A stretch of 63,870 nt of DNA from Candidatus Moraniibacteriota bacterium. GTDB lineage: Bacteria; Patescibacteriota; Minisyncoccia; Moranbacterales; UBA2206. Where the stretch lies: assembly GCA_026396175.1 (NCBI GenBank), contig JAPLXG010000014.1, positions 1 through 63,870 of the forward strand. Reading direction: 5' to 3'. The position numbers and the translations under genes are program-made. The notes below the pieces were generated by a model. It worked only from the letters and a program-made list of their open reading frames with translations, was not told the origin of the DNA and did no database searches. This document shows positions 1 through 63,870 of this stretch, piece by piece. Within the stretch, counting starts at the first letter, position 1. Every line of letters begins with the position of its first letter.

Positions 1-141
1 AGTATATCCGAGAACAAAAAGCCGAAGATGATAAATTTTAACCAAGTTTAATTAACAAACTAAAACGAACGGTTGGGTAGCTCGCCTTTTAGGCGATAAC
101 ACTCATCAAGCCACCGCCTTTGGCGGGGGTGTTCTGACTAT
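1..141. repeat. Left copy of a perfect 141-bp terminal inverted repeat (partner 63730..63870)
   Basis: The reverse complement of 1..141 is identical to 63730..63870. Identity stops at 142/63729. The inner 90 nt are GC-rich with two hairpins. Confidence 0.95.
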
Positions 142-231
142 AGCATTATTCTCTTTTTATTTCAACGCAAAAAAAGCCCCGCAAAAGCGAGACTCTTTTT
201 TATTGAAAATTCTGATCCGCCAGCTGGCGGA

Positions 232-687
232 CTATTTCCCCAACTCTTCCTCAGCAATTTTTTTGACTAAATTACCATCCGCTTGGCCTTTCAATTTTCC
301 CATCGCTGGTCCCATTACTTTTCCAATGTCAGCGAGACTGGTTGCGCCAACTTGCACAATCACCGCTTTCACAGCTTCACGCACAGTCGCTTCGTCTAGC
401 TGCGCCGGCATATACGCCGCGAGAATAGCAACTTCTTGATTTTCTTTTTCCACGAGATCTTGCCGTCCTCCGACAGAATATTGTGCGGCGGCGTCTTTTC
501 GTTGTTTCACGGCCCTGCCAATCACTTCCAATACTTCCTCGTCAGAGAGACCAGTCTCGCGTTTTTGCTTTTCAATCTCGACGTTTTTCACCATCGAATC
601 GAGCATTCGCAATGTATCTCGCCTCAGAGTATCGCCGGCTTTCATCGCCGTTTTGAGATCGTCTAAAATTTGTTTTTTAAGTGACAT
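232..687 (-). CDS. GatB/YqeY domain-containing protein
   Basis: 151-aa ORF. The helical YqeY-like sequence (LKTAMKAGD..LR.L...VKN.EIEK, AYMP.QL) was recognised by eye. Confidence 0.85.
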   Translation of the reverse strand: MSLKKQILDDLKTAMKAGDTLRRDTLRMLDSMVKNVEIEKQKRETGLSDEEVLEVIGRAVKQRKDAAAQYSVGGRQDLVEKENQEVAILAAYMPAQLDEATVREAVKAVIVQVGATSLADIGKVMGPAMGKLKGQADGNLVKKIAEEELGK

Positions 688-699
688 TAGTTTGTGTAT

Positions 700-829
700 C
701 TACTAATTACGTTGCTCTCTACTAATTACGAATCTAGTACGAATATACTAATCGGAAATAGTAAGAAATAATAGCCTAGCAAAGATTTAAATTATTCGTA
801 TATTAGTACAGATTAGTAATTAGTAGAGG
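700..829. mobile_element. MITE-like element, family F (TIR CTCTACTAATTACGAATCTAGTACGAATATACTAAT)
   Basis: Terminal inverted repeats. Related copies at 7711, 10783, 39168 (half) and 53304. It fills the yqeY-rpsU gap. Confidence 0.75.
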
Positions 830-831
830 AA

Positions 832-1086
832 TTACTTGATCAATTTCTTTTTGACGTTTTTGAAATTTTGATCGTCAAATTTGCCCATTTTTTTGAGTTT
901 GTTCACAACTTTGCGCACTTTAACCTTATACATCGCTCCGGCGCGCATTTCGCTTTTACTTTTTTCCTCTTGGCGAAAACGCACTTTTCGGGCACGCATT
1001 AAAACTCCGCTCTGTTGAATGCGACGACTGAAACGTCTAATTAGACTTTCCGGTGACTCACGTTCTTTTCTTTTTACTTCAATCAT
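832..1086 (-). CDS. rpsU: 30S ribosomal protein bS21 with basic C-terminal extension
   Basis: 84 aa and very basic. The N-terminal SLIRRFSRRIQQSGVL.RARK motif resembles bS21. Confidence 0.8.
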   Translation of the reverse strand: MIEVKRKERESPESLIRRFSRRIQQSGVLMRARKVRFRQEEKSKSEMRAGAMYKVKVRKVVNKLKKMGKFDDQNFKNVKKKLIK

Positions 1087-1115
1087 AAAAAACCTCCCTT
1101 CTACAATTAAACTCT

Positions 1116-1279
1116 TGAATTCTAAATTTTCAATTTGCCCTCAAAGGATAAGCTTGGAGCAAAAAATTTAAATTCAAATCTAAATTAATAAATCTTAAAT
1201 TTAATAATTTATGCGCTTAGACTTGCTTTCCTGCCTGCCGGCAGGCAGGTAAATTTCAAATTTAGAATTTTAAATTTTC
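1116..1279. repeat. AT-rich heptamer-based repeat, family G (AAATTTC/AAATTTT units), with nested palindrome P
   Basis: Shares ends with 33306..33440 and 59738..59858 (..AAATTTCAAATTTAG..). Lies between rpsU and the HIT gene. Confidence 0.6.
1230..1249. repeat. Palindrome P (CCTGCCTGCCGGCAGGCAGG)
   Basis: Perfect 20-nt palindrome. Related copies at 7759, 30959, 37690, 40938, 50794 and 62095. Confidence 0.9.
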
Positions 1280-1280
1280 C

Positions 1281-1637
1281 CTACATATCTTCCCACGGCC
1301 GGATGTTCTCATAGAGCTTCACTCCGCCAATCAGGTGCATATGTAGGTGAGAAACCTCTTGTCCGCCCCATTCACCGACTCGAGTTAGTAGTTTATACCC
1401 TTTTGGCGAAATGTCAAAGTCAACGGCGATTTTCTTGGCGACAAGCACCATTTTGCCCACCAGGTCAATATCCTTCTCCGTCAGGTCGTTGAGACTCTCA
1501 ATATGCTTTTTAGGAATAATCAGAATGTGCACAGGAGCGAGTGGCCGTACGTCTTTGAAGGCCAAAATATCTTCGTCTTCATAGACAACCGCGGCCGGGA
1601 GTTCTTTGTTGATGATTTTGCAAAATACACATTCCAT
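1281..1637 (-). CDS. HIT-family (histidine triad) nucleotide hydrolase
   Basis: 118 aa with the histidine triad HLHMHLIGG and an N-terminal CVFCKI motif. Confidence 0.9.
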   Translation of the reverse strand: MECVFCKIINKELPAAVVYEDEDILAFKDVRPLAPVHILIIPKKHIESLNDLTEKDIDLVGKMVLVAKKIAVDFDISPKGYKLLTRVGEWGGQEVSHLHMHLIGGVKLYENIRPWEDM

Positions 1638-1705
1638 ATTTTTCCCTCGTCACGCCAAAGCTTCAACGGAAGCAAAGGCGGATTATTTATTAGGTTTTTT
1701 ATATT

Positions 1706-3097
1706 TTAGATAACAGGTTCCTCATGCTCATGATTATGATAAATAACCACATTATCCGTTTTTAATTTTTTCTTGATTATATCCACCAGTTTTTCCATAC
1801 TGACTGTTTCTTGCACACCAGTCGTCATATTTTTGATAATCACAGTACCGTCCAGTGTTTCTTTTTGTCCCAAAATCAAAGTCAACTCCACTCCGAGACG
1901 ATTGGCAATTTTCAGTTGTGATTTCAAACTTCCGCGGCCAAAACTTTCCGCAGTGAGAATTCCATTTTTTTCCAATTCAGAAAACAAGCGCAAACTTTTC
2001 TTCTTGGCCAGTCCCCCGAGTTGCGCCAAAAATACACGCGGCTTCATCGGTTTATAGGATTTGGCTTGTACGCGTTTCATTTCCAGTATCATCCGCTCAA
2101 AGCCGATAGCAAAACCGATTGCCGGCGTATCTTCTCCGCCCATCATTTTGATCAGCCGATCATAGCGTCCACCGCCACCGAGAGATGCTTTCTTGCCTTC
2201 TTCGGAGCCGGACCAAATTTCAAACACTGTCTTGGTGTAGTAATCTAAACCGCGAACAAGACGAGGATTGATGGTGTATGGCAAGTCCAACTCGTCCAAA
2301 TATTCCAAAAGCATTTTGAAATGCACGCGACAATCCTCACAAAGATGATCAACCGCCTGAGGAGCTGTCGCCGCAACCTGAGCACACTTATCTTCTTTGC
2401 AATCCAAGACGCGCATTGGATTCATTTCCAATCGCCTTTTGCAATCCTGACACAACTTGGTTTTTTTCGATTCCAAATAATTTACCAATAAATTATTGTA
2501 ATCCTTTTTGCAAACTCCGCAACCAATTGAATTAACCTGAATTTGAATTGATTTTAAGCCCAAGCAAGACGTCAAACGATGCGCCATTTGAATCATCTGC
2601 GCGTCCAAAATTGGATCATCTTCTCCAAATGCATCAAAATTAGCTTGGTAGTGTTCGCGATAGCGCCCTTCTTGCGGACGATCATAGCGATAGACCGGTC
2701 CGATGGAAAAAAGCTTCACCGGTTTTGCCAGAGTGTGCATGCCATGCTGAATAAAACTGCGACAGATTCCTGCGGTCAGCTCGGGTCGAAGCGCTACTTT
2801 GTCACCACCACGCGTAGTAAACGTGTACATTTCTTTTTCCACAATATCCGTGCCGGTTCCAATATTTCTCGTGAACAGATTGGCAAATTCCAAAAGTGGA
2901 ACATCAATGCGAGAATATCCATAGTCTCGCGCCAATCTTTCCGACACTCTTCTTGTCTGCTCCCAATAGGCCTGATCTTCCGGCAAAATATCTTTCATCC
3001 CGCGCAAGGTCTGCAAAACCAATGGTTCATCTTGGGGTTTTTCTAGCTTTATTTTCTTGACCGCTTTTTTGACTGCAATCTTTTTGACTTTAAGCAT
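1706..3097 (-). CDS. hisS: Histidine--tRNA ligase
   Basis: 463 aa with class II HisRS motifs (RGMKDILP, LRPELT, GGGGRYD) and an anticodon-binding C-terminus. Confidence 0.95.
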   Translation of the reverse strand: MLKVKKIAVKKAVKKIKLEKPQDEPLVLQTLRGMKDILPEDQAYWEQTRRVSERLARDYGYSRIDVPLLEFANLFTRNIGTGTDIVEKEMYTFTTRGGDKVALRPELTAGICRSFIQHGMHTLAKPVKLFSIGPVYRYDRPQEGRYREHYQANFDAFGEDDPILDAQMIQMAHRLTSCLGLKSIQIQVNSIGCGVCKKDYNNLLVNYLESKKTKLCQDCKRRLEMNPMRVLDCKEDKCAQVAATAPQAVDHLCEDCRVHFKMLLEYLDELDLPYTINPRLVRGLDYYTKTVFEIWSGSEEGKKASLGGGGRYDRLIKMMGGEDTPAIGFAIGFERMILEMKRVQAKSYKPMKPRVFLAQLGGLAKKKSLRLFSELEKNGILTAESFGRGSLKSQLKIANRLGVELTLILGQKETLDGTVIIKNMTTGVQETVSMEKLVDIIKKKLKTDNVVIYHNHEHEEPVI

Positions 3098-3120
3098 AGG
3101 AAATGAAAATAAAAAAATTA

Positions 3121-3166
3121 GTTATTTGCTTCGCGAACCCCGCCGCGGCGGGGACATACAAATATT
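3121..3166 (-). repeat. Family C element (ATTCGxATGTCCCC-hairpin-GGGGTTCGCGAAGCxAATAAC), oriented toward the hisS start
   Basis: Shared consensus with 6 other copies. Lies 23 nt upstream of the hisS ATG on the minus strand. Confidence 0.8.
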
Positions 3167-3196
3167 AGTATTTTTTGAAAAGATTATGCAAAAAAT

Positions 3197-3841
3197 TTAA
3201 AACACTGAAATTTCGTTGAGTGGCCAGGCGCGGAACAGTACTTCGCCAATAATGTCACTGCCGGGAACAACCCCCCAAACTCTCGAGTCTGAACTAAATG
3301 GCCGATTGTCTCCCATCACAAAATATTCATTATCCTTAAGGATTACTGTCAAATCTCCCGCCGTTTTCACTCCGCTTCCAAGGTAAGCACTTTCATCAGG
3401 AGAAAAACCGTCCGGATGTTCTTTATTGAAAATTTTGTAACCCCCATCTTTTATCTCGATGCGCTCGCCAGGGAGAGCAATGATTCTTTTGATGAAAAAT
3501 TTGCTCGTGTCTCTGGGATAACGGAAAACGATCACCTTTTGTCTTGGGATTTCACGAAAAGCCCCGACGGAAAAAAACTTGATATCATTAAAACCAACCG
3601 TTGTTTGCTTGAAACCAAGTTCATTGACAATCAGATATTGGCCGTTTTCAAAATTCGGTTCCATCGAAGCGCCTTGGACAAAAAACGGCTGAAAAAGAAA
3701 AACGCGAATCGGCACAATAATCACAAAAGCCAAAAAAATAATCTTAATTATTTCAAGGACAAATCCTCCAACGCCGACATAAGCTTCTTGTGGAGTTGTT
3801 TTTGTCTTGTGGCAATTTTCTTTCATATCCTCATTCTTCAT
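3197..3841 (-). CDS. lepB: Signal peptidase I
   Basis: 214 aa with an N-terminal TM segment, a GASMEPN Ser box and a GDNRPFSSDSR box. Confidence 0.9.
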   Translation of the reverse strand: MKNEDMKENCHKTKTTPQEAYVGVGGFVLEIIKIIFLAFVIIVPIRVFLFQPFFVQGASMEPNFENGQYLIVNELGFKQTTVGFNDIKFFSVGAFREIPRQKVIVFRYPRDTSKFFIKRIIALPGERIEIKDGGYKIFNKEHPDGFSPDESAYLGSGVKTAGDLTVILKDNEYFVMGDNRPFSSDSRVWGVVPGSDIIGEVLFRAWPLNEISVF

Positions 3842-3850
3842 AAAAAATAT

Positions 3851-3909
3851 GTTATTCGCTTCGCTGTTATTCGCTTTGCGAACCCCGCCGTGGTGGGGAC
3901 ATCCGAATT
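3851..3909 (-). repeat. Family C element (partly duplicated arm), oriented toward the lepB start
   Basis: GTTATTCGCTTCGCTGTTATTCGCTTTGCGAACCCCGCCGTGGTGGGGACATCCGAAT, 9 nt from the lepB ATG. Confidence 0.8.
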
Positions 3910-4065
3910 AGTGCTTTTTTAAACCTATATACGACCTGAACAGTTTTAAGCATAGCAGAAAATTATCCATTTGGCAAGGTCTATTTTTCCTTTCATAGAG
4001 CCATAATTTGACGACAACGGATTATCGGAGTATGATTAAATAAACTCTTTTACGCCCACTCAATA

Positions 4066-5538
4066 ATGCAAACAAAAAAAATACTGATAAAAATAATTCT
4101 TTGGTTGATCATTCTTATTTTGCTCGGCGCAATTGCTTATGGCGCTTTTTTTCTATATAAATTAAATTCGCTGAACAATAAAATCAGCGTCTCTCAAAAA
4201 TCAGAGAACATCCTTGACACAATCGCTTCAGTTGCCCAAATCGGCAAAAAAAATCCCTTAGACCTGAAAAATACAGACGGCAGAATCAATGTTTTGCTCT
4301 TGGGCGTGGCCGGAAAAGGCAAACCTGGGCAAAATTTGACTGACACCATTATGATTGCCAGCCTCAATCGGAAGACCAACCAGGTCGCCCTCCTTTCTCT
4401 TCCTCGCGATCTTTTTGTTAGCGTACCGGATTCCAACTGGCAAACAAAAATCAACGCCGTCTATCAATTTGGCCTCAATAACGCCAAAAGTGAAAGTGAA
4501 GCGATTAATCCGCTCCTTAGCACGATAAAAAATATCACCACGCTCGACATTCACTACTACGCCGTACTTAATTTTGATGGATTCACTAAGGTGATCGATG
4601 CCGTCGGTGGAGTAAATATTACCAACGCCCGAGATCTTTTTGACGCTCGCTACCCCGGACCAAATTACAGCTATGAAACTTTTGATCTCAAAAAAGGCTT
4701 TCAACATTTGAATGGCGACCTCGCCTTGAAATATGCCCGCGAACGCCACGATGATCCAGAAGGAGATTTTGGTCGCGCCAAAAGACAACAAGAAATAATC
4801 CAAGCAACAAAAAATAAAGTTTTTTCCACTGGTACTTTGTTTAATATTGTTTCGATCAATAATCTTTTCAATGCTCTCGGGGATAATGTCAAAACAAACA
4901 TAACTTCACGCGAACTGGAAAGTTTTTTTGAACTGAGCACTAAATTAGATACCAACAATATCATAAACTCGACCGTCGACGCTTGGAACAAAGATAGTTT
5001 GCTCAAAGTTTCCCATGTTTTTTATGGCGACACGCCGGCCTTCATCCTCATTCCGCGCGTCGGAAACTACAGCGAAATTCAAGACTTGGCGCAAAATATT
5101 TTTGACCTCAACATCCTCAAAAGACGCCGCGACGAAATCGCGAATGAAAACGCCTCAGTTGCGCTGATTAATAAAAGCGGCGATAATAGTATTGTCAGCA
5201 AAATTCAAAAATTGCTCAGTGAAAATTTGGTCTATAAAAACGTATCCGTCATCAACGACCCCGGAAAGGACTTGGAACCAGTAACTAATGTTTATGATTC
5301 TAATTCAGGCGTAAAACCTTTCACACTTGATGAAATCGCCACGCGCCTTCCGGCCAAGGTTTCCTACTCTGTGCCGGATAAATATACGCGGATAACTGCT
5401 CAAAAATCGCCAGATATTGTGGTCGTGATTGGCAAGGATTTGATTGATAAATATGCGATGCCAGAAGACTCAATTGATGATTTCAAGAAAGCTCAAGATG
5501 ACCAAGATTATTTGAAAATGCAAGATAAATCTAATTAA
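4066..5538 (+). CDS. LCP (LytR-CpsA-Psr) family cell-envelope phosphotransferase
   Basis: 490 aa with an N-terminal TM segment. LCP core motifs: NVLLLGV, TDTIMIASL, LSLPRDL, RER.....GDFGR..RQQ. Confidence 0.85.
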   Translation: MQTKKILIKIILWLIILILLGAIAYGAFFLYKLNSLNNKISVSQKSENILDTIASVAQIGKKNPLDLKNTDGRINVLLLGVAGKGKPGQNLTDTIMIASLNRKTNQVALLSLPRDLFVSVPDSNWQTKINAVYQFGLNNAKSESEAINPLLSTIKNITTLDIHYYAVLNFDGFTKVIDAVGGVNITNARDLFDARYPGPNYSYETFDLKKGFQHLNGDLALKYARERHDDPEGDFGRAKRQQEIIQATKNKVFSTGTLFNIVSINNLFNALGDNVKTNITSRELESFFELSTKLDTNNIINSTVDAWNKDSLLKVSHVFYGDTPAFILIPRVGNYSEIQDLAQNIFDLNILKRRRDEIANENASVALINKSGDNSIVSKIQKLLSENLVYKNVSVINDPGKDLEPVTNVYDSNSGVKPFTLDEIATRLPAKVSYSVPDKYTRITAQKSPDIVVVIGKDLIDKYAMPEDSIDDFKKAQDDQDYLKMQDKSN

Positions 5539-5566
5539 ACTAAAGCTTACACGCCTAAATTAAATC

Positions 5567-5705
5567 TGTCATCCTGAGCGGAGTCTGTACCCAGACGCAG
5601 TCGAAGGATCTACTAGCCGTAACCCAGTGCTTTCTATTTAATAGTATGATCTACGATAATGGAAAGCAGATCCTTCGACTTCGCTCCGCTCCGCTCAGGA
5701 TGACA
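5567..5705. mobile_element. MITE-like element, family A (TIR TGTCATCCTGAGCGG)
   Basis: Terminal inverted repeat TGTCATCCTGAGCGG..CCGCTCAGGATGACA with an internal GTCGAAGGATC/GATCCTTCGAC pair. Copies at 14080 and 24795. Confidence 0.85.
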
Positions 5706-5757
5706 TGGTTTGGTTGTTTTTAAGACAAACGCATAAGTCTTATAATTTTTAAATTTT

Positions 5758-6303
5758 ATGAAACTAATCATCGGCCTGGGAAATCCCGGTCAAAAATACG
5801 AAAGCACTCGGCACAATCTCGGCTTCATCTTCTTGGATAAATTACAAGGGATTTGGTCTTTGCCTGAATTTAAACTAGAAAAAAAATTTACGGCGCAAAT
5901 TTCGCATGGTGAACTGAATAATCAAAAAATCATCCTCGCCAAGCCGCAAAATTTTATGAATCTCTCCGGTGAAGCGGTGCAAAAAATTCTCGCTTTCTAT
6001 AAACTCGACGCCAAAGATTTATTGATCATCCACGATGATATTGACATAGTTTGCGGGAAATATAAGCTGGCCACAGATTCGACTTCCGCCGGACACAATG
6101 GCGTGCAAAACATCATCGACACGCTGGGCACAAAAAAATTCGCTCGCTTGCGAATTGGGATTAAAAATGAATTGACCGATAGCACCACAACTCAGCTGGA
6201 AGTTAGTGATTTTGTTTTGGGAAAATTATCCCCTGAAGAGCTGGAAAAAATCGCAGCAATCGAAAAAGGCATCATTGAAGAAATAGAAAAAATTATTGCT
6301 TAA
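5758..6303 (+). CDS. pth: Peptidyl-tRNA hydrolase
   Basis: 181 aa. N-terminal LIIGLGNPG.KY..TRHN.GF signature. Confidence 0.95.
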   Translation: MKLIIGLGNPGQKYESTRHNLGFIFLDKLQGIWSLPEFKLEKKFTAQISHGELNNQKIILAKPQNFMNLSGEAVQKILAFYKLDAKDLLIIHDDIDIVCGKYKLATDSTSAGHNGVQNIIDTLGTKKFARLRIGIKNELTDSTTTQLEVSDFVLGKLSPEELEKIAAIEKGIIEEIEKIIA

Positions 6304-6606
6304 ATTAAAAGTTGTCTTTCAAAGTTTCGCACGTAAGGTAATATCTTTTCGAGAATTATCCCAAAAAAATAAGTTTGACTTACCGGCGAAAACTAAGGAG
6401 GGTGTTTTCGCTTTCAAACTTACGCACGAAACCCTGAAAAACAATCAAATTTTCAAAAATAATACTAACTTTAAAGTATAGCACTAAACGAGCTTTTTGT
6501 CAATAAGGCAGGCTTGATGGAAAACGACAAAACGAGGTAAACGGGGAATTCAAAAAACGGGTCGACACAAATTCATGTCTTCCCGTTTTTTTCCAAGTTT
6601 ACAACT

Positions 6607-6873
6607 TCACTGTCGACGACGACCATCGCCCCTACGATACTCAGCGGAAAGCTGAGAAAAACCTTTTGATCTAGACGCAAAACCCATCTCCCCGCACGCA
6701 GTGTGGGTACTTATTGCCGCCATCTTGACATTAAGCTCTCCCGCGCCTTCACGCGTCGGAACCAGTTCTCTTTCCTTATCAGGAATTGTTTCCTCCGCTG
6801 AGGGTCGCTCATCAACCACGATCTTGCTTGGTTTTGGTTTTTTTAAAACCCTTCTTGCAAAAAAATTGTTCAT
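6607..6873 (-). CDS. Hypothetical small protein (88 aa), SD-led
   Basis: The track ORF was trimmed to the ATG preceded by GGAGGAGGGACT. The 5' context is shared with the gene at 12556. No recognisable domain. Confidence 0.5.
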   Translation of the reverse strand: MNNFFARRVLKKPKPSKIVVDERPSAEETIPDKERELVPTREGAGELNVKMAAISTHTACGEMGFASRSKGFSQLSAEYRRGDGRRRQ

Positions 6874-7028
6874 AGTCCCTCCTCCACATATTAAAAGTTT
6901 TTGCAAACTCATATTGACGACAAGTCACCAGTTCAATGCCAAAAGAAATTTGATACTAAATAAGTAGCCTGTCGAGCCTAAAGAACTACTCCAAAATTAA
7001 CATGCCTGCACGCTTTAGTCAAACAAAA

Positions 7029-7053
7029 AGAAACAGGCCCATGACCTGTTTCT
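7029..7053 (-). terminator. Intrinsic terminator downstream of the P-loop kinase gene
   Basis: AGAAACAGG-CCCATGA-CCTGTTTCT hairpin followed by a T-run on the minus strand. Confidence 0.65.
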
Positions 7054-7142
7054 AAAAAAATACAAAATATTCGTCAGCATTTTTCGTTTCCCTCTTGTCA
7101 GCTCATTTCTTCTAATTTAAACCTGACGAAGGATAGCCGCAA

Positions 7143-7706
7143 TTACCCTAGAATCTTCTCCATCATCTCATCCGTTTGTTTTTTTAGTTCTTCAGCTGTG
7201 CCGTTGTTATTCATTTTGAATTCCGCATGCCGACCGATTTCATGGATGGAAATTTCGGTCAGCTTGCCTTCTTCTTCTAGGAATTGCTCTAATGTCGCTT
7301 CGTCTTCACCAGCCTTTTCCTTGCGTGCCTTGGTCCGTTCATAGCGTAATTTCAAATTAGCTGTCACATAAACAAGATAGAAATTTTCGCGATATTTTTT
7401 TTGAAATGGCTCAACGTCACCGTGCATCCTGATTCCATCCGCGATGATAATGTTCGCGTCGCTCTTTTCCATATCCTGGATCAAAGAATCAATGATGACC
7501 GATGACCCATAGCCTTCCTTAAGCACAAGCGCTAATTTGATCAGATTATCCCGCGTCACCGGCAGATGTAGATCTTCCAATGTGCGGCGCAAAATTTTGG
7601 AAGTTCCAAAATGTACCGCGCCATATTTTTCCAATAAATAATCCGCGACTGTTCCCTTGCCCGCACCCTTTTCGCCAATTAGACCAATGATTACTTTTCT
7701 TTCCAT
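7143..7706 (-). CDS. P-loop nucleotide/nucleoside kinase-like protein
   Basis: 187 aa. Walker A IGLIGEKGAGKGT at the N-terminus. Size and layout resemble dNMP/adenylate-type kinases. Confidence 0.65.
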   Translation of the reverse strand: MERKVIIGLIGEKGAGKGTVADYLLEKYGAVHFGTSKILRRTLEDLHLPVTRDNLIKLALVLKEGYGSSVIIDSLIQDMEKSDANIIIADGIRMHGDVEPFQKKYRENFYLVYVTANLKLRYERTKARKEKAGEDEATLEQFLEEEGKLTEISIHEIGRHAEFKMNNNGTAEELKKQTDEMMEKILG

Positions 7707-7710
7707 AGTA

Positions 7711-7853
7711 ACTACAAAATTACGAATTATTACTTAACTACAAAAGTACGAATCATTACCTGCCTCTACCGGCAGGCAGGCAAAACTACAAAAAACGGAA
7801 ACGCCAAACTATTCGTACTTTTGTATTTTTGTACTTTATTTGTATTTTCGTAG
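7711..7853. mobile_element. MITE-like element, family F variant, with nested palindrome P (7759..7780)
   Basis: Arms ACTACAAAAGTACGAAT / ATTCGTACTTTTGTA. The centre carries CCTGCCTCTACCGGCAGGCAGG. It fills the gap between the kinase-like gene and rplA. Confidence 0.7.
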
Positions 7854-8561
7854 TTAAGTTGTTATTTTGAAACCAACTCCCATTGTTGAGCAAAGCGAAA
7901 TATTGCGCACTAATTTTCCCTTGAGACTGGCTGGTTTCATCTTGTCCACGCTTTCCAAGAAGGCTTTGATATTTTCCACCAATTTTTCGTCAGTGAAAGA
8001 AAGTTTTCCCACCACCTGATGAATGTTGCCAGAGTTATCCGTTTTATAGGCGGCGCGACCTTTTTTGAGCGCGTCCACGGTTTCCTTGATTTTAGTTGTC
8101 ACTGTTTCTGTTTTTGGGTTTGGCATAAGTCCTTTCGGTCCCAAAATTTTTGCCACCACGGCCAATTTTGGCATCATCTCAGGAGTTGCTACGAGAACAT
8201 CAAAGCCACCATCTTCAGAAAAGATTTTTCCGCTTTTGATTCTTTCGATCAGCTCCTCTCCACCCACAATTTCCGCGCCGGCTTTTTTCGCGTCATCAAG
8301 ACTGGTGGAAGTAATAACTGCTACACGTTTATTTTTTCCAGTTCCGTGCGGCAAAGAAACCGCTGAGCGAATTTGTTGATCAGTTTTTTTCGGATCAATT
8401 CCGGTTTTGATATGCACCTCAACTGATTCGTCAAATTTAGCAATCTTATTATCGCGCACAAGTTGCAGCGCCTCTTCCAAAGAATAACTTTTTTCGCGAT
8501 CTAACTTCTCCGCCACTGCCCGATACTTTTTTCCGTGTGTCATATGATTTTTGTGGTTCAA
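7854..8561 (-). CDS. rplA: 50S ribosomal protein uL1
   Basis: 235 aa with a typical uL1 sequence (GTGK..RVAV, LMP.PK.GTVT). The start is uncertain: TTG at 8561, or the ATG of MTHGKKY. Confidence 0.93.
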   Translation of the reverse strand: MNHKNHMTHGKKYRAVAEKLDREKSYSLEEALQLVRDNKIAKFDESVEVHIKTGIDPKKTDQQIRSAVSLPHGTGKNKRVAVITSTSLDDAKKAGAEIVGGEELIERIKSGKIFSEDGGFDVLVATPEMMPKLAVVAKILGPKGLMPNPKTETVTTKIKETVDALKKGRAAYKTDNSGNIHQVVGKLSFTDEKLVENIKAFLESVDKMKPASLKGKLVRNISLCSTMGVGFKITT

Positions 8562-8662
8562 GCGACTTTTCAGTCTCCCACTGATTAAATATTAATAAAT
8601 TAAAAAAATAATTTTATAGTTTGTGGTGGAAAGCTTTTTTCAAGCAACTTCCACCCCTATTT

Positions 8663-8785
8663 TTAATCCCCCCAGAAGTCATGATCAACTTCTTTGCTAA
8701 AAAAAGCGGGCTTCTTTTTGATGACAACGATAATCCCGCTTGCAACAATAGCCGCTACCACAAGGATTAACCATAACCGCCGCAT
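8663..8785 (-). CDS. Hypothetical 40-aa single-TM peptide (not in the ORF track)
   Basis: Hand-translated as MRRLWLILVVAAIVASGIIVVIKKKPAFFSKEVDHDFWGD. SD AAAGGAGGGG lies upstream. Confidence 0.5.
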   Translation of the reverse strand: MRRLWLILVVAAIVASGIIVVIKKKPAFFSKEVDHDFWGD

Positions 8786-8802
8786 GTTGCCCCTCCTTTC
8801 AA

Positions 8803-9093
8803 TTAGTCGTCATCTTTGTCTTTAACGTTATCAGAGCACTCCCCCATCCAATCACAATCTTCTTCGCAATGATGAATAGAAGTAGCAAGGCTTTTTATGC
8901 TTACAACAGCCCCAATTACAAGAAAGACTGTTGCCACCAAAAGCGCGATGACGTAATTTGCGATATTTTCACCCTGTAACCAGTTCACCACTATATGCTC
9001 GCGGCAATAAATGATTACCCCCAATCCCAGCAAGAGCAAAACTCCAAGACCTATAAAGCGTGGTTTCATCTTATTGTGCTTTTTGCCTGACAT
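8803..9093 (-). CDS. Hypothetical 96-aa two-TM protein with acidic Cys/His-rich tail
   Basis: SD AAGGAGGG 4 nt upstream. Two hydrophobic segments. The tail contains HHCEEDCDWMGEC. Confidence 0.6.
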   Translation of the reverse strand: MSGKKHNKMKPRFIGLGVLLLLGLGVIIYCREHIVVNWLQGENIANYVIALLVATVFLVIGAVVSIKSLATSIHHCEEDCDWMGECSDNVKDKDDD

Positions 9094-9131
9094 ACGCCCT
9101 CCTTGTTTTTGCCTAATTACATTTTTTTACC

Positions 9132-9371
9132 CTACGGATTTTTATCACTCCACGGATATGGAAAACATCCAAATCTTTGGTAGTGATTCCATCCAAAAAC
9201 GCATAAAATACACGCGAAGATTATTGCCACCACTAATAGAAGCTTATAGCCAGTTAACAAGGCGCAAATAAAATTAAGCACAAGTGATATCCAAAATGAC
9301 TCAGCCCTGTTTTCTGCCAACTTCTTCTGCTTTTCTCTTGGCAAATTTTGAAAATTTAAAGAACGGCTCAT
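9132..9371 (-). CDS. Hypothetical 79-aa two-TM protein
   Basis: SD AGAGGAGG upstream and two hydrophobic segments. Confidence 0.6.
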   Translation of the reverse strand: MSRSLNFQNLPREKQKKLAENRAESFWISLVLNFICALLTGYKLLLVVAIIFACILCVFGWNHYQRFGCFPYPWSDKNP

Positions 9372-9393
9372 CTGTATTCCTCCTCTGCTGAAT

Positions 9394-9421
9394 ATTATAT
9401 CAAAAAAATATTAACCCTCAA
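9394..9421 (-). promoter_or_regulatory. Sigma70-like promoter for the small-ORF cassette (TTGAGG-16-TATAAT)
   Basis: Read on the minus strand. Overlaps the rplK stop codon. Confidence 0.5.
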
Positions 9422-9836
9422 TTTTAACCCCCATTGATCGTGCGGTTCCGGCGATAATTTTTTCCGCCGCTTCCACATCGTTGGCGTTAAGATCGCTCAT
9501 TTTCTTTTCTGCAATTTCTCGCAATTTTGCAGAAGTTATCTTTCCAACCTTATCTTTCAATGGATTGCCTGCTCCTTTTTCCACACCCGCCGCTTTTCGC
9601 AAGAGATCTGATGCTGGAGGAGTTTTCAACACGAAATCAAAACTGCGATCTTCATAAATCGTAATCTCAGCCGGGATGATGTCACCCATCTTATCTTTCG
9701 TCGCGTCATTGAATTTCGCGCAAAAATCACCAATATTAATTCCATGCTGTCCCAAGGCCGGTCCGACTGGAGGCGCTGGATTAGCTTTTCCTGCTTGAAT
9801 TTGTAATTTTACAACTGTCTTTATTTTCTTCGCCAT
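9411..9836 (-). CDS. rplK: 50S ribosomal protein uL11
   Basis: 141 aa with the canonical uL11 sequence ([21 protein letters not shown]). Confidence 0.97.
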
Positions 9837-9999
9837 ATTTGTCTGCGAGGTACGAGCAGCTACAAATATGAGCGTCCCGCACCAATTCTATGATTAAAAA
9901 TTTTAGATTATCTCTTTTATAAGCCATAGGCGAATCCGCGCATCCATTTTTCCATTTCTCAAGAACCTTCTCGGAATTGGTGCGGGATAGTCATAACAA

Positions 10000-10545
10000 C
10001 TACAGCTTATGTATCTGCAAAAAATCCAACTCTACCGGTGTTTCGCGTCCAAAAATGGAAACCAACACCTTCACTCGTCCCTTCTCTTCATCTACTTCAT
10101 TAACCTTACCATCAAATTCCTTGAACGGTCCGTCGATAATCTTGACCACATCACCCACTTTCACGTCAATCTTATACTTCGGTTCGTCCACACCCATCCG
10201 CTTTTTGAGCATCTCAATTTCTTTCGGATCAACTGGAGTTGGAGTCGTGCCCAGACCAATAAAGCCAGTCACGTTTGGAGTATTTCGCACCACGTACCAA
10301 GAAGCATCCGTCACAATCATGTCAACGAGGACATAACCAGGATAGATGCGCTCTTCAATCACCGTGCGCTTTCCCGCTTTAATCTTAATTTTCTTTTCAA
10401 TCGGCACCATCACATCGAAGATAAATTCCTGCATATCCATCGATTCGATTCTTTGTTTCAAATTACGCGCCACGTTATCCTCGTAGCCGGAATAGGTATG
10501 CAGCACATACCATGATCTTCCGTGATGTTGTGATTGTTTTGCCAT
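10000..10545 (-). CDS. nusG: Transcription termination/antitermination factor NusG
   Basis: 181 aa. NGN domain (WYV..T.SG.E..V) and a C-terminal KOW (GD.V.I..GPF..F.G.V). Confidence 0.95.
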   Translation of the reverse strand: MAKQSQHHGRSWYVLHTYSGYEDNVARNLKQRIESMDMQEFIFDVMVPIEKKIKIKAGKRTVIEERIYPGYVLVDMIVTDASWYVVRNTPNVTGFIGLGTTPTPVDPKEIEMLKKRMGVDEPKYKIDVKVGDVVKIIDGPFKEFDGKVNEVDEEKGRVKVLVSIFGRETPVELDFLQIHKL

Positions 10546-10580
10546 TGTTTTGGGAAACTAAAAAATAATTAAAAATTTGT

Positions 10581-10766
10581 CTATTTCAGGATAAATGTTT
10601 TTAATACGTATTCGAAAATAAAGTCCAAACCGCCCAGAAAAAAGGATAAAACAATACTAATTCCAATCACTGTTAGGGTATAATTGATAGTTTGTTTTTT
10701 GGTAGGCCAGTTCACTTTCTGCAATTCCGACTTAGCTTCTTTCAAAAATTGGACGATTTTGTTCAT
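10581..10766 (-). CDS. secE: Preprotein translocase subunit SecE
   Basis: 61 aa. E..KV.WPT motif followed by a single TM segment. Syntenic with nusG. Confidence 0.9.
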   Translation of the reverse strand: MNKIVQFLKEAKSELQKVNWPTKKQTINYTLTVIGISIVLSFFLGGLDFIFEYVLKTFILK

Positions 10767-10782
10767 TGTTTTTTAGTCTTTC

Positions 10783-10904
10783 TTTACTAATTACTAATCT
10801 TGTACGAATATACTAATCCTCACTAAATAAGCTTCTCTTAACATAAGGACAAACTAGCAAAAATACAAATTCGTATATTGGTATTTTATTCGTAATTAGT
10901 AAAG
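10783..10904. mobile_element. MITE-like element, family F
   Basis: TIR CTTTACTAATTACTAATCTTGTACGAATATACTAAT / ATTCGTATATTGG..CGTAATTAGTAAAG, directly upstream of secE. Confidence 0.75.
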
Positions 10905-11029
10905 ATTCCCTTTTTTAAAAGCCCTTTGGGGCTTTTTTGTAATATATGCAGGATATATCATTTTTGATTTTTTGTCAAATGGGGTATAATAGCTAAATCA
11001 CTATACTGCTGAAAATATCGACCCTCTTG

Positions 11030-11209
11030 TGTCATTCCCGCACCCGTTTTCACGAGTATAAACTCTGGCGGGAATCCAGGTTCCACTAGTTATAAATTAC
11101 AAACAATCGAGTTATAAATCCTCTAACTTCTTATTACCAACCAATAAATTCTGTTTTTCTTTTTCTTGAAACCTGAGGTGCCTGGATCCCCGACTGCTCG
11201 GGGATGACA
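11030..11209. mobile_element. MITE-like element related to family A (TIR TGTCATTCCCGC / CGGGGATGACA)
   Basis: Each arm is itself a hairpin (CCCGC..GCGGGAATCCAGG; CCTGGATCCCCGACTGCTCGGGG). Confidence 0.65.
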
Positions 11210-11241
11210 TAAAAAAAATAGCCTATTTAAAAAAATATTTA

Positions 11242-11673
11242 ATGCCTCTTGACCTATTTTCAAAAACTTCCCTACCAGACGTTTTGCCGGATGATCTGCA
11301 AAAGGTGATTTTGGAGTTGAAAAAATCGCGTGACCAAAAAGAATGCTTGGAAAAAGTCTATGCGCTTTTGACTGCCAAGTACCACGGCGAACGACTGAAA
11401 ACTTACACGAAATTATTTCAATTATTTAGAAAAGATATTTTTTGGCTTTGGAATCGAATTGGTTACTTGCATTGCACTAACATTAATTATGTCGCAAGGA
11501 TTTTATTAGTAAAAAGCGGCTTTTTCGAAGAATCCGACATCTGCTTGAAGTGGACTTTAGTTTGGTATGTTTCGCCGCATCAATATTTGGAAGTGGAGGT
11601 TGGCGACCAATGGATCGTTGTCGACATTTGGGCCAATGCTTTTGGAATTGAGTTTGGTGATTATGCGCATTGA
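11242..11673 (+). CDS. Transglutaminase-like (Cys-His-Asp) domain protein
   Basis: 143 aa. GYLHCTN (Cys), SPHQYLEV (His) and WIVVDIW (Asp) are spaced as in the transglutaminase-like core. Confidence 0.5.
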   Translation: MPLDLFSKTSLPDVLPDDLQKVILELKKSRDQKECLEKVYALLTAKYHGERLKTYTKLFQLFRKDIFWLWNRIGYLHCTNINYVARILLVKSGFFEESDICLKWTLVWYVSPHQYLEVEVGDQWIVVDIWANAFGIEFGDYAH

Positions 11674-11835
11674 AAAATATTGTTTATTTTTTCCCTAAAA
11701 AAAATCAATGCTCCCAAACACCTTGAAAGGTGGGGAGCATTTTTTAATAGCACGCATAGGGTTCTATGAGCCAAATGGAATCTGTTCAAAAAAAGAACAA
11801 TCTGGGTTATCGCAACTGCGATACCTGCCCCATCC

Positions 11836-11949
11836 TCAAACATACTTGGCAACTTTTACAATTTTACCCGTTTTGCATTTTGGACAATGTATATCTGTCC
11901 GTTCAACATTTCGGGTTCCTGAGTCTATTACAAAAAAACTTTCCTCCAT
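11836..11949 (-). CDS. Possible 37-aa peptide with CPKC motif (not in the ORF track)
   Basis: Hand-translated as MEESFFVIDSGTRNVERTDIHCPKCKTGKIVKVAKYV. Weak AAGAGG upstream. Follows two SD-led genes on the same strand. Confidence 0.25.
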   Translation of the reverse strand: MEESFFVIDSGTRNVERTDIHCPKCKTGKIVKVAKYV

Positions 11950-11966
11950 AAGCACCTCTTTGTGTC

Positions 11967-12221
11967 CTATAAAAGTTTTTTTTGGCAACGACATTGCGAT
12001 GGTGGCAAGTATCTCACTTTGCCATTGTCTTTATTAAAAAGACACCACACAACGTCTACCTCTTTCCCGTTTATGGTAGCGGGACCAACACCCACAACAA
12101 CGCCAATATCTCCACCTCTGAAAACTATTTGCCTGGGCGCATAACCACGCGCTTTACAGGCCTCTCTCGAGGGATCAATCCAAACCCATGAGCAACGATT
12201 TTCAAAAAGCACTTTTTTCAT
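11967..12221 (-). CDS. Hypothetical 84-aa protein, SD-led
   Basis: The track ORF was trimmed to the ATG (MKKVLFENR) preceded by AAGGAGG. No recognisable domain. Confidence 0.55.
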   Translation of the reverse strand: MKKVLFENRCSWVWIDPSREACKARGYAPRQIVFRGGDIGVVVGVGPATINGKEVDVVWCLFNKDNGKVRYLPPSQCRCQKKLL

Positions 12222-12262
12222 AGTGTCTGATGCCTCCTTGTTGAAACTATGCACGACACAAT

Positions 12263-12556
12263 TTATCCTTCGGCTTTTTCCGAGTGCGGAGAAAGAATCT
12301 TCTCGAGAACCTTATCCGCCAAAGACTGTTTAATTCTGGCGGAATCAACGGTTTCCCTGATTCTTCGCAATGCCACAACGACTTCCTTGAGATTTTCTTC
12401 AGGGATAGAAGTGGCCAACATTTTTTTAATTTGACCAAGCATCCGCTCTTTCAACAAGGCGCTGGATATTGAAGGCCTATTAGGCTCAGCCAGCAATAAA
12501 GCGTCCTCCCCGATCTCCCACAAGAGAACCTCGTCAGCTCGCATTCTTTTAATCAT
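12263..12556 (-). CDS. Hypothetical 97-aa protein, SD-led
   Basis: ATG preceded by GAGGAGGGACT, the same 5' module as at 6873. No recognisable domain. Confidence 0.55.
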   Translation of the reverse strand: MIKRMRADEVLLWEIGEDALLLAEPNRPSISSALLKERMLGQIKKMLATSIPEENLKEVVVALRRIRETVDSARIKQSLADKVLEKILSPHSEKAEG

Positions 12557-12656
12557 AGTCCCTCCTCATATTAAATTGTTTGCCAATAGCCTCATTGCCA
12601 CTGGATAAGTAATTCAAGCAGGAATCGGCTTTTTTGTCAACCGTAAAACCCCGAGC

Positions 12657-12685
12657 TTGACAAACCTCCACATCAGTGCTACAAT
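12657..12685 (+). promoter_or_regulatory. Sigma70-like promoter of the helicase gene (TTGACA-17-TACAAT)
   Basis: Consensus -35 box, 17-nt spacer and a 5/6 match at -10. Confidence 0.65.
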
Positions 12686-12730
12686 TGACTTTTATGTTAA
12701 TACTTTCGTTTGTTTTCGCTTGCAGAGGTA

Positions 12731-12764
12731 TCTAAACATAAAACATTTAATTTTTATGTTTAGA
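12731..12764 (+). promoter_or_regulatory. 13-bp stem hairpin in the helicase 5' UTR
   Basis: TCTAAACATAAAA-CATTTAAT-TTTTATGTTTAGA, 34 nt upstream of the ATG. Confidence 0.5.
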
Positions 12765-12797
12765 GCCTTTCTTTTTTGAAAGTCTCTCGAAATCTAC

Positions 12798-14021
12798 ATG
12801 TTTCAAAAACGCTATAGTCGCGCGACTAGTACTTCTTCGCGCAGAAATTTTTCCCGTCCCGGCGGACGGAGTTCCGGCCCTAATCGTGGCGGACAAAGAG
12901 GCTTTCGTGGAAGTTTCATTAGTATCGACAAATTCATCAACAAAGCCGCGCCAGTCACTGACGTGCCGGCTGAGGCCTATGTGCCGGAAACGCCTTTTGC
13001 TGATCTCAAAATCAATAGTCGCCTAAAAACGATCATTGCGCAGAGGGGGTATAAATTGCCCACAGCTATTCAAGATAAAACTATCCCCCACATTCTTCTG
13101 GGAAAAGATTTGATTGGCCTGGCTAACACCGGCACCGGAAAAACCGCCGCATTTCTCATTCCGATGATCAATAAAATGCTCACCAATCATGATGAAAAAC
13201 TTTTGGTTGTCGTGCCGACTCGTGAGTTGGCAACGCAAATCCAAGAAGAATTTATTTCTCTCTCACGCGGTCTCAATCTTTTTTCCGTCGTGATTATCGG
13301 TGGCGCCAATATGCACCGTCAAATTTCGCAATTGCGCTCTCGCCCCAATCTGGTTGTCGGCACACCCGGACGCCTCAAGGATTTAGTCCAACAAAAGAAA
13401 CTAGATCTTTCCCGTTTTTCCAATGTTGTGCTTGATGAAGCTGATCAAATGCTGGATATGGGTTTTATTGGCGACATTAAATTCTTGTTGTCCTTTTTGA
13501 CGCAGAAAAAACAAACACTGTTTTTCTCCGCAACATTACCGCCAGCCATTGAACATTTGATCAAAGATTTTCTCGTGGATCCGGTGCGAATTTCAATCCG
13601 CAATCAAGCGACACCGGCCCAGATTGATCAAGATGTGGTGCGTGTCAGACAAGGCGAAGACAAGATTGAGGTTTTGCATAACTTACTCAGTAAAGCGGCT
13701 TTTCAAAAAGTGCTTATCTTTGCTCGCACAAAAAGTAGCACAGAAAAACTATCTAAAATTCTTGGTGTCCGTGGCTTCAAGGCGGAATCAATTCACGGCA
13801 ACAAGTCCCACGGCAAACGCCAACAGGCGCTCAAAATGTTCAAAGAAGACCGCGTGGAAATTCTGGTGGCCACTGACATTGCCGCTCGCGGACTGGATAT
13901 TCCCAATGTTAGTCATGTGATCAATTTTGATGTTCCGGCAACCTATGAGGATTACATCCACCGCATCGGCCGCACTGGCCGCGCGGATAAAACCGGCATT
14001 GCTTTGACTTTTGTTTCGTAG
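12798..14021 (+). CDS. DEAD-box ATP-dependent RNA helicase
   Basis: 407 aa with AQTGTGKT-like NTGTGKTAAF, DEAD (VLDEADQM), SAT and HRIGRTGR motifs. Arg/Gly-rich N-terminus. Confidence 0.95.
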   Translation: MFQKRYSRATSTSSRRNFSRPGGRSSGPNRGGQRGFRGSFISIDKFINKAAPVTDVPAEAYVPETPFADLKINSRLKTIIAQRGYKLPTAIQDKTIPHILLGKDLIGLANTGTGKTAAFLIPMINKMLTNHDEKLLVVVPTRELATQIQEEFISLSRGLNLFSVVIIGGANMHRQISQLRSRPNLVVGTPGRLKDLVQQKKLDLSRFSNVVLDEADQMLDMGFIGDIKFLLSFLTQKKQTLFFSATLPPAIEHLIKDFLVDPVRISIRNQATPAQIDQDVVRVRQGEDKIEVLHNLLSKAAFQKVLIFARTKSSTEKLSKILGVRGFKAESIHGNKSHGKRQQALKMFKEDRVEILVATDIAARGLDIPNVSHVINFDVPATYEDYIHRIGRTGRADKTGIALTFVS

Positions 14022-14043
14022 ATTTTATGTTTTAAAATAAAGG

Positions 14044-14080
14044 CACCCCGCAAAAAAAAGCGAGGTGCTTTTTTTATTTT
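14044..14080 (+). terminator. Intrinsic terminator after the helicase gene
   Basis: CACCCCGC-A8-GCGAGGTG stem (one mismatch) followed by a T-run. Confidence 0.6.
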
Positions 14081-14220
14081 GTCATCCTGAGCGGAGTCCC
14101 GTACTCGGGACGCAGTCGAAGGATCTGCTAACTGCAACCCAAAGCTTTCTACTTAATAGCTGAGCTTGAGATAATGGAAAGCAGATCCTTCGACTCCGCT
14201 GCGCTACGCTCAGGATGACA
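14080..14220. mobile_element. MITE-like element, family A
   Basis: Same TIRs and internal GTCGAAGGATC pair as 5567..5705. Confidence 0.85.
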
Positions 14221-14239
14221 TTGTTTTTTTGTTTTTTGT

Positions 14240-15466
14240 TTGACCAAAAAACTCTCATCCCCTAAAATACAACCATACGCTATCAAACTTATGGAAAAAT
14301 ACGACGTCATTATTGTCGGCGCAGGACCGGCAGGTAGTACTGCCGCTTATTATACAACTGGCCTCAAAGTGCTTATTATTGATAAGTCTGATTTTCCCCG
14401 CCACAAAGCTTGCGGCGGGGGTCTGATGAGCAGTCGCGATTGGCCACTGGAACTGGAAAATTATGCCAAGATTAAAGACCAACTAACCGCCTATTCTTGC
14501 GAATCGCTGAAACTTTATTGGAAAGACGACTATCTCCTCAATCGTCACTTTAAGCATTTCTTCGATCAGATTAGTCGCTATCAGTTTGATAATTTACTGC
14601 TCGAAGAGGCACTCAAAAAAGATAACGTCACTTTTTTAAAGTTTGATCTACAAAAAATTGAAAAAACGAATTACGAAGGAATAGCCGGCTACACTCTGAC
14701 CGATGGACAAAGAAAAATTTTCGCTACCAATATAGTCGGAGCAGACGGAATGCATAGCCAGGTGGCAAAATTTCTTGGTAATCCCCCGCTCAAAAGGCAT
14801 GCGTTCGGTTATTGTTTGGAATGTGACATTGTTTGTGAAAAAAAAGACTTGAACGTCTATGTGGTGGCTGGATATTTGAATGAAATCGGTTATGGCTGGA
14901 TCTTCCCCACTGCGACCGGCTACCAAGTCGGCGTGGGCATCGTGCGAAAACCAAAGCACGCTTTGCAATATTATTTGAATGCTTTCATCGAGCGGGCACT
15001 GAAAAAGAAAATTTTGCCGGAAAATTATGTGATTGAAAAAACTTTTGGCGGAGCCTTGCCCCTCAAAGTCACCAGGACTTATTGCACCGATAATGTTTTA
15101 CTTTGCGGCGATGCGATGGGTCTGGTGAAACTGCTCACGGGAGAAGGAATTTATTATGCCATGCTGAGCGGAAAATTTGCCGGTCTTGCCCTTTCGCAAA
15201 ATCGCTCTAACCTCAAAAAATTCTATCGAAAAAAAGTGCGCCCACTGATTTGGGACACCTACCTCACGCCCTACATCCCACCGAAAATTATTACCCTGAC
15301 TTTTGGCGCGATTTTTTTTCGCGTCGTCAAATTTTTTGACCGCCCGCTTTTTTTGCGAAAGATTAACATTTTTGTCGATATTTTTATGCGCCTCACGATG
15401 CACCGAAAAAAGTTTCAAGGGCAAAGTTTCTACCGAGACGAAAAAATCACGATTGAAAAATACTAG
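14240..15466 (+). CDS. FAD-dependent oxidoreductase, geranylgeranyl-reductase family
   Basis: YDVIIVGAGPAGSTAA dinucleotide fold and a GDAMGLV...TGEGIYYAM motif. The start is uncertain: TTG at 14240 or ATG at 14291. Confidence 0.85.
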   Translation: MTKKLSSPKIQPYAIKLMEKYDVIIVGAGPAGSTAAYYTTGLKVLIIDKSDFPRHKACGGGLMSSRDWPLELENYAKIKDQLTAYSCESLKLYWKDDYLLNRHFKHFFDQISRYQFDNLLLEEALKKDNVTFLKFDLQKIEKTNYEGIAGYTLTDGQRKIFATNIVGADGMHSQVAKFLGNPPLKRHAFGYCLECDIVCEKKDLNVYVVAGYLNEIGYGWIFPTATGYQVGVGIVRKPKHALQYYLNAFIERALKKKILPENYVIEKTFGGALPLKVTRTYCTDNVLLCGDAMGLVKLLTGEGIYYAMLSGKFAGLALSQNRSNLKKFYRKKVRPLIWDTYLTPYIPPKIITLTFGAIFFRVVKFFDRPLFLRKINIFVDIFMRLTMHRKKFQGQSFYRDEKITIEKY

Positions 15467-15482
15467 TAATTTAATTCTACTC

Positions 15483-15627
15483 GGGACTTATGTGTTTGCC
15501 GAACTAAGCTTATACTAGAGCCGGGATTAGTCAAGATACGCTTACTATTGCTGTATGTCATAAAAGGCAAAAGCTAGATTGCGAAGGCCACACGATCTGA
15601 AGATTAGTGAGGTAAGTGCGTAAGTCC
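15483..15627. mobile_element. MITE-like element, family E (TIR GGACTTAxGxG.. / ..CGCGTAAGTCC)
   Basis: Related to 20982, 22679, 42265 and 46623. Abuts the stop codon of the GT-C gene. Confidence 0.7.
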
Positions 15628-17450
15628 TACTGTTTATAAACCCGAATGAAGTTCCCTGGACGATCATCAATCTTAAGCTCCCAAAGTGGGGGCTTTTTCA
15701 TTACTGAGATAAATTGCCCGATGTAACCCCAGCGCACCTGACCGCGCCTGGTCAGAACAAGATAAACATTATCCTTGTTTTGCGAAAGTACGCTGTTGAT
15801 TTCTCCTTGATTTTCATTATTCATATCCACACACTGCGCCTGCACAAAAGGACACACACCTGGATAATCCGCGATTACCAGAATTTCGCCGCTGCCTCTG
15901 GGCAAAGAATTCAAGAACTGCCCGGCTTCATAGCCACCATAACCCCAGGCACCAGTGATTAAGCTTTCCCGCGGAAGTAGGGCGTTGGCATAATTAAAAT
16001 AAAACGGTTTTATGAACCAAATGCTGACTAGGCTAATGACGATTATCAGCAAGGAAATGATGACCTTATTCACTCTTTGGAATAACTTATGGCGCGAAAG
16101 CTCCCAAATTCCCAATGCCGCAAGAAACAGAACCAACGGCGTGAGAATTATGCCGTAACGAATATTAACAAGCAAGCCTTGCATTGTTACGGCTAGCCAA
16201 TAGATGAGAATAAAAGCGGAAAGCACAAACACCAAAAAAGCATATTTGGGTTTTTGGAAAATAGTTTTTATCCAAATTAAAAACAATGCTCCCAGTGTGA
16301 GCGGCGTAAGCGAAAAAACTAGCGGACGCGCTTGAAGAATTAGCTTTTTCCAAAAGGCAAGACTGATAAAAAAATCACTTTGGCGGGAATCAAAAGGCAC
16401 GCCTTCCAAATTAAAAAAATTAAATTTAAGCACCCAATTGAGCAGAGTAAAAAAACATAAACCAGAAACAATCAGTAATATGCCTTTGAAGATTATATTT
16501 TTATACTGGCTGAACAACTTCAAGCAAGCTAAAGCTATCCGGCTCTTCAAAAAAAATGCGTCCAAAGCAATCGCAACATCAGCCAAAATTACCGCCCAAA
16601 ACACCGGCCCGGTATGGCCAAAATCAATCACATCGTGAAAAAGATATTTGCTCTTCACGAAGACCGCCGGCATCAATAAGGAAAAAATAAGCAGGCCGCC
16701 AAAAACAACCGCGAGATAGGAAAGTGCCATTTTTAATATTTTAGCGGGAAACACCTCGGCCATCTCTTTGTCCTTATTATAATAAAACAAAAGATACGCG
16801 ATAAAAACAAAAAATAGATAATAAACCAAAATAAGCGCGATATATTTAGTAGCTAATGCCAAGCCTAAAAAAAGCGCTGTAAACGCGACGACCTTTTTGC
16901 GTCCGGTTTTCAAAAATAAGAGGTAGGAAAAAATGGTTGCCGAACAGAAAAGCCAAGAAAGGGCATCCGGATTTACAATTTGCGAAACGCCTAAGAGAAT
17001 CGGCGAAAGCAAAATAAGTGTCGCCGACCAAAGTCCGATCCACTTATTTTCAGTCAATTTCGCAATAACCCAAAAGAAGAAAATCGAAAAAAGTCCATTG
17101 AAAATCAAAAGTGGAAAACGATAGAGAAAATTAATTCTTTGAAATTCTTGGGGATCATAGCTGGTGAAAACAGCTCCCCGTTCTTTGATTTCCGCGCTAT
17201 GATTTTTGTCAAAAATCAATCCGACGCCGGAAATATAGGCCAGGGTTATGCCCGGCTTGTTGTTGATCCGTGTTGCTTTCCAATCCCCTTTTTCCACCGC
17301 GTTCCAATATTGCAAAATTCGATCTTGATTGATCCAAAAATGTTCATCCGCCGTCTCGAATTTAGCCAGATGATATAGCCCAAAAGAAAAATAAACCGCC
17401 AGGGCAAGAAGAAAAATCAGACCCGTTGTTTTTTGTTTGATACTATTCAT
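15627..17450 (-). CDS. GT-C fold membrane glycosyltransferase (GT39/ArnT-like), paralog 2
   Basis: Multi-TM protein with FETADEHFW (DE motif) in the first loop. The track ORF was trimmed to MNSIKQ by alignment with its paralog, giving an 8-nt ATGAATAG overlap with the upstream gene. Confidence 0.8.
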   Translation of the reverse strand: MNSIKQKTTGLIFLLALAVYFSFGLYHLAKFETADEHFWINQDRILQYWNAVEKGDWKATRINNKPGITLAYISGVGLIFDKNHSAEIKERGAVFTSYDPQEFQRINFLYRFPLLIFNGLFSIFFFWVIAKLTENKWIGLWSATLILLSPILLGVSQIVNPDALSWLFCSATIFSYLLFLKTGRKKVVAFTALFLGLALATKYIALILVYYLFFVFIAYLLFYYNKDKEMAEVFPAKILKMALSYLAVVFGGLLIFSLLMPAVFVKSKYLFHDVIDFGHTGPVFWAVILADVAIALDAFFLKSRIALACLKLFSQYKNIIFKGILLIVSGLCFFTLLNWVLKFNFFNLEGVPFDSRQSDFFISLAFWKKLILQARPLVFSLTPLTLGALFLIWIKTIFQKPKYAFLVFVLSAFILIYWLAVTMQGLLVNIRYGIILTPLVLFLAALGIWELSRHKLFQRVNKVIISLLIIVISLVSIWFIKPFYFNYANALLPRESLITGAWGYGGYEAGQFLNSLPRGSGEILVIADYPGVCPFVQAQCVDMNNENQGEINSVLSQNKDNVYLVLTRRGQVRWGYIGQFISVMKKPPLWELKIDDRPGNFIRVYKQ

Positions 17451-19296
17451 TATTTTCTGAAACATATTTGAAAATCTCAATATAATTTTTTGGCCGATCG
17501 CCAATATCCATTTCCCAAACCGGCTTATCATCTTTGTATAAAAATCTATCATTAATCACATCCCACATTTCGTGATACATAATTGTTCCCCGTCGAGTTT
17601 TGATAAAATAATCTGGAATGACATCATTCTTTTGAAATTTAAATTTTTCATCACTTTTTCCCATAATACACTTTCCCCTAAGAAACGGGCAATACCCATT
17701 ATAGTCAGTCCAGATAAGTAGATTTTGAGCATTTGGTAAGCTATTTAGAAATTCCGCTGCCTCATAACCTCCATAGCCCCAAGCATCCGTAATAATCCGA
17801 CTTTGAGGAAGTAAATCGTTGGTATAGTTAAAATAGAAAGGCTTAATCTCCCACAGACTCCAAAAACTGATTAGTAAAATTGCTACCGTGATCAAAGCTT
17901 TGCCAATTTTTTCCAACCACTTCAAAGAAAACAACTCCCAAATTCCAATGCTTGCAAGCACTAAAACTAGTGGGTAAAGCATTATACTGTAACGAATAGT
18001 CACAAGCAAGACCTGAAGAACCACCGCTAAATAAAAGGCGGAGAAAAAAAATAACAGCAAAAAAACTACTTGCGAATAAACAGTTCTTCTGACTATTGAT
18101 TTTCCTAGGATAAATAGAAAAGCAAGGAGTGTGAGCGGGGTAAGAGAAAAAAGTAAGGGCACAAACTCAAGGATAGTCTGCACAAAAGGTGCCTGCTCAC
18201 GAAATGCCACTCCCTTTTCCATGTCAAAAGGAACTTTCCGGATAATAAACTCGCCATATTTTGTGCCAGACGTCCAATGATAGAGCACAAAAGCAAAAAG
18301 GAACAAAAATATCAAGGAAAAAATTCTAGGGGAAAGATCAGCCAAAAATTTTAACTTTTCCATAATCAAGGCTTGCGCCTTGCCTTGAGAAAAAATAATA
18401 TCCAAGAAAAATACCAATATTGCAAAACCGATCGCAATAAAAAGATATTGAAATCCATTGAGTTTTTCAAAAACTTGAAACATAAAAAGTGGCTTGACAA
18501 ATACGGCTGGAAGCAAAATTAAAAACAAAGCCAACGCTCCGAGGGTGACGCCCAGATAGGCTCCGAGCAGCTTGCCCACTTCTCGACCGGGCATATTTCT
18601 CCCCTGGGCGCGCGCGAAAAGCATCTCCGTCAAAACTATCACTAGAAAAAAAGGAGCAAGAATAATAGCGCTATATTTACTGAGTAGCGCGAAGCCCAAA
18701 AACAAAGCGGAGAAAAATAAATATTTTTTTTCTTTTGATTTGAGATGAGCTAGAAAAGCAAAAATTGCTCCCGCCGAAAAAGACCACAGCAAAGAGTCAG
18801 GATTGACGATTTGTGAGATACCCAAAAGGATCGGGGAGAGCAAGATGAAAATAGTTGACCAAAGCGCGATCCACTGATTTTCGGTAAATTTCCAAATAAA
18901 CCAAAATAATAAAAAACAAAAAAGTCCATTGAAAAGCAACAGCGGAAAACGAAATAAAAAATGCACCCGCTCAATCTCTTGCGGGCTATAGACACGCTCA
19001 AATGATTTTTTGGAAAATAGATTTTCTGCCGGGCTGTTCTTGAAAAAAAGTGCGCTCCCCGAAACATAGGCGAGTGCCACTCCCGGCTTATCATTGATGT
19101 ACGTTCCTTTCCAATCACCCTCCCCAATGGCTTCCCAATAGGCATGGATGCGACCATTTTCCGGATCTTCATACATCCAGTAGCGCTCATCCGCTGTTTC
19201 GAATTTCGTCAAATGATACAGCCCAAAAGAAAGATAGGCCACAAAAGCGATTGCTAGAAAAAAAGCTATTTGAATTTTATTAGTCATTTTTACCAT
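17443..19296 (-). CDS. GT-C fold membrane glycosyltransferase (GT39/ArnT-like), paralog 1
   Basis: 617 aa, collinear with the downstream paralog (FETADERYW, NDKPG, FRFPLL, WGYGGYEA). SD GGGGAGGG upstream. Confidence 0.8.
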   Translation of the reverse strand: MVKMTNKIQIAFFLAIAFVAYLSFGLYHLTKFETADERYWMYEDPENGRIHAYWEAIGEGDWKGTYINDKPGVALAYVSGSALFFKNSPAENLFSKKSFERVYSPQEIERVHFLFRFPLLLFNGLFCFLLFWFIWKFTENQWIALWSTIFILLSPILLGISQIVNPDSLLWSFSAGAIFAFLAHLKSKEKKYLFFSALFLGFALLSKYSAIILAPFFLVIVLTEMLFARAQGRNMPGREVGKLLGAYLGVTLGALALFLILLPAVFVKPLFMFQVFEKLNGFQYLFIAIGFAILVFFLDIIFSQGKAQALIMEKLKFLADLSPRIFSLIFLFLFAFVLYHWTSGTKYGEFIIRKVPFDMEKGVAFREQAPFVQTILEFVPLLFSLTPLTLLAFLFILGKSIVRRTVYSQVVFLLLFFFSAFYLAVVLQVLLVTIRYSIMLYPLVLVLASIGIWELFSLKWLEKIGKALITVAILLISFWSLWEIKPFYFNYTNDLLPQSRIITDAWGYGGYEAAEFLNSLPNAQNLLIWTDYNGYCPFLRGKCIMGKSDEKFKFQKNDVIPDYFIKTRRGTIMYHEMWDVINDRFLYKDDKPVWEMDIGDRPKNYIEIFKYVSENNE

Positions 19297-19460
19297 AGTT
19301 TAAGCCCTCCCCAAAAAACCAGTAACATTATTTGCATCATATAATATTTATCACCCGCCGTCCACTGGAGCGTTTTGCTCTATTTTATCTCCACTGCCAA
19401 ATAGTGTATACTAATCAATAGGCAAAAAATGGATTTCAAAAAAGTTAATCGCGCTATCTT

Positions 19461-20933
19461 ATGAAAAAAAGAAATATTTTTTTATCACTAGCCCTGATTG
19501 GGCTTGGTATTTTTGGAGGATTTTTCCTAAAGCAAAAATTTTTTCTTAAGGAAACCTCCATTGCGCTTCCCTTTCCGCCAAATCCCCCATTTGAAATGCC
19601 CGTTTTTTCTGATCTCGTTATTCCCCCAAAAAATTGCAACGTCCTGGACTTTGGAGCCAACAATGACGGAAAAGCACTCAACACCAAGTCATTTAATGCT
19701 GCGATTACTGAATGTGCCAATGCCGGCGGTGGCCACGTGATCGTTCCGGCGGGAATATGGCTCACGGGAGCAATCCAGCTCAAAAGCAATATTGATCTGC
19801 ATTTGGAAAAAGATGCTACGATTCTTTTTAGTAAAAATCCCCAGGATTACCTGCCGATAGTCTTTACTCGTTTTGAGGGAATCGAACTGATGAATTATTC
19901 TTCTTTTATCTACGCTAATGATTGCGAAAATATTTCCATCAGTGGCGAAGGAGCGCTAGACGGTCAGGGCGACTCTTGGCTCAAGTGGAAAGACATCCAG
20001 AAAGGTGACTCGCAAAAACTCTACCAAATGGCGAATGATAATGTGCCACCTGAGGAAAGAATCTTTGGAAAACCTGGCGACGCTCTTCGGCCATTTTTCG
20101 TGGAATTTGTTAATTGTAAAAATGTTCAATTGCTTGATTTTACGCTCAAAAATAGCCCGATGTGGTCAATTCATCCGCTTTACAGTGAAAATGTGCTTAT
20201 CCGCGGCATCAAAATCGACACGACCGGCCACAATACGGACGGCATCGTCATTGATTCTTCGAAATATATATTGATTGATAGTGTTGATTTGAAAACTGGC
20301 GACGATTCAATTTCCATAAAGTCAGGTCTCGACAAGGATGGCTGGAGAGTTAATCGGCCAGCGGAAAATATCGTTATCAAAAATTCTCGCATGGAGCTGG
20401 GTCATTCCAGTATCACTGTGGGTAGCGAAATGTCCGGCGGAGTTAGAAATATCTACATCCAAAATTGCTCTTTTGAGGGTTCCGGACAAGGAGTGCGCAT
20501 AAAATCAATGCTTGGGCGTGGAGGTTATGTCGAAAATATTTGGGCGAGAGATTTGCAGATGGATAATATCGAGAACGCTGCTTTGCAATTTGATATGACC
20601 TACGATTCATCTACTAACATCCCAACAACGAATACGCCGCCGAAGATTGATAATATCAACATTGATACTATCAGGGTATCTGGAAATCCACCAAAATATT
20701 TAGTAAAAATCGATGGACTTTCCGAGCAGCCGATGGAAAACATTCGATTGTCCAATGTCACTGCTAAGTCGGAGAAAGGTATCGTAATCGGTAATGCACA
20801 GCAAATCAATTTAGAAAATATTTCCTTCTCTGCTAAAAAGAAACCCTATTTCCAATTCACTAACGCGAAAGGATTAAATTTATATAATGCTACTTGCAAA
20901 AAAACTGACACGAATTGTGTAGAAATAAATTAA
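19461..20933 (+). CDS. Glycoside hydrolase family 28 (polygalacturonase-like beta-helix), secreted or anchored
   Basis: 490 aa with an N-terminal hydrophobic signal. GH28 motifs: NTDGI, GDDSISIKS, GHSSITVGSE, RIKS. Confidence 0.85.
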   Translation: MKKRNIFLSLALIGLGIFGGFFLKQKFFLKETSIALPFPPNPPFEMPVFSDLVIPPKNCNVLDFGANNDGKALNTKSFNAAITECANAGGGHVIVPAGIWLTGAIQLKSNIDLHLEKDATILFSKNPQDYLPIVFTRFEGIELMNYSSFIYANDCENISISGEGALDGQGDSWLKWKDIQKGDSQKLYQMANDNVPPEERIFGKPGDALRPFFVEFVNCKNVQLLDFTLKNSPMWSIHPLYSENVLIRGIKIDTTGHNTDGIVIDSSKYILIDSVDLKTGDDSISIKSGLDKDGWRVNRPAENIVIKNSRMELGHSSITVGSEMSGGVRNIYIQNCSFEGSGQGVRIKSMLGRGGYVENIWARDLQMDNIENAALQFDMTYDSSTNIPTTNTPPKIDNINIDTIRVSGNPPKYLVKIDGLSEQPMENIRLSNVTAKSEKGIVIGNAQQINLENISFSAKKKPYFQFTNAKGLNLYNATCKKTDTNCVEIN

Positions 20934-20981
20934 AAAAGGAGCGAAAATTCCCTCCTCTTCTAGCTTGTTTTTTAATTATAT

Positions 20982-21126
20982 GACTTACGCCTACCCCAAA
21001 AACAATCTTTAAAGCGCAGGGTCTTCCAGCGTTTGTTTTTGTTTATTCTAACCCCCTGCAATTATTGAGGTTTTTTAGATTAATCTTGGCTATAGAAAAG
21101 CTTATTTTTGGGTTAGGCGTAAGTCC
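20982..21126. mobile_element. MITE-like element, family E
   Basis: TIR GACTTACGCCTACCCCAAAAA / TTTTTGGGTTAGGCGTAAGTC. Confidence 0.8.
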
Positions 21127-21141
21127 TGAAATGCTAGAAAC

Positions 21142-22822
<1,681 letters not shown>

Positions 22823-22839
22823 TTACACGCCACAAAGAT

Positions 22840-24738
22840 ATGAAAGACCATATTGCTATTTTGGATTTTGGTTCGCAGTATATGCACCTGATTGCAAGGA
22901 ATATCCGCGAGATGAATGTGCTGGCGAAAATCTATCCGCATGACGTAACGGCCAAGGAATTGAAAAACGCCAGCGGAATTATTTTTTCCGGCGGTCCCCA
23001 GTCGGTCTATGACAAAAATTCTTTGACGGTTGATCCAAAAATTTTGAAATTAGGCGTTCCTATTTTGGGACTTTGCTATGGTCATCAATTGCTGGCACAT
23101 CTCTTGGGCGGGAGAGTCAAGCCGGGACACGTCCGCGAATATGGACGCGCCAAACTCGCGCTTAAAGAAAAATCGGCGCTTTTTGCTGGTGTTAAGAAAA
23201 CTACAGAAGTCTGGATGAGTCACGGCGACTCAGTCGCCAAAGTTCCCAAGAATTTTTCAATTTCCGCCTCGACCCAGGATTGTCCGATAACGGCAATGGC
23301 GGATGAGAAAAAGCAGATCTATGGTGTGCAGTTCCATCCCGAAGTTGATCATACTCACGAAGGCCGGAAAATGCTAGAAAATTTTGTTTTGAAAATCGCT
23401 GCGTCCCAAAAAAATTGGGAGATTAAAGATTTGGTCGCGCATCTCGTCGAGAAGATAAAAAAACAAGTGGGCAAGAAAAAAGTTTTGGTTTTGGTGAGTG
23501 GTGGCGTAGACTCTAATGTCGTTTTTGCCCTACTCACAAAAGCCCTGGGAAAAGCGCGCGTGAAAGGACTTTATATCGACACGGGTTTTATGCGCCAGAA
23601 CGAATCACAAGAAATTGTCAGAAATTTCCAAAAAATCGGTTTTGATAATTTAGAAGTGATTGATGCGAGCACTACTTTTTTCGAAAATCTAAAAGGTGTC
23701 TATGAACCAGAAGCAAAAAGAAAAATCATCGGCCAAACTTTCCTAGACGTCAAAGACACTGTAAGCAAAAAGCTAAAGCTCAACGAAAAAGAATGGCTCT
23801 TGGGTCAAGGCACAATCTATCCTGACATCATTGAATCGGGCGGAACTAAAAATGCTGACAAAATCAAAACCCATCACAACCGCGTCGACGCCATTCAAAA
23901 AATGATTGACTTGGGACTAGTTGTGGAACCCTTGGTTGATTTCTATAAATATGAGGTACGCCAAATCGGCCGACTTTTGAAACTTCCCAAAAATCTGATC
24001 AAGAGACATCCCTTTCCCGGACCGGGATTGGCTATTCGTGTTTTGTGTTTGAAATCAATCGACAATACAAAGACGAGTCCGCCAGCTAGCGGACTCGTCT
24101 CTACGGAAAATAAAATTAAAAAATTCTACCAAAAAAATTATCCCGGAATTAATTCGGCTCTTTTGCCCATCCGTTCGGTCGGCGTGCAAGGCGACAACCG
24201 CACCTATGCCCATCCGCTTGCTATTTGGAAAGAAAGCGCTTGCCCCCTCACCAATAATTCTAAGGCTTTGAATAGCCCAATTAGTTTCGATATTGGTGTA
24301 GGGGCATGGAAAAAGCTAGATCAAATCTCTTCTAATACAACAAACTCGATCCGAGAAATTAATCGTGTCGTTTTGCTCCTCAATCCTTCCAAGAAAGCCG
24401 ATTTTCAACTTGTCCCAAAAGGCGCCTACCTCACAAAAGAACGCATTGAAACGCTCCGCGAAATTGACGCGATTGTCACTAAAAATATTCAAGAGACTAA
24501 ATTATATGACCAGATTTGGCAATTCCCTGTCGTCCTCATTCCCATCACTGACAAAACCGGTAAAGAATCAATCGTCCTGCGACCAGTCAACACCCGCGAT
24601 GCAATGACGCTGAATTTCTACCAAATGGAAAAAGCAATCCTCAAAAAAATGACCACAGACATTTTAGCCACCGGGCGTATTTCCTATGTCTTTTATGACC
24701 TAACTAATAAACCACCGGGAACGACGGAGTGGGAATAG
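22840..24738 (+). CDS. guaA: GMP synthase (glutamine-hydrolysing), long form
   Basis: GATase (GLCYGHQ, HPE), ATP-PPase SGGVDS and a C-terminal ..PPGTTEWE. 632 aa, including in-frame palindromic inserts. Confidence 0.95.
   Translation: MKDHIAILDFGSQYMHLIARNIREMNVLAKIYPHDVTAKELKNASGIIFSGGPQSVYDKNSLTVDPKILKLGVPILGLCYGHQLLAHLLGGRVKPGHVREYGRAKLALKEKSALFAGVKKTTEVWMSHGDSVAKVPKNFSISASTQDCPITAMADEKKQIYGVQFHPEVDHTHEGRKMLENFVLKIAASQKNWEIKDLVAHLVEKIKKQVGKKKVLVLVSGGVDSNVVFALLTKALGKARVKGLYIDTGFMRQNESQEIVRNFQKIGFDNLEVIDASTTFFENLKGVYEPEAKRKIIGQTFLDVKDTVSKKLKLNEKEWLLGQGTIYPDIIESGGTKNADKIKTHHNRVDAIQKMIDLGLVVEPLVDFYKYEVRQIGRLLKLPKNLIKRHPFPGPGLAIRVLCLKSIDNTKTSPPASGLVSTENKIKKFYQKNYPGINSALLPIRSVGVQGDNRTYAHPLAIWKESACPLTNNSKALNSPISFDIGVGAWKKLDQISSNTTNSIREINRVVLLLNPSKKADFQLVPKGAYLTKERIETLREIDAIVTKNIQETKLYDQIWQFPVVLIPITDKTGKESIVLRPVNTRDAMTLNFYQMEKAILKKMTTDILATGRISYVFYDLTNKPPGTTEWE
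24071..24100. repeat. 30-nt palindrome inserted in frame in guaA
   Basis: AGACGAGTCCGC-CAGCTA-GCGGACTCGTCT with 12-bp perfect arms. Encodes KTSPPASGLVS. Confidence 0.85.
24241..24306. repeat. 66-nt inverted-repeat element inserted in frame in guaA
   Basis: Arms TGCCCCCTCACCAATA / TATTGGTGTAGGGGCA. 66 nt equals 22 codons. Confidence 0.7.
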
Positions 24739-24794
24739 ATTTTTAACCTTAACACACACAGGACTTGCACATTTGCCAAAAAATAACAAACTTG

Positions 24795-24939
24795 TGTCAT
24801 CCTGAGCGAAGCGAAGCGAAGTCGAAGGATCTGCTTCGCATTATCGTAAGCCTTACTATTAAATATAAAGCTCTAGGTTATGGTTAGCAGATCCTTCGAC
24901 TGCGTCCCGATTGCTATCGGGACTCCGCTCAGGATGACA
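24795..24939. mobile_element. MITE-like element, family A (inverted relative to the other two copies)
   Basis: TGTCATCCTGAGCG..CGCTCAGGATGACA. Confidence 0.85.
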
Positions 24940-24979
24940 TTTAATTTAAATGCATAAATCCTAAATATAACGAAAATTT

Positions 24980-26428
24980 ATGCCAGAAAATATCTTAAAA
25001 AAAGTCCAAAAGGAAGTCGGTGCAAAAATCGATATTTTCACTGATTCCAATACCGCTCATAGTCGATATGAAGTGAATAAAAAAAACTATCGCACTGTGC
25101 TCATCAAAAATATTCCTTTCATTTTCACTTGTGATGAAAAAGATAAATTAGTCATTCTTAAAAATCATTCTATTGCAATCAGGGACGATCTCATCACGCA
25201 AGTCGAACCGTTGGAAAAAATCAAAGCACAGAAATTCAACCTCATCTATGACGCCGGAAAACGTGGCGGAACAGTGGTCACGCCGGGACTAATCAATACT
25301 CACGCGCACATCCATATGTATCTTTTGCGCAGCGCGATGACCTTGGATGAAGAAAAAAGCGTCGATGAAACCATTTCCAATATGGCGGCTTGGCAGAAAT
25401 TCGAAACGGAAGAATCACTGTTTTATGCCTCCGTCGGCGATCTGACCGAACAACAAAAAAACGGCATCACCACAACGCTCACCCACGGACCAAGCTTTGA
25501 GTCCGGCGAAATCGCCGCGAAAATCACGAGGCATAATCTCTTGAACGCCGTGAGCGCTGTCAGTAATTCTCGCCCGAGCAATTCGCCGGAAATGGTAGAA
25601 AAACTACTCCAAAAGAAAAACCAATTCTACTCCACCCCCGCCATCTCGCTCCATTATCTCTATAAAACTCCTTTTGCTACTCTGCGCAAAGTCAAAAAAA
25701 TTATTGATGCCTATCAAACACTACTCACTGTCCATTTGGCGGAAAGTCAAAATGTGGCAGAAAGCACTTTGCGCACGCACGGAATGAGCGAAGTGGAAGT
25801 TTTGAAAAAATTCAAACTTCTAAATTCTCACACCATTGCTTCGCATGCGATCTACATCAAACCAAAAGAAATTATTGAGCTGGCGGAAAACCAAGTGGGG
25901 ATTGTTCATCTCCCCACCTCCAACACGCTCCACAAAAGCGGCGTGTTTCCTTTTTGGCAATTCAATGATGCTAATGGCTATAAAAATATTTCGCTCGGCA
26001 CTGACAGCGTCGTGAGCAAAAATCAACTCGACCTGCTCACTGAAGCCTATCAGGCTCGTATTACTCACTTATACTCACGCACAATTAAATATGGCACGCT
26101 ATTTAAAATGATGACCGCTAACGGCGCACGCGTCCTCAATCTCCCCGACCGCGGAAAAATTCTCCCCGGAATGAAAGCGGATATTGTCTTTTGGAAACTG
26201 CGTGATCGTGGCTTTGTCCCCTATGATGAAAATAATCCCGCCACGCTCATCGGCAACCTCATCACGCACGGCGGAAGGATGGTGCGTGACCTGATGATCA
26301 ACGGAAAAATCATCGTCAAAGACCGCCGGCATCAATTTGTCAACGAAACCAAACTACTCGATGTTTTGCAAAAAAAGCATATGGAAATGCGGGGGAGGAA
26401 AGAAAAAAGAGTTGATTTTCACACATAG
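24980..26428 (+). CDS. Amidohydrolase-superfamily deaminase/chlorohydrolase-like protein
   Basis: 482 aa. Metal ligand motifs INTHAHIHM, HLAES, HAIY and GTDS are typical of the MtaD/SsnA/guanine-deaminase group. Subfamily not resolved. Confidence 0.8.
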   Translation: MPENILKKVQKEVGAKIDIFTDSNTAHSRYEVNKKNYRTVLIKNIPFIFTCDEKDKLVILKNHSIAIRDDLITQVEPLEKIKAQKFNLIYDAGKRGGTVVTPGLINTHAHIHMYLLRSAMTLDEEKSVDETISNMAAWQKFETEESLFYASVGDLTEQQKNGITTTLTHGPSFESGEIAAKITRHNLLNAVSAVSNSRPSNSPEMVEKLLQKKNQFYSTPAISLHYLYKTPFATLRKVKKIIDAYQTLLTVHLAESQNVAESTLRTHGMSEVEVLKKFKLLNSHTIASHAIYIKPKEIIELAENQVGIVHLPTSNTLHKSGVFPFWQFNDANGYKNISLGTDSVVSKNQLDLLTEAYQARITHLYSRTIKYGTLFKMMTANGARVLNLPDRGKILPGMKADIVFWKLRDRGFVPYDENNPATLIGNLITHGGRMVRDLMINGKIIVKDRRHQFVNETKLLDVLQKKHMEMRGRKEKRVDFHT

Positions 26429-26806
26429 CAGGAACGGGTTTGCAACCCGTTTCGCATAGTTTGCTAATTCATACAATTGCGGACAGTAACATGAAAAACT
26501 TGGTCTGCAATATTATTAAGCTTATAAAATAAAAGGACCCCCGCCACGGCGGGGCTCCTGCAAAGATCTAAAAAAATGGCCTTCCGATTGCCATAATGGA
26601 GCCAATCGGAAGGCTAGGTGATTCTTCTGTTACCAATGCTTTGGATAACTCGAAAGTTGATTGGTAGGCGCATTGGCCCTAGAGTTACGCGTCTGCATCA
26701 CCAACAGACACCGCTAGATTTCTTTCCAACCAGCGTAATCGAGTACTGGTATGTTATCCAAACATAGACACGTTGTCAAGCGTTTATTTCGGAAAACAAA
26801 GGAAAA

Positions 26807-28999
26807 CTATTTCGAAACCCGCAAACTGTTGAGGACTACTGAAACAGAACTAAAAGACATTGCCGCGGCGGCGATGGCGGGCGTCAAAAACCCAAGCATC
26901 GCAAGTGGGATGGCAATGATGTTATAGAAAAAAGCCCAAAATAAATTTTGTCTGATAGCGCGGAAAGTTTTTCTCGAAATCAAAATCGCTTCCACCACTT
27001 TTTTGAGATTATTCTCCAGCATCACGATCTGACCGGCTTCTTTGGCGATATCCATCGCACTGCCCATCGCGATGCCCAGATCGGCTGCAATGAGACTCGG
27101 CGCGTCATTGATTCCGTCACCGATAAAAATAACTTTTTCGCCTTGTACTTGAAATCGCCTGATGGCTTCTAATTTTTCATGCGGCAAAACATCCGCGATA
27201 ATATTTTCAATGCCCAGCTCTTTCGCCACCGCTTGCGCCACAACCAAGCGATCACCAGAAATTATTCCCACTTTTAGATGCATTTTTTTTAGCGTGGCCA
27301 CGACTTCTTTAGCCTCATCGCGAATTTCGTCTTCGATCAAAAACGCTCCCAGAATAGCGCCACCTCGCGCTACAAAGAGCAGGGCGCCCGCTTGATTTTT
27401 TGGATCTGTTTCTGTTTCCGAAATCCATTCGCCGGCCAAATTATTTTCTGCCATAATTTTTGCATTTCCCAAAAAGATTGCCCTTCCCGCGTCATCTGTT
27501 CCGGAAAGTCCCCTGCCTTTATACTCCGTAGTATTTCCCACTTCTTTTTTATCCGTAGTCACATTCAAACTATTAGCATAAGCCACGATTGCTTTAGAAT
27601 AGGGATGCTCGGAGTTCAGTGCCAGATTATAGGCAAGACTAAGCAAATCAGCTTCGCTATCACCAACTTGGGAATTTTTCAATATTTCTTTTACCACCGG
27701 TTTGCCCTTGGTGAGCGTTCCGGTCTTGTCAAAAATAACCATCGAGATATCTTTTATCCGCTCAAAACCTTCCCCGCTTTTGAAGAGAATCCCTTGTTTT
27801 GCTCCACGCCCTGCCCCCACCATAATGGCGGTTGGTGTGGCCAGTCCAAGCGCGCAAGGACAAGCAATGACGAGAACTGAAACAGCATAGATGATCGCCC
27901 TTGTTATATCCTGCGCAAAAAATGACCAACCCAAAAGAGTCAAGAGAGCCAGCAGAAGAACTACCGGCACAAAAATTCGAGCTGTTTTATCAGCCAATCT
28001 TTGAATCGGCGACTTAGAATTTTGCGCCTCCTCAACTGTTCGGATAATTTGCGCCAAAGCCGTTCCTTCTCCAGTCTGAGCCACACGCACCTTAAGAATC
28101 CCATCCTCATTGAGCATCGCGCCAAAAACATAATCCCCCACTTTTTTCTCCACCAAAAGCGACTCACCCGTCAGCATTGACTCATCAACCGCCGAACGTC
28201 CTTCTAGAATATACCCGTCCAAGGGAATTTTTTCGCCCGGTCGCACCACAACCACATCTCCAATTTTAAGCTCAGCAATTTCCACTTCTTTTTCTTCGCC
28301 GCTGACCAGGATGCGTGCGCGCTTGGCTCCCATTTCCATCAATTTTCGCATCGCTTCACCAGTTTTTTGCACGCTAATGTCTTCAAAATATTTTCCCAAC
28401 AGAATAAAAATAATAATCACCGCCGCTGTTTCGAAATATTCTTTTTGGCCGTGAAAAACCGCCCAGAGACTGAAAAAATAGGCTACTAGTGTTCCCATGG
28501 AAATCAATGTATCCATATTGGCTTCCCGCTTTTTCGCTTGGAGATAGGCCATCCGGTGAAAAGGTCCGCCCAAGATGAATACTACAATGGTAGCTAGGAA
28601 AATATGTGCCCACATGACAAAATCTATCCCCAAAATCATAACCCCGGATTTAAGATCAAAAAACATTCCGAGCAGAATCGGAAAGGAAAAAATCACCGCC
28701 AAAACAAGGCGCACCTTCACATTGCCAAAAAGTTCATTTTTATATTGGGCATATTTATTGACCACTTGATATTTGCAAGCAGGATCTCCGCCAATGCCAT
28801 AGCCATTGGAAAGAATAATTTTTTTCACATCCTTCTCACTGAGTATTTCGTCGTCATATTCCACGAGCGCTTTTTTGGTCGCGAAATTAATCGAGGCTTT
28901 TTTGATTCCCAGAGCCTTAGAAAGCGCCCGCTCATTGCTCGCGCTACAACTGGCACAAGTCATTCCGGTTATTTCGAAGATGATTTTTTTTGTTGGCAT
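26807..28999 (-). CDS. copA: Copper-translocating P1B-type ATPase
   Basis: 730 aa. N-terminal HMA (GMTCASC), CPC ([11 protein letters not shown]), DKTGTLT and GDGINDAP. Confidence 0.95.
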
Positions 29000-29020
29000 A
29001 TGTTTTAAGTTAAGAAATTT

Positions 29021-29190
29021 TTTATTTATATCCCCTTCTCCATTAGGGAGAAGGTGGCCGAAGGCCGGATGAGGGAGGAGCCTTTCTGTTAATAACGGGT
29101 TAGCTTTGTTTAGATTATTCTTAATGCATAGCCCTTGCCCTCACCTGTCATGAGTACATGACATCCTCTCCCTAAGGGCGAGGAGGAATA
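29021..29190. mobile_element. MITE-like element, family B (CCCCTTCTCCATTAGGGAGAAGG ... CCTCTCCCTAAGGG.GAGGAGG)
   Basis: Near-identical to 34062 and 41546. Lies between two genes of the cop operon. Confidence 0.85.
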
Positions 29191-29193
29191 TAC

Positions 29194-30540
29194 CTACTCT
29201 ACAATAAATTTACCACGGACCATCCCCATCCAGCAACTGAACGGAATTTCACCGATTTTATCAGGCGTAAAAGTTACAACATTATCACCAGAGCTAAGTG
29301 CTTGTGAAATTCCCAAGCTGGGAATAATAATCTTGCTCGTGCAACCGGTGATGCTATCCCCTTTGATCACCCAACGCACCGGCACACCTTTTTTCAGATG
29401 CAAAACGCTCGGTGAAAATCCGGCGTTAGTGACGTGCATTTCCACTATTTGCTCCGCCACATCCGTTTTTGTGTTTTTTACTTCTTCTTTTTGGCCATTT
29501 TGATTACCAAAGACATCGCCTGACGCGCCGACCAAAGCTAGCCCGGAATTGAAAGTATAGAAAGCAAAAAGGACGATGAGTATTCCGGCTACTTTTTGAA
29601 AAATGGCGGCATTTTTGCCTTTGCTCCAAGCCGTTGTCACACCTAGAGTGAGAAGAGACGGCACAGTGCCAAGCGCAAAGAAAAACATTCCCAATCCTCC
29701 GCGCATAAAACTGCCAGAAGCAATCGCCAGAATTTGCATGCTTTGCGTGAAACCGCACGGCAAAAAAAATGTCATCACACCCAAGAGAAATGGCGCGGCT
29801 GGATTCTCTGATTGTTTCAGTTTGCCCCACGGCGCACTAAAAAGTCTCGGCATAGAAAGACCCAAACTAGCAATATCCGGAAATAGTCCCAAAATATTGA
29901 GACCTAAGATTGCGAGTACGATGGCGATAATTATCGTATAGATCGCGATGAAGTTTCCGCTGATATTTATCCCGCCACCAATCGCGCCCAGCAGTCCACC
30001 GAGCACAAAAAATCCACCGAGCCGTCCAAAGTGAAAAAATAGATTCGGTTTCACCGCGCCACTCAAAAACCCGCTTTTTTCTCCTTTATATTTTTCCGAA
30101 AAAGCGATCACCACTGATCCAACCACCACCAAGCAACTGGAAACGGAAGCCACAAGACCAATCAGAAACGCCGTGCCAAAATCAGCGCCAGAACCAGCCA
30201 CACCAATTTTTTGTCCCAGACTGGAACTTTGAAACAGCTGAAAACCAAGAATAATGAGAATCACAAAAGCAACCGCCCAAAGCCAAGATTGCCAAGAATT
30301 TTTGCTAACTAGCGCAGTGGGCTCGCTTTTCTTTTGCGATGCCGTGTAGCCAAATTTTTCCACTACTGCTTTAACCTTTTGGAAATCGGGTTCGACTTTG
30401 TCATAACCCAGCTCCACGACGCCTCTTTTCCTGTCAGCATGAACGCGAGTTACACCGGGAATATTTTTCAATTCGTCGTCGAGTAGTTTTTCACAACTGA
30501 CGCAGTGCATACCTTTGATATAGATTATTTTTGTTTGCAT
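29194..30540 (-). CDS. Fusion protein: HMA metal-binding domain + TauE/SafE(DsbD_2)-like polytopic membrane domain + C-terminal cupredoxin-like domain
   Basis: GMHCVSCE HMA motif, about 6 TM segments, and a C-terminal beta-rich domain with Cys/Met (GCTSKI..FSCWMGM). The track ORF was trimmed to MQTKIIY because the first 10 codons are MITE D sequence. Confidence 0.8.
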   Translation of the reverse strand: MQTKIIYIKGMHCVSCEKLLDDELKNIPGVTRVHADRKRGVVELGYDKVEPDFQKVKAVVEKFGYTASQKKSEPTALVSKNSWQSWLWAVAFVILIILGFQLFQSSSLGQKIGVAGSGADFGTAFLIGLVASVSSCLVVVGSVVIAFSEKYKGEKSGFLSGAVKPNLFFHFGRLGGFFVLGGLLGAIGGGINISGNFIAIYTIIIAIVLAILGLNILGLFPDIASLGLSMPRLFSAPWGKLKQSENPAAPFLLGVMTFFLPCGFTQSMQILAIASGSFMRGGLGMFFFALGTVPSLLTLGVTTAWSKGKNAAIFQKVAGILIVLFAFYTFNSGLALVGASGDVFGNQNGQKEEVKNTKTDVAEQIVEMHVTNAGFSPSVLHLKKGVPVRWVIKGDSITGCTSKIIIPSLGISQALSSGDNVVTFTPDKIGEIPFSCWMGMVRGKFIVE

Positions 30541-30678
30541 ATTCATCCCCCACCACTTTTTCGCTCGCATTCGCGATTTAACGGTGAGTAATTATTGAAT
30601 TAGTTTTCTGTAATTTTACAGTTAATCTTTTATGAAAATAGCTAAGTTCTGACAGCGGAAAAGTGGTGGGGGATAAAC
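30541..30678. mobile_element. MITE-like element, family D (TIR ATTCATCCCCCACCACTTTTTCGCTCGCATTCGCG)
   Basis: Inverted arms at 30541..30575 and 30655..30678. Copies at 51251 and 58802. It exactly fills the gap from the csoR stop to the next start. Confidence 0.85.
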
Positions 30679-30679
30679 T

Positions 30680-30943
30680 TTACTTGCTCATCTTATTTAA
30701 TTGCAAAATTTCATCGATCATTTCTTGTTTTCTTTTTTCATTCGTGCCTTTCATGGCGTTCATAAAGCAACTGCTCAAATGGCGCGCCAAAAGTTTGTCA
30801 TTGGCCGATTTCAAAAGCCCGACCACCGCCAAATTCTGCTGCATAATCGAAACGCAATATTCCCCATCTTCAATCATTTTAATGACATTACTCAAGTGCG
30901 TACTGGCTTTTTTAAGAGCCGTAATAATTTCCTTGTCTTGCAT
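30680..30943 (-). CDS. csoR: CsoR/RcnR-family metal-sensing repressor
   Basis: C-H-C ligand pattern (GEYCVSI...RHLSSC) on an alpha-helical 87-aa protein at the head of the cop operon. The track ORF was trimmed to MQDKEII. Confidence 0.85.
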   Translation of the reverse strand: MQDKEIITALKKASTHLSNVIKMIEDGEYCVSIMQQNLAVVGLLKSANDKLLARHLSSCFMNAMKGTNEKRKQEMIDEILQLNKMSK

Positions 30944-30958
30944 ATAGTTTAAAAATTC

Positions 30959-30978
30959 CTGCCTGCCGATAGGCATGG
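30959..30978. repeat. Degenerate palindrome P upstream of csoR
   Basis: CCTGCCTGCCGATAGGCATGG. Confidence 0.6.
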
Positions 30979-31126
30979 AAAAATTAAAAATTAAAAATTT
31001 GCCGCTAGGCGCCTACCTCCCCCCTAGGTATAATATACTCGCGCCTGTAAATCTTGTCAAATGAAAAAGCACCCCTTGAAATTGATGCTTCCGTATTACC
31101 CTTATCTTCCTTGTGGTAGGGCTATT

Positions 31127-32233
31127 CTAATGATACTTCCCCATCCCTAAAATCCCAATGATCACACCAATGAGCGCGGTGACCATGGTGAAGATCCAGG
31201 CACGCATTGTAACTTTTGTTTCTGGCCAGCCTTTGGCTTCGAAGTGGTGATGAATTGGCGCGGCGAGGAATACTTTGCGATGGAAAAACTTTTTAGAAGT
31301 CAGTTGAATGACGACTGAGCCTGATTCGAGCACATAGATAAAAACAATGACAAATAAAACCAGCGTGGAATTAGTAAGCATAGCCACGACGCCCAAGGTT
31401 GCGCCCAGGGAAATCGCGCCGGTGTCACCCATAAAAAATCTGGCCGGGCAAATATTGAACCAAAGAAAAGCCAAGAGCGCTCCGGCAATTGCCATGCAAA
31501 AAGCGGACAAATCCATTTTGTTTTGGAAAAAAGCGATGAGACCAAATGAGCTGAAGGCGATGAGCAGTACGCCGCCATTGAGACCATCCAGTCCATCCGT
31601 TTCGTTTGACGAAATGGCGGTAAACAAAATGACAAACATAAACAGCGGGATATACCATAAGCCAATATTAAAATCTCCCATCGCCGGAATGTGAATATGA
31701 CTCCAGCCTAATTTATAGTAAAACCACCACGCGCCAAGAGCGGAAATTAAAATCAACCAACCAAAACGCGAAAGAAAGCGAATCCCGCCACCCTTGTTTT
31801 TGCCCACTCCCCGCACACTCGCCCAATCATCACAGAGCCCCAAAATTCCGGCGGAAATGAGCGCGAAGAGTGGAAGCCAAACTTCTTTGCGGCTCAAAAA
31901 ATCCAGTCGAGCGAAAAAATTAATACTCGACCACTTGGCAATCAAGGGAAAAAGATAATGCGAAAGCAACACAAGCACTAAAACGGAAAACCACACCAAG
32001 ATGCCGCCCATCACCGGCGTGCCGCTTTTATGTTTATGCATCTCGCTAACATAGGTCAGTTTTTCACCATCAACCGCATTGGTTTTTATCTTCACTCCGA
32101 TTTTGTATTTATAGAGAAAATGTGTAAGCACCGGCGTCAAAAAAAAGGCCAGAAGAAAAGCCATAACTCCCGTAGAGAGCACTTTTAGCACGCCGATTAC
32201 ACTAGCGAGAGTTTGGATTTGAGATAGTTCCAT
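31127..32233 (-). CDS. mraY: Phospho-N-acetylmuramoyl-pentapeptide transferase
   Basis: 368 aa and polytopic. NETDGLDGL, MGDTGA and PIHHHFE motifs. Confidence 0.95.
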   Translation of the reverse strand: MELSQIQTLASVIGVLKVLSTGVMAFLLAFFLTPVLTHFLYKYKIGVKIKTNAVDGEKLTYVSEMHKHKSGTPVMGGILVWFSVLVLVLLSHYLFPLIAKWSSINFFARLDFLSRKEVWLPLFALISAGILGLCDDWASVRGVGKNKGGGIRFLSRFGWLILISALGAWWFYYKLGWSHIHIPAMGDFNIGLWYIPLFMFVILFTAISSNETDGLDGLNGGVLLIAFSSFGLIAFFQNKMDLSAFCMAIAGALLAFLWFNICPARFFMGDTGAISLGATLGVVAMLTNSTLVLFVIVFIYVLESGSVVIQLTSKKFFHRKVFLAAPIHHHFEAKGWPETKVTMRAWIFTMVTALIGVIIGILGMGKYH

Positions 32234-32236
32234 AAA

Positions 32237-33298
32237 TTATTTCCAAGTATAGTTATTATAAACCCAGTTTAATAAAGATTTCATATCATCCCAACGCTTT
32301 TCATCGTTCAGTAGCACCGTGATTACTTTATGCTTACCTGTCGGATCGGTCGAACCCAGGAGCAATGACTTTCCAGCCAGCGGAGTAAATCCTGTTTTCC
32401 CGCCCAAACAATTGGAAACATTCCCCAAAAGCATATCCGTATTTTTCAGCAGATGCATATATTTTCCATCAGTGGAATAGAACTGGCCTTCCGGTATTTT
32501 CATTATATCCCAGATCAACTCATATTGCATCGAGGTAGCAGCAATTCTGGCAATGTCGTAGGCGGAAGAATAGCATTCATTTTCCCGTCCGTCAATTTCC
32601 AATCCTGAAGGAGTACAAAAATGCGTATCAACCAAACCCATATCCTTAGCTTTTTGATTCATTTTTTCCACAAAAGCATCGGGCGACCCGGAAATATAGA
32701 TGCCCAGTGACGTAGCCGCGTCGTTCGCGCTATTGAGTAGCATTGCTTTCAAAAGATCAATGGCGTGCACTTTTTCTCCCGCATACATCCGATTACCATT
32801 GCAAAATACACTCGTCGGACAACCGACCACAGTTCCATCAACATGCAAACCTTCTTTCTTGATTGTCACCTCAGCATTGAGATCGGGAATATTTTCAATA
32901 GTCAAAATCGCTGTCATCATTTTGGTCAGCGACGCAATCTGAGTTTGCTTTCGGCCATTATCGTAGTGCAAGATCGTGCCACTGTCGACATCAATCGCCA
33001 CGGACGATCCGGCCCACATTTTCAGATCTTGACAATTCGGTTTTCTTTGGGGAACGAGACCAGTACTGCTGGCCACATCAAAAGGTGAATAATCCTTATT
33101 TTGCGTCGTCGCATCAGGTTTTTTTTCCGGAACATCTTCGTTGTTTATTGCTACCGTTTTTTCTTCACCAAGCACCTGCTGCTCTTGCTTGCCTTGCGTT
33201 AGACCTTTTTTTAACGTATCCAACCGAGCGGAAAAATTCCCGGGAAGAATTCCGGGAAGAAGCAAAACGAATAGAATTGTGTAGAGTATGTTAAACAT
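32237..33298 (-). CDS. D-alanyl-D-alanine carboxypeptidase (S11 peptidase, low-MW PBP)
   Basis: SLTK (SxxK), SAND (SxN) and KTGFT (KTG) motifs with an N-terminal signal/anchor. Confidence 0.9.
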   Translation of the reverse strand: MFNILYTILFVLLLPGILPGNFSARLDTLKKGLTQGKQEQQVLGEEKTVAINNEDVPEKKPDATTQNKDYSPFDVASSTGLVPQRKPNCQDLKMWAGSSVAIDVDSGTILHYDNGRKQTQIASLTKMMTAILTIENIPDLNAEVTIKKEGLHVDGTVVGCPTSVFCNGNRMYAGEKVHAIDLLKAMLLNSANDAATSLGIYISGSPDAFVEKMNQKAKDMGLVDTHFCTPSGLEIDGRENECYSSAYDIARIAATSMQYELIWDIMKIPEGQFYSTDGKYMHLLKNTDMLLGNVSNCLGGKTGFTPLAGKSLLLGSTDPTGKHKVITVLLNDEKRWDDMKSLLNWVYNNYTWK

Positions 33299-33305
33299 TG
33301 AGTAA

Positions 33306-33440
33306 CTGAATTTTAAATTAGAAATTTGAAATCAAGGCCAAATTATTAAATATCAAATTTTAAATACTAATTAATTAAACGTCAATTTAAAATTTGTTCA
33401 TTTGAAATTCATTTCAAATTTCAAATTTCAAATTTAGCCT
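33306..33440. repeat. AT-rich heptamer-based repeat, family G
   Basis: ..TTCAAATTTCAAATTTCAAATTTAGCC at its end, matching 1116 and 59738. Confidence 0.6.
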
Positions 33441-33446
33441 TTTTGA

Positions 33447-34022
33447 TCACACTATCTCTGGAGTTTCTTTTGTTATTTCTTCTAATGTTTCTTCCGCGGC
33501 GACATCTTCCTTTTTATTCAACGCTTCCCAATCGGGCAATTTTTCCACGCTTTCTACCCCCAGTTTTTTCAAAAAATCAAATGAAATATTGTAAATATAG
33601 CGCCGATTATCTTTGATGTTTTCTATTCTATCGATGAGACCGCGAATGAGGAGCGCTCGCAAAGTAAAACTGCAATTCACACCCCTAATTGCTTCGATTT
33701 CGGCGCGGGTAATCGGGCCACGATAAGCCACAATTGAGAGCACTTCCAGCGCCGCTTGACTCAGATTTTCTTGGATTTCACTTTTCACCAATTCCGCCAC
33801 AAATTCAGCGTTGTCGGGGTTGGTCACAAGTTGAATTGTATCTTTAATCTGAACAATTCGCAACCCTCGCCCTTGGGCGTATTCCGCATTGAGTTTCGCG
33901 ACCGCTTCTTCCACTTCCGCCTCCGTCGCATCAGTCACTTTTGCTAAACGCAAAAGTTTCATCGGTTCACCGCTGACAAATAAAATACTTTCAATGATTG
34001 ATTTTAGTTTTTCTGGTTGCAT
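33447..34022 (-). CDS. scpB: Segregation and condensation protein B
   Basis: IIESILFVSGEP N-terminus and tandem winged-helix layout. Adjacent to scpA. Confidence 0.9.
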   Translation of the reverse strand: MQPEKLKSIIESILFVSGEPMKLLRLAKVTDATEAEVEEAVAKLNAEYAQGRGLRIVQIKDTIQLVTNPDNAEFVAELVKSEIQENLSQAALEVLSIVAYRGPITRAEIEAIRGVNCSFTLRALLIRGLIDRIENIKDNRRYIYNISFDFLKKLGVESVEKLPDWEALNKKEDVAAEETLEEITKETPEIV

Positions 34023-34061
34023 AATATAATTTTATAACTTATTTAACGGTTACGACAATTG

Positions 34062-34290
34062 TTTATTTATATCCCCTTCTCCATTAGGGAGAAGGTGGCT
34101 GAAAGCCGGATGAGGGAGGAGCCTTTCGATTAATAACAAGTTAGCTTTGTTTAGATTATTCTTAATTTATAGCCCTTCCCCTCACCTGTCATGAGTACAT
34201 GACATCCTCTCCCGAGGGGAGAAGAGGAATTGAAGGGACTATTCCGTAGCCTCACCTGTCCTCCGGACATCCTCTCCCTAAGGGAGAGGA
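34062..34290. mobile_element. MITE-like element, family B (extended right arm)
   Basis: Same left arm as 29021. The right arm is duplicated. Lies between scpA and scpB. Confidence 0.85.
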
Positions 34291-34302
34291 GGATATGTCA
34301 TG

Positions 34303-35013
34303 TTATTCGCTTCCGCTCCTCATACTCAACTTGATATCTTGAAATAATTCTTTTTGTTCGACGTGGATCATTCTTTGCTTGACCATTTCCAGCATCGCGA
34401 GAAAGGAGATAATCACATCGATTTTATCTTTCGCTTCGGACACTAATTCAGAAAAGCAAGTTTCCAGTTTGTTCCGCAAAGCGATTTCCAAATCACTGAT
34501 CCGCTCTTCCATTGTCACAATTTCGCTAACCAGCTCTTCTTGTAAAACCGCCACTGCCGGAATTTCCGAGAGCACTTTTTGAAAATATTTTTTCAGATCA
34601 AACGCATTAATATTCTCTGGCGGATAAAAAACCGATTTAATTCCCTGATAGGGCGGCTTGGAATAGCAGACTCGATTCTCCAGCGCCAATTTTCTGACTT
34701 TGGCTGAAATTTCTTTGAACTTTTTATACTCCGCCAGCTGTTGCGCTAAATCTTCGATTTCTTCCTCTTCTTCATCACTAAATTTCAAAATTGGTAAAAG
34801 CGCGCGCGACTTAATGAGGATCAATTTTGCCGCCACAGACAAAAAGTCCGCCAAATTTTCCAGGTGAATGCTTTGGTTATCCTTGATATAGTCCAAATAT
34901 TGATCTGCCACGTGAGCCAAATTCAACTCAGTAATACTCAGCTTTTCCTTCTCAATCAGATCAAGCAGAAGCTCCAATGGTCCTTCAAATTTTTCCAGTT
35001 TTACCTGATACAC
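34303..35013 (-). CDS. scpA: Segregation and condensation protein A
   Basis: FEGPLELLLDLI..EKL.I.E..LA.V.DQYL signature. Confidence 0.9.
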   Translation of the reverse strand: MYQVKLEKFEGPLELLLDLIEKEKLSITELNLAHVADQYLDYIKDNQSIHLENLADFLSVAAKLILIKSRALLPILKFSDEEEEEIEDLAQQLAEYKKFKEISAKVRKLALENRVCYSKPPYQGIKSVFYPPENINAFDLKKYFQKVLSEIPAVAVLQEELVSEIVTMEERISDLEIALRNKLETCFSELVSEAKDKIDVIISFLAMLEMVKQRMIHVEQKELFQDIKLSMRSGSE

Positions 35014-35080
35014 AAAGTTTTATGCGTTACTATTTTAACCTCCCTATTTTAGCATCTTTTCCGCAAAACCGCCATGGTAC

Positions 35081-36265
35081 TTAACTTTTTTTCGCCAACC
35101 TATTTTCCGCCAAGCGGTAAGCCGGGATTAGCGCGGAAAAAATTATCAGCGCTGAGAGAAGAAAGATGGCGGAAAGCGGTAAAAATAGCAAAAGCACAAA
35201 AGAAAGACTGGCGGCCAAAATATAGCCAACTGGCATGGCGGTGCGGAAAAAACCAATCAGATCAACGTCATCACCGTCGATGCGTTTGTAGAAATAGGAA
35301 TCGCGCAAAATCTCCACCATCGCCGCGCCGATTCTGGTTCCCAGGAGCGTCAGTGACCACACAAAAACAACGGGCGCATGGACAAAATAGACCACCGTGG
35401 TGGAAACAGCCATAATTAAAAGTCCGCAAATCAAAAGCTTTTTTTCCCCCATTTTTTTGTCCGCCGAAAATCCCATCGGGTATTGCAAAAACACGAACGG
35501 CAAAAGCATCACGGAAAAAACAATCCCGATCTGACTCCAACTGAGGCCGATGTCTCGCAGATAAATCGGCATATAGATGATCATGAGGGCATAGAAAAAT
35601 TCCAACACGAAAGAAACATAATAAATTGCCATCACATTTTTTCGCTTGGAAATTTTGCGCAATAAATTCGACACGGAAATATCCACTTGTGGCTTTCCGT
35701 TAGTGTCTCTCAGCTTAAAGAGCGCGTAGAAAAAAACCAGGACATTGAAAAGCAAAAGAAACACAAAGACTCCGGAAAAATCAACTAGCCCCAAAAGTCG
35801 CGTCGAAACAAACGGCCCCAAAAGAAAACCGGCATTGAGCACTGTGAGATGCTTGCCACGAATTCTCCCCGACTCTTTGTCGCAAGAAAAAGATTCCAAA
35901 ATCGTGTCGAGGCTAACCCATTCCAGACCAGAAAAAATCACATAGAGCATCAGCAGGAATATTCCCCAGCTCGAGGGAGCTGAGTTGACCAAAAAAACAA
36001 GACTGATAATTTTCAGCGCCAGGATAACCAAAAAAACGCTGGTCTTTCCCATCCTTCTGGTTAATTTATGCAAGTTTAGAAGAATCAAAAGCAAAGCGGA
36101 ATATGCAATAAAATAAAAACCACCAACATTTTCCGTGCCGGAGGCTTGCTTAAAATAACTCGACATCACATAGATGAGAACGGCTTGAGAAAATCCCAAA
36201 AAAAATGAGATGTAATTTATCGCTCTAGTTTTTTTTCGATCTAAATGTTCTTTGTGTTTTGGCAT
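35081..36265 (-). CDS. MFS transporter
   Basis: 394 aa, about 12 TM segments, with a typical 6+6 layout. Confidence 0.75.
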   Translation of the reverse strand: MPKHKEHLDRKKTRAINYISFFLGFSQAVLIYVMSSYFKQASGTENVGGFYFIAYSALLLILLNLHKLTRRMGKTSVFLVILALKIISLVFLVNSAPSSWGIFLLMLYVIFSGLEWVSLDTILESFSCDKESGRIRGKHLTVLNAGFLLGPFVSTRLLGLVDFSGVFVFLLLFNVLVFFYALFKLRDTNGKPQVDISVSNLLRKISKRKNVMAIYYVSFVLEFFYALMIIYMPIYLRDIGLSWSQIGIVFSVMLLPFVFLQYPMGFSADKKMGEKKLLICGLLIMAVSTTVVYFVHAPVVFVWSLTLLGTRIGAAMVEILRDSYFYKRIDGDDVDLIGFFRTAMPVGYILAASLSFVLLLFLPLSAIFLLSALIIFSALIPAYRLAENRLAKKS

Positions 36266-36342
36266 TGTTATTTTTGTTTTTGAAAGTTTTACAGGCTCTA
36301 AGAGCCCGCCCCAACGGGCTCTTAGAGCCTGTGGACTATGGA

Positions 36343-37662
36343 TTACGGCGTAATTCTCTTTACATCCCGCGGAAAAAGAATCGCTTCTTTAATGCTTCCG
36401 AGATTGAGAATTTTTTGCACGATCCGTTCTGATCCCAGTCCCCAACCCCCATGCGCGGGCATACCTAATTTAAAAATATCCAAATAATGTTCCAAGTCCT
36501 CTGGTTTGAGTCCGTGTTTTCCGATGCTATTTTTTAATTGTTCGTAGTTATGAATTCTTTGCCCGCCACTGGCAATTTCCACGCCACGGAAAATCAGATC
36601 GAACGTTTCTGTATACTGACCATCTTCACTTGGCATCGAATAGAAAGGCCGCACACTGACCGGATAGTGCGTGAGAAAAACAAAATCGGAATTGTGGCTT
36701 TTCTTGGCCCATTCGCAGATTAAACGCTCACCCTCCGGATCGATGTCGACATCTTCCGATTTTTTGCCATATTCTTTTTCCAAAATTTCCAGCGCTTCGG
36801 TTAGTCGCAAGCGAGGAAATTTTTCGGCGAATAGCAGTTCTCCCGCGGCATACTCTTCTAGTTCACTTGAACAATTTTTAGTGACGTCAGAAAGCATTTG
36901 TTGCATCACTTTTTCCAAAGAGTCCATCACATCAGTAAAGCTATCAATAAAACCCATCTCGGCGTCGAGGCCCGTATATTCATTGACGTGGCGCGTGGTA
37001 AAATGCGGCTCGGCGCGAAAAACAGTGCCGATTTCAAACACCCGTTCAAAAGCACCAACGCCGGCTTGCTTGTAGAACTGCGGGCTTTGTGCCAAATAGG
37101 CATCGCGATCAAAATATTTTATCTTGAAAAAATTCGCTCCGCCTTCAGTCGCGGCAGAAAGAATTTTTGGCGTTTTAATTTCCAAAAACTGCTGTTCACG
37201 CATCACCTCGCCGTAGGATTTAAAAAGCTCCGCATTGACTTTAAAAATATCATTGACTTTTTTATTGCGAAGAACTAAATTGCGATTGTCGAGAAGTGTG
37301 TTGAGATTGACATCCAATTCACTTTTCGCCACATCGAAAGGTAGCTCGGCTTCTACTTTTGAAATTACGGTTATTTTGGCGGCTTCCAGTTCAATTTTGC
37401 CAATCTTATCTTCCTTGCCCTGGCCGCCCGGACGCTCCTTGACCAAGCCTTCAATTTCCACCACAAATTCGCTACGCACGTCTTTCGCGTTTTGGTAGGC
37501 GCTTTCTTTGTCAGGAATAACCACCACTTGCACCACACCAGTACGATCGCGCAGATCGATAAAAATCAATTTGCCATGATCGCGCCGAGAGTTGACCCAG
37601 CCAGCCAGTTTGACATATTGCCCAATCATTCTTGGCGCGTCTGAAATGAGTGTTCTTTCCAT
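36343..37662 (-). CDS. aspS: Aspartate--tRNA ligase, short archaeal/eukaryal-type
   Basis: 439 aa. N-terminal OB fold (GWV...R..GK..FI.LRD..G..Q) and class II motifs (FR.E, GG.R.H, GLG.ER). Confidence 0.93.
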   Translation of the reverse strand: MERTLISDAPRMIGQYVKLAGWVNSRRDHGKLIFIDLRDRTGVVQVVVIPDKESAYQNAKDVRSEFVVEIEGLVKERPGGQGKEDKIGKIELEAAKITVISKVEAELPFDVAKSELDVNLNTLLDNRNLVLRNKKVNDIFKVNAELFKSYGEVMREQQFLEIKTPKILSAATEGGANFFKIKYFDRDAYLAQSPQFYKQAGVGAFERVFEIGTVFRAEPHFTTRHVNEYTGLDAEMGFIDSFTDVMDSLEKVMQQMLSDVTKNCSSELEEYAAGELLFAEKFPRLRLTEALEILEKEYGKKSEDVDIDPEGERLICEWAKKSHNSDFVFLTHYPVSVRPFYSMPSEDGQYTETFDLIFRGVEIASGGQRIHNYEQLKNSIGKHGLKPEDLEHYLDIFKLGMPAHGGWGLGSERIVQKILNLGSIKEAILFPRDVKRITP

Positions 37663-37663
37663 T

Positions 37664-37730
37664 GTTATTCGCTTCGCGAACCCCCACTACCTGCCTACCG
37701 GCAGGCAGGCGAACGGGGGACATACGAATT
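37664..37730 (-). repeat. Family C element with nested palindrome P, abutting the aspS start codon
   Basis: GTTATTCGCTTCGCGAACCCCC..CCTGCCTACCGGCAGGCAGG..GGGGGACATACGAAT. One nt separates it from the ATG. Confidence 0.85.
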
Positions 37731-37755
37731 ATTATTATTTTAAAATCATGCACTA

Positions 37756-38142
37756 TTAATTACCAATTCCCGTCAGTCTTTTAATTTCTTCCACCATTTC
37801 ACTCGGCGTGTATTGCGCTTTCGTGATAAACCCATTCGCTCCAAGCGCCATCACTTTTTCCTGATCTTCCTTTTGACTCATATTACTGAAAATGATAATT
37901 TTAATGTTTGGATCATATTTACCACTTCTTAAAGCTTCAGTCACTTGAAAACCATCCAACTTTGGCAAAAGAAGGTCCAAGAGGATAATGTCTATCTTTT
38001 CTTTTTTGACGATTTCCAACACTTGGTCGCCGGAAAAAGCGGCCAAAACTTCATAGCCATTTTCCGTAAATTTTTTTTGATAAATTTCAGAAATCATCAG
38101 ATCATCTTCCGCGATAAGCACTTTTGTCATATTTTGTTTCAA
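37756..38142 (-). CDS. Stand-alone response-regulator receiver domain (CheY-like)
   Basis: 128 aa with the EDD acidic pocket, phospho-acceptor LLDLLLP and a conserved K. Confidence 0.9.
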   Translation of the reverse strand: MKQNMTKVLIAEDDLMISEIYQKKFTENGYEVLAAFSGDQVLEIVKKEKIDIILLDLLLPKLDGFQVTEALRSGKYDPNIKIIIFSNMSQKEDQEKVMALGANGFITKAQYTPSEMVEEIKRLTGIGN

Positions 38143-38226
38143 AACGCTGTTAAACCGGCATATTTATGCCCTAATTAAACTACTCTTGAATTATAGCGAA
38201 CTGACAGAAAAAATCAAATTTTTTCC

Positions 38227-39123
38227 CTATTCACCCCACAGCTTCGTGCTGAGATATTTTTCTCCGCGATCGGGAAAAATAACAACCATCCGGCCAGTGA
38301 TATCTCGCTTGGCCAGCTCTGTCGCCGCGAGCATCGCCGCGCCACTGGACATCCCCGCAAAAATCCCCTCGACTTTCGCAATTTTTCTATCCATTGCGAA
38401 GGCTTTTTCACTTTCAATGTTCACAAACTCATCAATTTGCTTTTCATCATAAATCGCCGGCACAATCGCTTCGTCCATATTTTTGAGGCCTTGGATATAG
38501 TGACCTTTTTCCGGATAGGCACAAACAATTTTGATGTTCGAATCATATTCTTTCAGATATTTTCCCACACCCATAATCGTGCCGGAAGTACCAATGGAAG
38601 AAACAAAATAATCAATTTTTCCGCCCATACCTTCCCAAATTTCCTTGGCGGTTGTTTCATAGTGCGCGATTTTGTTGTAAACATTGGAAAATTGATCCGG
38701 CATAAAATATTTTTCCGGATTATTTTTGACCAGTTCTCTGGCTTTCACAATCGCGCCGTCCGTGCCTTTGTCCGCGTCAGTCAAGGTTATTTTTGCTCCA
38801 AAGGCCTCCAACATTTTTCTTCTTTCCATCGAAACCGCCGCGCTCATCACGATTTCTACGTTGTAACCCAAAACCGCTCCGATCATCGCGATACCGATGC
38901 CGGTATTCCCTGATGTTGGTTCGATAATAATTTTTTCTTTTGTCAGCTCCCCATTTTCAATCCCATGCCCCAGCATTTTCAAAGCCACACGATCCTTGAT
39001 GCTCCCGCCCGGATTTTGTCCTTCCAATTTAGCAAAAATTTCCAGATTTGCATTCGGATTGAGTTTGTTGATTTTGACCAATGGCGTATTGCCAATTGTC
39101 GCAAGTATATTTTGATAAATCAT
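38227..39123 (-). CDS. cysK: Cysteine synthase (O-acetylserine sulfhydrylase), PLP-dependent
   Basis: IGNTPLV, NPGGSIKDR, SSGNTG-like TSGNTG and GTSGT motifs. The track ORF was trimmed to MIYQNIL. Confidence 0.92.
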   Translation of the reverse strand: MIYQNILATIGNTPLVKINKLNPNANLEIFAKLEGQNPGGSIKDRVALKMLGHGIENGELTKEKIIIEPTSGNTGIGIAMIGAVLGYNVEIVMSAAVSMERRKMLEAFGAKITLTDADKGTDGAIVKARELVKNNPEKYFMPDQFSNVYNKIAHYETTAKEIWEGMGGKIDYFVSSIGTSGTIMGVGKYLKEYDSNIKIVCAYPEKGHYIQGLKNMDEAIVPAIYDEKQIDEFVNIESEKAFAMDRKIAKVEGIFAGMSSGAAMLAATELAKRDITGRMVVIFPDRGEKYLSTKLWGE

Positions 39124-39167
39124 AGATTTATTTTTAATTATTATTGAGAAAATAGTCTCGCCAATTT

Positions 39168-39207
39168 GTATATTCGTACATTCGTACAAATTCGTAATTC
39201 GTAGAGA
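39168..39207. repeat. Half copy of family F element
   Basis: TATTCGTACATTCGTACAAATTCGTAATTCGTAGAGAG matches only the right arm of family F. Confidence 0.6.
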
Positions 39208-39212
39208 GCAAC

Positions 39213-39237
39213 AAAAAATCCCGATTATTTCGGGAGC
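39213..39237 (-). terminator. Attenuator terminator between the Cys leader ORF and cysK
   Basis: Minus-strand RNA UCCCGA-AAUAA-UCGGGA followed by UUUUUUG. Its 5' arm overlaps UGCUCCC, which can pair with GGGAGCA inside the leader ORF. Confidence 0.55.
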
Positions 39238-39266
39238 AATCTCACTATCTTTTTTCTTTCAAAGCA

Positions 39267-39362
39267 TCAACAGAAAAAAGCTGCTCCCTGCGCAATCAGG
39301 TGGTTACAGCAACAACAAAAGATGCTAGCTAGCTGAAAATTTTGGACTTTGGACTTTTTCAT
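39267..39362 (-). CDS. Candidate cysteine leader peptide (31 aa, four consecutive Cys codons)
   Basis: Hand-translated as MKKSKVQNFQLASIFCCCCNHLIAQGAAFFC*. Located between a promoter and a terminator upstream of cysK. Confidence 0.5.
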   Translation of the reverse strand: MKKSKVQNFQLASIFCCCCNHLIAQGAAFFC

Positions 39363-39386
39363 ATTTTACCAGTTTAATCTAAGGTT

Positions 39387-39415
39387 ACTATAGCCTAGGA
39401 TTTAAAATTAAGCAA
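39387..39415 (-). promoter_or_regulatory. Sigma70-like promoter of the leader-cysK unit (TTGCTT-17-TATAGT)
   Basis: Read on the minus strand, about 25-30 nt upstream of the leader ATG. Confidence 0.55.
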
Positions 39416-39425
39416 ACGCGCCATA

Positions 39426-39454
39426 TTGCTTATTCCTTTAATTAACTATATAAT
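39426..39454 (+). promoter_or_regulatory. Sigma70-like promoter of prfA (TTGCTT-17-TATAAT)
   Basis: Perfect -10 box and 17-nt spacer, 24 nt upstream of the prfA ATG. Confidence 0.6.
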
Positions 39455-39477
39455 GCTAGAAGTAACAAAACAGCATT

Positions 39478-40542
39478 ATGCGCGAACAGATTGAACAAAT
39501 CAAAGCCGAATATGCCCAAATTGCCCAAGAACTCAGCAATCCTGATGTGGTTTTTGATACGCAAAAAATGACCGCGCTCTCCAAAAAACAAGCGGAGTTG
39601 AACGAAGTGATGCGCAAAATTGAAGAATTAGAACTGTTGGAAAAAAATATGCGGGAAAACGCCGAAATTGTGAACAGTGAAGAAGACGGCGAAATGAAGC
39701 AGATGGCGATGGAGGAAAATATCAATTTGGCCGAGAAGAAAGTTATTTTGGAAAAAGAATTGGAAACACTGCTTTTACCCAAAGATCCTAATGACGCCAA
39801 AAATGTCATCGTGGAAATCCGCGCGGGCGCCGGAGGTGATGAATCAGCTCTGTTTGCCGCCAGTCTTTTTCGGATGTATTCGCACTATGCCGAAAAAAAT
39901 CGTTGGCAAGTTGCTCTGCTCAATTCCCACCAAAACGGCGTGGGCGGTTTCAAAGAAGTTGTTTTTGAAATCAATGGCGCGGGAGTCTATGGTAAGATGA
40001 AATACGAATCCGGCGTGCACCGCGTCCAACGCATCCCGGAGACAGAAAAAAATGGCCGCATCCACACTTCCACCGCGACTGTGGCAGTTCTGCCTGAAGC
40101 CGAGGAGTTTGATTTCAAAATTGAAGAAAAAGATATCCGTATCGACACTTTTTGTTCTTCCGGCCCGGGCGGACAGTCCGTCAACACCACCAAATCCGCC
40201 GTGCGCATCACGCACATTCCGACCGGAGTGATTGTTTCTTGCCAAGATGAAAAATCGCAACTGAAAAACAAAGATAAGGCCATGAAAGTGCTGCGTTCCC
40301 GTCTTTTGCAAACAGAAGAAGAAAAACGCAGTAAAGAACTGGGTGATCAAAGAAAATCTCAAATTGGTACCGGCGATCGCAGTGAAAAAATTCGCACCTA
40401 TAATTTTCCCCAGGATCGCATCACTGATCATCGCATCAAACAAAATTGGAGCAACATTGGCGGAATTCTTGAAGGAAACATCGAACCAATTATCACTGCG
40501 CTGCAAGAAGAAGATATCAAAATGAAACTAGCTACTCTCTAA
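39478..40542 (+). CDS. prfA: Peptide chain release factor 1
   Basis: 354 aa. GGQ ([11 protein letters not shown]), RF1-type P-x-T tripeptide (PET) and [14 protein letters not shown]. Followed by prmC. Confidence 0.95.
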
Positions 40543-40572
40543 TTTTTTCATGTAATGATTTCAACAGCACAT

Positions 40573-40615
40573 ATTCGTATGTCCCCGCCGCGGCGGGGTT
40601 CGCGAAGCGAATAAC
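40573..40615 (+). repeat. Family C element, plus-strand orientation, 2 nt upstream of the prmC start codon
   Basis: ATTCGTATGTCCCCGCCGCGGCGGGGTTCGCGAAGCGAATAAC-TT-ATG. Confidence 0.85.
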
Positions 40616-40617
40616 TT

Positions 40618-41544
40618 ATGGCTACAATTCAGACCATTCTTGCCAAATATCGCCCCAAAATAGACTCTCTTGATCTAGAACTAATCATTGCTCACGAACT
40701 AAAGAAGTCTCGTGAGTTTGTTTTAACCTATCCGGAAAAAACAGTGAACGGGAAACAGGAAGCAGAAATCAGGAAATTACTCAACAAAAGACTTAGGAAT
40801 GAGCCGCTGGCGCATATCTTAGGACACAAGGAGTTTTATGGTCTAGATTTCAAGGTCACCCGTGACACTCTCATCCCCCGCCCGGAAACGGAAATGCTTG
40901 TGGAGCTTGCTCTCCGCAAGAAACAAGAAACAAGAAACCTGCCTACCGGACAGGCAGGCAAGAAACAAGTGATGTATATTGTTGATGTAGGGACAGGATC
41001 GGGAAATATTATTATTTCAATCGCGAAAGCGATTGAAAGTAAAAATTTGTTACATGCTTCATGTTACATGCTATATGGAACGGATATTTCCGAAAAAGCC
41101 TTGAAAATCGCAAAATACAACGCAAAGAAAAATAATGTTGATAAAAAAATAAAGTTCCTTCACGGAAATCTTCTTGAGCCACTTCTTAAAAATACCAAAT
41201 ACCAGATACCAGATACTAAATACATCATTCTTGCCAATCTCCCCTACCTTTCCAAAAAAATTTATTCCGCCACTGCTCCGAACGTCAAAAACTTCGAACC
41301 AAAGTCTGCACTATACAGTCCAAAGGCCGGACTAGAACATTACAAAAAACTTCTGAAACAAATCAAAATACTAAATACCAAATACCAAATACCAAATACT
41401 ATCCTCGAGCTTAGTCCCGAACAAAAAAACCCCATTACTATTTTAGTCAAAAAAATTCTCCCTTCCGCCAAAATAGAATTCAAAAAAGATTTGGCGGGAA
41501 AGTGGCGAGTTTGTGTAATTGAATTGATTGATTTGAGTATTTAA
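40618..41544 (+). CDS. prmC: Release-factor glutamine N5-methyltransferase (PrmC/HemK) carrying in-frame repeat insertions
   Basis: VDVGTGSG SAM motif and an NLPY catalytic motif (NPPY variant). Syntenic with prfA. Confidence 0.9.
   Translation: MATIQTILAKYRPKIDSLDLELIIAHELKKSREFVLTYPEKTVNGKQEAEIRKLLNKRLRNEPLAHILGHKEFYGLDFKVTRDTLIPRPETEMLVELALRKKQETRNLPTGQAGKKQVMYIVDVGTGSGNIIISIAKAIESKNLLHASCYMLYGTDISEKALKIAKYNAKKNNVDKKIKFLHGNLLEPLLKNTKYQIPDTKYIILANLPYLSKKIYSATAPNVKNFEPKSALYSPKAGLEHYKKLLKQIKILNTKYQIPNTILELSPEQKNPITILVKKILPSAKIEFKKDLAGKWRVCVIELIDLSI
40916..40969. repeat. Palindrome P inserted in frame in prmC, flanked by a 12-bp direct repeat
   Basis: GCAAGAAACAAG (40916..40927) ... CCTGCCTACCGGACAGGCAGG ... 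GCAAGAAACAAG (40958..40969). Encodes ..KKQETRNLPTGQAGKKQ.. Confidence 0.85.
41191..41223. repeat. ATACCAGATAC-type repeat, in frame in prmC
   Basis: AATACCAAATACCAGATACCAGATACTAAATAC (NTKYQIPDTKY). Same family as 41367, 60968 and 61533. Confidence 0.75.
41367..41400. repeat. ATACCAAATAC-type heptamer repeat, in frame in prmC
   Basis: AAATACTAAATACCAAATACCAAATACCAAATACT (NTKYQIPNT). Confidence 0.75.
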
Positions 41545-41545
41545 T

Positions 41546-41757
41546 TCCCCTTCTCCATTAGGGAGAAGGCGCCCGTAGGGCGGATGAGAGAGGAGCCTCT
41601 CAATAACCGACCACCTTTCTAATTTATATAATTTTCTTTTTTATCAACGCCCTTTTCCCTCACCTGTCACGAGTACGTGACATCCTCTCCCTAAGGGAGA
41701 AGAGGTATTGAAGAGACTGTTCCGCAGCCTCATCTGTCCCCAATAGAGAGGAGAAAA
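41546..41757. mobile_element. MITE-like element, family B
   Basis: CCCCTTCTCCATTAGGGAGAAGG ... CATCCTCTCCCTAAGGGAGAAGAGG, starting 2 nt after the prmC stop. Confidence 0.8.
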
Positions 41758-41767
41758 TGCCTCACAC

Positions 41768-41801
41768 AAAGCAAAAACCGCGTGTTAGCGGTTTTTGCTT
41801 T
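41768..41801. terminator. Bidirectional intrinsic terminator
   Basis: AAAGCAAAAACCGC-GTGTTA-GCGGTTTTTGCTTT, flanked by A and T runs. Confidence 0.75.
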
Positions 41802-41895
41802 ATATTCAACGTTGATATAAATTCTATGCCTGGTTATTTTGCCCAAAACATAGAACGCGCCCCGAATAAACGGGGACTTGCACTATACTAAAAGA

Positions 41896-41982
41896 CTATT
41901 TTTTCTTTTTCTTTGTAGCTTTTTTCTTTGCAACCTTTTTAACAGTCTTTTTTACAGCTTTCTTTTTCTTTTTTGCTGGCAT
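41896..41982 (-). CDS. Possible 28-aa lysine-rich peptide (not in the ORF track)
   Basis: Hand-translated as MPAKKKKKAVKKTVKKVAKKKATKKKKK. GGATGGTGA lies upstream, and the unit has its own promoter at 42127..42155 and a terminator at 41768. Confidence 0.35.
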   Translation of the reverse strand: MPAKKKKKAVKKTVKKVAKKKATKKKKK

Positions 41983-42126
41983 GTTAGTTCACCATCCTTT
42001 CTATTTTTATTTTTTCCAAAGTTTCTTTTTTGGAAACTTCTCTGAAATATTTTTAATAATTTTGTTTCGACCTTTATTTTTCTTGAAAATTATTTTTTAA
42101 ATTTAAAAAATAACTTTCATAAATAA

Positions 42127-42155
42127 ATTATATACTACCTCTGAAAATTATGCAA
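42127..42155 (-). promoter_or_regulatory. Sigma70-like promoter (TTGCAT-17-TATAAT) reading toward the Lys-rich ORF
   Basis: Read on the minus strand inside a very AT-rich 270-bp stretch. Confidence 0.5.
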
Positions 42156-42165
42156 GAGCAAAAAG

Positions 42166-42174
42166 TTATCCACA
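42166..42174 (+). promoter_or_regulatory. Perfect DnaA-box consensus TTATCCACA within the 16-mer AAAAGTTATCCACAGG
   Basis: Exact 9-mer. The same 16-mer recurs at 53550. Confidence 0.4.
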
Positions 42175-42264
42175 GGTGTTTTTTGAAAAATAAAATGAAA
42201 AATAAAAAAATTATTGTGCAAAATGGAAATCGAATAAAAAATATTGACGAAAAAAATAACATCA

Positions 42265-42414
42265 GGACTTACGCCTACTCCAAAAGCAAGCTAACGCCTA
42301 GCCAGAAATAGTCCGAGAAAAACCTGGAGATTCAAAAAGCGATAGAAAGCAAAAATAAATTCAAAAGTGCCACGCTGATTGGAAGGTTGGTGTTGAGGTA
42401 AGCGCGTAAGTCCC
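42265..42414. mobile_element. MITE-like element, family E
   Basis: GGACTTACGCCTACTCCAAAAGC ... GGTAAGCGCGTAAGTCC. Confidence 0.8.
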
Positions 42415-42514
42415 AAACATTATCAGGCACATTTTTTCCAAATAAATTCTCTCTTTCCATTTTTATCCGCAGTTGCTTATTTATACCAGACCCTAAATAA
42501 CTAAAATTGTCTAG

Positions 42515-42542
42515 TTGACGCGCTTTCCAGCTTTGCTAAAAT
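42515..42542 (+). promoter_or_regulatory. Sigma70-like promoter (TTGACG-16-TAAAAT) of the 42653 gene
   Basis: About 100-nt 5' UTR. Confidence 0.55.
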
Positions 42543-42652
42543 TGAATATTAGAAACCCCGATTGCTGAAAAGACTACTCAAAAAGGTCTCACTGGCAGTC
42601 AGCTTCAACGTAAGCACATTAAAAATTTAAACTAGAAAGGAAGGTGAAAACT

Positions 42653-43276
42653 ATGGAATTCAACCAAGAATCAAACGACGAGCAAAACGTAACCGAAGAG
42701 GAGGCAGCTGAGGAAAACAACCAATCTGGAGCAAAGCAATGGTTTCAGGATAACCTGAGAATAATTGTCAGCATTTTTATTGTTATTATTATTGCTGCCG
42801 GCATTTATTCCTATTCCAACCGTTCACAAAATACTGCTCAAAACGACCAGTCGCAACAAAGCGATGTTCTGAAAGATCTGACAAAAAGCGAAGATCAAAG
42901 CGGAGCGCAAGTTAATAGCGACCAGAAAACTACTGCCAAAACAAACGTAGTGTCCTCCACCACTACCAGCCAAGAAACTGACCAATCATTCATTGAGACA
43001 GCTGGCAAGGGAGATGGCACAACAAAATTAGCCCGCAAGGCTTTGGCAGATTATTTGGAGAAAAATCCTGATTCCGCTCTCACTCCTGAACACAAAATCT
43101 ACATCGAAGATTATCTGCGAAAAAATGTAGGCCACAAGGGAGGAGTACGTATTGGAACATCAGTAGAATTTTCCAAAACCCTAATTGCTAATGCAATCTC
43201 GAAATCCAAAAATCTGACTGCCGGACAACTTAAGAATTTGCACAAATACGCCGTAAGAGTGCCGTCTTTGACATAG
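42653..43276 (+). CDS. Hypothetical membrane-anchored protein with acidic N-terminus
   Basis: The ATG is preceded by AGGAAGGTGA (the track starts at an upstream GTG). One TM segment (IIVSIFIVIIIAAGIY). No recognisable domain. Confidence 0.6.
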   Translation: MEFNQESNDEQNVTEEEAAEENNQSGAKQWFQDNLRIIVSIFIVIIIAAGIYSYSNRSQNTAQNDQSQQSDVLKDLTKSEDQSGAQVNSDQKTTAKTNVVSSTTTSQETDQSFIETAGKGDGTTKLARKALADYLEKNPDSALTPEHKIYIEDYLRKNVGHKGGVRIGTSVEFSKTLIANAISKSKNLTAGQLKNLHKYAVRVPSLT

Positions 43277-43360
43277 AATTTCGGAAAAAACTTAATTTTA
43301 TGAAATAAAATTCTACTGTTCTTTGAATATAAGCCAAGTATATTATTACTTTCCTATATA

Positions 43361-43408
43361 AAAACACAAAAACCCCTCGCAATCAAAAGTGAGGGGTTTT
43401 GTGTTTTT
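43361..43408. terminator. Bidirectional intrinsic terminator between convergent genes
   Basis: CACAAAAACCCCTC-GCAATCAAAAGT-GAGGGGTTTTGTG, flanked by A and T runs. Confidence 0.75.
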
Positions 43409-43416
43409 GCGCCCTC

Positions 43417-44463
43417 CTAGCTCTTCCCGCGCTTGGCCAGTTTTTTAGTGATCAAAAAAGAAGCAAAAAGCATAATCGAGATAGAAACGATAAGCGTCAC
43501 ACTCTTGCCGATCGTCTTTGTATGAAGCGCGATAAGTGCGATAATAATCGTTACCGCATAATAATAGGTGGCGATTTTTTTTTGCGACCAACCAATTTCC
43601 AGGAGCTTATGATGCAGATGGTTATTGTCCGGCCTAAAAATCGGCTGCTTGTTTTTTATCCGCTCACCAATCACCCAAATAAAATCAATGATCGGGATTA
43701 CCAAAACCAAAATGGCTGTGGCAATCTTCGTCCCAGAAAAAATTGCTAAAATTGCGAGCGCGAGCCCCATAAACATCGCACCGGATGTTCCCGCCAATAT
43801 GCGCGCCGGGTTAAAATTAAACACCAAAAATCCTAAAATGACTCCAAATAAGATGCTAGAGATGATCGCGACGGGAGGCTGATTGACTTCCGGCTTAAAG
43901 CTGAGAAAAAAAATCGTCCCAATGGAAATAAGACTGATCCCTCCGGAAAGTCCATCAACTCCGTCAATCCAGTTAATCGCATTGATCACAAACACTATCC
44001 AAAAGACCACGAGTGCTAAAGAAATCAACACCGTTCCCTCCAAATCAAGATTAAATACTCCTCCGGTCAGCGGATTTGTTATATAGTATATCCTTACACC
44101 AACTATGAAAACAAAAAAGGCCGCAGCCATTTGAAAAAAAAGCTGTGTTTTCCAAAAAAGCTCCCGCACATCATCCCAAACTCCCACTAGCATTAAAATG
44201 ACAGAAGCAACCATAAAACCCAAGAGTTCCGGTGTGAGCACAAGGTTCCCATTCACAAGGATCGCTAAGTTGAAAGCTAAAACCATCGCGATTCCCCCAA
44301 TCCGATAGACACCGTCTTTATGGATATGCCTTACTGCTTTGCGCCCGCTCCAATGAATTTTTTTTGCTAACGGCAAAATAGCGCTAATGCTAAAAATGGT
44401 GAAAAAAAACGCTTCTAGAAATGGAGTGAGGTATTTTAACATAATCCGGTATTTAAAAATCAA
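43417..44463 (-). CDS. Polyprenyl-phosphate sugar-1-phosphate transferase (GT4 / WecA-MraY family)
   Basis: 348 aa and polytopic, with NAINWIDGVDGLSGG and a HLHHKL motif. Confidence 0.88.
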   Translation of the reverse strand: MIFKYRIMLKYLTPFLEAFFFTIFSISAILPLAKKIHWSGRKAVRHIHKDGVYRIGGIAMVLAFNLAILVNGNLVLTPELLGFMVASVILMLVGVWDDVRELFWKTQLFFQMAAAFFVFIVGVRIYYITNPLTGGVFNLDLEGTVLISLALVVFWIVFVINAINWIDGVDGLSGGISLISIGTIFFLSFKPEVNQPPVAIISSILFGVILGFLVFNFNPARILAGTSGAMFMGLALAILAIFSGTKIATAILVLVIPIIDFIWVIGERIKNKQPIFRPDNNHLHHKLLEIGWSQKKIATYYYAVTIIIALIALHTKTIGKSVTLIVSISIMLFASFLITKKLAKRGKS

Positions 44464-44485
44464 TTACGTCGCTCTGTAAAACTGA

Positions 44486-46183
44486 CTATTTTTTTACACT
44501 TTTTTTCGGCGTTACCCAAAACTCACCGAAATATTTGCCCAGCATAATTCTGGTTTGAGAATCAATCGCCGGAAATGACCCAAGAAATGGGGCGATAATG
44601 GGAACTAGAATCCATTGCAAGAGCATATACATATTTCTCCAGCGGGAATATTTTGCCGGCCTGGGAGGCAAAAGCAGAAAACTGAGGGACATGGAAACAG
44701 CCAACCCAAGCATAGCCAGTGTCATAAGGTAGCGGGTGTAGATCGGCAAATTATGCGCTATGACCTGCTGATTAAATTCGTCTCCCCCAAAAATCAAAGG
44801 TAGCCATCCGAGCACCGCCAAAATCAACGCCGAAGTCGCCCAAGAATGATGGCCCTCCAACATCTCAAAAGCTGTTTTGAATTTCTGACGAAAACTGATT
44901 TTTTTGTTCGGCCCGATTGCGCGCATAATTACCGGAAAATTTTCAATTCCATAGGCCCAACGTCTTTTTTGTTTATATTGATTGACAATTGTCTTCCAAT
45001 AGGTATCGGCCAAAACAGCATCCAACGAAATCGGCAGATAAATCGGTTTGACCCGATAGTCGCCGTTATAATAAGTAAAGCATTTCCAATAAATGATCGA
45101 GTCTTCGCTAATCATATTAACCGGCCAAAAATCAACATTGTAGAGCGTATCAAACGGCTCGCTATGCGAAGAAAAAGTCACCATTCCGTCTAGCCTGGTA
45201 GATTGAAAAATGTGCCAAAAACTGGAACCGGTCACAATCACTCGCACAAAAGCATTGGTATCCCATAGATTATTGTGGTACATTGGTAACGGTTGATAGC
45301 TCCGTTGCAATCTTTTGGGATCAATGATGTATTCATAGGTCAAAGCGGCAAAGTATTCTTTATGCGCCACACTATCGCAATCAAAATTGGAAAAAATCAC
45401 CCGCCGAAAATCAATGTTTTTTTCTTTTAAATACTCGACTAATTCTCGGGCAGCAAAAGATGCATTGGCCGCCTTTGTTTTCATTTCATCATCCTTGACC
45501 CTGTGCGTCGTCACGATAAACTCGCGAAATACTCCGGCAAATTTATTTTTGAGATATTCCACTTTTTGTTTTCGATGCTCCGCGTCTTCTCTTTCCTCCG
45601 TTGCCAAAAGGATAATAATTTGCTCATTGGGAAAATTCGCTTCTTTAATCGCCGTAATTGATGGCTCAATCACGCCCGCCGGCTCGCCTGCTGTTGGCAG
45701 CATTACCACATGCACAATTTCCCGCCAATCCAGAACAGACCCAGAAATTTTTTCCACCTCTTTCACTTCCTGTAGATATTTTTTTTGTCTTTTTAATTCC
45801 TCTTTTAATATCTTAACGTCTCGCCTCTTCATTCCACCTCTATTTTTCAAGCTTCCTTCTATTTGCAAAATTCGCTCTTTGATAATTTCCAGGTAGTTTC
45901 GGGGATTGCTGATATTTTGACAGCGCTCCCACCAGTCGATTTTCTTGCCATCGCGCAGTTTTCTATACCCATCAACTGAATAATAGGCGATAAAAATCGT
46001 GCGTAAAATCCAGTAAATATCAAAAGTAATAATGAAATAGGCTACATAAATAGGCACCGAAAAGGAAAAAAGGAACATCCCGATCAGCGTCACCCAAGTC
46101 AAAATCCCCGGAATAACCTCAAGTATCCTTTGTTTTCGCCTTTCACTCGGATCTTTAGTTCTGGGATTGGGAAATGCAAACAT
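44486..46183 (-). CDS. Processive GT2-family membrane glycosyltransferase (cellulose/chitin-synthase-like)
   Basis: 565 aa. N- and C-terminal TM segments, a DCD (DxD-like) motif and the QKRRWAYG (QxxRW) motif. Confidence 0.75.
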   Translation of the reverse strand: MFAFPNPRTKDPSERRKQRILEVIPGILTWVTLIGMFLFSFSVPIYVAYFIITFDIYWILRTIFIAYYSVDGYRKLRDGKKIDWWERCQNISNPRNYLEIIKERILQIEGSLKNRGGMKRRDVKILKEELKRQKKYLQEVKEVEKISGSVLDWREIVHVVMLPTAGEPAGVIEPSITAIKEANFPNEQIIILLATEEREDAEHRKQKVEYLKNKFAGVFREFIVTTHRVKDDEMKTKAANASFAARELVEYLKEKNIDFRRVIFSNFDCDSVAHKEYFAALTYEYIIDPKRLQRSYQPLPMYHNNLWDTNAFVRVIVTGSSFWHIFQSTRLDGMVTFSSHSEPFDTLYNVDFWPVNMISEDSIIYWKCFTYYNGDYRVKPIYLPISLDAVLADTYWKTIVNQYKQKRRWAYGIENFPVIMRAIGPNKKISFRQKFKTAFEMLEGHHSWATSALILAVLGWLPLIFGGDEFNQQVIAHNLPIYTRYLMTLAMLGLAVSMSLSFLLLPPRPAKYSRWRNMYMLLQWILVPIIAPFLGSFPAIDSQTRIMLGKYFGEFWVTPKKSVKK

Positions 46184-46195
46184 ACCAAAAAAATA

Positions 46196-46606
46196 TTAAT
46201 AGTTAATAATAATGACACTAATCACGGAAATAAGCAAGCTCAGCTCGGCCATCAGCGCCGTTATGAGCAAAACATAACTGGCGATTCGCTCTTTCTGCGC
46301 ATAAAAATAAAAGGAAAGCGTTATGTTCGCAAGCAAGATAATCAGTCCGACAAGCGGCAAAACATAGGCTCCGCGAACGGTGCCCACTGAATCAACTCCG
46401 AAATAAACGTTATAATGAAGAATGATTTCACTGCCCGCCGGATGAAGGTATATTGCCAGTGCCAGCCAATCAATGATGTTAGCGAAGATACTCAAAAAAA
46501 GTAGCCACAAAATGATCCGACTCCTAAAATATTCGCGACCAAAAAAAAGCTTGATTTTTTCATTCAAGCTTTTTCCCCAAGAAATTTTAATATTATTTTC
46601 AGACAT
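46196..46606 (-). CDS. Hypothetical polytopic membrane protein
   Basis: The track ORF was trimmed to MSENNIK. About 4 TM segments. Immediately upstream of the GT2 gene. Confidence 0.55.
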   Translation of the reverse strand: MSENNIKISWGKSLNEKIKLFFGREYFRSRIILWLLFLSIFANIIDWLALAIYLHPAGSEIILHYNVYFGVDSVGTVRGAYVLPLVGLIILLANITLSFYFYAQKERIASYVLLITALMAELSLLISVISVIIINY

Positions 46607-46622
46607 ACGCCGTACAAAATTA

Positions 46623-46741
46623 GAACTTAGGCATTTGAGTGCAATTCGAGGCAAAACCGAGTAGCGAGTGAGACGTAATTACTGTTACGTTAAACGAGCA
46701 ACGTCGGGGTTAACGAAGAAATGTGCCAAATGCGTAAGTTC
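46623..46741. mobile_element. Degenerate family E element
   Basis: GAACTTAGGCATTTG... ...CCAAATGCGTAAGTTC. Confidence 0.55.
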
Positions 46742-47343
46742 TAAAGTTTTCTTTTAGCAATAAATTGTTTCAATCCCGCAACTTTGTTAATCACCTCTTC
46801 GTGTGGTCCTTCCAAAAACTCCAAGACAAATTTGTCGAGCATATTCAAGCGATATTTGAACTCTTCCATTGTCATCAGAACAAAACTGATCTCCTTACCA
46901 ATTTCCGCCTCCAGCGCGCTCATCAAATTTTTCAATTTTGCTTTTCCGATATCATCCCCGACAATAATCATATCCGCCTTGCTTTTGTGATAGTTGATGA
47001 ACACGCCGCTAATCACAGCTAGCTTCACATTGCCAATTTTGCCAATTTTTTCCAAGCTTTTGCACTGTGGAGAGGTGTTAGATTTAGCAATCAGATTTTT
47101 CAGCTCGGGGTAGAAATCAAAATTCTGATTCAAACGATAGAAAAACTTACCTTTCTGGGTATTTTTTAGGATAAACTTCACTCGCACCAGCATTTCGATT
47201 TCTCGCCTGATTTTAGCACCCTTGAGCATATTCCTCCGCGCAATTTCCGCTGAATCAAAAGGTACGTCGGGATTTTGCAAAAAAAATCGAAGCAAACGCG
47301 CCCTTTCCTTGGAACCGAAAAGACTCTCTAAGATTTCAGACAT
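46741..47343 (-). CDS. Putative winged-helix transcriptional regulator with uncharacterised C-terminal domain
   Basis: 200 aa. The N-terminal RARLLRFFLQNP...SAEIARR pattern resembles an ArsR/MarR-type wHTH. Confidence 0.5.
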   Translation of the reverse strand: MSEILESLFGSKERARLLRFFLQNPDVPFDSAEIARRNMLKGAKIRREIEMLVRVKFILKNTQKGKFFYRLNQNFDFYPELKNLIAKSNTSPQCKSLEKIGKIGNVKLAVISGVFINYHKSKADMIIVGDDIGKAKLKNLMSALEAEIGKEISFVLMTMEEFKYRLNMLDKFVLEFLEGPHEEVINKVAGLKQFIAKRKL

Positions 47344-47464
47344 GATAGTGATAAGTTATGGATTAGTTTTGACTATACTATAATTATAGCTTTTGGAAAG
47401 AAAAAAGCAAATGTGCGACCCGCAGAGACGCCCCAGCGGGGCATCTCTACGACAAATTGGCATT

Positions 47465-48844
47465 TCAAACCTCCCGCCACGGCGTAGCTTTCCATTGCGT
47501 GTTTTGGCGGCAGAGCAGAGCTTCCGCGCGCTCTGGCTCGGCCATCACTTCTTCCACCACTTTTTCCATCCGCATTCCCTGCGATCCCTTGACCAAGACC
47601 ACGTCCCCTGCGTGCAAAATTTCTTGTAATTTTTTGCCTGCCTCCATCGGATTTCTGAAAGCATAAATTTCTCCGGAAAATTTGTGTTTTTTTAACTCAT
47701 CAACCGCAAAGAGCATTCTTCTGCCAACCGTCAAAAAAACATCCCCGCCAATTTCCAGAAACTTTTTGGCCAGCATCCGATGCTCGTTTTCCGTGCTTTC
47801 GCCCAGTTCCAACATATCGCCAAAAACGACAATTTTTCGACCCTGCTTTATTTCCCGCAAAACTTCCAGCGCTCCTTCGGCGGAAGCCAAAGAAGAATTA
47901 TAGCTATCATCGATGATAGAAGTATTCTTTATCCCGCGGATCAGATTCATCCGACCAGATGGCAAAGAAAAATTTTCCAAGCTTTTTCCAATTTCCACCA
48001 AATTCAATCCTAGCTCAATCCCGACAGAAACGCCGGTTAGCGCCGCATAAATGTTGTGCTTGGCCAAGATATTATTGAGGCGTAGCGGCATCGTTGTGCC
48101 CTCGTAGTTTAATTTAAAGCTCAGTCCGCTGAGCGAAGACGTGATAAATTGCGTCTCTGCCGCAGGCAGATCGTCATGCTGATTCAAAAACACATCCATC
48201 GCTCGCGCGTCAGCATTTTCCCCAAATCCGAAAGAAAAAATTCGCGCCACCACGCCAAATTGATGCGGATTATCTTTCAACTTCAAAAGATATGGATTAT
48301 CAATATTCAAAATCACAAGACCTTTTTCCGACAATGCTTTTGCCGGCACAACTTTTTCCCGAAAGATCGCTTCGATATGCTTAAACTGCTCCAAATGACT
48401 AGCGGAAATTTCCGTAATAACAGAGATGTCTGGCGGGACAAAATCAGTCAGATATTTCAAATCTCCCGGTTGATCGGCTGCCAGCTCCAGAATCAAAATT
48501 TCCGGATAGCTCACCGGGAAAATTAACTTGAAAATCCAACGCAAAAAAATCCCCGCCCAAAGGAAAATGGAATGCTCCCCACTTTCCGAACCAATGATTG
48601 TCAGTGGAACGCCGATTTCGTTATTATAGTTTTTTTCACTTTTACGTACACGATAATGACTGGAAATTACGGCAAAAATCGCTTCTTTCGCCGAAGTCTT
48701 TCCGACTGAACCAGTCACAGCAATGATGCGCGGACGATATTTTTTGAGCATCGCGCTCGCCATAAAACGCAAAAGTTTTTCCAACTTTGCGGTTTTTTTC
48801 TCCGTCCCTTCATTTGCATTATTTTTTCTTGGTTTTTTGTCCAT
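47465..48844 (-). CDS. murF: UDP-N-acetylmuramoyl-tripeptide--D-alanyl-D-alanine ligase
   Basis: VTGSVGKTSAKE P-loop and Mur ligase middle and C-terminal domains. Overlaps the ftsI end by 26 nt, so the start may be a later Met. Confidence 0.88.
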   Translation of the reverse strand: MDKKPRKNNANEGTEKKTAKLEKLLRFMASAMLKKYRPRIIAVTGSVGKTSAKEAIFAVISSHYRVRKSEKNYNNEIGVPLTIIGSESGEHSIFLWAGIFLRWIFKLIFPVSYPEILILELAADQPGDLKYLTDFVPPDISVITEISASHLEQFKHIEAIFREKVVPAKALSEKGLVILNIDNPYLLKLKDNPHQFGVVARIFSFGFGENADARAMDVFLNQHDDLPAAETQFITSSLSGLSFKLNYEGTTMPLRLNNILAKHNIYAALTGVSVGIELGLNLVEIGKSLENFSLPSGRMNLIRGIKNTSIIDDSYNSSLASAEGALEVLREIKQGRKIVVFGDMLELGESTENEHRMLAKKFLEIGGDVFLTVGRRMLFAVDELKKHKFSGEIYAFRNPMEAGKKLQEILHAGDVVLVKGSQGMRMEKVVEEVMAEPERAEALLCRQNTQWKATPWREV

Positions 48845-50750
48845 CTTTTTTATTGAAAGCAGAATTTACGTCCGTGCTGATTACCGGCGCTGCTGCCGGA
48901 ACTTTCACATCTTCTGGATTATCTGTCTTGAGAAAAGAATTGCCTAACGTATGCGTTTGATTAAATTTATCCACATCCGCCTGCGTATAACTCTCAGTCG
49001 GTTCGACGTGATAATATTCCAAGAGAAACTTCATCAGCTCCCCAAAGGTTGGTGCGGCGCTAGACTCCGCCCACTGCACAGTTTTGGGATCATCCAATCT
49101 GACCAGCATCGTGAACCTTGGATTATCGATTGGCGCAAATCCGGCAAATGAACCGATGCTTTTTCCATCCTCATATCCGCCGCTCGGTCCGACCACCTGC
49201 GCCGTTCCTGTTTTTCCTCCCACTAAAAATCCCGGCACATTCGCTTGCTTTCCGTGTCCATCCGTTACCACGCCACGAAGCATCTGTGTTATCTCATAGG
49301 CGCTCCGCTCTGAAATGACCCGGCGCACTTCAGTAGCAGAAGTTTCCGTCACACTTCCGTCACTGTGAATTATCTGATCAACGATTTGCGGTTTCAAAAG
49401 CACTCCATTATTGGCAATCGCGTTGTAGGCGGAAATCAATTGCAGCGGCGTGACTGTGATGCCTTGTCCGAAAGAAGCGGTGAAAAATTCAATATTTCTT
49501 TTGTAATTGTCAAAGTTAGAAAGATTGCCCGGCACTTCGGCAAAAATATCCGCTCCAGTGAGGGTTCCGAATCCGAATTTTTTAACATAATCGCTGAAAG
49601 TTTGATTGCCCATTAGTTTTTCCGCAAAAATTACTCCAGTGTTGAGAGACTTTTCCAAAACTTGCGTCATCGTTTGTTTGCCATTAGCTTTCAAGTCGGA
49701 ATTCTTAATCGTATAGCCTGCTTCCGTTACGGCCCCGCTATCAACATAGGTCATATCAGGAGTAATTTTTCCGGCATCAATTGCCGAAGCAAGCGTAATT
49801 GATTTAAACACGCTACCGCATTCATAGGGATCGCTCACCGCTAAATTCCGAAAGGCTTCCATATTCTCCACTTTGGCATATTCATTGGGATTGAAAGTTG
49901 GATAGCTAGCCATGGAAATGATTTTCCCTGTTTTTGATTCCATCACAATGATCGAACCCCTTTCGGCTTGATATTTCGCAACGGCGGCGGCCAGTATTTT
50001 TTCCGTTTCATATTGCACGATATGATCAATTGTCAGGACCAAATTATCGCCATTTTTGGCATAAGTTATATCCCGATCGCCTGTCGCAATCCACCGACCG
50101 GAAGCATCCTTGTTTTGAAAAAGTTTTCCATTCTCTCCCTTCAACTCCCCGTCAAAAAATAGCTCACTGCCATAGCGACCGCCGAAATCATTATCTTTCC
50201 AGCCGACAAAACCCAAAACGTGCGAGGCCAATTCTCCCGCTGGATAATAACGGAAAGCTTCGTCGGACAGATGCACACCCGCTAGCTTTGCGTTTTCTAT
50301 CTTGCCAATTTCATCTTCGCTCAAACGATGTTTCAAAACTTCATACATATCATCCTTTTTACTCAGCTTTCCTTCCAAGTCAGTTTTATCCAAATTCAAA
50401 ATTGCGGCGATTTTTTCACTCGCCGCGGAAGCGTCTTCAATTTCTTTCGGCACGGCATAGGCCATTTTTGTCTCTTTGTTGACTGCCACAGGATAGAGCG
50501 CGTCTCGGTCTTTGAGATAGATCTCTCCGCGCTCCGGAATCAGTTTGCGAAAAAGAGAATGCTGATTTTCCGCCAACGCGGAATAGTAGCCATAACTATT
50601 GACCTGCAAAAAGTAAGCTCGAAAAATAACCACGCAAGCAATCACGATTACCAAAAGACCCAAAACATTTATTCTGGGATTTCTGATTTTTTCCGCCAAA
50701 GAACACCTGGCGCCGATCCCGTATTTTTTTCCTCTTTGGACATTGGCCAT
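48819..50750 (-). CDS. ftsI: Peptidoglycan D,D-transpeptidase (class B PBP, FtsI/PBP2)
   Basis: 643 aa. N-terminal TM segment, then SVFK (SxxK), SLN (SxN) and KTGTA. Confidence 0.9.
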   Translation of the reverse strand: MANVQRGKKYGIGARCSLAEKIRNPRINVLGLLVIVIACVVIFRAYFLQVNSYGYYSALAENQHSLFRKLIPERGEIYLKDRDALYPVAVNKETKMAYAVPKEIEDASAASEKIAAILNLDKTDLEGKLSKKDDMYEVLKHRLSEDEIGKIENAKLAGVHLSDEAFRYYPAGELASHVLGFVGWKDNDFGGRYGSELFFDGELKGENGKLFQNKDASGRWIATGDRDITYAKNGDNLVLTIDHIVQYETEKILAAAVAKYQAERGSIIVMESKTGKIISMASYPTFNPNEYAKVENMEAFRNLAVSDPYECGSVFKSITLASAIDAGKITPDMTYVDSGAVTEAGYTIKNSDLKANGKQTMTQVLEKSLNTGVIFAEKLMGNQTFSDYVKKFGFGTLTGADIFAEVPGNLSNFDNYKRNIEFFTASFGQGITVTPLQLISAYNAIANNGVLLKPQIVDQIIHSDGSVTETSATEVRRVISERSAYEITQMLRGVVTDGHGKQANVPGFLVGGKTGTAQVVGPSGGYEDGKSIGSFAGFAPIDNPRFTMLVRLDDPKTVQWAESSAAPTFGELMKFLLEYYHVEPTESYTQADVDKFNQTHTLGNSFLKTDNPEDVKVPAAAPVISTDVNSAFNKKDGQKTKKK

Positions 50751-50770
50751 TTGTATTTTATCGTATAGAA

Positions 50771-50839
50771 ATTATTCGCATGTCCCATTTTCGCCTGCCT
50801 GCCGGTAGGCAGATAGTATGGGTTCGCGAAGCGAATAAC
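50771..50839 (+). repeat. Family C element with nested palindrome P, between ftsL and ftsI. The only copy not oriented toward the adjacent start codon.
   Basis: ATTATTCGCATGTCCC..CCTGCCTGCCGGTAGGCAG..GGGTTCGCGAAGCGAATAAC. Confidence 0.8.
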
Positions 50840-51243
50840 TATCTTAGCGCGACAGTATTACTAGCTCCCAAATAGCTCACATTCACCGGACTGACCAGAT
50901 TGAAATCAGCAGCCGATTTTTCAATTACATACATTGAGCGCAATTCCATCTCATGGATCTGCATTTGCTTGTTCTCTTTATCCAGCTCACTAATCTTGTT
51001 TTCCAATTCGCGGATATCATAACCTTTGACCGCCAAATCATTCACTTGAAACAGATAAAACGCACTGGAAAAAATTACAAAGAAAATCATCAAAAATCCT
51101 GCGCTAGCTAGACCAATCTTAATACTGCCCTTTTTTACCATGCCTAATCCCGTTCGCGCATATTTTTCCCCGCGCGAATCCCCCGCCGTTTTTTCACGGT
51201 AAGTTCCCGCATCAGTTTTGTTGATAATAAGAATTTTTGCCAT
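50839..51243 (-). CDS. ftsL: FtsL-like cell-division protein
   Basis: Single TM segment followed by a coiled-coil (ELENKISELDKENKQMQ). Position between rsmH and ftsI. The track ORF was trimmed to MAKILII. Confidence 0.65.
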   Translation of the reverse strand: MAKILIINKTDAGTYREKTAGDSRGEKYARTGLGMVKKGSIKIGLASAGFLMIFFVIFSSAFYLFQVNDLAVKGYDIRELENKISELDKENKQMQIHEMELRSMYVIEKSAADFNLVSPVNVSYLGASNTVALR

Positions 51244-51250
51244 TTTGTTT

Positions 51251-51388
51251 TTATCCCCCACCACTTTTTCGCTTTTTGAGGTTATTACGTCTAAGAAATT
51301 AATCTCTAGCAATATGCTATTAATAACCTGCCTAAGCTATTTTTCACTTGCGCACAAAATGCGAGCGAAAAAGTGGTGGGGGATGAAT
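51251..51388. mobile_element. MITE-like element, family D
   Basis: TATCCCCCACCACTTTTTCGC ... GCGAGCGAAAAAGTGGTGGGGGATGAAT. Confidence 0.85.
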
Positions 51389-51466
51389 TTTTATTTTTGT
51401 TTGCCCTGCTATTCCACAGAAATTTTACGGTTTACCCCGTTGTCCTAAGGTGACTTTATGTGGGTT

Positions 51467-51673
51467 TCATTTTTGTTTGAAAATTGGAAACCTATCTATC
51501 TCCTCATTTGCTTTCTTTTCACATTCCGGACATGCCCCATGAGTTATCACCGCGTTTCCTTCTTTTTTTCCTAAATCTTTTTCGCAATAAGAACACTTCA
51601 ACTTCATCTGCTTCTCTTTCTCGCTAGGGTTAATTTTGTTGTCCACTACTAGGAAAACTTCTCCTTCAGCCAT
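51467..51673 (-). CDS. Small zinc-ribbon protein (68 aa)
   Basis: CSYC...x17...CPEC four-Cys pattern. Lies inside the dcw cluster. Confidence 0.6.
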   Translation of the reverse strand: MAEGEVFLVVDNKINPSEKEKQMKLKCSYCEKDLGKKEGNAVITHGACPECEKKANEEIDRFPIFKQK

Positions 51674-51695
51674 AATTTTGTCCTTACCAATTAAG

Positions 51696-52670
51696 CTACC
51701 CGATAAATTCGCAGACTCGAAGCTTTGCGCTCCGTGAACGCGGATTATTTTCCACTTCGTCCGGTCCGGCTATTATTGGTTTTTTTGTTAGTATCTTTAA
51801 TTTTGCCAAATTACCACAAAGACAGACCGGAAAATCCCCCGGACAAATGCATCCCCTAGCATTTTCCCGAAAAATCTCTTTCACAATTCTGTCTTCTAGT
51901 GAATGGAAGGAAATCACTGCCAGCCTTCCGTGGGGCGCGAGCGCGCCGATTGCCGCTGAAATGAACTGAGTGAGACTATCTAATTCTTGGTTAACTTCAA
52001 TCCTTAATGCTTGAAATGTTTTTGTCGCCGGGCTGATTCTGCTATGTCGATATTTGTCCGGCACATGACTTTCAATTATTGAAACCAGCTCTCCTGTTTT
52101 TTCTATTCTTTTCTTTGCGCGATATTCCAAAATACCTTTCGCGATACTTTTATAGAACTTCTCTTCTCCATAGTCCTTGATTATTTTTTCCAAATCTGTT
52201 TGGCTATATTCATTCAAAATTTTCTCGGCCGTCAGTTCTTGCGACTGATCAAACCGCATATCCAACGGCGCGTCCAACTGAAAACTAATCCCCCGCTTTA
52301 GATCTTCCAATTGATCGGAAGAGTAACCAATGTCCGCCAGAATTGCATCCACTTTTTCAATTCCTATCGCTTTTAAAATACTACCCAGTTCAGAAAAATT
52401 TCTATTGACTAAATATATGTTTTTAAATTTGAAAATTGGGATTTGGAAATTGTTTGGAAATTGGAAATTGGAAATTGGAAATTCCGCGAACCGCTCTATT
52501 GCTTTCATATCAGCGTCAATCACTACGAGCATTCCCCTGTCACCAATAATTTTTAGTATTTCGCGGGCATGTCCTCCTCCGCCTAGTGTGGCATCAATAA
52601 CAACAGAACCTTCTTTTAAATTTAGCGCTTCAATGCTTTCTTCCAGTAATACTGATTTATGGATGGTCAT
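51696..52670 (-). CDS. rsmH: 16S rRNA (cytosine1402-N4)-methyltransferase
   Basis: HKSVLL.E, DATLGGGGH and D.G.SS.QL motifs. The track ORF was trimmed to MTIHKSV because its first 9 codons are family C repeat sequence. Confidence 0.93.
   Translation of the reverse strand: MTIHKSVLLEESIEALNLKEGSVVIDATLGGGGHAREILKIIGDRGMLVVIDADMKAIERFAEFPISNFQFPNNFQIPIFKFKNIYLVNRNFSELGSILKAIGIEKVDAILADIGYSSDQLEDLKRGISFQLDAPLDMRFDQSQELTAEKILNEYSQTDLEKIIKDYGEEKFYKSIAKGILEYRAKKRIEKTGELVSIIESHVPDKYRHSRISPATKTFQALRIEVNQELDSLTQFISAAIGALAPHGRLAVISFHSLEDRIVKEIFRENARGCICPGDFPVCLCGNLAKLKILTKKPIIAGPDEVENNPRSRSAKLRVCEFIG
52443..52483. repeat. Heptanucleotide tandem repeat (TTGGAAA x4 perfect plus degenerate units) inside rsmH
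   Basis: 52454..52481 holds four perfect units. The repeat encodes the FPISNFQFPNNFQIPIFKF insert. Confidence 0.85.
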
Positions 52671-52673
52671 TAC

Positions 52674-52720
52674 GTTATTCGCTTCGCGAACCCCCACTAC
52701 GAAAGGGGGACATACGAATT
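52674..52720 (-). repeat. Family C element, 3 nt upstream of the rsmH start codon
   Basis: GTTATTCGCTTCGCGAACCCCCACTACGAAAGGGGGACATACGAAT. Confidence 0.85.
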
Positions 52721-52806
52721 ATCATTTTTAAATAATTTCTAATGCTTAATTTTTAAACATTAAAAATTTGGCTTTATTTATAAAAATTAAAAATTACAAA
52801 ATTAAA

Positions 52807-52848
52807 GTTATTCGCTTCGCGAACCCCGCCGCAGCGGGGACATCCGAA
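52807..52848 (-). repeat. Family C element, second tandem copy upstream of rsmH
   Basis: GTTATTCGCTTCGCGAACCCCGCCGCAGCGGGGACATCCGAA. Confidence 0.85.
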
Positions 52849-52862
52849 AATTAAGAGTTCTC

Positions 52863-53297
52863 CTAATATACGCCTAGTTTGCCTAACTGCTCGGCGATCT
52901 CGTCAGTGTTTTTTTCGGCGCTCTTTTTATACTCATTCCACTTTGCCTCGTCCCAGATTTCCAAGCGGTTATAGATTCCGGCAATAATCACATTCTTATC
53001 GAGTCCTGCATAGTCTTTCAAATAATCCGGGATAAGGATCCGACCTTGTTTGTCCGTTTCCACATCAGTCGCTCCCGCTAGCATCAACCGCACAAAACTG
53101 CGCGTGCTTGATTCTCCCACCGGAATGGCGCCCAATTTTTCTGCCAACGCCTGCCAAACTTTCATTGGGTAAACGAATAAACATTTATCCAATCCTCGCG
53201 TCACAACAACCTTATTTTTCAGCTCACTGCGAAATTTGCTTGGCACCGCCAATCTTTTTTTCGGATCAATTAAATGTTGGTATTCGCCGATAAACAT
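52863..53297 (-). CDS. mraZ: Transcriptional regulator MraZ
   Basis: 144 aa. The FxG..... D.KGR...P motif occurs twice (DPKKRLAVPSKFR; DKQGRILIPDYL). Confidence 0.93.
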   Translation of the reverse strand: MFIGEYQHLIDPKKRLAVPSKFRSELKNKVVVTRGLDKCLFVYPMKVWQALAEKLGAIPVGESSTRSFVRLMLAGATDVETDKQGRILIPDYLKDYAGLDKNVIIAGIYNRLEIWDEAKWNEYKKSAEKNTDEIAEQLGKLGVY

Positions 53298-53303
53298 AGT
53301 GAT

Positions 53304-53434
53304 TCTCTACGAATTACGAAGTCTCTACGAATTACGAATCTGTACGAATATACGAATAAAATTCAAGCAATACATAACGATAGTCGCAATTAAACCCACA
53401 TTAGTATATTCGTACAGATTCGTAGTTCGTATAG
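53304..53434. mobile_element. MITE-like element, family F, directly upstream of mraZ
   Basis: CTCTACGAATTACGAATCTGTACGAATATACGAAT ... TATATTCGTACAGATTCGTAGTTCGTATAG. Confidence 0.8.
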
Positions 53435-53553
53435 TATTCCCCCACTCTGCTCCACTACTATTGACTACAAATCTATTTTACCCCACTAGCTCGCACTCGT
53501 CAACACATTTCTCGTAAACTAAAATTGCCCAACCTAAGCCTTTTTGTAAAAAG

Positions 53554-53574
53554 TTATCCACAGGATGTGGACAG
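53554..53574. promoter_or_regulatory. Inverted pair of DnaA-box-like 9-mers (TTATCCACA gga TGTGGACAG)
   Basis: One perfect and one 7/9 box in palindromic arrangement, preceded by the same AAAAG as at 42161. Confidence 0.4.
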
Positions 53575-53587
53575 AAATCAACAATTT

Positions 53588-53616
53588 AAAAACCACCCAC
53601 GGGTGGTTTTCGTTTT
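53588..53616 (-). terminator. Intrinsic terminator at the end of the three-gene island
   Basis: AAAACCACCC-ACG-GGTGGTTTT with T-runs on both strands. Confidence 0.7.
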
Positions 53617-53633
53617 TAGTATTATTTTAGTTG

Positions 53634-54374
53634 CTACGATTTAGAATATTGCCTCTTGTAAGCTTTAATAATTTTATCAAGCAGATCTTTCGGTTTGGCC
53701 TCATATTTTCTAAAACTATTGATATTTTCCCGATTAAAATGTAATTGCCCTTCGCCTTCGTTTCCTCGGTGTTGTCCCTTGGAATAATATCTATTGTTCG
53801 CTACATCCTTGGAAGCAAAAACCCAATATTTAATTACGTCTCGCCAAACAGCCACCCAAACAAAAACATCACTATGTCCCGGCTTTATTTGTTGGAAATT
53901 CATATCAAATGATTTTTTTGAATTCCAAGCGAGAGCCTTGATAAAAAGTGGCTCATCACTTTTGGCATCAACCGCCCTGGAAGCTTTTACTTCTATCCTG
54001 ATATGCTTCTTCTTATGCTTATAAAGGAAATCATATTCATTATCGAAACCCGGGCATTCTTTTTTTGTCGGTTTTTGTATCTCAGGAGCAATGGCGTGAA
54101 TATGAGACTGAGCCCAAGTGATGCCAAATGCTGTTGGCGATCCATATTTTTCATAAATATGCAGATATTCATTTCTCGCCAAATATTCCTCACGAATTGC
54201 CAAATAATCGTCCAGGGTTATCTTTTTCAGTCCAAATAAATTCGAAATGATATATTCATACTTATTAAAAGGATAAACCGACATCAATTCACTAAGCTTA
54301 ATCCTAAGCTTTTCCCTATTACTGGTTGGCAATGCCGCAACCAATTCTTCCAAATTTTCCGTTAGTATTTCCAT
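53634..54374 (-). CDS. Putative PD-(D/E)xK restriction endonuclease partner of the adjacent methyltransferase
   Basis: 246 aa. The candidate catalytic motif is D (NEYDF).. E-V-K (IRIEVKAS). Lies 3 nt downstream of the MTase stop. No confident family match by eye. Confidence 0.5.
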   Translation of the reverse strand: MEILTENLEELVAALPTSNREKLRIKLSELMSVYPFNKYEYIISNLFGLKKITLDDYLAIREEYLARNEYLHIYEKYGSPTAFGITWAQSHIHAIAPEIQKPTKKECPGFDNEYDFLYKHKKKHIRIEVKASRAVDAKSDEPLFIKALAWNSKKSFDMNFQQIKPGHSDVFVWVAVWRDVIKYWVFASKDVANNRYYSKGQHRGNEGEGQLHFNRENINSFRKYEAKPKDLLDKIIKAYKRQYSKS

Positions 54375-54377
54375 AAA

Positions 54378-56351
54378 TTATTTGTTAAATTCATTAATAT
54401 AATCTTTCTCTTTTGATGATAGCGTAAATTTATCCATGATATAATTATCCAATTTCATAAAATTACCCTCATTATTCATTGTCCCATCGACAAGTTCGAT
54501 AATTTCAGAAAAGATTTCTCCATTCCAAAGTGGCAATGGCAGTTGTTCAATATGACTTCGCAAGATTTTTATGCTTGAAAACTTTTTTTGAAATATAAAT
54601 TGATACAAAGAAGAATTAAACAAGGCGGCAATTACTTTTATTGGATAATTTGAGATCTTAGGAATAACAATATTAGCACTGTTCAAAGTTAGCTGCTGCT
54701 TATCATCATAAGCAAAAACCAAATATTTTGAAATGAATCGATAAATTAGTTTTTCTTTTGCACGATACTTTCCCGTCGGAGCTACTTGTTGAAATTTTTC
54801 CGGCACAAATTGAATGTAGCTCGAAGGCTTATCTAATATGAACTTTTCAACGTCTTTCCCTTTGTAAATAGGCTCAAATCCGTCTTTTGGCTCATCTGCA
54901 ATAAATTCTTTGTTATTTCCAGTAACAATTCCCAATGCCCAATCAGCCTTATTTTCCAAAGTTGTATGCTTCGCTGAATATATTTTACTAATTATTTCAG
55001 CGTCGAATTCACTTGCGTGAATATCGAAAACCAAATCTTGATTCTGGAGCCATCTTGTTTGCTCAATACTATAACTCTTGTTTTCTTTGCAAATCACTAT
55101 TCTACCATTATTCACCTCACTCTTTTTGAAATCCAACCTAATGACAGGAGTAAAAACATTTTTGAAAACTCGATTAAGATAGGTTATCTTTTTAATTTGA
55201 GCATTTTTTAAAATAATTCCTCGTATATCTTTATGCGTTTTTACATTTAAAATTGACTCTGGTAAAATAAACGAGCTTATTCCGCCATCACAAAGCAAAT
55301 CGAGACTTTTTTTGAGAAAATATGAGAAAGACTCCAGGGATGTTATCGTGGGGTAGGTTTTTTTCAGCCTCCCACTATCCTCTTTTGAAAAATGCACTCC
55401 CCACGGCGGATTCGTGGCAATAACGTCAAAATTTCTAATATTTTCATCATTTAAGCTAAATAAATCATAGTTGCCAATGTCGAAAAGTGTGTTTTTGCAA
55501 ACAATATTTGGAGCGAAATCTCTGCCTTTGAATTTTATTAAAAGATTAAGTCGAGCAATCCTGACAGCAATCTCATCAAAATCAACACCATAAATATTTT
55601 CGGGATTTTCCACAACATCAGAAAAAGCTAGTAAAAACTGTCCTGTCCCACAGCAAGGATCTAGAACTTTTGAATCTCTTTTCGCATAATCAGCTACTAT
55701 TTCGTCAACTATATTCGATGGCGTGTAATATGATCCGCTCTGAGACTTTTTTCCTTCAAGCAAAAGGGATTGATATAGAAATCCGAGAACATCCCGTTGT
55801 TTTGGAATATTACAATCAAGCAGAAAAGAAAACTCTTCTTTTATTTTTCCCTCATCTATTTCTAAAATCCAAGATATAATTTCTTCTTTAATTTGTTTGT
55901 TCGTAAAAGACAAATCCTTTTTCTGGACAACATCTTGAATGCTAACGCTTAATAACACCCCCTCTTTTTTGAGCAAGTTCAAACTAATAAGTAAAAGCGC
56001 CGGAAACAATTCTATGTTATTACTTTTTATAAAATCAACTATAAAATTAAGTTCGTCAAAACTATATCTGTCCTTTGCATACTCGTCAGGCACAAAAGTT
56101 TTATCAGCTTTCGCCTTGTTGGCACGTCTGTTTAGTTTTTCCAAATCGCCACTTAAAATTTTTGATTTAATATCCTCGACATCTTTTTTGTGAAAAAAAT
56201 GCTTCTTATCTTCAAATGTTTGCAAGTGGCCACACTTAACCCAATTTCTAACAGTTGCTGTTGAAATTCCCAAAAAAGTAGCCGCGCTTTCTAGATTTAG
56301 CACTGCTTCATTATTATTGATTATTAAATTTTTAGCGAAACCATTAGCCAT
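54378..56351 (-). CDS. N6-adenine DNA methyltransferase (gamma class, Eco57I/TaqI-like) with an N-terminal excisionase/MerR-type HTH
   Basis: Motif I VLDPCCGTGQFLL and motif IV ATNPPWG. N-terminal LESAATFLGISTATVRNWVKCGHL. Long C-terminal target-recognition region. The start was set at ATG 56351 (the track starts at an upstream TTG). Confidence 0.85.
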   Translation of the reverse strand: MANGFAKNLIINNNEAVLNLESAATFLGISTATVRNWVKCGHLQTFEDKKHFFHKKDVEDIKSKILSGDLEKLNRRANKAKADKTFVPDEYAKDRYSFDELNFIVDFIKSNNIELFPALLLISLNLLKKEGVLLSVSIQDVVQKKDLSFTNKQIKEEIISWILEIDEGKIKEEFSFLLDCNIPKQRDVLGFLYQSLLLEGKKSQSGSYYTPSNIVDEIVADYAKRDSKVLDPCCGTGQFLLAFSDVVENPENIYGVDFDEIAVRIARLNLLIKFKGRDFAPNIVCKNTLFDIGNYDLFSLNDENIRNFDVIATNPPWGVHFSKEDSGRLKKTYPTITSLESFSYFLKKSLDLLCDGGISSFILPESILNVKTHKDIRGIILKNAQIKKITYLNRVFKNVFTPVIRLDFKKSEVNNGRIVICKENKSYSIEQTRWLQNQDLVFDIHASEFDAEIISKIYSAKHTTLENKADWALGIVTGNNKEFIADEPKDGFEPIYKGKDVEKFILDKPSSYIQFVPEKFQQVAPTGKYRAKEKLIYRFISKYLVFAYDDKQQLTLNSANIVIPKISNYPIKVIAALFNSSLYQFIFQKKFSSIKILRSHIEQLPLPLWNGEIFSEIIELVDGTMNNEGNFMKLDNYIMDKFTLSSKEKDYINEFNK

Positions 56352-56379
56352 AACTCTGTTCTTAAAAAAACAAAACAAA

Positions 56380-57801
56380 TTACGTGATATTTCCGTTTTT
56401 AAACTTTTCTACTATATCGTCTACGATTTCATCATTTATACTAAAAAAATCAAATATTTCAAATAGCGGTCTAGTAAATTCCTTGACTAAATTGGCAAGA
56501 TCTTCTTCTATTTGCGCCATAGAAGTAACAATAGCAACGGCACTCTCATTTTCATCAGTCTTTCTTTCGCGAACAAATCTTTGTCCGGAGGCGCTAATTA
56601 TTCTTCCTTTCAACCCAGCATGCTTAATCTCAATAGAAAATTCCTGCATTCTGTCGACTCCAAGATTTTTATATAAATTAGCAACATACATAAGCGATTC
56701 AGCTATTCGCACAATTCTTGTGTTAAAAAATATATAGCCTGGCCTTCTCTGATCTTCAAATAAACTTTTCAGTAAATAAAATGAACCGTCTTGCTTTATA
56801 GCCCAATAGTCATAAGAAATCTGCTCTTTTTCTGTTTCAAAAATATCCTGCTTCTTAATCGAAAGCTCGGCATGAATACCAGTATTGTCTGGTTTTGGTT
56901 TATATTCTTCCACAGCATCTATGAATACACCTATCGGCCAGCCAAAAGTATTTATTTGCGAAGTTCTTGCAGCATCTTTCAATTCGTTTTTGCCCTTACT
57001 TAAAAAATGATTAGTAAGATATGATTTAACCTCCATAGAAGTTTTGATTCCAAGATTTGAAAGACCTGCTTCTGCAACTTTTCTGTGAATGGAAAACCAA
57101 TCTTTGTTATTTGAATGTGAAATAATAATTCTTGATTTTATGGTATCTAGACTTTTTTTGTTTGCCTCCAATATTAAAGGCACCTCAACATCAGCAAGCC
57201 CAGATCTACCTTTTTCTTTGACAAGATCCCATAAACTTTCACAGCTATTCAATATATTGGAAATTGCACCTGATAATATTCTCGGCTCTCCTTCGCTATT
57301 TTTATTCTTATACACATATTTTGTATCTTGAATTGCCCAGGCATTTCCCAAAACAGTCCTAAGCTGAATTTCGCAACGCATCTTCATTTCCTCGTCTCCA
57401 AAATTAATAACTTTTGAAAAATTAAAATGATACGCCCTATAATTTCCTTCTTTTTTATCTCCTATAACATCCAAATACTTTTGCTTAAGTTCACCCTCTA
57501 ATAAATCATAAATTTTTTCTCTATCACTACTGCAATGGCAAGTAATTCGAACTCCTGCAATATCTTTTATATCGAGAATGCTTTTATATTTCCTATATTT
57601 TTCAGTATCATTGTCTATGTGTGCAAGAATTGAGCTGATATTCTTTATATCATTTTGCAATCGTTGTTCTACCTCATGTATATCAACAACGTCTTTTTTT
57701 AAATTCCTTAGCTCATTTAAAAAATCATAAACTTCCAATTGAAACGATTTCAAGAAGGGTTTGTATTTTTCATAATCTAAAATTAATTGTTCCCTATTCA
57801 T
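56380..57801 (-). CDS. RelA/SpoT-domain (small alarmone synthetase / toxSAS-like) nucleotidyltransferase fused to an uncharacterised ~280-aa C-terminal domain
   Basis: DIAGVRITC, YRAYHFNF and CEIQLRTVLGNAWA match the RelA_SpoT synthetase core (DxxGxR, Y..H, ExQxRT..WA). No hydrolase or TGS domain. I recognise nothing in the C-terminal half. Confidence 0.8.
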   Translation of the reverse strand: MNREQLILDYEKYKPFLKSFQLEVYDFLNELRNLKKDVVDIHEVEQRLQNDIKNISSILAHIDNDTEKYRKYKSILDIKDIAGVRITCHCSSDREKIYDLLEGELKQKYLDVIGDKKEGNYRAYHFNFSKVINFGDEEMKMRCEIQLRTVLGNAWAIQDTKYVYKNKNSEGEPRILSGAISNILNSCESLWDLVKEKGRSGLADVEVPLILEANKKSLDTIKSRIIISHSNNKDWFSIHRKVAEAGLSNLGIKTSMEVKSYLTNHFLSKGKNELKDAARTSQINTFGWPIGVFIDAVEEYKPKPDNTGIHAELSIKKQDIFETEKEQISYDYWAIKQDGSFYLLKSLFEDQRRPGYIFFNTRIVRIAESLMYVANLYKNLGVDRMQEFSIEIKHAGLKGRIISASGQRFVRERKTDENESAVAIVTSMAQIEEDLANLVKEFTRPLFEIFDFFSINDEIVDDIVEKFKNGNIT

Positions 57802-57836
57802 GTTGGTTGTTATTTTTTGGTGATAATCATAATGAC

Positions 57837-57865
57837 ATTATACCACTACTCTATCTTTTCGTCAA
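57837..57865 (-). promoter_or_regulatory. Sigma70 promoter of the island (TTGACG-17-TATAAT)
   Basis: Read on the minus strand, about 35 nt upstream of the RelA/SpoT-like ATG. Confidence 0.65.
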
Positions 57866-57963
57866 ATTTCCATTGATTTTTATACCTCCAGCGACTAATG
57901 CTTCATATTTCCCATTATACCACCGAACAAACAACAACTCAATAAGCCTTTCGAAATTTCCCC

Positions 57964-57992
57964 TTGCGTTAAATTTCTAAAAACTGTATAAT
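57964..57992 (+). promoter_or_regulatory. Sigma70 promoter of the 58029 gene (TTGCGT-17-TATAAT)
   Basis: Perfect -10 box and 17-nt spacer. Confidence 0.6.
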
Positions 57993-58028
57993 TATTTCGT
58001 AAAATAAAAATACTAAACCAAAACAAAG

Positions 58029-58802
58029 ATGGAAGAAAAAAATACTAATGACGCTAATAAAAACGCGGAAAAAATTCAGGCGCTTCGCGATATGATTTCC
58101 ACCGCTGAGACGACTCTGCAAGGCGCGAAATCGATGCTTTTGCAATTGGAAGGCAAGAAAAAAGCCGGTCGCCGCAGAAAGACAGAAGACGCGGACGAGA
58201 ATGAAAAAGTGATCGAGGGAACTTTTGATGGCCAGATTATGTTGGGAACCGACGGCAAGCAATATCCCGTCCCCGCTAACTATGCTTCCAAATCAAAACT
58301 GGTCAAGGGCGATATGATGAAGCTGTCAATTACTTCGGACGGCTCTTTTATCTATAAACAAATCGGGCCGGTCGTCCGCAAGATGGCCATCGGCACAGTC
58401 AACCAAGATACGGATGGCAATTATTTTGTCGTAGCTGATGGCAAAGCCTATCGAGTACTCCTGGCTTCCATTACATACTTCAAAGTCGAGCCGGGCGATG
58501 AAGTGACACTGGTCACTCCACGCGACATCGATTCCGAATGGGGCGCGATTGAAAATTTGTTGCAAAAATCACGCGAGAAAAAAGAACTGCCAAGAAAAGA
58601 TGCCGACCAGGATATCGGCGGATTCAGAAAAATTGACGGCATCTTCAACGAAAAACCGGCGCGCGATGAAACAGCCGCGCCAGCCGCTCCCGCTCCAGAA
58701 AAAGAAGTAGCATCAACCAGCGATAATACTTCCGTCATTGATGAATGGATGCCTAACTTGGATGAACTAAGAAAAGAATTGGAAAATAAATCCCAAGAAT
58801 AA
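58029..58802 (+). CDS. Conserved-looking hypothetical protein (coiled-coil N-terminus, beta-rich core, acidic tail)
   Basis: 257 aa, GC and codon style like the core genes. No domain recognised. Confidence 0.65.
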   Translation: MEEKNTNDANKNAEKIQALRDMISTAETTLQGAKSMLLQLEGKKKAGRRRKTEDADENEKVIEGTFDGQIMLGTDGKQYPVPANYASKSKLVKGDMMKLSITSDGSFIYKQIGPVVRKMAIGTVNQDTDGNYFVVADGKAYRVLLASITYFKVEPGDEVTLVTPRDIDSEWGAIENLLQKSREKKELPRKDADQDIGGFRKIDGIFNEKPARDETAAPAAPAPEKEVASTSDNTSVIDEWMPNLDELRKELENKSQE

Positions 58803-58936
58803 TTCATCCCCCACCACTTTTTTGCTTTTTTGGAATTATTTTTCTTATACAATTACAATAACCTACTAAAAAAATAAACTAACCCAATAACCTTCTGCCT
58901 ACCTCGCGAATGCGAGCAAAAAAGTGGTGGGGGATA
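58802..58936. mobile_element. MITE-like element, family D
   Basis: ATTCATCCCCCACCACTTTTTTGC ... CGCGAATGCGAGCAAAAAAGTGGTGGGGGAT. Fills the gap between the two flanking genes. Confidence 0.85.
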
Positions 58937-58941
58937 AAAAT

Positions 58942-59592
58942 ATGGAAGAAATTCAAATGACCAAAAAAGACGTCACCTTTGCTGCTGGCGCGGGCCTGCT
59001 CATCGGGCTACTCTTAATGCCCACGTTAGCCGCGGCGAAACCTGACCTCTATGCCAAACTCTCGCTTTGGCTCATCCCCTTTTTCCTCGTTGCCACACCT
59101 TTCGGACTCACCATCACCTACTACATCAGTAAAAAAATCGCTGTGTTTTGGCAACTGGGAAAATTTATTGTCACCGGAGTTTTGAATGTGCTAGTCGATA
59201 TGGGCGTCCTCTCACTGCTCATTTATTTTTTCCGCACTTCGTTGCAAATCGAAGCTAAGGATTTAGTTTTTGCCGGACTCGCCTTTCTCACTTTCTATTC
59301 CGTCTACAAGGCCATCTCTTTTATCATTGCCAACATCAACAGTTACATCTGGAATAAATATTGGACCTTCGGACAAACCGGTGAAAAGAAAACGGAATTT
59401 TTGCAATTTTTTCTTGTCAGTCTGGTCGGTTTTTTCATCAACGTCGCCGTCGCGTCACTAGTCTTTCATCTCGGCAATCCCACCGGTGATCTCGCTCAAG
59501 GCCAATGGGGACTAATTGGCGCCGCCATGGGCAGTATCGTTGGTCTCGCTTGGAATTTCATCGGCTACAAGTTTTTCGTTTTTAAAAAATAG
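58942..59592 (+). CDS. GtrA-family membrane protein
   Basis: Four TM segments. The NxxxD (VLNVLVDMG) and WNFIGYKFFVFKK C-terminus are typical of GtrA. The track ORF was trimmed to MEEIQM. Confidence 0.8.
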   Translation: MEEIQMTKKDVTFAAGAGLLIGLLLMPTLAAAKPDLYAKLSLWLIPFFLVATPFGLTITYYISKKIAVFWQLGKFIVTGVLNVLVDMGVLSLLIYFFRTSLQIEAKDLVFAGLAFLTFYSVYKAISFIIANINSYIWNKYWTFGQTGEKKTEFLQFFLVSLVGFFINVAVASLVFHLGNPTGDLAQGQWGLIGAAMGSIVGLAWNFIGYKFFVFKK

Positions 59593-59607
59593 TCTTTTTT
59601 TCACGCT

Positions 59608-59640
59608 AAATCCTGCCATTTTGGCAGGATTTTTCTTTTT
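59608..59640 (+). terminator. Intrinsic terminator after gtrA-like gene
   Basis: AAATCCTGCC-ATTTT-GGCAGGATTT followed by a T-run. Confidence 0.75.
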
Positions 59641-59737
59641 GTCGGAATAATGATAAGCTAGGATCATACAGGATCTTGGGAATTAAACATAATATAAGTC
59701 CTTATCTTAAAACTCCCAAGTAAACAAAGAATTCTCC

Positions 59738-59858
59738 CTAAATTCTAAATTTTAAGTTTGAAATTTTCAATCAATTTTAAATGTTTCAAATTATAAATAA
59801 TTAAAAAATTTATTAATTTAGCCTTCATTTTAAATTTTAAATTTAGCCTTTTAAATTT
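59738..59858. repeat. AT-rich heptamer-based repeat, family G, upstream of dnaX
   Basis: AAATTCTAAATTTTAAG.. ..TTTTAAATTTTAAATTTAGCC. Confidence 0.6.
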
Positions 59859-59864
59859 ACCCCC

Positions 59865-61532
59865 ATGTCCCAAACATTATATCGAAAATACCGCCCAAAA
59901 AACTTTTCCGAAATCATCGGTCAAGCGCACATCGTGCGCACGCTTTCCAATGCGATTAAAAATAATCGCGTCGCTCACGCCTATCTTTTTACCGGACCGC
60001 GTGGCACTGGCAAAACTACTTTTGCGCGCATTTTTGCTAAGACGATTAATTGCCAAGACAATAAAGATGTTAATGCTTGCGAAAAATGTCCGGCATGTCT
60101 CGCCATTCAATCCGGCCAATCGCTCGATATCATCGAAATTGACGCCGCATCGAACACTGGCGTGGACAACATCCGCGAACTAAAAGAAACGATTGCCCTT
60201 CCACCGACACTTTTGAAATATAAGGTCTATATTATTGACGAGGCGCATATGCTTTCCACTGGTGCGTTTAACGCACTTTTGAAAACCCTTGAAGAACCGC
60301 CCGCTCACGTCATTTTTATTCTCGCCACAACCGAGATTCACAAAGTCCCCGCCACGATTGTTTCGCGTTGCCAAAAATTTGATTTTCCCCGCTGGCCAAT
60401 GGCGGACATCATCGAAAAGCTGACGCTCATCGCTAAGCAGGAAAAAATCACCGTGGAAAAAGAAGCCTTGGAAATGATTGCTCTCTCAGCCGAAGGCGGA
60501 ATGCGTGACGCTGAATCACTGCTCGGCCAAATTATTGCGCTGGAAGATCAAAATATTTCCGCCAAAGAGGTGGAAGAAATCCTCGGCACAGTCGACAAAA
60601 GTTTTATCGGCGACGTCGCCGAGGAGATTATGCTCAAAAATACCGGGAAAGCCTTGGCGAAAATTAATGAGCTGATTGCCGGCGGTTATGACTTGCAAAT
60701 TTTTGCCAAAGCCCTCATCAATCATTTTCGCCAACTGATGCTTCTCAAAATTGATGAGAATTTCAAGACCTATTTCACGCGCGAACTGACTGAGGATAAA
60801 ATTGAAAAACTGATCGTTCTCGCGCAAAAAAGTGAACTCTCTGAAATTGTTGCCACGATTGATTTGCTTTTGGTGGCACAAAATAAAATTTTCTCCTATC
60901 TCCTCCCCCAACTCGCCCTGGAAATTGCGATTATTAAGGCGACGCAGAAATTTCCCGCACCGGCTCAGGTGGTATCTGGTATCCGGTATGAAGTATCTGG
61001 TATAAATACAGGGAGTAATACCGTGGACAAAATAAGTGCGATGGAAACAAAAAAAATCAGTCCCCTTTCCACGCCGGAAAAAAAAATTGAACTTGCATCA
61101 ACAGAGCTACCACCAACTAAAATCACTGCCATAAATCCAGATGCACAAATCGACCGTGACCTGCTCAGGAGCCGCTGGAACCGCTTGCTCATCGAAATTC
61201 GTCCCTACAACCATTCCCTCTCCGCTCTCCTCACTAACTGCCAAGTTGTGACCACCGAGGGCAACGTCATCACCCTGGCCACGCCCTATGAGTTCTACAA
61301 AGAAAAACTGGACGACCCGGGCAATCGATTGACAATTGAGGAAGTTTTTAGTAAGATTTTAGAATTGGCCGTGCGCATCAATGTGGTCGTCGACAAGGCC
61401 CTCGCACCAGTCCAAAACTCCGCCGTCGATGACGAACTTCAACAGGCGAAGGAAAAAGAAAAAGCCACGCACGAACAATCCTCCCTCCTCAGCTCCGCGA
61501 TGGAGATTATGGGAGGGAAAATCGTGGAATAG
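59865..61532 (+). CDS. dnaX: DNA polymerase III subunit gamma/tau
   Basis: YRKYRP..F.E..GQ, GPRGTGKTT, Zn module C..C..C and SRCQ.F. Confidence 0.95.
   Translation: MSQTLYRKYRPKNFSEIIGQAHIVRTLSNAIKNNRVAHAYLFTGPRGTGKTTFARIFAKTINCQDNKDVNACEKCPACLAIQSGQSLDIIEIDAASNTGVDNIRELKETIALPPTLLKYKVYIIDEAHMLSTGAFNALLKTLEEPPAHVIFILATTEIHKVPATIVSRCQKFDFPRWPMADIIEKLTLIAKQEKITVEKEALEMIALSAEGGMRDAESLLGQIIALEDQNISAKEVEEILGTVDKSFIGDVAEEIMLKNTGKALAKINELIAGGYDLQIFAKALINHFRQLMLLKIDENFKTYFTRELTEDKIEKLIVLAQKSELSEIVATIDLLLVAQNKIFSYLLPQLALEIAIIKATQKFPAPAQVVSGIRYEVSGINTGSNTVDKISAMETKKISPLSTPEKKIELASTELPPTKITAINPDAQIDRDLLRSRWNRLLIEIRPYNHSLSALLTNCQVVTTEGNVITLATPYEFYKEKLDDPGNRLTIEEVFSKILELAVRINVVVDKALAPVQNSAVDDELQQAKEKEKATHEQSSLLSSAMEIMGGKIVE
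60968..61010. repeat. GGTATCTGGTAT-type repeat in frame in the dnaX linker region
   Basis: GGTGGTATCTGGTATCCGGTATGAAGTATCTGGTATAAATAC (VVSGIRYEVSGINT). Same family as 61533. Confidence 0.7.
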
Positions 61533-61661
61533 TATCTGGTATCTAGTATATTGTATTTGGTATTTGGTATTTGGTATTTGGTATTTGGTATTTGGTATTT
61601 GGCATTTGGCATTTGGTATTTTTTGAATTCATACCAGATACAAAATACCAGCTACTAGATA
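61533..61661. repeat. Hairpin-forming element with a (TATTTGG)n heptamer tract, between dnaX and tRNA-Gln
   Basis: The left arm GTATCTGGTATCTAGTAT is followed by about 9 heptamer units and a central GAATTC. The right arm is ATACCAGATACAAAATACCAGCTACTAGATAC. Confidence 0.85.
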
Positions 61662-61666
61662 CTAAT

Positions 61667-61738
61667 TGGGGAGTAGCCAAGCGGTAAGGCAACGGACTTT
61701 GACTCCGTCATGCGAAGGTTCGAATCCTTCCTCCCCAA
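61667..61738 (+). tRNA. tRNA-Gln (anticodon UUG)
   Basis: Hand-folded cloverleaf: acceptor TGGGGAG/CTCCCCA, anticodon stem ACGGA/TCCGT with loop CTTTGAC, and T arm GAAGG-TTCGAAT-CCTTC. Close to E. coli tRNA-Gln. No encoded CCA. Confidence 0.92.
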
Positions 61739-61752
61739 CAGTGTATATAAAA
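61733..61752 (+). repeat. Direct repeat copy 1 (tRNA 3' end + 14 nt): CCCCAACAGTGTATATAAAA
   Basis: Identical 20-mer at 61808..61827. Confidence 0.9.
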
Positions 61753-61807
61753 TTGTGCAAGGCACCCCGCCTTGGCGGGGCATGCGTCCTGATTTCGATC
61801 GTGACCG

Positions 61808-61827
61808 CCCCAACAGTGTATATAAAA
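61808..61827 (+). repeat. Direct repeat copy 2: CCCCAACAGTGTATATAAAA
   Basis: Perfect repeat, 5 nt upstream of the GIY-YIG start codon. Confidence 0.9.
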
Positions 61828-61831
61828 CTTT

Positions 61832-62080
61832 ATGCCATTCTTTGTTTACATTCTCAGAAGCATTAAAGATGGAAAACTTTATATTGGCCAAACGAACAAT
61901 CTTGAAGATAGACTTTTGAGACATAATAGCGGGAAAGTTACGGCCACGAGAAACAGAAGACCGCTTACCATAACTCATCAAGAAGAATATCCGAGCAGAA
62001 CAGAGGCAATGCAAAGAGAAAAATATTTAAAATCGTTAAAAGGAGATTTAGAGAGAAAGTTGAATATTAAATTTGAATAA
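61832..62080 (+). CDS. GIY-YIG nuclease-domain protein (stand-alone, 82 aa)
   Basis: FVYILRS..DGKLYIGQTNNLEDRLLRHNSG...E..R matches the short GIY-YIG (YhbQ-like) family. Confidence 0.85.
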   Translation: MPFFVYILRSIKDGKLYIGQTNNLEDRLLRHNSGKVTATRNRRPLTITHQEEYPSRTEAMQREKYLKSLKGDLERKLNIKFE

Positions 62081-62094
62081 GTCACTTCGGTCCG

Positions 62095-62114
62095 CCTGCC
62101 TGCCGGTAGGCAGG
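62095..62114. repeat. Palindrome P (CCTGCCTGCCGGTAGGCAGG)
   Basis: Lies between the GIY-YIG stop and the third tRNA-3'-end-like segment. Confidence 0.85.
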
Positions 62115-62133
62115 AATCCTCCCCCCCCCAACA
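62113..62133 (+). repeat. Third, degenerate copy of the tRNA-Gln 3' end (GGAATCCTCCCCCCCCCAACA)
   Basis: Compare the tRNA 3' end, CGAATCCTTCCTCCCCAACA. Confidence 0.6.
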
Positions 62134-62145
62134 TTCAATAAATCG

Positions 62146-62165
62146 GGCTTTTTTAAGCCTTTTTT
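62146..62165 (+). terminator. Short hairpin terminator, part of a duplicated terminator-promoter module
   Basis: GGCTT-TTTT-AAGCC-TTTTTT. The identical 20-mer occurs at 63501. Confidence 0.5.
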
Positions 62166-62181
62166 GCTTGAGTATTTTTGA

Positions 62182-62210
62182 TTGACAAAAATCCCAAAGT
62201 GCGCTAGTAT
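62182..62210 (+). promoter_or_regulatory. Sigma70 promoter (TTGACA-17-TAGTAT)
   Basis: Consensus -35 box. Drives a 5' UTR of about 130 nt ahead of the gene at 62347. Confidence 0.65.
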
Positions 62211-62244
62211 CATTAGTTAGCTCATTAACAATAAGTAGCTAGTG

Positions 62245-62290
62245 TAAGCAGTGATAAAGTCACAGAAAGTTGCGATTTTATCACTGCTTA
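62245..62290 (+). promoter_or_regulatory. 14-bp perfect stem hairpin in the 5' UTR
   Basis: TAAGCAGTGATAAA-(18 nt)-TTTATCACTGCTTA. Confidence 0.6.
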
Positions 62291-62346
62291 TGCACGATTT
62301 CGATAGATCATATTACTAACTCACAACGCATCAAAAGGAGAATGCT

Positions 62347-62706
62347 ATGAAAATTTGCGTCGTAGAAACACCCCTTAACGCCACCGATACTTTAAAATTT
62401 ATTTGTATCGGCGACGGAAGGATCGTCGACCTGAAAAGTTTCCGCAAAATATGTCCTACTGACGAAAAAGAACGGGACGAACATTTCACCTTCCTGAGAG
62501 CACTGGATTTTCTCGTCAGATACCCGCAAAGCGGAAAAGTAGGCATATGCGCTCGCGCCTACCCGAGATTAGCCTTACTGACGGTCGGTTTTACTGACCA
62601 CATGGGACAATGGGACCCACTCGTCAGCTTCTCGTTTCAAGAACTCATCAGAAAAACTGATGATCAAATTCTGGAAGAAATAAGAGCCGTGGTCGGAGCA
62701 GCTTGA
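62347..62706 (+). CDS. Hypothetical protein (119 aa), SD-led
   Basis: AAAGGAG 6 nt upstream of the ATG. No domain recognised. Confidence 0.6.
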   Translation: MKICVVETPLNATDTLKFICIGDGRIVDLKSFRKICPTDEKERDEHFTFLRALDFLVRYPQSGKVGICARAYPRLALLTVGFTDHMGQWDPLVSFSFQELIRKTDDQILEEIRAVVGAA

Positions 62707-62730
62707 TATCATTAAATAAAGGAGCCCGCG

Positions 62731-63165
62731 ATGAAAAAACTCACAACAGTGTTGGTATGTGTATTGGCCATTTTTTCCACTATCATCTTCGCTTCCCTGG
62801 CTTCCGCCGAGGAAACAAAATGGCGAAGAGTTGTGTATGATGAGAGTAGCGATATTTTTAAAGAAAGCTACGCACTCGAACTCGGAAAATGCGTATGTAT
62901 CCTCATCCTCACGAGGGATGGAAGCGAGTTATGTATTTTTTCCAAGGATTATAGCTACCATGGCAAATTCCTGGGCCAGTTCGTCAAAATCAACTCCATC
63001 AAACACACAATCGAAAAATCCGCATGGGAAGTAAGGAATGACAAACGGGTGAACGTGAGCGCAAACTATGGATACGACATATTTCGCACAAAATTTCTCC
63101 CCCGTATCGGTGAACTCCCGCCTGAAATTCGAGCCAAATTCGATGGCCAATGGGGCATTCAATAA
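62731..63165 (+). CDS. Hypothetical secreted protein (144 aa), SD-led
   Basis: AAAGGAG upstream. Signal peptide MKKLTTVLVCVLAIFSTIIFASLASA. Confidence 0.6.
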   Translation: MKKLTTVLVCVLAIFSTIIFASLASAEETKWRRVVYDESSDIFKESYALELGKCVCILILTRDGSELCIFSKDYSYHGKFLGQFVKINSIKHTIEKSAWEVRNDKRVNVSANYGYDIFRTKFLPRIGELPPEIRAKFDGQWGIQ

Positions 63166-63283
63166 TCCCCCGCTTCCACGATTTGACTCACCCCCGCTTC
63201 CCATATTCGAAAGAATTTGCGAGGCGGTTTTTTATTTGCCAAAAAACGACACACTACTAAATTTGTGCTAAGATAGAATTATC

Positions 63284-63460
63284 ATGAACCCAACAAAAAC
63301 TCTAATTTTCTTCGGCCTGTTTATCGGCTCCGTCCTTGGCGGTTATCTGCCTGTGCTTTGGGGCGACAGTGCATTTTCGATGTCCGCCGTTTTCACCAGC
63401 GCACTGGGAGCGTTTTTGGGAGTTTGGCTGGGCTACAAGTTGGCGCATAAAATTGGATAA
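63284..63460 (+). CDS. Hypothetical 58-aa two-TM Gly-rich membrane peptide (not in the ORF track)
   Basis: Hand-translated as MNPTKTLIFFGLFIGSVLGGYLPVLWGDSAFSMSAVFTSALGAFLGVWLGYKLAHKIG. TGCTAAGAT/TAGAAT -10-like boxes lie just upstream. Confidence 0.5.
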   Translation: MNPTKTLIFFGLFIGSVLGGYLPVLWGDSAFSMSAVFTSALGAFLGVWLGYKLAHKIG

Positions 63461-63500
63461 CTGACATAAAATTAGGTTGAATGAAAGTATGTCTAATGAT

Positions 63501-63520
63501 GGCTTTTTTAAGCCTTTTTT
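63501..63520 (+). terminator. Short hairpin terminator (second copy of the module)
   Basis: GGCTTTTTTAAGCCTTTTTT, identical to 62146..62165. Confidence 0.5.
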
Positions 63521-63530
63521 GTTTTCTGTA

Positions 63531-63559
63531 TTGACAGTTTAACAAGAAAATGCAATCAT
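63531..63559 (+). promoter_or_regulatory. Sigma70-like promoter (TTGACA-17-AATCAT, with TG extended -10) reading toward the terminal repeat
   Basis: Consensus -35 box and a weak -10 preceded by TGC. Confidence 0.45.
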
Positions 63560-63729
63560 ATTCTATTAGCTCCTTAAAAAATCGGGAAAATGAGATGAGC
63601 ATTTTGGGCGTCACTGCCAGCTGGCGGAAAGACCCTCAAACTGCTCGTCTTATTTTGAGTGACTAATCGCCATTTTGGCAAACAACTTTTTTTGAGAAGG
63701 AAAGGAGAAGGACTCATGACAGAAATCTC

Positions 63730-63870
63730 ATAGTCAGAACACCCCCGCCAAAGGCGGTGGCTTGATGAGTGTTATCGCCTAAAAGGCGAGCTACCCAACC
63801 GTTCGTTTTAGTTTGTTAATTAAACTTGGTTAAAATTTATCATCTTCGGCTTTTTGTTCTCGGATATACT
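63730..63870. repeat. Right copy of the perfect 141-bp terminal inverted repeat
   Basis: Exact reverse complement of 1..141. Hairpins at 63742..63760 and 63775..63789. Confidence 0.95.

Follow-up and report, generated by a model that had tools for sequence, protein, structure and literature searches.

How a bacterium with very few transcription factors might match the expression of a cysteine biosynthesis gene to its supply of cysteine is the question raised by the region upstream of cysK/M in the 63,870-bp stretch of DNA analyzed here (the window). Patescibacteria have tiny genomes with few regulators and very few transcription factors, and they are presumed to be symbionts; to our knowledge, almost nothing is known of metabolic control in the group. 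We find that the leader of this cysK/M gene is very probably a ribosome-mediated leader-peptide transcription attenuator that couples transcription of the gene to the supply of charged tRNA-Cys. We infer that the leader is translated, that its hairpin terminates this organism's RNA polymerase, and that cysteine is the signal. The mechanism is a classic one, and attenuators built on Cys codons are already known; it is for the application to cysK/M and to Patescibacteria that we found no published description.

Layout of the leader region

On the minus strand, the leader elements lie in an intergenic region bounded on one side by the divergent gene prfA and on the other by the cysteine synthase gene (Table 1). 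In records assigned to Moranbacteria, Moraniibacteriota, or Parcubacteria, relatives of the latter go by the name of cysteine synthase B or cysteine synthase family protein. The window CysK is 88%–93% identical to proteins of Moraniibacteriota and Parcubacteria records, which places its uncultured, Moranbacteria-like host among the Patescibacteria (CPR). The neighbors of the region are prfA and a response regulator, with no maturase or transporter gene adjacent. Because prfA is transcribed divergently, the promoter has to come from the prfA–cysK/M intergenic region, and for the same reason the hairpin found there is not the terminator of another gene.

Table 1. Features of the cysK/M leader region, in window coordinates. 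Relatives are denoted by locus number.
Feature	Position	Strand	Evidence or remark
cysK/M (regulated gene), CysK/CysM-family cysteine synthase, 298 aa	38227..39123	-	TIGR01136 cysKM, 367 bits vs cut-off 344
prfA, divergent from cysK/M	39478..40542	+
Promoter-like site: -35 TTGCTT 39415..39410, 17-nt spacer, -10 TATAGT 39392..39387	39387..39415	-	Sequence reading
Leader ORF MKKSKVQNFQLASIFCCCCNHLIAQGAAFFC, 31 codons + TGA	39267..39362 (39362..39267)	-	ORF list; homologous ORFs in L001, L082, L083, L160, L161
Four-Cys-codon run TGT TGT TGC TGT, codons 16-19, proposed stall site	39306..39317	-
Last Cys codon, directly before the TGA stop	39272..39270 (TGA 39269..39267)	-
Antiterminator 5' strand GGGAGCA (codons GGA GCA)	39282..39288	-	Starts 17 nt past the Cys run, ends 12 nt before the stop
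Antiterminator 3' strand UGCUCCC	39232..39238	-	Exact complement of GGGAGCA
Antiterminator inner hairpin: CUUUUUUCU 39280..39272 with AGAAAAAAG 39257..39249	39249..39280	-	MFE fold
Outer helix, this window only: CCUGAUUG 39300..39293 with UAAUCGGG 39227..39220	39220..39300	-	MFE and centroid fold
Intrinsic terminator (predicted): UCCCGA-AAUAA-UCGGGA 39235..39219, U6 39218..39213	39213..39235	-	Hairpin -7.9 kcal/mol
Second promoter-like site TTGGCG-16-AATAAT, downstream of the terminator	39164..39137	-

A preliminary description of this DNA, made from its letters and a list of its ORFs, had proposed four elements in order along the minus strand: a TTGCTT-17-TATAGT promoter, a 31-residue ORF with four consecutive Cys codons and a Cys as its last codon, a segment GGGAGCA inside that ORF complementary to a UGCUCCC that overlaps the 5' arm of a terminator, and the terminator hairpin itself with its U6 tract. 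The promoter boxes, the ORF with its Cys codons, and the complementary segments lie at the coordinates it gave. The hairpin and U6 are likewise present, with the correction that the hairpin starts at 39235 and not at 39237, which is 2 nt too far 5'.

The promoter-like sequence, TTGC(T/C)T-17-TATA(G/T)T, occurs at the same place in the related loci L001, L082, and L160, where the adjacent bases differ. Its -35 box is weak, and it falls below a consensus promoter scan. Between the predicted -10 box and the leader ATG there are 24 nt, and the predicted 5' UTR is ~18 nt. A Shine-Dalgarno sequence is absent before the leader ATG; since cysK and prfA are also without one, its lack does not single out the leader. 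Apart from the run of four Cys codons, neither strand of the window has three or more TGY codons in succession. The ORF ends 143 nt upstream of the cysteine synthase gene, and the last 89 nt of this interval separate the end of the U-tract from the cysK/M ATG (39123). The 3' strand of the proposed antiterminator shares four bases (UCCC) with the 5' arm of the terminator, so that the two helices exclude each other.

The antiterminator turns out to be larger than first described. The GGGAGCA/UGCUCCC helix stands as proposed, and to it are added an inner hairpin and, in this window, an outer helix. The last Cys codon and the TGA stop lie at and just past the end of the 5' arm of the inner hairpin, whose loop holds the stop codon, and across seven relatives 85.7% of the cells of this hairpin are paired. 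The outer helix, CCUGAUUG/UAAUCGGG, also sequesters the 3' arm of the terminator; it is not clearly kept in relatives and is therefore left out of the family design.

Folding of the leader and the proposed switch

The terminator is short (6 bp), and the hairpin alone is unremarkable: 2 kb of sequence has two sites resembling a terminator, where 2.4 are expected. Nor is the folding energy of the whole leader unusual (z = -0.82). Terminator-like hairpins no commoner than in shuffles and an ordinary fold score are what one might see if, in an AT-rich stretch between genes, a small ORF and a hairpin had come together by accident. Such a coincidence is extremely improbable: the window has no other Cys run of this kind, the layout recurs, with matched sequence changes, in 17 other loci, and these comparative data effectively refute it. 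The significance of the leader accordingly lies in the combination of its elements and in their conservation in relatives.

It is in the competition between the two helices that the leader departs from shuffled sequence. The ORF segment after the Cys run forms a duplex of -14.6 kcal/mol with the 5' arm of the terminator, against a mean of -7.1 kcal/mol for shuffles of the segment (p = 0.006), and this antiterminator duplex is stronger than the terminator hairpin (-7.9 kcal/mol). Both the MFE and the centroid folds of the leader RNA correspond to the long antiterminator, and the free window RNA adopts this fold at -39.5 kcal/mol.

To represent the ribosome, a 30-nt stretch was masked and the RNA refolded. 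When Cys codon 1 or 4 of the run is masked, the fold has eight antiterminator pairs and no terminator pairs; masking the stop codon instead gives all six terminator pairs and no antiterminator pairs. The switch in the window is identical on a transcript truncated ahead of the 3' arm, the state that matters kinetically. The trp/his-type logic that had been proposed for this leader is thus borne out at the level of predicted structure: every element is present and correctly placed, the masked folds show the predicted switch, and terminator and antiterminator are mutually exclusive in these constrained folds.

No 1:2 protector helix is evident in the leader fold of the window. Such a helix is typical of trp-type leaders and is not needed by every leader-peptide attenuator. 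Lacking it, the untranslated window RNA defaults to the antiterminator, and it follows that termination here would depend on translation of the leader.

In the mechanism that we propose, transcription would begin from the TTGCTT-17-TATAGT promoter and a ribosome would start on the 31-codon leader. When Cys-tRNA is scarce, the ribosome would stall on the four Cys codons (39317..39306), with its footprint ending short of GGGAGCA. In this stalled state GGGAGCA, extended by the CUUUUUUCU/AGAAAAAAG hairpin, would pair with UGCUCCC once the latter is transcribed; with the 5' arm of the terminator thus occupied, no terminator would form, and RNA polymerase would proceed into cysK/M. When Cys-tRNA is plentiful, the ribosome would reach the last Cys codon and the UGA, covering the 5' strand of the antiterminator. 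The UCCCGA/UCGGGA hairpin with its U6 tract would then form, and transcription would stop 89 nt before cysK/M. The terminal Cys codon or codons of the ORF are conserved, yet they are unaccounted for by this simple attenuation model.

Relatives carrying the same layout

Loci for comparison came from genome contigs and metagenome contigs selected by CysK similarity, and from 12 CysK relatives retrieved through exact look-up. In at least 17 further loci (18 including the window), cysK/M is preceded by a leader ORF that has a Cys run and the geometry seen here, and those of the 17 that carry a taxonomic label are Patescibacteria. The preliminary description had let its reading stand or fall with conservation of the Cys-run ORF and of the alternative pairings in relatives, and both recur in the 17 other cysK/M loci. 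Among the 11 Moranbacteria-type loci from the protein look-up that have enough upstream DNA, nine have the leader. It is absent from two relatives, L162 (CysK 81% identical) and L163 (76%).

The close relatives (L001, L082, L083, L160, and L161; CysK 83%–93% identical) have leader peptides of the form ...F(C/G)CC(C/S)(N/D)H(L/A)I(A/V)(Q/S)G(A/V)AFFC-stop, and the divergent prfA is found in them as well wherever enough upstream sequence is present. Exact look-up of the six leader peptides of this close group, including that of the window, returned no entry in a collection of 15 billion proteins, which indicates that these peptides are unannotated. The distant loci (L119, L011, L052, which is identical to L156, L146, and L164 to L171) have leader ORFs with little in common with that of the window beyond the Cys runs and the terminal Cys codons; MQQKQERTMQAKCCCLEKICSRNFCC and MDTKIVYNMESNCCCALMKSRACCCI, each ending at the stop codon, are examples.

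Geometry is kept where sequence is not. All 18 family members have a run of two to four Cys codons, with 27–42 nt (mostly 33–39 nt) separating the first Cys run from the stop codon and a further 25–39 nt between the stop codon and the terminator. The hairpin is directly followed by at least five U in 7 nt in 18 of the 18 bacterial members. In L001, L082, L083, L160, L161, and L119, the stem of the terminator is kept and its loop varies. The terminator of L083 and L160 ends only 25–35 nt before the cysK ATG, which leaves scant room for a separate promoter, so that cysK in these two loci would have to be read through the terminator.

A 1:2 helix is found in four of the distant members (L164, L168, L011, and L167). 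In L164 and L168 it follows right after the Cys run, the free RNA is without the antiterminator, and a Cys-stalled ribosome yields 9–12 antiterminator pairs; in these modeled folds, the two loci show the full four-region trp design. Full-length equilibrium folds of L011, L146, L164, and L168 keep the terminator under every mask, and in these four the antiterminator appears only on a transcript cut before the 3' arm. Since their equilibrium fold does not flip, the case for those members rests on a kinetic argument.

Cys-codon runs seen in the Pedobacter, Mucilaginibacter, and Clostridia loci examined were rejected as leaders, as they are out-of-frame stretches within coding regions.

The interval between the terminator and cysK in the window contains a further sequence feature, a block of TACGAAT-like heptamers (39207..39164). 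The repeat recurs at no fewer than four other intergenic sites in the window, mostly as inverted pairs, and in many other contexts in the source metagenome. We considered the block as a possible part of the switch and rejected it, since the repeat is a dispersed one and L083 and L160 lack it; this absence marks it as an insertion rather than a switch component. In three metatranscriptome runs from lake samples that also contain the window sequence, only the repeat block was matched, and no contigs lay over the leader or cysK.

Matched change and constraint at the RNA level

The terminators of the family fall into five stem classes: UCCCGA; GCUCUCGG / CUCUCG; UCUCGAG; GCCUCUGAUU; and GGCCC. At every locus, the ORF segment after the Cys run complements the terminator 5' arm of that same locus (p ≤ 0.014 against shuffles). 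These own pairings average -14.1 kcal/mol, compared with -8.1 kcal/mol for cross-class pairings, and the own pairing is the best one in 11 of 12 representatives. When one representative of each of the five classes is taken, the assignment of each segment to its own arm ranks first among the 120 permutations, at -69.3 kcal/mol against -62.1 kcal/mol for the next best.

The core GGGAG:CUCCC does not vary among the seven closest sequences, and the pair next to it is C:G in the window and L083 and U:A in L082 and L160, a switch that alters the encoded residue at codon -5 (Ala/Val). This pair, 47-97, is alone in showing clear change on both sides. Owing to the invariance of the core pairs, formal covariation in these seven sequences is not significant; of 500 shuffles, 93 attain its score. 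As regards the covariation check that the preliminary description called for, the ORF complement tracks the terminator arm across the five classes, and covariation does not reach significance within the closest seven.

In six sequences, codons -12 to -8 of the leader ORF show synonymous variation at each position, and codons -7, -6, and -4 to -1, which supply the antiterminator strands, show no third-position change at all. The third position of the GGA codon never varies, and GCT TTT TTC TGT is invariant at all positions in the six relatives. This pattern of substitution indicates that the constraint on the antiterminator codons acts on the nucleotides rather than on the peptide.

The same comparisons bear on whether the ORF is instead a gene in its own right, encoding a small Cys-rich peptide (such as a RiPP precursor or a peptide that binds metal) and ending in its own terminator, with cysK/M transcribed from TTGGCG-16-AATAAT. 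The good conservation of CCCCNHLIAQGAAFFC, which makes up the C-terminal half of the peptide, in close relatives would suit such a gene, as would a promoter-like site (39164..39137) after the terminator. However, third codon positions are invariant exactly at the predicted RNA pairing and variable just upstream of it, and in the CCCCNHLIAQGAAFFC stretch the sole variable residue (Ala/Val) switches in concert with its partner in the RNA pairing. Between classes, Cys runs and spacing are all that the peptides have in common, and the RNA complementarity is always kept. The genomic setting also speaks against a free-standing peptide gene: the 25–35 nt between terminator and ATG in L083 and L160 are too short to accommodate a promoter, the adjacent genes include neither a maturase nor a transporter, and the association is specific to cysK/M across differing genomic neighborhoods. 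An independent peptide gene thus seems quite unlikely, and the attenuator reading is to be preferred. The TTGGCG-16-AATAAT site could nonetheless provide cysK/M with a bypass of the terminator in this genome.

Comparison with known regulatory leaders

The classical leader-peptide attenuators are those of Escherichia coli and Salmonella: trpL, hisL, leuL, thrL, pheL, and the ilv leaders. The cysK/M leader resembles them in that its short leader ORF has consecutive codons for the amino acid made by the pathway, the 5' strand of the antiterminator falls after the regulatory codons and ahead of the stop codon, an intrinsic terminator with a U-tract overlaps the antiterminator just before the biosynthetic gene, and the distant members L164, L168, L011, and L167 have the 1:2 helix. 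It differs from them in its amino acid (cysteine), its target gene (cysK/M), its host group (Patescibacteria), and its lack of a Shine-Dalgarno sequence. In addition, the window leader is without an evident 1:2 helix, so its untranslated RNA favors read-through, and the ORF ends on a second Cys codon or cluster. An Rfam scan found no family at threshold in the leader, and the whole window yielded one tRNA at gathering score. The model for the trp leader, RF00513 (Trp_leader), aligns to 39211..39304 with 18.7 bits against a gathering score of 41 (E = 0.55), which does not amount to membership of that sequence family; the sub-threshold match reflects similar architecture only.

In Firmicutes, cysteine and sulfur genes are controlled by T-box leaders (tRNA-Cys) and by the S-box, or SAM riboswitch, neither of which involves a ribosome or a leader ORF. 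These resemble the present leader in making a choice between terminator and antiterminator ahead of cysteine or sulfur genes, and the T-box also reads tRNA charging. They differ from it in that both a leader ORF and a ribosome would take part here. T-box and SAM riboswitch models gave no match to the leader even at E ≤ 10.

A related published design is the uORFC-8-2 motif, found upstream of cysS in Rhodobacterales in a survey by the Breaker laboratory and predicted to be a ribosome-mediated attenuator for which charged tRNA-Cys is the proposed signal (PMC8632094). Like the present leader, it has a uORF with adjacent Cys codons and, after it, a terminator stem that leads into a run of U. The uORFC-8-2 motif, however, is alphaproteobacterial and controls a cysteinyl-tRNA synthetase rather than a cysteine synthase, and its two Cys codons sit within the first stem. 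We saw no sequence relationship between the leader and uORFC-8-2, and the motif gave no Rfam match here.

Leader peptides with Cys codons, without terminators, have also been predicted in Actinobacteria (PMC1262725), and the leaderless polycysteine sORFs of mycobacteria (the "Cys ribulon") have been shown to be translational attenuators that unmask a downstream ribosome-binding site (bioRxiv 10.1101/834739). Common to the mycobacterial sORFs and to the model proposed here is a small upstream ORF whose consecutive Cys codons serve as the cysteine sensor for genes of cysteine metabolism. The former are leaderless and have no terminator, whereas the leader studied here has a hairpin with U-tract, a competing antiterminator, and a predicted 5' UTR. 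The features that define the Cys ribulon are not those of the window, in which the predicted -10 box lies upstream of the ATG at the spacing given above, a terminator is present, and the cysK start takes part in no predicted pairing.

These mycobacterial sORFs do raise the question of whether the ORF senses cysteine with an output other than intrinsic termination, such as initiation of cysK translation, stability or processing of the mRNA, or Rho-dependent termination, the hairpin and U-tract being incidental or a stabilizer. They show that Cys-run sORFs can act by unmasking a ribosome-binding site without any terminator; the terminator here is short and of modest predicted strength (-7.9 kcal/mol); and archaeal-labeled look-alikes without a hairpin terminator may sequester the Shine-Dalgarno sequence or the start codon. 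On the other hand, the hairpin with at least five U in 7 nt is found in all 18 bacterial members, and the ORF complement always targets the 5' arm of the hairpin, never the cysK start region. The cysK ATG of the window is 89 nt downstream, beyond the reach of any predicted pairing. An output of this kind would therefore seem unlikely, and intrinsic termination remains the output that we favor.

A full-text literature search returned no paper combining Patescibacteria or CPR with leader-peptide attenuation, nor one describing this type of attenuator for cysK, in agreement with the preliminary statement that no attenuators were known to have been described in this lineage.

Implications and possible counterparts in other groups

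A conserved, ribosome-based cysteine sensor would mean that classic RNA-level attenuation is in use by Patescibacteria. It would also imply that the expression of cysK/M, and hence the cell's own synthesis of cysteine, matters to these presumed symbionts. Our understanding of attenuation itself is unchanged by the finding; the five stem classes that share one geometry nevertheless represent natural variation through which the evolution of attenuators, and attenuation in mRNAs poor in Shine-Dalgarno sequences, could be approached.

It is conceivable, though rather doubtful at present, that these leaders belong to a widespread and unpublished cysteine "ribulon" of Patescibacteria with a two-run design (a sensor run, the antiterminator strand, and terminal Cys codons that park the ribosome), and that archaeal counterparts exist. 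If the archaeal look-alikes are real, they would represent the first uORF attenuators of Archaea that sense an amino acid.

The look-alikes themselves occur on contigs labeled Woesearchaeota or Methanosarcinales and on some unlabeled contigs, as uORFs that end in CCC(C)-stop and lie 28–96 nt before cysK/M. These archaeal-type uORFs are apparently leaderless, with a TATA-like box ~30 nt before the uORF ATG in six of eight.

Terminal cysteine codons of the leader ORF

In addition to the first run of four Cys codons, proposed as the stall site, a second Cys codon or cluster closes the leader ORF, lying at or beside its final codon, in the window, in its close relatives (L001, L082, L083, L160, and L161), and in more distant cysK/M loci carrying the leader (L164–L168, L170, L171, L052, L011, and L119). 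The ORF ends seen are ..FFC, ..NFCC, ..SFCCC, ..WCC, and ..CCCI, each followed by the stop codon, and the terminal Cys is kept among terminator stem classes that are otherwise unrelated in sequence. With a ribosome held at this position, the antiterminator strand would be covered and termination favoured, and on this model the terminal Cys would act with a sign opposite to that of the first run. One idea is that the ribosome stays parked on the terminal codons while the terminator is being made.

Possible reach beyond Patescibacteria

The attenuator design may extend past Patescibacteria, given two examples: L146, a metagenome contig of unknown taxon whose CysK is 64% identical and which carries a complete predicted attenuator, and L022, on a contig labelled Bdellovibrionales.

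We also observed short upstream ORFs (uORFs) that have a Cys run at their end and lie 28–96 nt before cysK/M, on contigs labelled Woesearchaeota or Methanosarcinales and on unlabelled metagenome contigs. Examples, again written up to the stop codon, are MAIKIKSCCCC, MTKEMCCCC, ..SYSCFCCC, MNLLKQSQNHCCCC, and ..ECCCLEFCCC. In six of eight, a TATA-like box (TTTAAATA, TTTATAC, or ATAAATA) is found at −29 to −32 of the uORF ATG, which suggests from sequence that these uORFs are leaderless. They are followed on the 3' side by oligo-T tracts, not hairpin terminators, and in L098 and L117 an AUCAUCU is able to pair with the Shine-Dalgarno or start region. These may be archaeal cysteine-sensing uORFs, the archaeal identity coming solely from MAG labels.

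Coordinates of leader, uORF, and repeat features
Feature	Locus	Position	Strand	Detail
Terminal Cys codon of leader ORF	window	39270..39272		
Complete predicted attenuator	L146	1285–1478		42-codon leader with CCC, 9-bp antiterminator, 12-bp terminator
CC-containing small ORF, then long hairpin and U-tract	L022	about 2780–2960		upstream of L022 cysK
Cys-ending uORF	L021	2881–2916		upstream of cysK/M match
Cys-ending uORF	L051	2901–2930		upstream of cysK/M match
Cys-ending uORFs	L108, L048/L153, L098, L117, L121			upstream of cysK/M match in each
Heptamer module arm	window	39164..39207	minus	between attenuator's terminator and cysK
Heptamer module pair	window	701–752 / 794–825		
Heptamer module pair	window	7721–7753 / 7811–7845		
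Heptamer module pair	window	10782–10817 / 10864–10901		
Heptamer module pair	window	53305–53357 / 53400–53425		
Palindromic insert	L001	2835–2975		about 140 nt

Inserts between the terminator and cysK

TACGAAT-like heptamers make up a dispersed module roughly 45 nt long, of the form GTTGCTCTCTAC(G/T)AATTAC(G/T)AAT..GTACGAATATAC.AAT, which usually occurs as an intergenic inverted pair with 40–50 nt spacing, directly upstream of gene starts. It is also found 3' of the terminator in L082 and partially in L081, L161, and L169, is placed upstream of the promoter in L011, and is missing from L083 and L160. Fourteen contig pieces in metagenome run X7 match the heptamer block alone, and the contexts differ among those with listed flanks. 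Two possible identities for the module are a REP/MITE-like element and a protein-binding array. In L001, the closest genome relative, the terminator–cysK gap is filled by a palindromic insert (GTCATTCTGAGCG...CGCTCAGGATGAC) that differs from the heptamer module.

Translation-related features

No recognisable Shine-Dalgarno sequence precedes the starts of the leader ORF, cysK/M, or prfA, and all three have A/T-rich upstream sequence (39363..39386, 39124..39150, and 39450..39477, respectively), which together suggest that initiation in this organism is Shine-Dalgarno–independent. The prfA product (release factor 1; 39478..40542, plus strand) has PET at the position of the PxT tripeptide, for which the usual variants are PAT and PVT, and its GGQ is flanked by S and T.

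Follow-up and report, generated by a model that had tools for sequence, protein, structure and literature searches.

Three minus-strand genes lie packed between mraZ and a conserved gene for a 257-aa protein in the window, by which we mean the whole 63,870-nucleotide stretch of DNA that was analyzed. Their open reading frames encode 473, 666/657, and 246 aa and are separated by gaps of 28 nt and 3 nt, and these coordinates confirm the packing noted in a preliminary description of this DNA. The first gene (56380..57801, minus strand) encodes a 473-aa protein that we read as an effector-plus-regulator fusion and call SAS-CTD, for small alarmone synthetase and C-terminal domain. It has full-length homologues at 37-59% identity, and its AF2 model has a pLDDT of 88. 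The second gene (54378..56351, minus strand) encodes a predicted Type II gamma-class N6-adenine DNA methyltransferase (MTase), which has an HTH at its N terminus and a TaqI-like specificity domain at its C terminus. The gene can be read as 666 aa from a TTG at 56378 or as 657 aa from an ATG at 56351, the start that is conserved in L090, a locus from a sister genome. The third gene (53634..54374, minus strand) encodes a 246-aa, PD-(D/E)xK-like Type II restriction endonuclease (REase). The domain calls made before (a RelA/SpoT-type synthetase, an HTH-fused N6-adenine MTase, and a PD-(D/E)xK-like REase) all held.

The block had also been said to have its own promoter and a terminal hairpin, and both were located in the sequence. 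The putative promoter upstream of the SAS-CTD gene (57837..57865, minus strand) is a sigma-70-like TTGACG-17-TATAAT with a TG extension (consensus match, 11/12). It is the best-scoring match of the region, where promoter-like matches overall are not enriched (23 found versus 20 expected). A second promoter-like site, TTGAGT-17-TATAAT with a TG extension, lies at 57914..57942 (minus strand; 10/12). The hairpin (AAAACCACCCACGGGTGGTTTT followed by a T-run, with a 9-bp stem; 53589..53610, unstranded) is the likely operon terminator. The same hairpin ends the island of L090 and L091, where it is 3' of an extra 211-aa ORF. There was no terminator in the 28-nt gap between the SAS-CTD and MTase genes and no promoter-like site of at least 9/12 in the 750 bp upstream of the MTase start, and the SAS-CTD gene of the window sits between the sole good promoter and the MTase gene. 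The three genes are probably one operon, with predicted co-transcription that starts at the 57865 promoter and ends at the 53589-53610 hairpin.

We also considered whether the promoter 5' of the SAS-CTD gene is homologous to the L090 promoter 5' of the MTase gene. The best local alignment was 22/30 identical around TTGACGAAAA, and it was rejected as evidence because the score of 23 is no better than that of shuffled sequence (mean, 19.9; maximum, 34). The sequences preceding the MTase genes of the window, L090, L092, and L093 showed no evident conserved operator for the MTase HTH when inspected by eye.

An insertion at a variable site beside mraZ

The empty site that the preliminary description had proposed looking for was found. 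In L102, mraZ is followed by 104 bp and then by the 257-aa gene. One flank matches at window 53440-53580 (L102 8690-8830) and the other at window 57963-58078 (L102 8935-9050), with the 104 bp between them in L102. Because relatives have this empty site, where mraZ adjoins the 257-aa gene, the island at 53581..57962 (4382 bp, unstranded) is an insertion.

Its composition also differs from that of its surroundings, as had been judged by eye. The GC content of the block is 0.331, compared with a window mean of 0.412 (standard deviation, 0.024), and ranks fourth from the bottom among 598 windows of equal size. For GC3, the block genes have 0.26-0.34 and the flanking genes 0.38-0.55. Freedom from MITEs had been offered as a further sign of foreign origin. 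The block is repeat-free, but repeats do not saturate the rest, since they cover 5.7% of the window. This is a weak point, with 12% of equal-sized windows being repeat-free, and the block itself has almost no intergenic DNA. A nearby Rfam match to MIR4380 (53317-53440, both strands) is a palindromic repeat and not an RNA gene.

The claim of recent horizontal acquisition stands for the acquisition, by the empty site in L102, but only in part for its being recent: the restriction-modification (R-M) pair at the same site in L090 has 83% nucleotide identity, approximately equal to that of the flanking genes. The site itself is variable. It is empty in L102 and holds a MITE copy in L103, an mscL-like gene (by eye) in L101, a DpnI-family REase gene in L100, and the R-M genes with the 211-aa ORF in L090. 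We conclude that the island was acquired horizontally and that its site is a defense-gene hotspot.

The restriction-modification pair and its separation from the SAS-CTD gene

The MTase matches Pfam N6_Mtase (4.6e-27), TaqI_C (4e-24), Eco57I (6.7e-21), and HTH_17 (2.5e-5), as well as nearly the whole of the PADLOC model MTase_II PDLC03348 (1.3e-121). Its relatives in the PDB include CamA, M.TaqI, HsdM, and BsaXI, and its translation contains catalytic motifs I (DPCCGTGQF) and IV (NPPW). The REase matches nearly the whole of the PADLOC model REase_II PDLC03414 (2.1e-58). It has 3765 homologues. D115 and E128 are invariant in the family, and K130 is nearly so. Public sources label this family only as "hypothetical," and no solved structural relative was found by sequence. 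In L090, L092, and L093, the REase gene is always 3' of the MTase gene. Judged by their sequences, the MTase and REase are an ordinary Type II R-M pair that moves as a two-gene unit.

This pair and the SAS-CTD gene occur apart. L090 and L091 have the MTase and REase genes at the same site without the SAS-CTD gene (the REase is 93% identical), and window 57962..56371 stands in place of 178 bp in L090. In L092 and L093, the pair is found alone in unrelated contexts. The SAS-CTD gene is solitary in L001, L007, and L008, among housekeeping genes. The two modules are separable.

The preliminary description had proposed an undescribed composite defense system. Taken to its limit, this would be an obligate three-component system in which a toxSAS, an MTase, and a nuclease act as one machine. 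The tight co-directional packing, one strong promoter, one terminal hairpin, and uniformly low GC would suit such a machine, as would the identical trio in two other contigs of the same strain (L005 and L006). However, outside that strain the window REase was found at no locus with a homologue of the 473-aa protein, and the MTases in homologue loci are distant N6_Mtase matches only. No neighbor is conserved across 72 loci of CTD genes, with none present in more than 5 of them. The MTase and REase also match standard Type II models in PADLOC. We regard an obligate trio as very improbable, and the separability data have already largely ruled it out. The island is likely to consist of two separable modules, a Type II R-M pair and a stand-alone SAS-CTD gene.

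The SAS-CTD protein and its C-terminal domain

The 473-aa protein begins with an SAS fold, which is followed by a helical linker and then by a C-terminal domain (CTD) of ~240 aa. The relative geometry of the domains is uncertain in the full-length AF2 model (pTM, 0.54). The SAS fold (RelA/SpoT synthetase) spans residues 1-200 (57202..57801, minus strand) and was recognized by Pfam (RelA_SpoT, 7.9e-13), Foldseek, family profile, and motifs. Foldseek placed it nearest to RelP/RelQ (3.5e-10; TMt, 0.73-0.79), with CapRel (7ztb) at 5e-6, and the SAS-CTD family profile searched against the PDB gave 2e-17 for RelP/RelQ and 4e-3 for CapRel. The catalytic ATP/Mg and acceptor motifs are DxxGxR (DIAGVR, 80-85), YRxxH (YRAYH, 121-125), and EIQxRT (EIQLRT, 144-149). 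R47, K53, D80, R85, Y121, H125, E144, and Q146 are invariant, the last six across 54 homologues. The synthetase active site is predicted to be intact. Toxicity is not assured, because this domain is far more like the housekeeping enzymes RelP/RelQ than like CapRel. There was no plausible antitoxin ORF near the gene in 57802-58028, and the downstream gene is that of the MTase.

A full-length Foldseek search found only the SAS domain, and the CTD was therefore modeled separately. With its leading helix (residues 230-473; 56383..57114, minus strand), it gave a confident model (pLDDT, 94.4; pTM, 0.92). The CTD had no match in Pfam, NCBIfam, or PADLOC. Its model had no Foldseek match in the PDB below an E value of 0.01 (best E, 0.013; TM, 0.26) and nothing significant in BFVD. 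Weak matches to AdoMetDC, spermine-synthase, and TBP-like folds (TM, 0.2-0.3) were treated as leads only.

The CTD belongs to a family that occurs in both Bacteria and Archaea, with ~750 clusters at 50% identity. Its members carry GWP, DxW, and RxxE motifs, which the window protein has, in a ~240-aa domain behind a variable N-terminal effector. Among 87 representatives, the N-terminal partners included TIR_2 (25), SEFIR (17), RelA_SpoT (5), and ParA-like (4), with Schlafen (3), Pkinase (2), HipA (1), and GGDEF (1) being rarer. Effectors are swapped on a constant CTD. We also searched for cases in which the CTD is encoded by a gene of its own, with the effector gene upstream of it, and the results were uninformative or frameshift-like. 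We found no description of the SAS-CTD architecture or of the CTD effector-swap family in the literature. This promiscuous CTD is the new element relative to the preliminary description.

The CTD may act as a sensor or regulator. Mean pairwise identity is 49% for the CTD and 50% for the catalytic core. Direct sensing of a phage protein is not the model that first suggests itself, because the CTD is conserved, unlike the fast-evolving CapRel and pSlfn5 sensors. If the CTD is a sensor, then its high conservation would imply a conserved trigger, such as a host factor, metabolite, or nucleic acid, and not a variable phage protein. If true, this would be a new type of input for single-protein abortive-infection systems.

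Conservation of this kind would also be seen in a ligand-binding domain, and the CTD might be a generic ligand-sensing domain outside defense, making the 473-aa protein a regulated (p)ppGpp synthetase for stress physiology that landed beside R-M genes by chance. GGDEF, kinase (Ser/Thr), HTH, and ParA-like partners are classical signaling outputs and also fit a general signaling domain. The closeness of the SAS domain to RelP/RelQ points the same way, and many CTD loci (e.g., L001 and L008) lie among housekeeping genes, which counts against a defense function. However, TIR is dominant among the partners, and it, Schlafen, and HipA are all toxin or immune effectors. The SAS-CTD gene is accessory, being missing from the closest relatives at the site and patchy in its family's distribution across phyla, and it lies in an AT-rich insert within a restriction hotspot. 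The protein also scores only 49 bits against NCBIfam YjbM, where the cutoff is 320 bits. Finally, homologues are carried by mobile elements and R-M operons. Schlafen-CTD homologues occur on temperate Burkholderia phages beside a RelE-like toxin gene and on plasmids beside a serine recombinase. AlbA_2/Schlafen-CTD relatives of the 473-aa protein include P0070, P0079, and phage phi1026b gp78. We consider a role outside defense to be rather unlikely.

R-M nesting, a proposed role in abortive infection, and known systems

CTD genes are found inside or heading R-M operons of different types at 6 of ~76 loci (about 8%), and 3 of ~13 SAS-CTD loci are operonic with R-M genes. In L015, L017, L039, and L026, the CTD gene is co-directional within a Type I R-M operon, with three N-terminal types among them (L039 has hsdS and hsdR only). 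In L097, a 52%-identical homologue of the 473-aa protein is at the head of a Type I operon. The preliminary description knew of no system in which a toxSAS-type gene heads an R-M operon. The arrangement recurs in L097, and the idea that toxSAS-like single genes nest in R-M operons was anticipated by the "guilt-by-embedding" candidates of PADLOC. The CTD genes lie close to the R-M genes: they overlap by 4 nt in L017 and are separated by 5 nt in L026, by 28 nt in the window, by 42 nt in L097, and by gaps of 42 and 10 nt in L039. Nesting of CTD genes in R-M operons is recurrent but facultative.

This nesting raises the possibility of coupling like that of PrrC, which EcoprrI keeps silent and an anti-restriction peptide of T4 activates (PMC1484252, PMC2610378). 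SAS-CTD would be silenced by, or would monitor, the adjacent N6-adenine MTase or R-M complex and would fire once restriction had been disabled by a phage anti-restriction factor. On this view, the three genes would cooperate as two layers of one unit, although each part can exist alone. An MTase with the N6_Mtase domain PF02384 is present in the window and in the four loci that had an MTase gene on the contig and were scanned. The strong conservation of the CTD would suit binding to a conserved host partner instead of to variable phage proteins, and the position of the SAS-CTD gene behind the sole good promoter also fits. However, more than 90% of CTD loci lack an adjacent R-M system, and where there is one, its type varies (HindI-like Type I, EcoEI-like Type I, or a Type II gamma-MTase). 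Nearly all PrrC genes lie inside R-M operons, whereas few CTD genes do. Embedding is also a general property of independent defense genes, and published work has found R-M-embedded genes to be mostly independent defense systems. We think that such coupling is unlikely.

The probable explanation, in our judgment, is that the locus is a 4.4-kb hotspot insertion between mraZ and the conserved 257-aa gene. It would combine an ordinary R-M pair with a single-protein effector-plus-regulator module for abortive infection, which would follow a CapRel-like logic outside the CapRel family. We infer the defense function of SAS-CTD from domain logic and context. Genes near CTD loci include MADS, Gabija-like, Avs4, DISARM, AbiE, SIR2-Ago, and BREX, in a near-versus-far PADLOC comparison that is qualitative (family counts only). 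Schlafen-plus-sensor fusions act in phage defense, according to published work. In the proposed mechanism, an SAS-fold nucleotide pyrophosphokinase is joined to the CTD by a long helix, and the CTD would hold the effector off until an infection-linked cue turns it on. The active enzyme might then make toxic alarmones, (p)ppGpp or (pp)pApp, or pyrophosphorylate tRNA. Growth or translation would stop, and the infection would be aborted when restriction fails.

There is nothing unusual in the R-M pair. The gene ahead of it leads to a large effector-swap family, whose CTD is joined to known immune or toxin effectors of at least four classes. In a bolder proposal, the CTD would be a regulatory domain that is widespread, hyper-promiscuous, and undescribed, has a fold absent from the PDB, and links effectors of the TIR, toxSAS, Schlafen, HipA, and kinase types to a single conserved cue. 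Its recurrent presence in N6-adenine R-M operons would be explained by a guard role, in which it would sense restriction failure or inhibition, or a conserved by-product, and trigger abortive infection. We hold this full proposal to be quite doubtful. The locus offers a natural series (empty, R-M only, and SAS plus R-M) for tests of layered defense, in what is probably a genome of the Patescibacteria.

The MTase-REase pair resembles Type II R-M systems with a gamma-class N6A MTase (M.TaqI/CamA-like) and a PD-(D/E)xK REase, and it is co-inherited in L090, L092, and L093. The 473-aa protein with its extra domain is unlike the housekeeping SAS enzymes RelQ/YjbM and RelP/YwaC, which have a single domain of about 200-230 aa. 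Two-gene toxSAS modules (FaRel and PhRel) have an adjacent small antitoxin gene, which the window gene does not. PANGU, a two-gene system of a nucleoid protein and a toxSAS, was also considered, and no equivalent partner gene lies beside the SAS-CTD gene. The weak PADLOC match to PDC-S33, a "guilt-by-embedding" candidate, has 32 bits (1.7e-8) and is confined to the SAS domain. It aligns residues 26-156 with profile positions 50-175 of 349 (126 positions), does not include the CTD, and is not a full-length match. PrrC/EcoprrI, the "rlo" genes, and the "guilt-by-embedding" PDC series resemble our locus in that a gene for a latent toxic effector lies within an R-M operon or at its head. However, PrrC combines an ABC-ATPase with an anticodon nuclease, domains that are absent from the nonhomologous 473-aa protein, and its linkage to R-M is near-obligate, compared with ~8% of loci for the CTD family.

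Like the 473-aa protein, CapRel (CapRel-SJ46, PDB 7ZTB) is a single polypeptide in which an effector with the RelA/SpoT-synthetase fold precedes a C-terminal regulatory region, and it has no separate antitoxin gene. An autoinhibited effector that is released upon sensing infection is likely to be a further similarity. However, the window CTD is unrelated: it is ~240 aa, is common to TIR, Schlafen, HipA, and kinase effectors, and is not hypervariable. No resemblance to the CapRel C-terminal pseudo-zinc-finger antitoxin/sensor was found in the CTD, as 7ztb is absent among the matches listed for the CTD-only model. The SAS domain of the 473-aa protein matches the fold of 7ztb, and by profile it is much nearer to RelP/RelQ than to CapRel. 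The prokaryotic Schlafen-sensor (pSlfn) fusions (Nat Microbiol 2026, PMC13056530) follow a principle of one effector family with many putative sensor domains. In that study, a "TBP-like" partner class made up 1.5%, and the class tested experimentally had an Ig-like sensor. We found no link between the CTD and the pSlfn "TBP-like" and unannotated classes beyond the weak TBP-like Foldseek matches. The fusion principle is shared, but in the CTD family the constant part is the CTD, and it is the effector that varies.

An insert between mraZ and a conserved gene

As comparison loci we took relatives of the conserved 257-aa gene next to the block (58029-58802), and we located the window's genes in them. 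In every relative this gene is syntenic with gtrA and dnaX, and it matched no Pfam family. In locus L102 it adjoins mraZ. Window positions 53440-53580 and 57963-58078 align with L102 8690-8830 and 8935-9050, and 104 bp separate these conserved flanks. Therefore, the 4382 bp at window 53581..57962 are an insert. The mraZ/257-aa interval is empty in L102, but it carries one MITE copy in L103, a small mscL-like gene in L101 (1675-2161; we read its identity from the sequence), a DpnI-family endonuclease and a D12 methyltransferase (MTase) fragment in L100 (899-2052), and a HARE-HTH/sigma-70-r4 protein with a 425-aa ORF of unknown kind in L104 (1032-3419). L090 and L091 have the window's MTase and restriction endonuclease (REase) genes with a 211-aa ORF and without the small alarmone synthetase (SAS) gene, whereas the window has the SAS gene and the MTase-REase pair. 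This interval is an integration hotspot for defence genes, with interchangeable cargo.

The preliminary description had argued for horizontal acquisition, and the empty site in L102 and the interchangeable cargo among relatives support this. The compositional shift is also real: the block is the window's most AT-rich stretch (GC 0.331 versus a window mean of 0.412, sd 0.024; 4th lowest among 598 equal-sized windows), and its genes have a GC3 of 0.26-0.34, compared with 0.38-0.55 in the flanks. The absence of MITEs, offered as a further argument, is true of the block. However, it is weak evidence because repeats occupy only 5.7% of the window, 12% of windows of the same size likewise have none, and there is almost no intergenic DNA within the block.

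The three ORFs are on the minus strand where they had been placed. They encode the 473-aa SAS protein (57801..56380) and the 246-aa REase (54374..53634), and between them the MTase (56351..54378; 657 aa from the ATG kept in relatives, or 666 aa from an upstream TTG), with gaps of 28 nt and then 3 nt. The promoter-like TTGACG-17-TATAAT site with a TG extension (57865..57837, minus strand) is the best such site in the region, and a GC-rich 9-bp hairpin with a T-run (53589..53610) is terminal to the block. We found no terminator in the 28-nt SAS-MTase gap and no good MTase promoter in the 750 bp upstream. A single transcript would run from the promoter at 57865 to the 53589-53610 hairpin. A second promoter-like site lies at 57942..57914 on the same strand, about 77 bp from the first, and both have the extended -10 sequence TGGTATAAT. 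These tandem sites (57837-57942) could be dual promoters for the operon.

Repeats also occur outside the block. One at 53306-53434, immediately upstream of mraZ, is palindromic and MITE-like; it is not in the empty-site locus L102, and self-BLAST found this stretch repeated within the window. An Rfam match to MIR4380 there (53317-53440, both strands) was rejected as spurious because the stretch is a palindromic repeat. A family of 48-nt GC-rich hairpin repeats (…CGCGAACCCCGCCGCGGCGGGGACAT…) is at 52806-52853, 3120-3167, and 3865-3912, with one copy between rsmH and mraZ.

Two separable modules

Pfam, PADLOC, and conserved residues upheld the original domain naming (RelA/SpoT, an HTH-N6_Mtase MTase, and a PD-(D/E)xK-type REase). 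The 657-aa protein has HTH, N6_Mtase, and TaqI_C domains (Pfam) and matches PADLOC MTase_II nearly end to end (1.3e-121); its relatives of solved structure are CamA, M.TaqI, HsdM, and BsaXI. The 246-aa protein matches PADLOC REase_II (2.1e-58). Its family has 3765 homologues labelled "hypothetical" in public sources, and a sequence search found no solved relative. With D115 and E128 invariant and K130 near-invariant, the protein fits a PD-(D/E)xK core.

L090 and L091 have this pair alone at the same site (REase 93% identical, DNA 83%, about equal to the flanking genes), and L092 and L093 have it without the SAS gene in unrelated contexts. The pair is AT-rich in L090 as well (GC 0.331 versus 0.419), and the same terminal hairpin closes both islands. 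The restriction-modification (R-M) pair thus appears to be an ordinary, autonomous Type II module. Window 57962..56371 (1592 bp, promoter and 473-aa ORF) takes the place of 178 bp that lie directly upstream of the MTase start in L090, and L090 carries an additional 650 bp behind the REase. The 211-aa ORF of L090 (7756-8391), between REase and hairpin, is not in the window and has no Pfam match; it could be a further accessory defence gene.

In L001, L007, and L008, homologues of the 473-aa protein are solitary and surrounded by housekeeping genes. Among the homologue loci examined, the window's REase occurs only in contigs of its own strain, and its MTase has only distant N6_Mtase matches. No neighbour family is common to more than 5 of 72 nonredundant loci. 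Therefore, the trio is not a conserved unit. The preliminary description had proposed one composite defence system. This reading holds only in part: its parts were correctly named, and the arrangement heading an R-M operon recurs, but the three genes do not form one system, and the insert consists of two separable modules, SAS-CTD (CTD, the C-terminal domain of the 473-aa protein) and the R-M pair.

The SAS-CTD homologues nearest to the window protein, two in number (58-59% identity; L003 and L096), have a 251-253-aa ORF 1-7 nt downstream, with no Pfam match (L003 9345-11640; L096 5911-9499). A variable large protein follows, with Mrr_cat in L003 and with SEC-C and DUF4238 in L096. In L007, too, there is a DUF4238 gene (10568-11422), about 1 kb downstream of the SAS-CTD homologue.

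The 473-aa protein and its C-terminal domain

Residues 1-200 match Pfam RelA_SpoT (7.9e-13) and are predicted to adopt a small-alarmone-synthetase fold. Foldseek matched this domain to RelP/RelQ (3.5e-10, TMt <=0.79) and CapRel (7ztb, 5e-6), and the family profile found RelP/RelQ in the PDB at 2e-17 but CapRel at only 4e-3. The score against the housekeeping YjbM model of NCBIfam is far short of its cut-off (49 versus 320 bits). The motifs DIAGVR, YRAYH, and EIQLRT are present, and R47, K53, D80, R85, Y121, H125, E144, and Q146 are invariant among 54 homologues. Judged by established knowledge of RSH synthetase domains, these features agree with an active pyrophosphokinase. No antitoxin ORF is adjacent. 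A long helix joins this domain to the ~240-aa CTD, and the AlphaFold model of the CTD alone has very high confidence (pLDDT 94.4, pTM 0.92). The CTD had no match in Pfam, NCBIfam, or PADLOC, and Foldseek with its model gave nothing significant in BFVD or in the PDB, where the best hit had E 0.013 and TM 0.26.

The list of homologues includes proteins with the C-terminal half fused to other N termini. An exhaustive CTD-only search gave 750 clusters at 50% identity, with the domain nearly always C-terminal. Pfam assigned N-terminal partners among 87 representatives as TIR_2 (25), SEFIR (17), and TIR (10), families that may overlap on one protein, and as RelA_SpoT (5), ParA/CbiA-like P-loop (4), Schlafen AlbA_2 (3), Ser/Thr kinase (2), and HipA, GGDEF, and HTH (1 each); some representatives had weak nucleoside-deoxyribosyltransferase-like matches. 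A scan of species genomes found at least 533 stretches that code for a relative, spread over many bacterial phyla and Methanoperedens. Temperate Burkholderia phages encode distant Schlafen-CTD members (phi1026b gp78 and phiE125 gp67), with a RelE-like toxin gene two genes away. Plasmids carry other such Schlafen-CTD members, for example Deinococcus pDrdVI, where the gene adjoins a small serine recombinase gene. The phi1026b protein (L094 2056-3450), annotated as "ATP-binding protein," fuses Schlafen(AlbA_2) to the CTD, with the RelE-like gene at the genome end, and probably represents a prophage-encoded defence moron. Stand-alone CTD proteins of ~245 aa also exist (L051, L055, and L068 [9968-10717]; P0241, P0243, P0257, and others).

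Linkage to restriction-modification and known systems

In L015, L017, L039, and L026, CTD genes with three different N-terminal types are nested codirectionally in Type I hsdM/hsdS/hsdR operons. In L097, a 473-aa SAS-CTD (52% identical) heads an operon of hsdM, PIN_12, hsdS, Trypsin_2, and hsdR after a 42-nt gap; the PIN_12 and Trypsin_2-like genes are embedded between the hsd genes (10538-13408). L098 has a Bsp6I-type Type II R-M system at about 4 kb. Counting the window, 6 of ~76 CTD loci are operonic with R-M (3 of ~13 in the SAS-CTD subfamily), and other neighbours include MADS, Gabija-like, Avs4, DrmD, AbiEi, SIR2-Ago, and BrxH. Linkage is recurrent yet facultative. Functional coupling to R-M might exist, and PrrC/EcoprrI is the classical precedent for it. 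However, more than 90% of CTD loci have no R-M next to them, and where R-M is present its kind varies, so coupling stays a minority possibility.

We rate the locus as a probable single-protein effector-sensor abortive-infection module that sits on top of an ordinary Type II R-M system. R-M would serve as first-line defence, and the CTD would keep the SAS effector off until it sensed an infection-linked cue, and the released effector would then make (p)ppGpp or (pp)pApp, or pyrophosphorylate tRNA, and arrest growth.

Published "guilt-by-embedding" work found that most genes embedded in operons of Type I R-M, BREX, and DISARM are defence systems in their own right, and the PADLOC PDC candidates derive from that screen. 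The R-M-nested CTD genes match this pattern; in the window protein, the match to PDC-S33 is confined to the SAS domain. What is new here is the CTD family, a constant domain behind swappable toxic effectors. CapRel and bacterial Schlafen fusions have the same single-protein immune-sensor architecture. Unlike in those proteins, the CTD here matches the catalytic core in conservation (mean pairwise identity, 49% versus 50%), which points to a conserved cue or partner and away from a variable phage protein.

Follow-up and report, generated by a model that had tools for sequence, protein, structure and literature searches.

The gene at 56380-57801 on the reverse strand of the window (the 63,870-nucleotide stretch of DNA that we analysed) encodes a two-domain protein in which a RelQ/RelP-like small alarmone synthetase (SAS) domain is joined through a variable linker to a conserved C-terminal module of no known family. 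The same module is found on TIR, SEFIR, Schlafen, HipA and other domains in hundreds of proteins and is therefore probably a shared sensor or regulatory switch. We consider it somewhat better than an even bet that the protein is a self-contained immune or toxin protein, an effector with its own switch, which would cause growth arrest, probably via alarmone synthesis.

Overall architecture

The features of the gene are the following:

56380-57801, reverse strand: whole gene, an ATG-to-stop open reading frame (stop codon at 56380-56382) for a two-domain protein of 473 residues, ~55 kDa
57205-57801, reverse strand: N-terminal RelQ/RelP-like small alarmone synthetase domain, residues 1-199 (Pfam, Foldseek, residue conservation)
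57298-57648, reverse strand: Pfam RelA_SpoT core (PF04607), residues 52-168
57112-57204, reverse strand: hypervariable helical linker, residues 200-230 (pLDDT 47-55, low pairwise identity)
56383-57111, reverse strand: C-terminal module of ~240 residues and no known family, residues 231-473 (AlphaFold2, Foldseek, profile searches)
57837-57865, reverse strand: promoter-like site TTGACG-17-TATAAT with an extended -10 TG (consensus scan, 11/12), ~36 nt upstream of the ATG

This is a genuine, conserved gene. Full-length homologues, about 65 of them with 456-504 residues, are 37-59% identical to its product across 98-100% of the length, and contigs of other samples carry the identical protein in an unchanged gene arrangement. 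The homologues are spread patchily over distant phyla and archaea, Saccharibacteria among them (L014, L032). A search with the N-terminal domain alone returned just four proteins and added little, and tblastn against plasmids gave only distant SAS matches of 24-31% identity. The promoter-like site is a pattern match only, as such sites are no more frequent in the region than in shuffled sequence.

AlphaFold2 models the whole protein with a mean pLDDT of 87.8 as two domains with a low-confidence linker between them; the pTM of 0.54 suggests that the relative orientation of the domains is not fixed by the model. Apart from the SYNTH domain, the model contains only the linker and the new module. 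The sequence-only reading had described a RelA/SpoT synthetase core devoid of the hydrolase, TGS and ACT domains, and a Pfam scan bears this out, with no HD hydrolase, TGS or ACT domain in the protein.

The synthetase domain

PF04607 matches residues 52-168 with an E-value of 7.9e-13 and 49.1 bits against a gathering cut-off of 27. The motifs that had been quoted as the synthetase signature are all in place (DIAGVRITC at 80-88, YRAYHFNF at 121-128 and CEIQLRTVLGNAWA at 143-156), as is LILEANKKSL (209-218), from which the C-terminal part had been counted. On alignment the catalytic set is intact: R47, K53, D80, R85, Y121, H125, E144, Q146 and T149 are invariant among 64 homologues, and S57, also present here, is at least 90% conserved. 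These residues align to the ATP, Mg2+ and G-loop residues of SaRelP and BsRelQ (roles from PMC5794853): Asp and Glu for Mg2+ binding, Arg for stacking on the adenine, Lys and Ser at the phosphate site and Tyr in the G-loop are all accounted for.

RelQ and RelP (B. subtilis YjbM/YwaC and S. aureus RelP; PDB-codes: 5DEC, 6FGK, 6EWZ) are the best match to residues 1-199 in both sequence and structure. The likeness extends over the whole SAS fold including the flanking helices (Foldseek E 4e-10 to 1e-9, target-normalised TM 0.70-0.77 over ~200 columns), and the key catalytic residues are kept (PMC5794853). With the family profile, RelP and RelQ are found at E 8e-18 to 2e-13, compared to 2.5e-3 for CapRel (7ztb/9erv); in Foldseek, CapRel reaches E 6e-7 with an r.m.s.d. 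of 22 Å, compared to 4e-10 for the best RelP/RelQ structure. On the other hand, sequence identity to RelQ/RelP is only 20-24%, and the NCBIfam equivalog for RelQ (GTPPhKinYjbM) scores 49.1 bits, far below its cut-off of 320. The spacing between R47 and K53 carries four residues more than in RelP, and the RelP ATP contacts Lys88, Arg91 and His190 fall on H61, N64 and T160 when placed by simple spacing, without superposition. Because some of the RelP contacts are unmatched by this spacing and because of the four-residue insertion, we regard the active site as probably divergent, with several ATP contacts that seem not to be positionally conserved; this divergence counts against the reading we favour. 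RelQ and RelP are moreover single-domain proteins of about 210-230 residues, whereas the present protein has a C-terminal extension of 270 residues, and its gene is accessory and of foreign composition rather than core.

The enzyme domain is near neutral, with a pI of about 6.5-7. By these comparisons it most resembles the SASs that pyrophosphorylate nucleotides. Pyrophosphorylation of tRNA 3' ends, which the sequence-only reading had proposed by analogy with CapRel, is not what the near-neutral domain and its nearest relatives point to.

The linker and the C-terminal module

Mean pairwise identity among the homologues is 15% in the linker, 47.2% in the module and 47.8% in the enzyme domain. 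The two-gene versions of the protein (loci L007 and L009, see below) do without the linker segment altogether. Conserved motifs of the module are TFGWPIG (285-291), YDYW (330-333), SLFED (346-350), FFNTRIVRxxE (358-368) and HxGLxGR (394-400), and the conservation map marks strongly conserved Asp, Glu and Arg residues. Invariant in the module are GWP (287-289), D331, E349, D350, R362, R365, E368, R400 and R408. Its rate of evolution does not exceed that of the enzyme domain, which sets the module apart from fast-evolving sensors of phage proteins and weakens the likeness to CapRel that the sequence-only reading had drawn. That the module is as conserved as the enzyme also counts against the favoured reading.

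AlphaFold2 predicts residues 225-473 with high confidence (pLDDT 94.4, pTM 0.92). Residues ~200-473 have no match in Pfam, NCBIfam, PADLOC or the sequences of the PDB, searched with the single sequence and with two profiles, in line with the sequence-only reading, which had recognised nothing there; nor was a housekeeping module found there in Pfam, NCBIfam, the PDB or Foldseek. Foldseek against the PDB gave nothing significant (best E 0.014, TM below 0.28). Two matches in BFVD lie below E 0.001 (5.6e-4 and 7.1e-4), but they are not fold matches because their TM is only 0.19-0.24. Since the module has a confidently predicted fold and no match among solved structures, it is a good target for structure determination. 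Matches to TBP/TFIID-like alpha+beta folds recur, but they are weak (TM below 0.28) and we assign no fold on their basis. As far as the sequence goes, we reject an internal duplication such as a TBP-like pseudo-repeat, since hhalign of one half against the other gives a probability of 0.2%.

The module carries a net charge of about -4 with a pI of 5.7 (family median 6.2). Membrane segments and recognisable nuclease or protease motifs were found neither in the model nor by Pfam, and neither Pfam nor PADLOC matched a SAVED, STING, SLOG or CARF-type sensor domain on it. DUF4065, the domain of Panacea, is absent from the Pfam matches of the protein and of 23 diverse modules.

Distribution and partners of the module

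At E<=1e-3 the module occurs in 749 protein clusters from many bacterial phyla and from archaea. With few exceptions it forms the C-terminus, preceded by 0 to about 500 residues; these N-terminal extensions fall into at least 18 unrelated clusters. A Pfam census of 84 module proteins identified TIR_2 (24), SEFIR (17), SLFN_AlbA_2, ParA-like and PCTIR-TIR domains (4 each), Pkinase (2), and HipA, GGDEF and HTH (1 each). The N-terminus of the module protein P0113 matches the PADLOC bSEFIR profile at 2e-68; as this profile covers the SEFIR part only, the C-terminus of canonical bSEFIR is a different domain. None of the literature that we searched reports experiments on a module-bearing protein.

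The two parts also exist as separate genes. In L007 and L009 a RelA_SpoT synthetase gene lies upstream of a module gene, with gaps of 12 nt and 0 nt, respectively, and the split falls exactly at the domain boundaries. Further pairs, likewise with the effector upstream, combine the module with TIR/SEFIR (L050, L058), PCTIR-like (L088, L090) and ParA-like (L084) proteins. Among the loci from culturable hosts are an RSH type of Gammaproteobacteria (L017), Bradyrhizobium sp. C9 (L053) and Variovorax (L089), and the split pair L090 belongs to Bdellovibrio bacteriovorus Bd5. The idea of a regulatory or sensor partner thus gains ground: the module behaves as a separable unit, present as a downstream gene in L007 and L009 and fused to many toxic or immune effectors elsewhere. 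The module nearest to ours, at 66% identity, belongs to a protein with a TIR-like N-terminus (P0052), and similarity between the two proteins starts exactly where the module starts, a pattern that is best read as recent effector swapping.

Genomic neighbourhood

Two genes of a type II restriction-modification (RM) system follow the synthetase gene:

54378-56351, reverse strand: type II N6-adenine DNA methyltransferase with HTH_17, N6_Mtase and TaqI_C domains (Pfam; PADLOC MTase_II E 1.3e-121)
53634-54374, reverse strand: type II restriction endonuclease, the last gene of the low-GC island (PADLOC REase_II E 2.1e-58)

The methyltransferase gene, called as a 657-residue gene in L095, begins 28 nt past the synthetase stop codon; there is no terminator-like site in this gap, and a terminator-like hairpin lies at 53573-53555. 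GC content is 0.32-0.36 over 53634-57801 compared to 0.419 in the remainder of the window, and a search for direct repeats flanking the stretch at 53.6-57.8 kb gave none. In composition the gene stands out as foreign here and in L003, L004 and L005; in L003 its GC content is 0.30 between flanks of 0.55.

The methyltransferase and the endonuclease are neighbours and not conserved partners. In an all-against-all comparison of 436 neighbour genes no family occurred in more than five loci, and no conserved antitoxin, nucleoid-associated protein (NAP), cyclase or hydrolase gene emerged; the recurrent families are either HsdR or a consequence of shared gene order in a single Chloroflexota group. An HD gene near L005 was considered as a partner and rejected, as it is part of a housekeeping cluster next to rsfS. 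A type I RM operon encloses one homologue (P0066), HsdR-like genes (one of them a truncated fragment) adjoin or lie near the module gene in four loci, and RM subunits recur among 150 immediate neighbours, a modest defence signal that is given without a background control. Several homologues lie among housekeeping genes, which counts against the favoured reading: the window gene and that of L001 are within about 3 kb of dnaX, and L005 is near rsfS.

Proposed mechanism

We hypothesize that residues 1-199 act as a RelQ/RelP-like pyrophosphokinase that would move the beta,gamma-pyrophosphate from ATP onto an acceptor 3'-OH. Most likely a purine nucleotide would serve as acceptor, so that (p)ppGpp or (p)ppApp would be made and NTP pools depleted; the CCA end of tRNA is less likely. 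Residues 231-473 would form an input or switch module on a flexible linker that keeps the enzyme silent until a cue arrives and then licenses it, probably by altering the oligomeric state of the enzyme domain or its arrangement relative to the module. Whether fused or encoded by a downstream gene, the module would likewise switch TIR/SEFIR NADases, Schlafen RNases, HipA and other kinases, and ParA-like ATPases. Since it serves many unrelated toxic effectors, it should work ahead of the effector instead of responding to what the effector makes. An infected or stressed cell would thereby be expected to stop growing, in the logic of abortive infection, and the adjoining type II RM system would be a separate, co-resident defence. 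In favour of this reading are the enzyme domain with its conserved catalytic residues, the many fusions and split pairs of the module, the recent effector swap, the lack of a conserved neighbour, and the foreign composition and RM surroundings of the gene, all of which are seen directly in the sequences, together with the precedents of CapRel, Pag1B and the prokaryotic Schlafen fusions described below. We infer the toxicity, the role in defence, the product and the trigger of the protein, as well as the direction of its regulation, which may be autoinhibition or activation.

Could one module control so many different effectors? A tentative reading, to which we would give somewhat less than an even chance, is that it represents a widespread, hyperpromiscuous immune switch with a fold absent from the PDB, which senses a single conserved cue of infection or damage. 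Such a cue might be, for example, a nucleic-acid species, a nucleotide or a displaced host factor, and not a variable phage protein. The module with at least 18 interchangeable effectors in bacteria and archaea would then constitute an unrecognised one- or two-gene defence family, and the alarmone-synthetase fusion would be one of its branches.

Comparison with known systems and alternative explanations

CapRel (CapRel-SJ46, PDB-code: 7ZTB) is a fused toxSAS (PMC9712102), and the sequence-only reading had assigned our protein to this type of architecture. The analogy holds for the fusion in cis of an N-terminal RSH synthetase and a C-terminal regulatory domain, for relatives that have both parts as adjacent genes (L007, L009), and for the mobile or defence contexts. 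It does not extend to the domains themselves, as the synthetase is closer to RelP/RelQ and only distantly related to that of CapRel (E 2.5e-3), and the C-terminal domain is unrelated, about twice as large and of another fold (no match to 7ZTB in Foldseek against the PDB). It is also conserved and not variable, and it serves many non-RSH effectors. A CapRel-like tRNA toxin, in which the N-terminal domain pyrophosphorylates the 3'-CCA of tRNA and a C-terminal cis-antitoxin is released upon binding of a phage structural protein, is therefore unlikely in our view. The fused architecture and the two-gene relatives would suit it, two residues that tRNA-modifying toxSASs require, an Asp that binds Mg2+ and the Tyr of the G-loop, are conserved (bioRxiv 10.1101/2021.04.30.441581), and there is a weak PADLOC match, over the synthetase core only, to the single-gene candidate PDC-S33. 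However, CapRel is a far weaker match than RelP/RelQ (profile 2.5e-3 compared to 8e-18; Foldseek 6e-7 compared to 4e-10), the C-terminal domains are unrelated, the enzyme domain is near neutral and not basic, and the module diversifies no faster than the enzyme.

The closeness to RelP and RelQ, which are not toxic, is at the same time an argument for an alternative that we judge about as improbable, namely that the protein is a physiological alarmone synthetase that provides stress (p)ppGpp in small genomes, with a C-terminal ligand-binding regulator in a role like that of TGS/ACT. Its housekeeping neighbours, with dnaX within about 3 kb in the window and in L001, and the good conservation of the module fit this explanation as well. 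It sits less well with the presence of the module on TIR, SEFIR, Schlafen and HipA domains, which are known for toxic or immune functions, with the foreign composition of the gene in the window, L003, L004 and L005, with its patchy spread over distant phyla and archaea, with its place beside or inside RM systems, and with the score of 49 bits against the RelQ equivalog cut-off of 320.

In PANGU type I, the GRel toxSAS Pag1B is paired with a YejK-like nucleoid protein, Pag1A; in Pag1B a toxSYNTH domain is followed by a helical linker and, at the C-terminus, a regulatory domain, and the protein makes pppGpp and is activated when its partner binds (bioRxiv 10.64898/2026.04.06.716658). Its product is (pp)pGpp and not modified tRNA, it lacks a basic tRNA pocket, and its isolated enzyme domain is non-toxic (bioRxiv 10.64898/2026.04.06.716658). 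Compared by description only, our protein is laid out like Pag1B, with a toxSYNTH domain connected by an alpha-helical segment to a C-terminal domain of no known family; in Pag1B this last domain receives the activating input. Pag1B, however, has only about 37.5 kDa, and its "DNA-mimic" domain is small and strongly acidic, whereas ours has ~55 kDa and a module of ~240 residues with a charge of ~-4. Pag1B also always has the NAP gene in its operon; no YejK-like NAP gene flanks the window gene or its homologues, and the 436 neighbour genes contain no conserved neighbour family.

Panacea (PanA, DUF4065; PMC8832971) resembles the present family in that one domain is combined with many unrelated toxin domains, toxSASs included, in bicistronic loci with partner swapping. 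It differs in that our module has no DUF4065 and is mostly fused C-terminally to the effector instead of being a separate gene. If the module were an antitoxin that binds many toxins in the manner of PanA, the protein would be a selfish fused toxin-antitoxin with no role in defence, and the locus would merely stabilise the RM island. The toxin-then-partner layouts with short gaps or overlaps, the pairing of one domain with many toxin families as for PanA (PMC8832971) and the adjoining RM genes are compatible with this. We rate it as slightly less probable than either of the preceding alternatives: Pfam scans gave no DUF4065 match for the module, the isolated synthetase domain of Pag1B is non-toxic and its partner an activator (bioRxiv 10.64898/2026.04.06.716658), and sequence cannot separate such a system from the defence reading, as many toxin-antitoxin systems defend.

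Prokaryotic Schlafen (pSlfn) effectors are fused to diverse sensors (PMC13056530), and in sister proteins our module sits behind Schlafen AlbA_2 or SEFIR/TIR domains, the effectors of the single-protein pSlfn and bSEFIR/TIR systems. The present protein differs from these systems in having an RSH synthetase as its effector. The "TBP-like" sensor class of PMC13056530 may or may not be the same as our module. Unlike in CBASS- or Thoeris-type sensing, there is no recognisable sensor domain, conserved neighbour or PDB fold match.

That the module is instead an output domain, which receives or acts on a signal (alarmone, cADPR-type nucleotide or c-di-GMP) made by the N-terminal enzyme, is very improbable: TIR, GGDEF and RelA/SpoT partners do produce nucleotide signals and the conserved Asp, Glu and Arg residues might belong to a ligand pocket, but 66%-identical modules occur on chemically unrelated enzymes, Schlafen RNases, HipA, other kinases, ParA-like ATPases and HTH proteins make no diffusible signal, and the module shows no membrane segments or recognisable nuclease or protease motifs.

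Implications

If the favoured reading of an immune or toxic synthetase with its own switch is correct, the protein would add a third way of regulating toxic or immune RelA/SpoT synthetases to the cis-antitoxin of CapRel and the nucleoid-protein activator of PANGU, and such systems would extend to small-genome uncultured bacteria, e.g. Saccharibacteria. It would also mean that evolution has joined a compact, highly conserved input domain to effectors of the TIR, SEFIR, Schlafen, HipA, kinase, ParA-like and RSH types, and the trigger of the module would account at once for how hundreds of uncharacterised proteins are activated. Ready experimental controls would be available in the pairs that occur naturally both fused and split, and in effector swaps such as that between P0052 and our protein.

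Two aspects of the distribution of the module count against this reading, namely that its close family was not found among IMG/VR viral contigs and that stand-alone modules in Chloroflexota have no obvious effector adjoining them. Its accessory character is borne out, on the other side, by divergent copies of the module in Burkholderia temperate phages (phrog_38563), where they lie beside a RelE-like toxin, and on a Deinococcus plasmid.

Synthetase domain

56380-57801, minus strand: synthetase-module gene, ATG-to-stop open reading frame, 473 aa
Residues 1-199: N-terminal alpha/beta domain (AlphaFold2 model)
Residues 200-230: helical linker, low confidence (AlphaFold2 model)
Residues 225-473: second (C-terminal) domain as modelled alone (pLDDT 94.4, pTM 0.92)

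The sequence-only reading described a RelA/SpoT synthetase core, free of hydrolase, TGS and ACT domains, joined to a C-terminal part that matched nothing recognisable, and this first observation is confirmed. The synthetase motifs DIAGVRITC (residues 80-88), YRAYHFNF (121-128) and CEIQLRTVLGNAWA (143-156) are all located in the protein, PF04607 (RelA_SpoT) covers residues 52-168 above its gathering score (E 7.9e-13), and Pfam detects no HD, TGS or ACT domain. Residues ~200-473 are without a match in Pfam, NCBIfam and PADLOC; the sole PADLOC match of the protein, the candidate PDC-S33, is weak and falls on the synthetase core. The whole-protein AlphaFold2 model (pLDDT 87.8) divides into the three parts listed above.

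A homologue search returned about 65 full-length relatives (456-504 aa, 37-59% identity). In an alignment of the query with 63 of these, Arg-47, Lys-53, Asp-80, Arg-85, Tyr-121, His-125, Glu-144, Gln-146 and Thr-149 are invariant in all 64 sequences, and the catalytic residues that the earlier reading proposed to score are present. The residues that they match in SaRelP and BsRelQ are the Arg that stacks on adenine, the Lys that binds phosphate, the Asp and Glu that bind Mg2+ and the Tyr of the G-loop (PMC5794853). According to Foldseek the N-terminal domain is closest to RelP/RelQ (E 4e-10 to 1e-9; TM 0.70-0.77 normalised to target over ~200 columns, the entire SAS fold); next come CapRel (6e-7) and the long Rel enzymes (1e-4). 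With a family profile, RelP/RelQ score 8e-18 to 2e-13 and CapRel 2.5e-3. The domain is near neutral, with a pI of 6.5 (family median 7.0). Judged by sequence and model, the protein belongs to the RSH superfamily and to its SAS class, in agreement with every testable feature.

Membership of RelQ/RelP itself was rejected, as the NCBIfam RelQ equivalog scores 49 bits against a cut-off of 320 and the query is multidomain. The CapRel-type assignment made from the sequence did not hold, since the synthetase subfamily and the C-terminal domain are both unlike CapRel. PANGU type I was rejected on gene content and module properties, as a NAP partner is missing and the module lacks the small size and strong acidity expected of that type, and Panacea because there is no DUF4065. 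In architecture the protein is most like CapRel (PMC9712102) and Pag1B, while in evolutionary logic it resembles Panacea (PMC8832971) and the pSlfn sensor fusions (PMC13056530). It appears to be an RSH effector with a regulatory domain in cis, a kind already known, in which the C-terminal module is the new part.

The C-terminal module

Foldseek, also suggested earlier for the C-terminal domain, returned no significant PDB neighbour (best E 0.014, TM below 0.28), and in BFVD two matches had E below 0.001, yet TM of only 0.19-0.24. Weak matches to a TBP/TFIID-like fold repeat in PDB and BFVD and were not accepted as an assignment; hhalign detected no internal repeat. The module is missing from Pfam-A (2025 copy), NCBIfam 20, PADLOC-DB 2.0 and the PDB, it is listed solely as a PHROG of unknown function, all of 10 homologues from NCBI are unnamed, and the literature search turned up no paper describing it. 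A “TBP-like” sensor class that makes up 1.5% of pSlfn fusions (PMC13056530) may be the same domain.

Beyond the full-length relatives, many proteins share only the C-terminal ~51% of the query (40-49% identity, with P0052 alone reaching 65%) behind N-termini of Schlafen AlbA_2 or TIR/SEFIR type or without a Pfam domain. With the module on its own as query, an exhaustive HMMER run yielded 749 clusters (grouped at 50% identity) for E<=1e-3, of which 148 pass E<=1e-30. Nearly all copies of the module are C-terminal, behind extensions of 0 to ~500 residues, and the N-terminal partners are diverse.

N-terminal partners of the module (Pfam, 84 module proteins)
TIR_2: 24
SEFIR: 17
TIR: 10
SLFN_AlbA_2: 4
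ParA-like (AAA_31/CbiA): 4
CAP12-PCTIR_TIR: 4
Pkinase: 2
Nuc_deoxyrib_tr-like: 2
RelA_SpoT: 2
HipA, GGDEF, HTH, DUF4325: 1 each

The N-termini of 240 module proteins cluster into at least 18 unrelated groups, the biggest being TIR-like/deoxyribosyltransferase-like (75), RSH (72, a count inflated by the seeding of this set), TIR/SEFIR (51) and AlbA_2 (14). The hosts include Saccharibacteria, Woesebacteria, Proteobacteria, Nitrospirota, Chloroflexota, Acidobacteriota, Omnitrophota, Actinomycetota, Gemmatimonadota, Myxococcota and Bdellovibrio, as well as the archaeal Methanosarcinales and Methanoperedens. Across 283 copies the motifs TFGWPIG, YDYW, SLFED, FFNTRIVRxTE and HxGLxGR are kept, and Glu-257, Asp-331, Glu-349, Asp-350, Arg-352, Arg-362, Arg-365, Glu-368, Arg-400 and Arg-408 are near-invariant polar residues. 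In the RSH branch both domains are conserved to the same degree (mean pairwise identity 47.8% for the N-terminal domain and 47.2% for the module, with 15% for the linker). The module looks like a hitherto undescribed switch domain that has been reused widely.

Split pairs and effector exchange

Two unrelated contigs carry the two halves as separate genes, a RelA_SpoT gene and, directly 3' of it, a stand-alone module gene of ~246 aa.

L007, 4347-4988 and 5001-5741: RelA_SpoT and module genes, 12-nt gap
L009, 49-657 and 658-1401: RelA_SpoT and module genes, no gap

Both upstream proteins are clearly orthologous to the query N-terminal domain and stop just past the GCExLW helix, near residue 199, while the downstream proteins start just before Trp-235, so that the linker alone is absent. 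The same two-gene layout occurs with TIR/SEFIR (L050, L058), PCTIR-like (L088; L090, Bdellovibrio bacteriovorus Bd5) and ParA-like (L084) effectors. This recurrence across effector types indicates that effector and module form a functional pair, fused or not.

Module similarity mostly follows effector type: for 64 of the 72 RSH-linked modules, the nearest neighbour is itself RSH-linked. This does not hold for the query, whose nearest module belongs to P0052 (L097, 361-1626), a protein with a TIR-like N-terminus, at 66% identity (69% in DNA over 679 nt), nearer than any RSH-linked module. The match to P0052 sets in precisely at the module boundary, and the genes around the two loci are unrelated; this indicates recent effector swapping and makes the two proteins a natural effector-swap pair.

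The ParA-like branch has its own conserved small gene (194-237 aa), one or two positions upstream, in L072, L080 and L084, and may be a three-component system. Five Chloroflexota/Anaerolineae loci (L061, L063, L068, L070, L078) hold syntenic stand-alone module genes of 248 aa with no adjoining effector gene and with a class-I methyltransferase and a GAF-histidine kinase upstream; there the module may serve outside defence or act in trans.

Genomic context and mobility

The synthetase-module gene is often compositionally foreign. The full-length homologue P0038 (L003, 6001-7485), near Fic, DUF4238 and ankyrin-repeat genes, has a GC of 0.304 against 0.552 in its flanks and is a striking recent horizontal acquisition; the corresponding values are 0.355 against 0.422 in L005 and 0.298 against 0.346 in L004. 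Housekeeping neighbours surround P0012 (L001) and P0043 (L005); P0066 (L004) lies within a type I RM operon with hsdS and hsdR on either side. HsdR-like genes, one a truncated fragment, adjoin the module gene or lie no more than two genes away from it in four loci, and 150 immediate neighbours include type I RM subunits, mad2-like methyltransferases and others, as counts without background control. RM genes are not conserved partners of the synthetase-module gene, and no family among 436 genes flanking module genes recurs in more than five loci. IMG/VR holds no close relatives. A divergent Schlafen-plus-module protein (phrog_38563) is present in the Burkholderia temperate phages phi1026b and phiE125, next to a RelE-like toxin pair, and another on the Deinococcus plasmid pDrdVI.

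phi1026b NC_005284.1 (L093), 1556-2950: gp78, AlbA_2 plus divergent module, at the genome end

Both gp78 and gp67 of phiE125 are annotated “ATP-binding protein”. With a RelE-like toxin and a transcriptional regulator as neighbours, gp78 is a candidate prophage-borne defence gene.

Proposed mode of action

We lean slightly towards a self-sufficient protein, effector and switch in one, of abortive-infection or toxin type, whose toxicity, role in defence, product and trigger we infer. Its effector would be the RelQ/RelP-like pyrophosphokinase, making (p)ppGpp or (p)ppApp and draining NTPs. Alarmone synthesis is roughly twice as probable as tRNA modification, because the best relatives pyrophosphorylate nucleotides, the synthetase domain is not basic and the architecturally similar Pag1B/GRel makes pppGpp, not modified tRNA (bioRxiv 10.64898/2026.04.06.716658). 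A CapRel-type tRNA toxin is unlikely in view of the charge of the synthetase domain and of its weak resemblance to CapRel. Equally unlikely is a physiological, regulated alarmone synthetase, against which stand the other partners of the module, the foreign composition and the patchy distribution. A selfish fused toxin-antitoxin, with the module as a Panacea-like promiscuous antitoxin, seems a shade less probable still.

In the favoured effector-plus-switch scheme the module would act upstream of the effector. That it is an output or a receptor for its partner's product is highly improbable, as near-identical modules serve enzymes of unrelated chemistry. TIR and SEFIR domains, Schlafens and RelQ/Pag1B tetramers are all controlled by assembly state, and the module might likewise work through the oligomeric or inter-domain state of the effector, a control generic enough for such diverse partners. 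Its high conservation favours a conserved cue, which could be a nucleic acid, a nucleotide or a host factor, over a variable phage protein. The module would either inhibit the effector, as in CapRel, or activate it, as in Pag1B.

The locus in the window

52863-53297, minus strand: mraZ
53634-56351, minus strand: complete type II RM pair, directly downstream of the synthetase gene
28 nt 3' of the synthetase gene, same strand: type II gamma-class N6-adenine methyltransferase, 657 aa (PADLOC 1e-121)
3 nt 3' of the methyltransferase, same strand: type II restriction endonuclease, 246 aa (PADLOC 2e-58)
59865-61532, plus strand: dnaX
61667-61739: tRNA-Gln
61832-62080: 82-aa open reading frame, GIY-YIG nuclease-like

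The synthetase gene and the RM pair share a 4.2-kb low-GC island (0.32-0.36 versus 0.419 elsewhere) bounded by mraZ and a divergent hypothetical gene. The methyltransferase has an N-terminal HTH_17 and a TaqI_C specificity domain and weakly matches the MADS MAD2/MAD1 models. Co-transcription of synthetase and RM genes is possible, given a strong promoter-like site 5' of the synthetase gene and the only intergenic terminator-like site on that strand 3' of the endonuclease.

Just upstream of mraZ (53304-53439) are two perfect tandem copies of the 17-nt unit TCTCTACGAATTACGAA, within a 40-nt inverted repeat (arms 53318-53357 and 53400-53439, 88% complementary) that may be an MraZ operator at the head of the dcw cluster. 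dnaX lies no more than ~2-3 kb from the synthetase-module gene both here and in the distantly related contig L001 (dnaX at 5704-6813); the two DnaX proteins are 49% identical, equal to the synthetase proteins, and the intervening genes are unrelated, so the shared proximity could mean an insertion hot spot or old vertical inheritance. On the 3' side of dnaX (61381-61626), open reading frames on both strands encode the repetitive peptides WYLVFGIWYLVFGIW, pointing to a short tandem repeat in the DNA; the tRNA-Gln gene follows, and after it the 82-aa frame, which from its sequence looks like a GIY-YIG nuclease domain.
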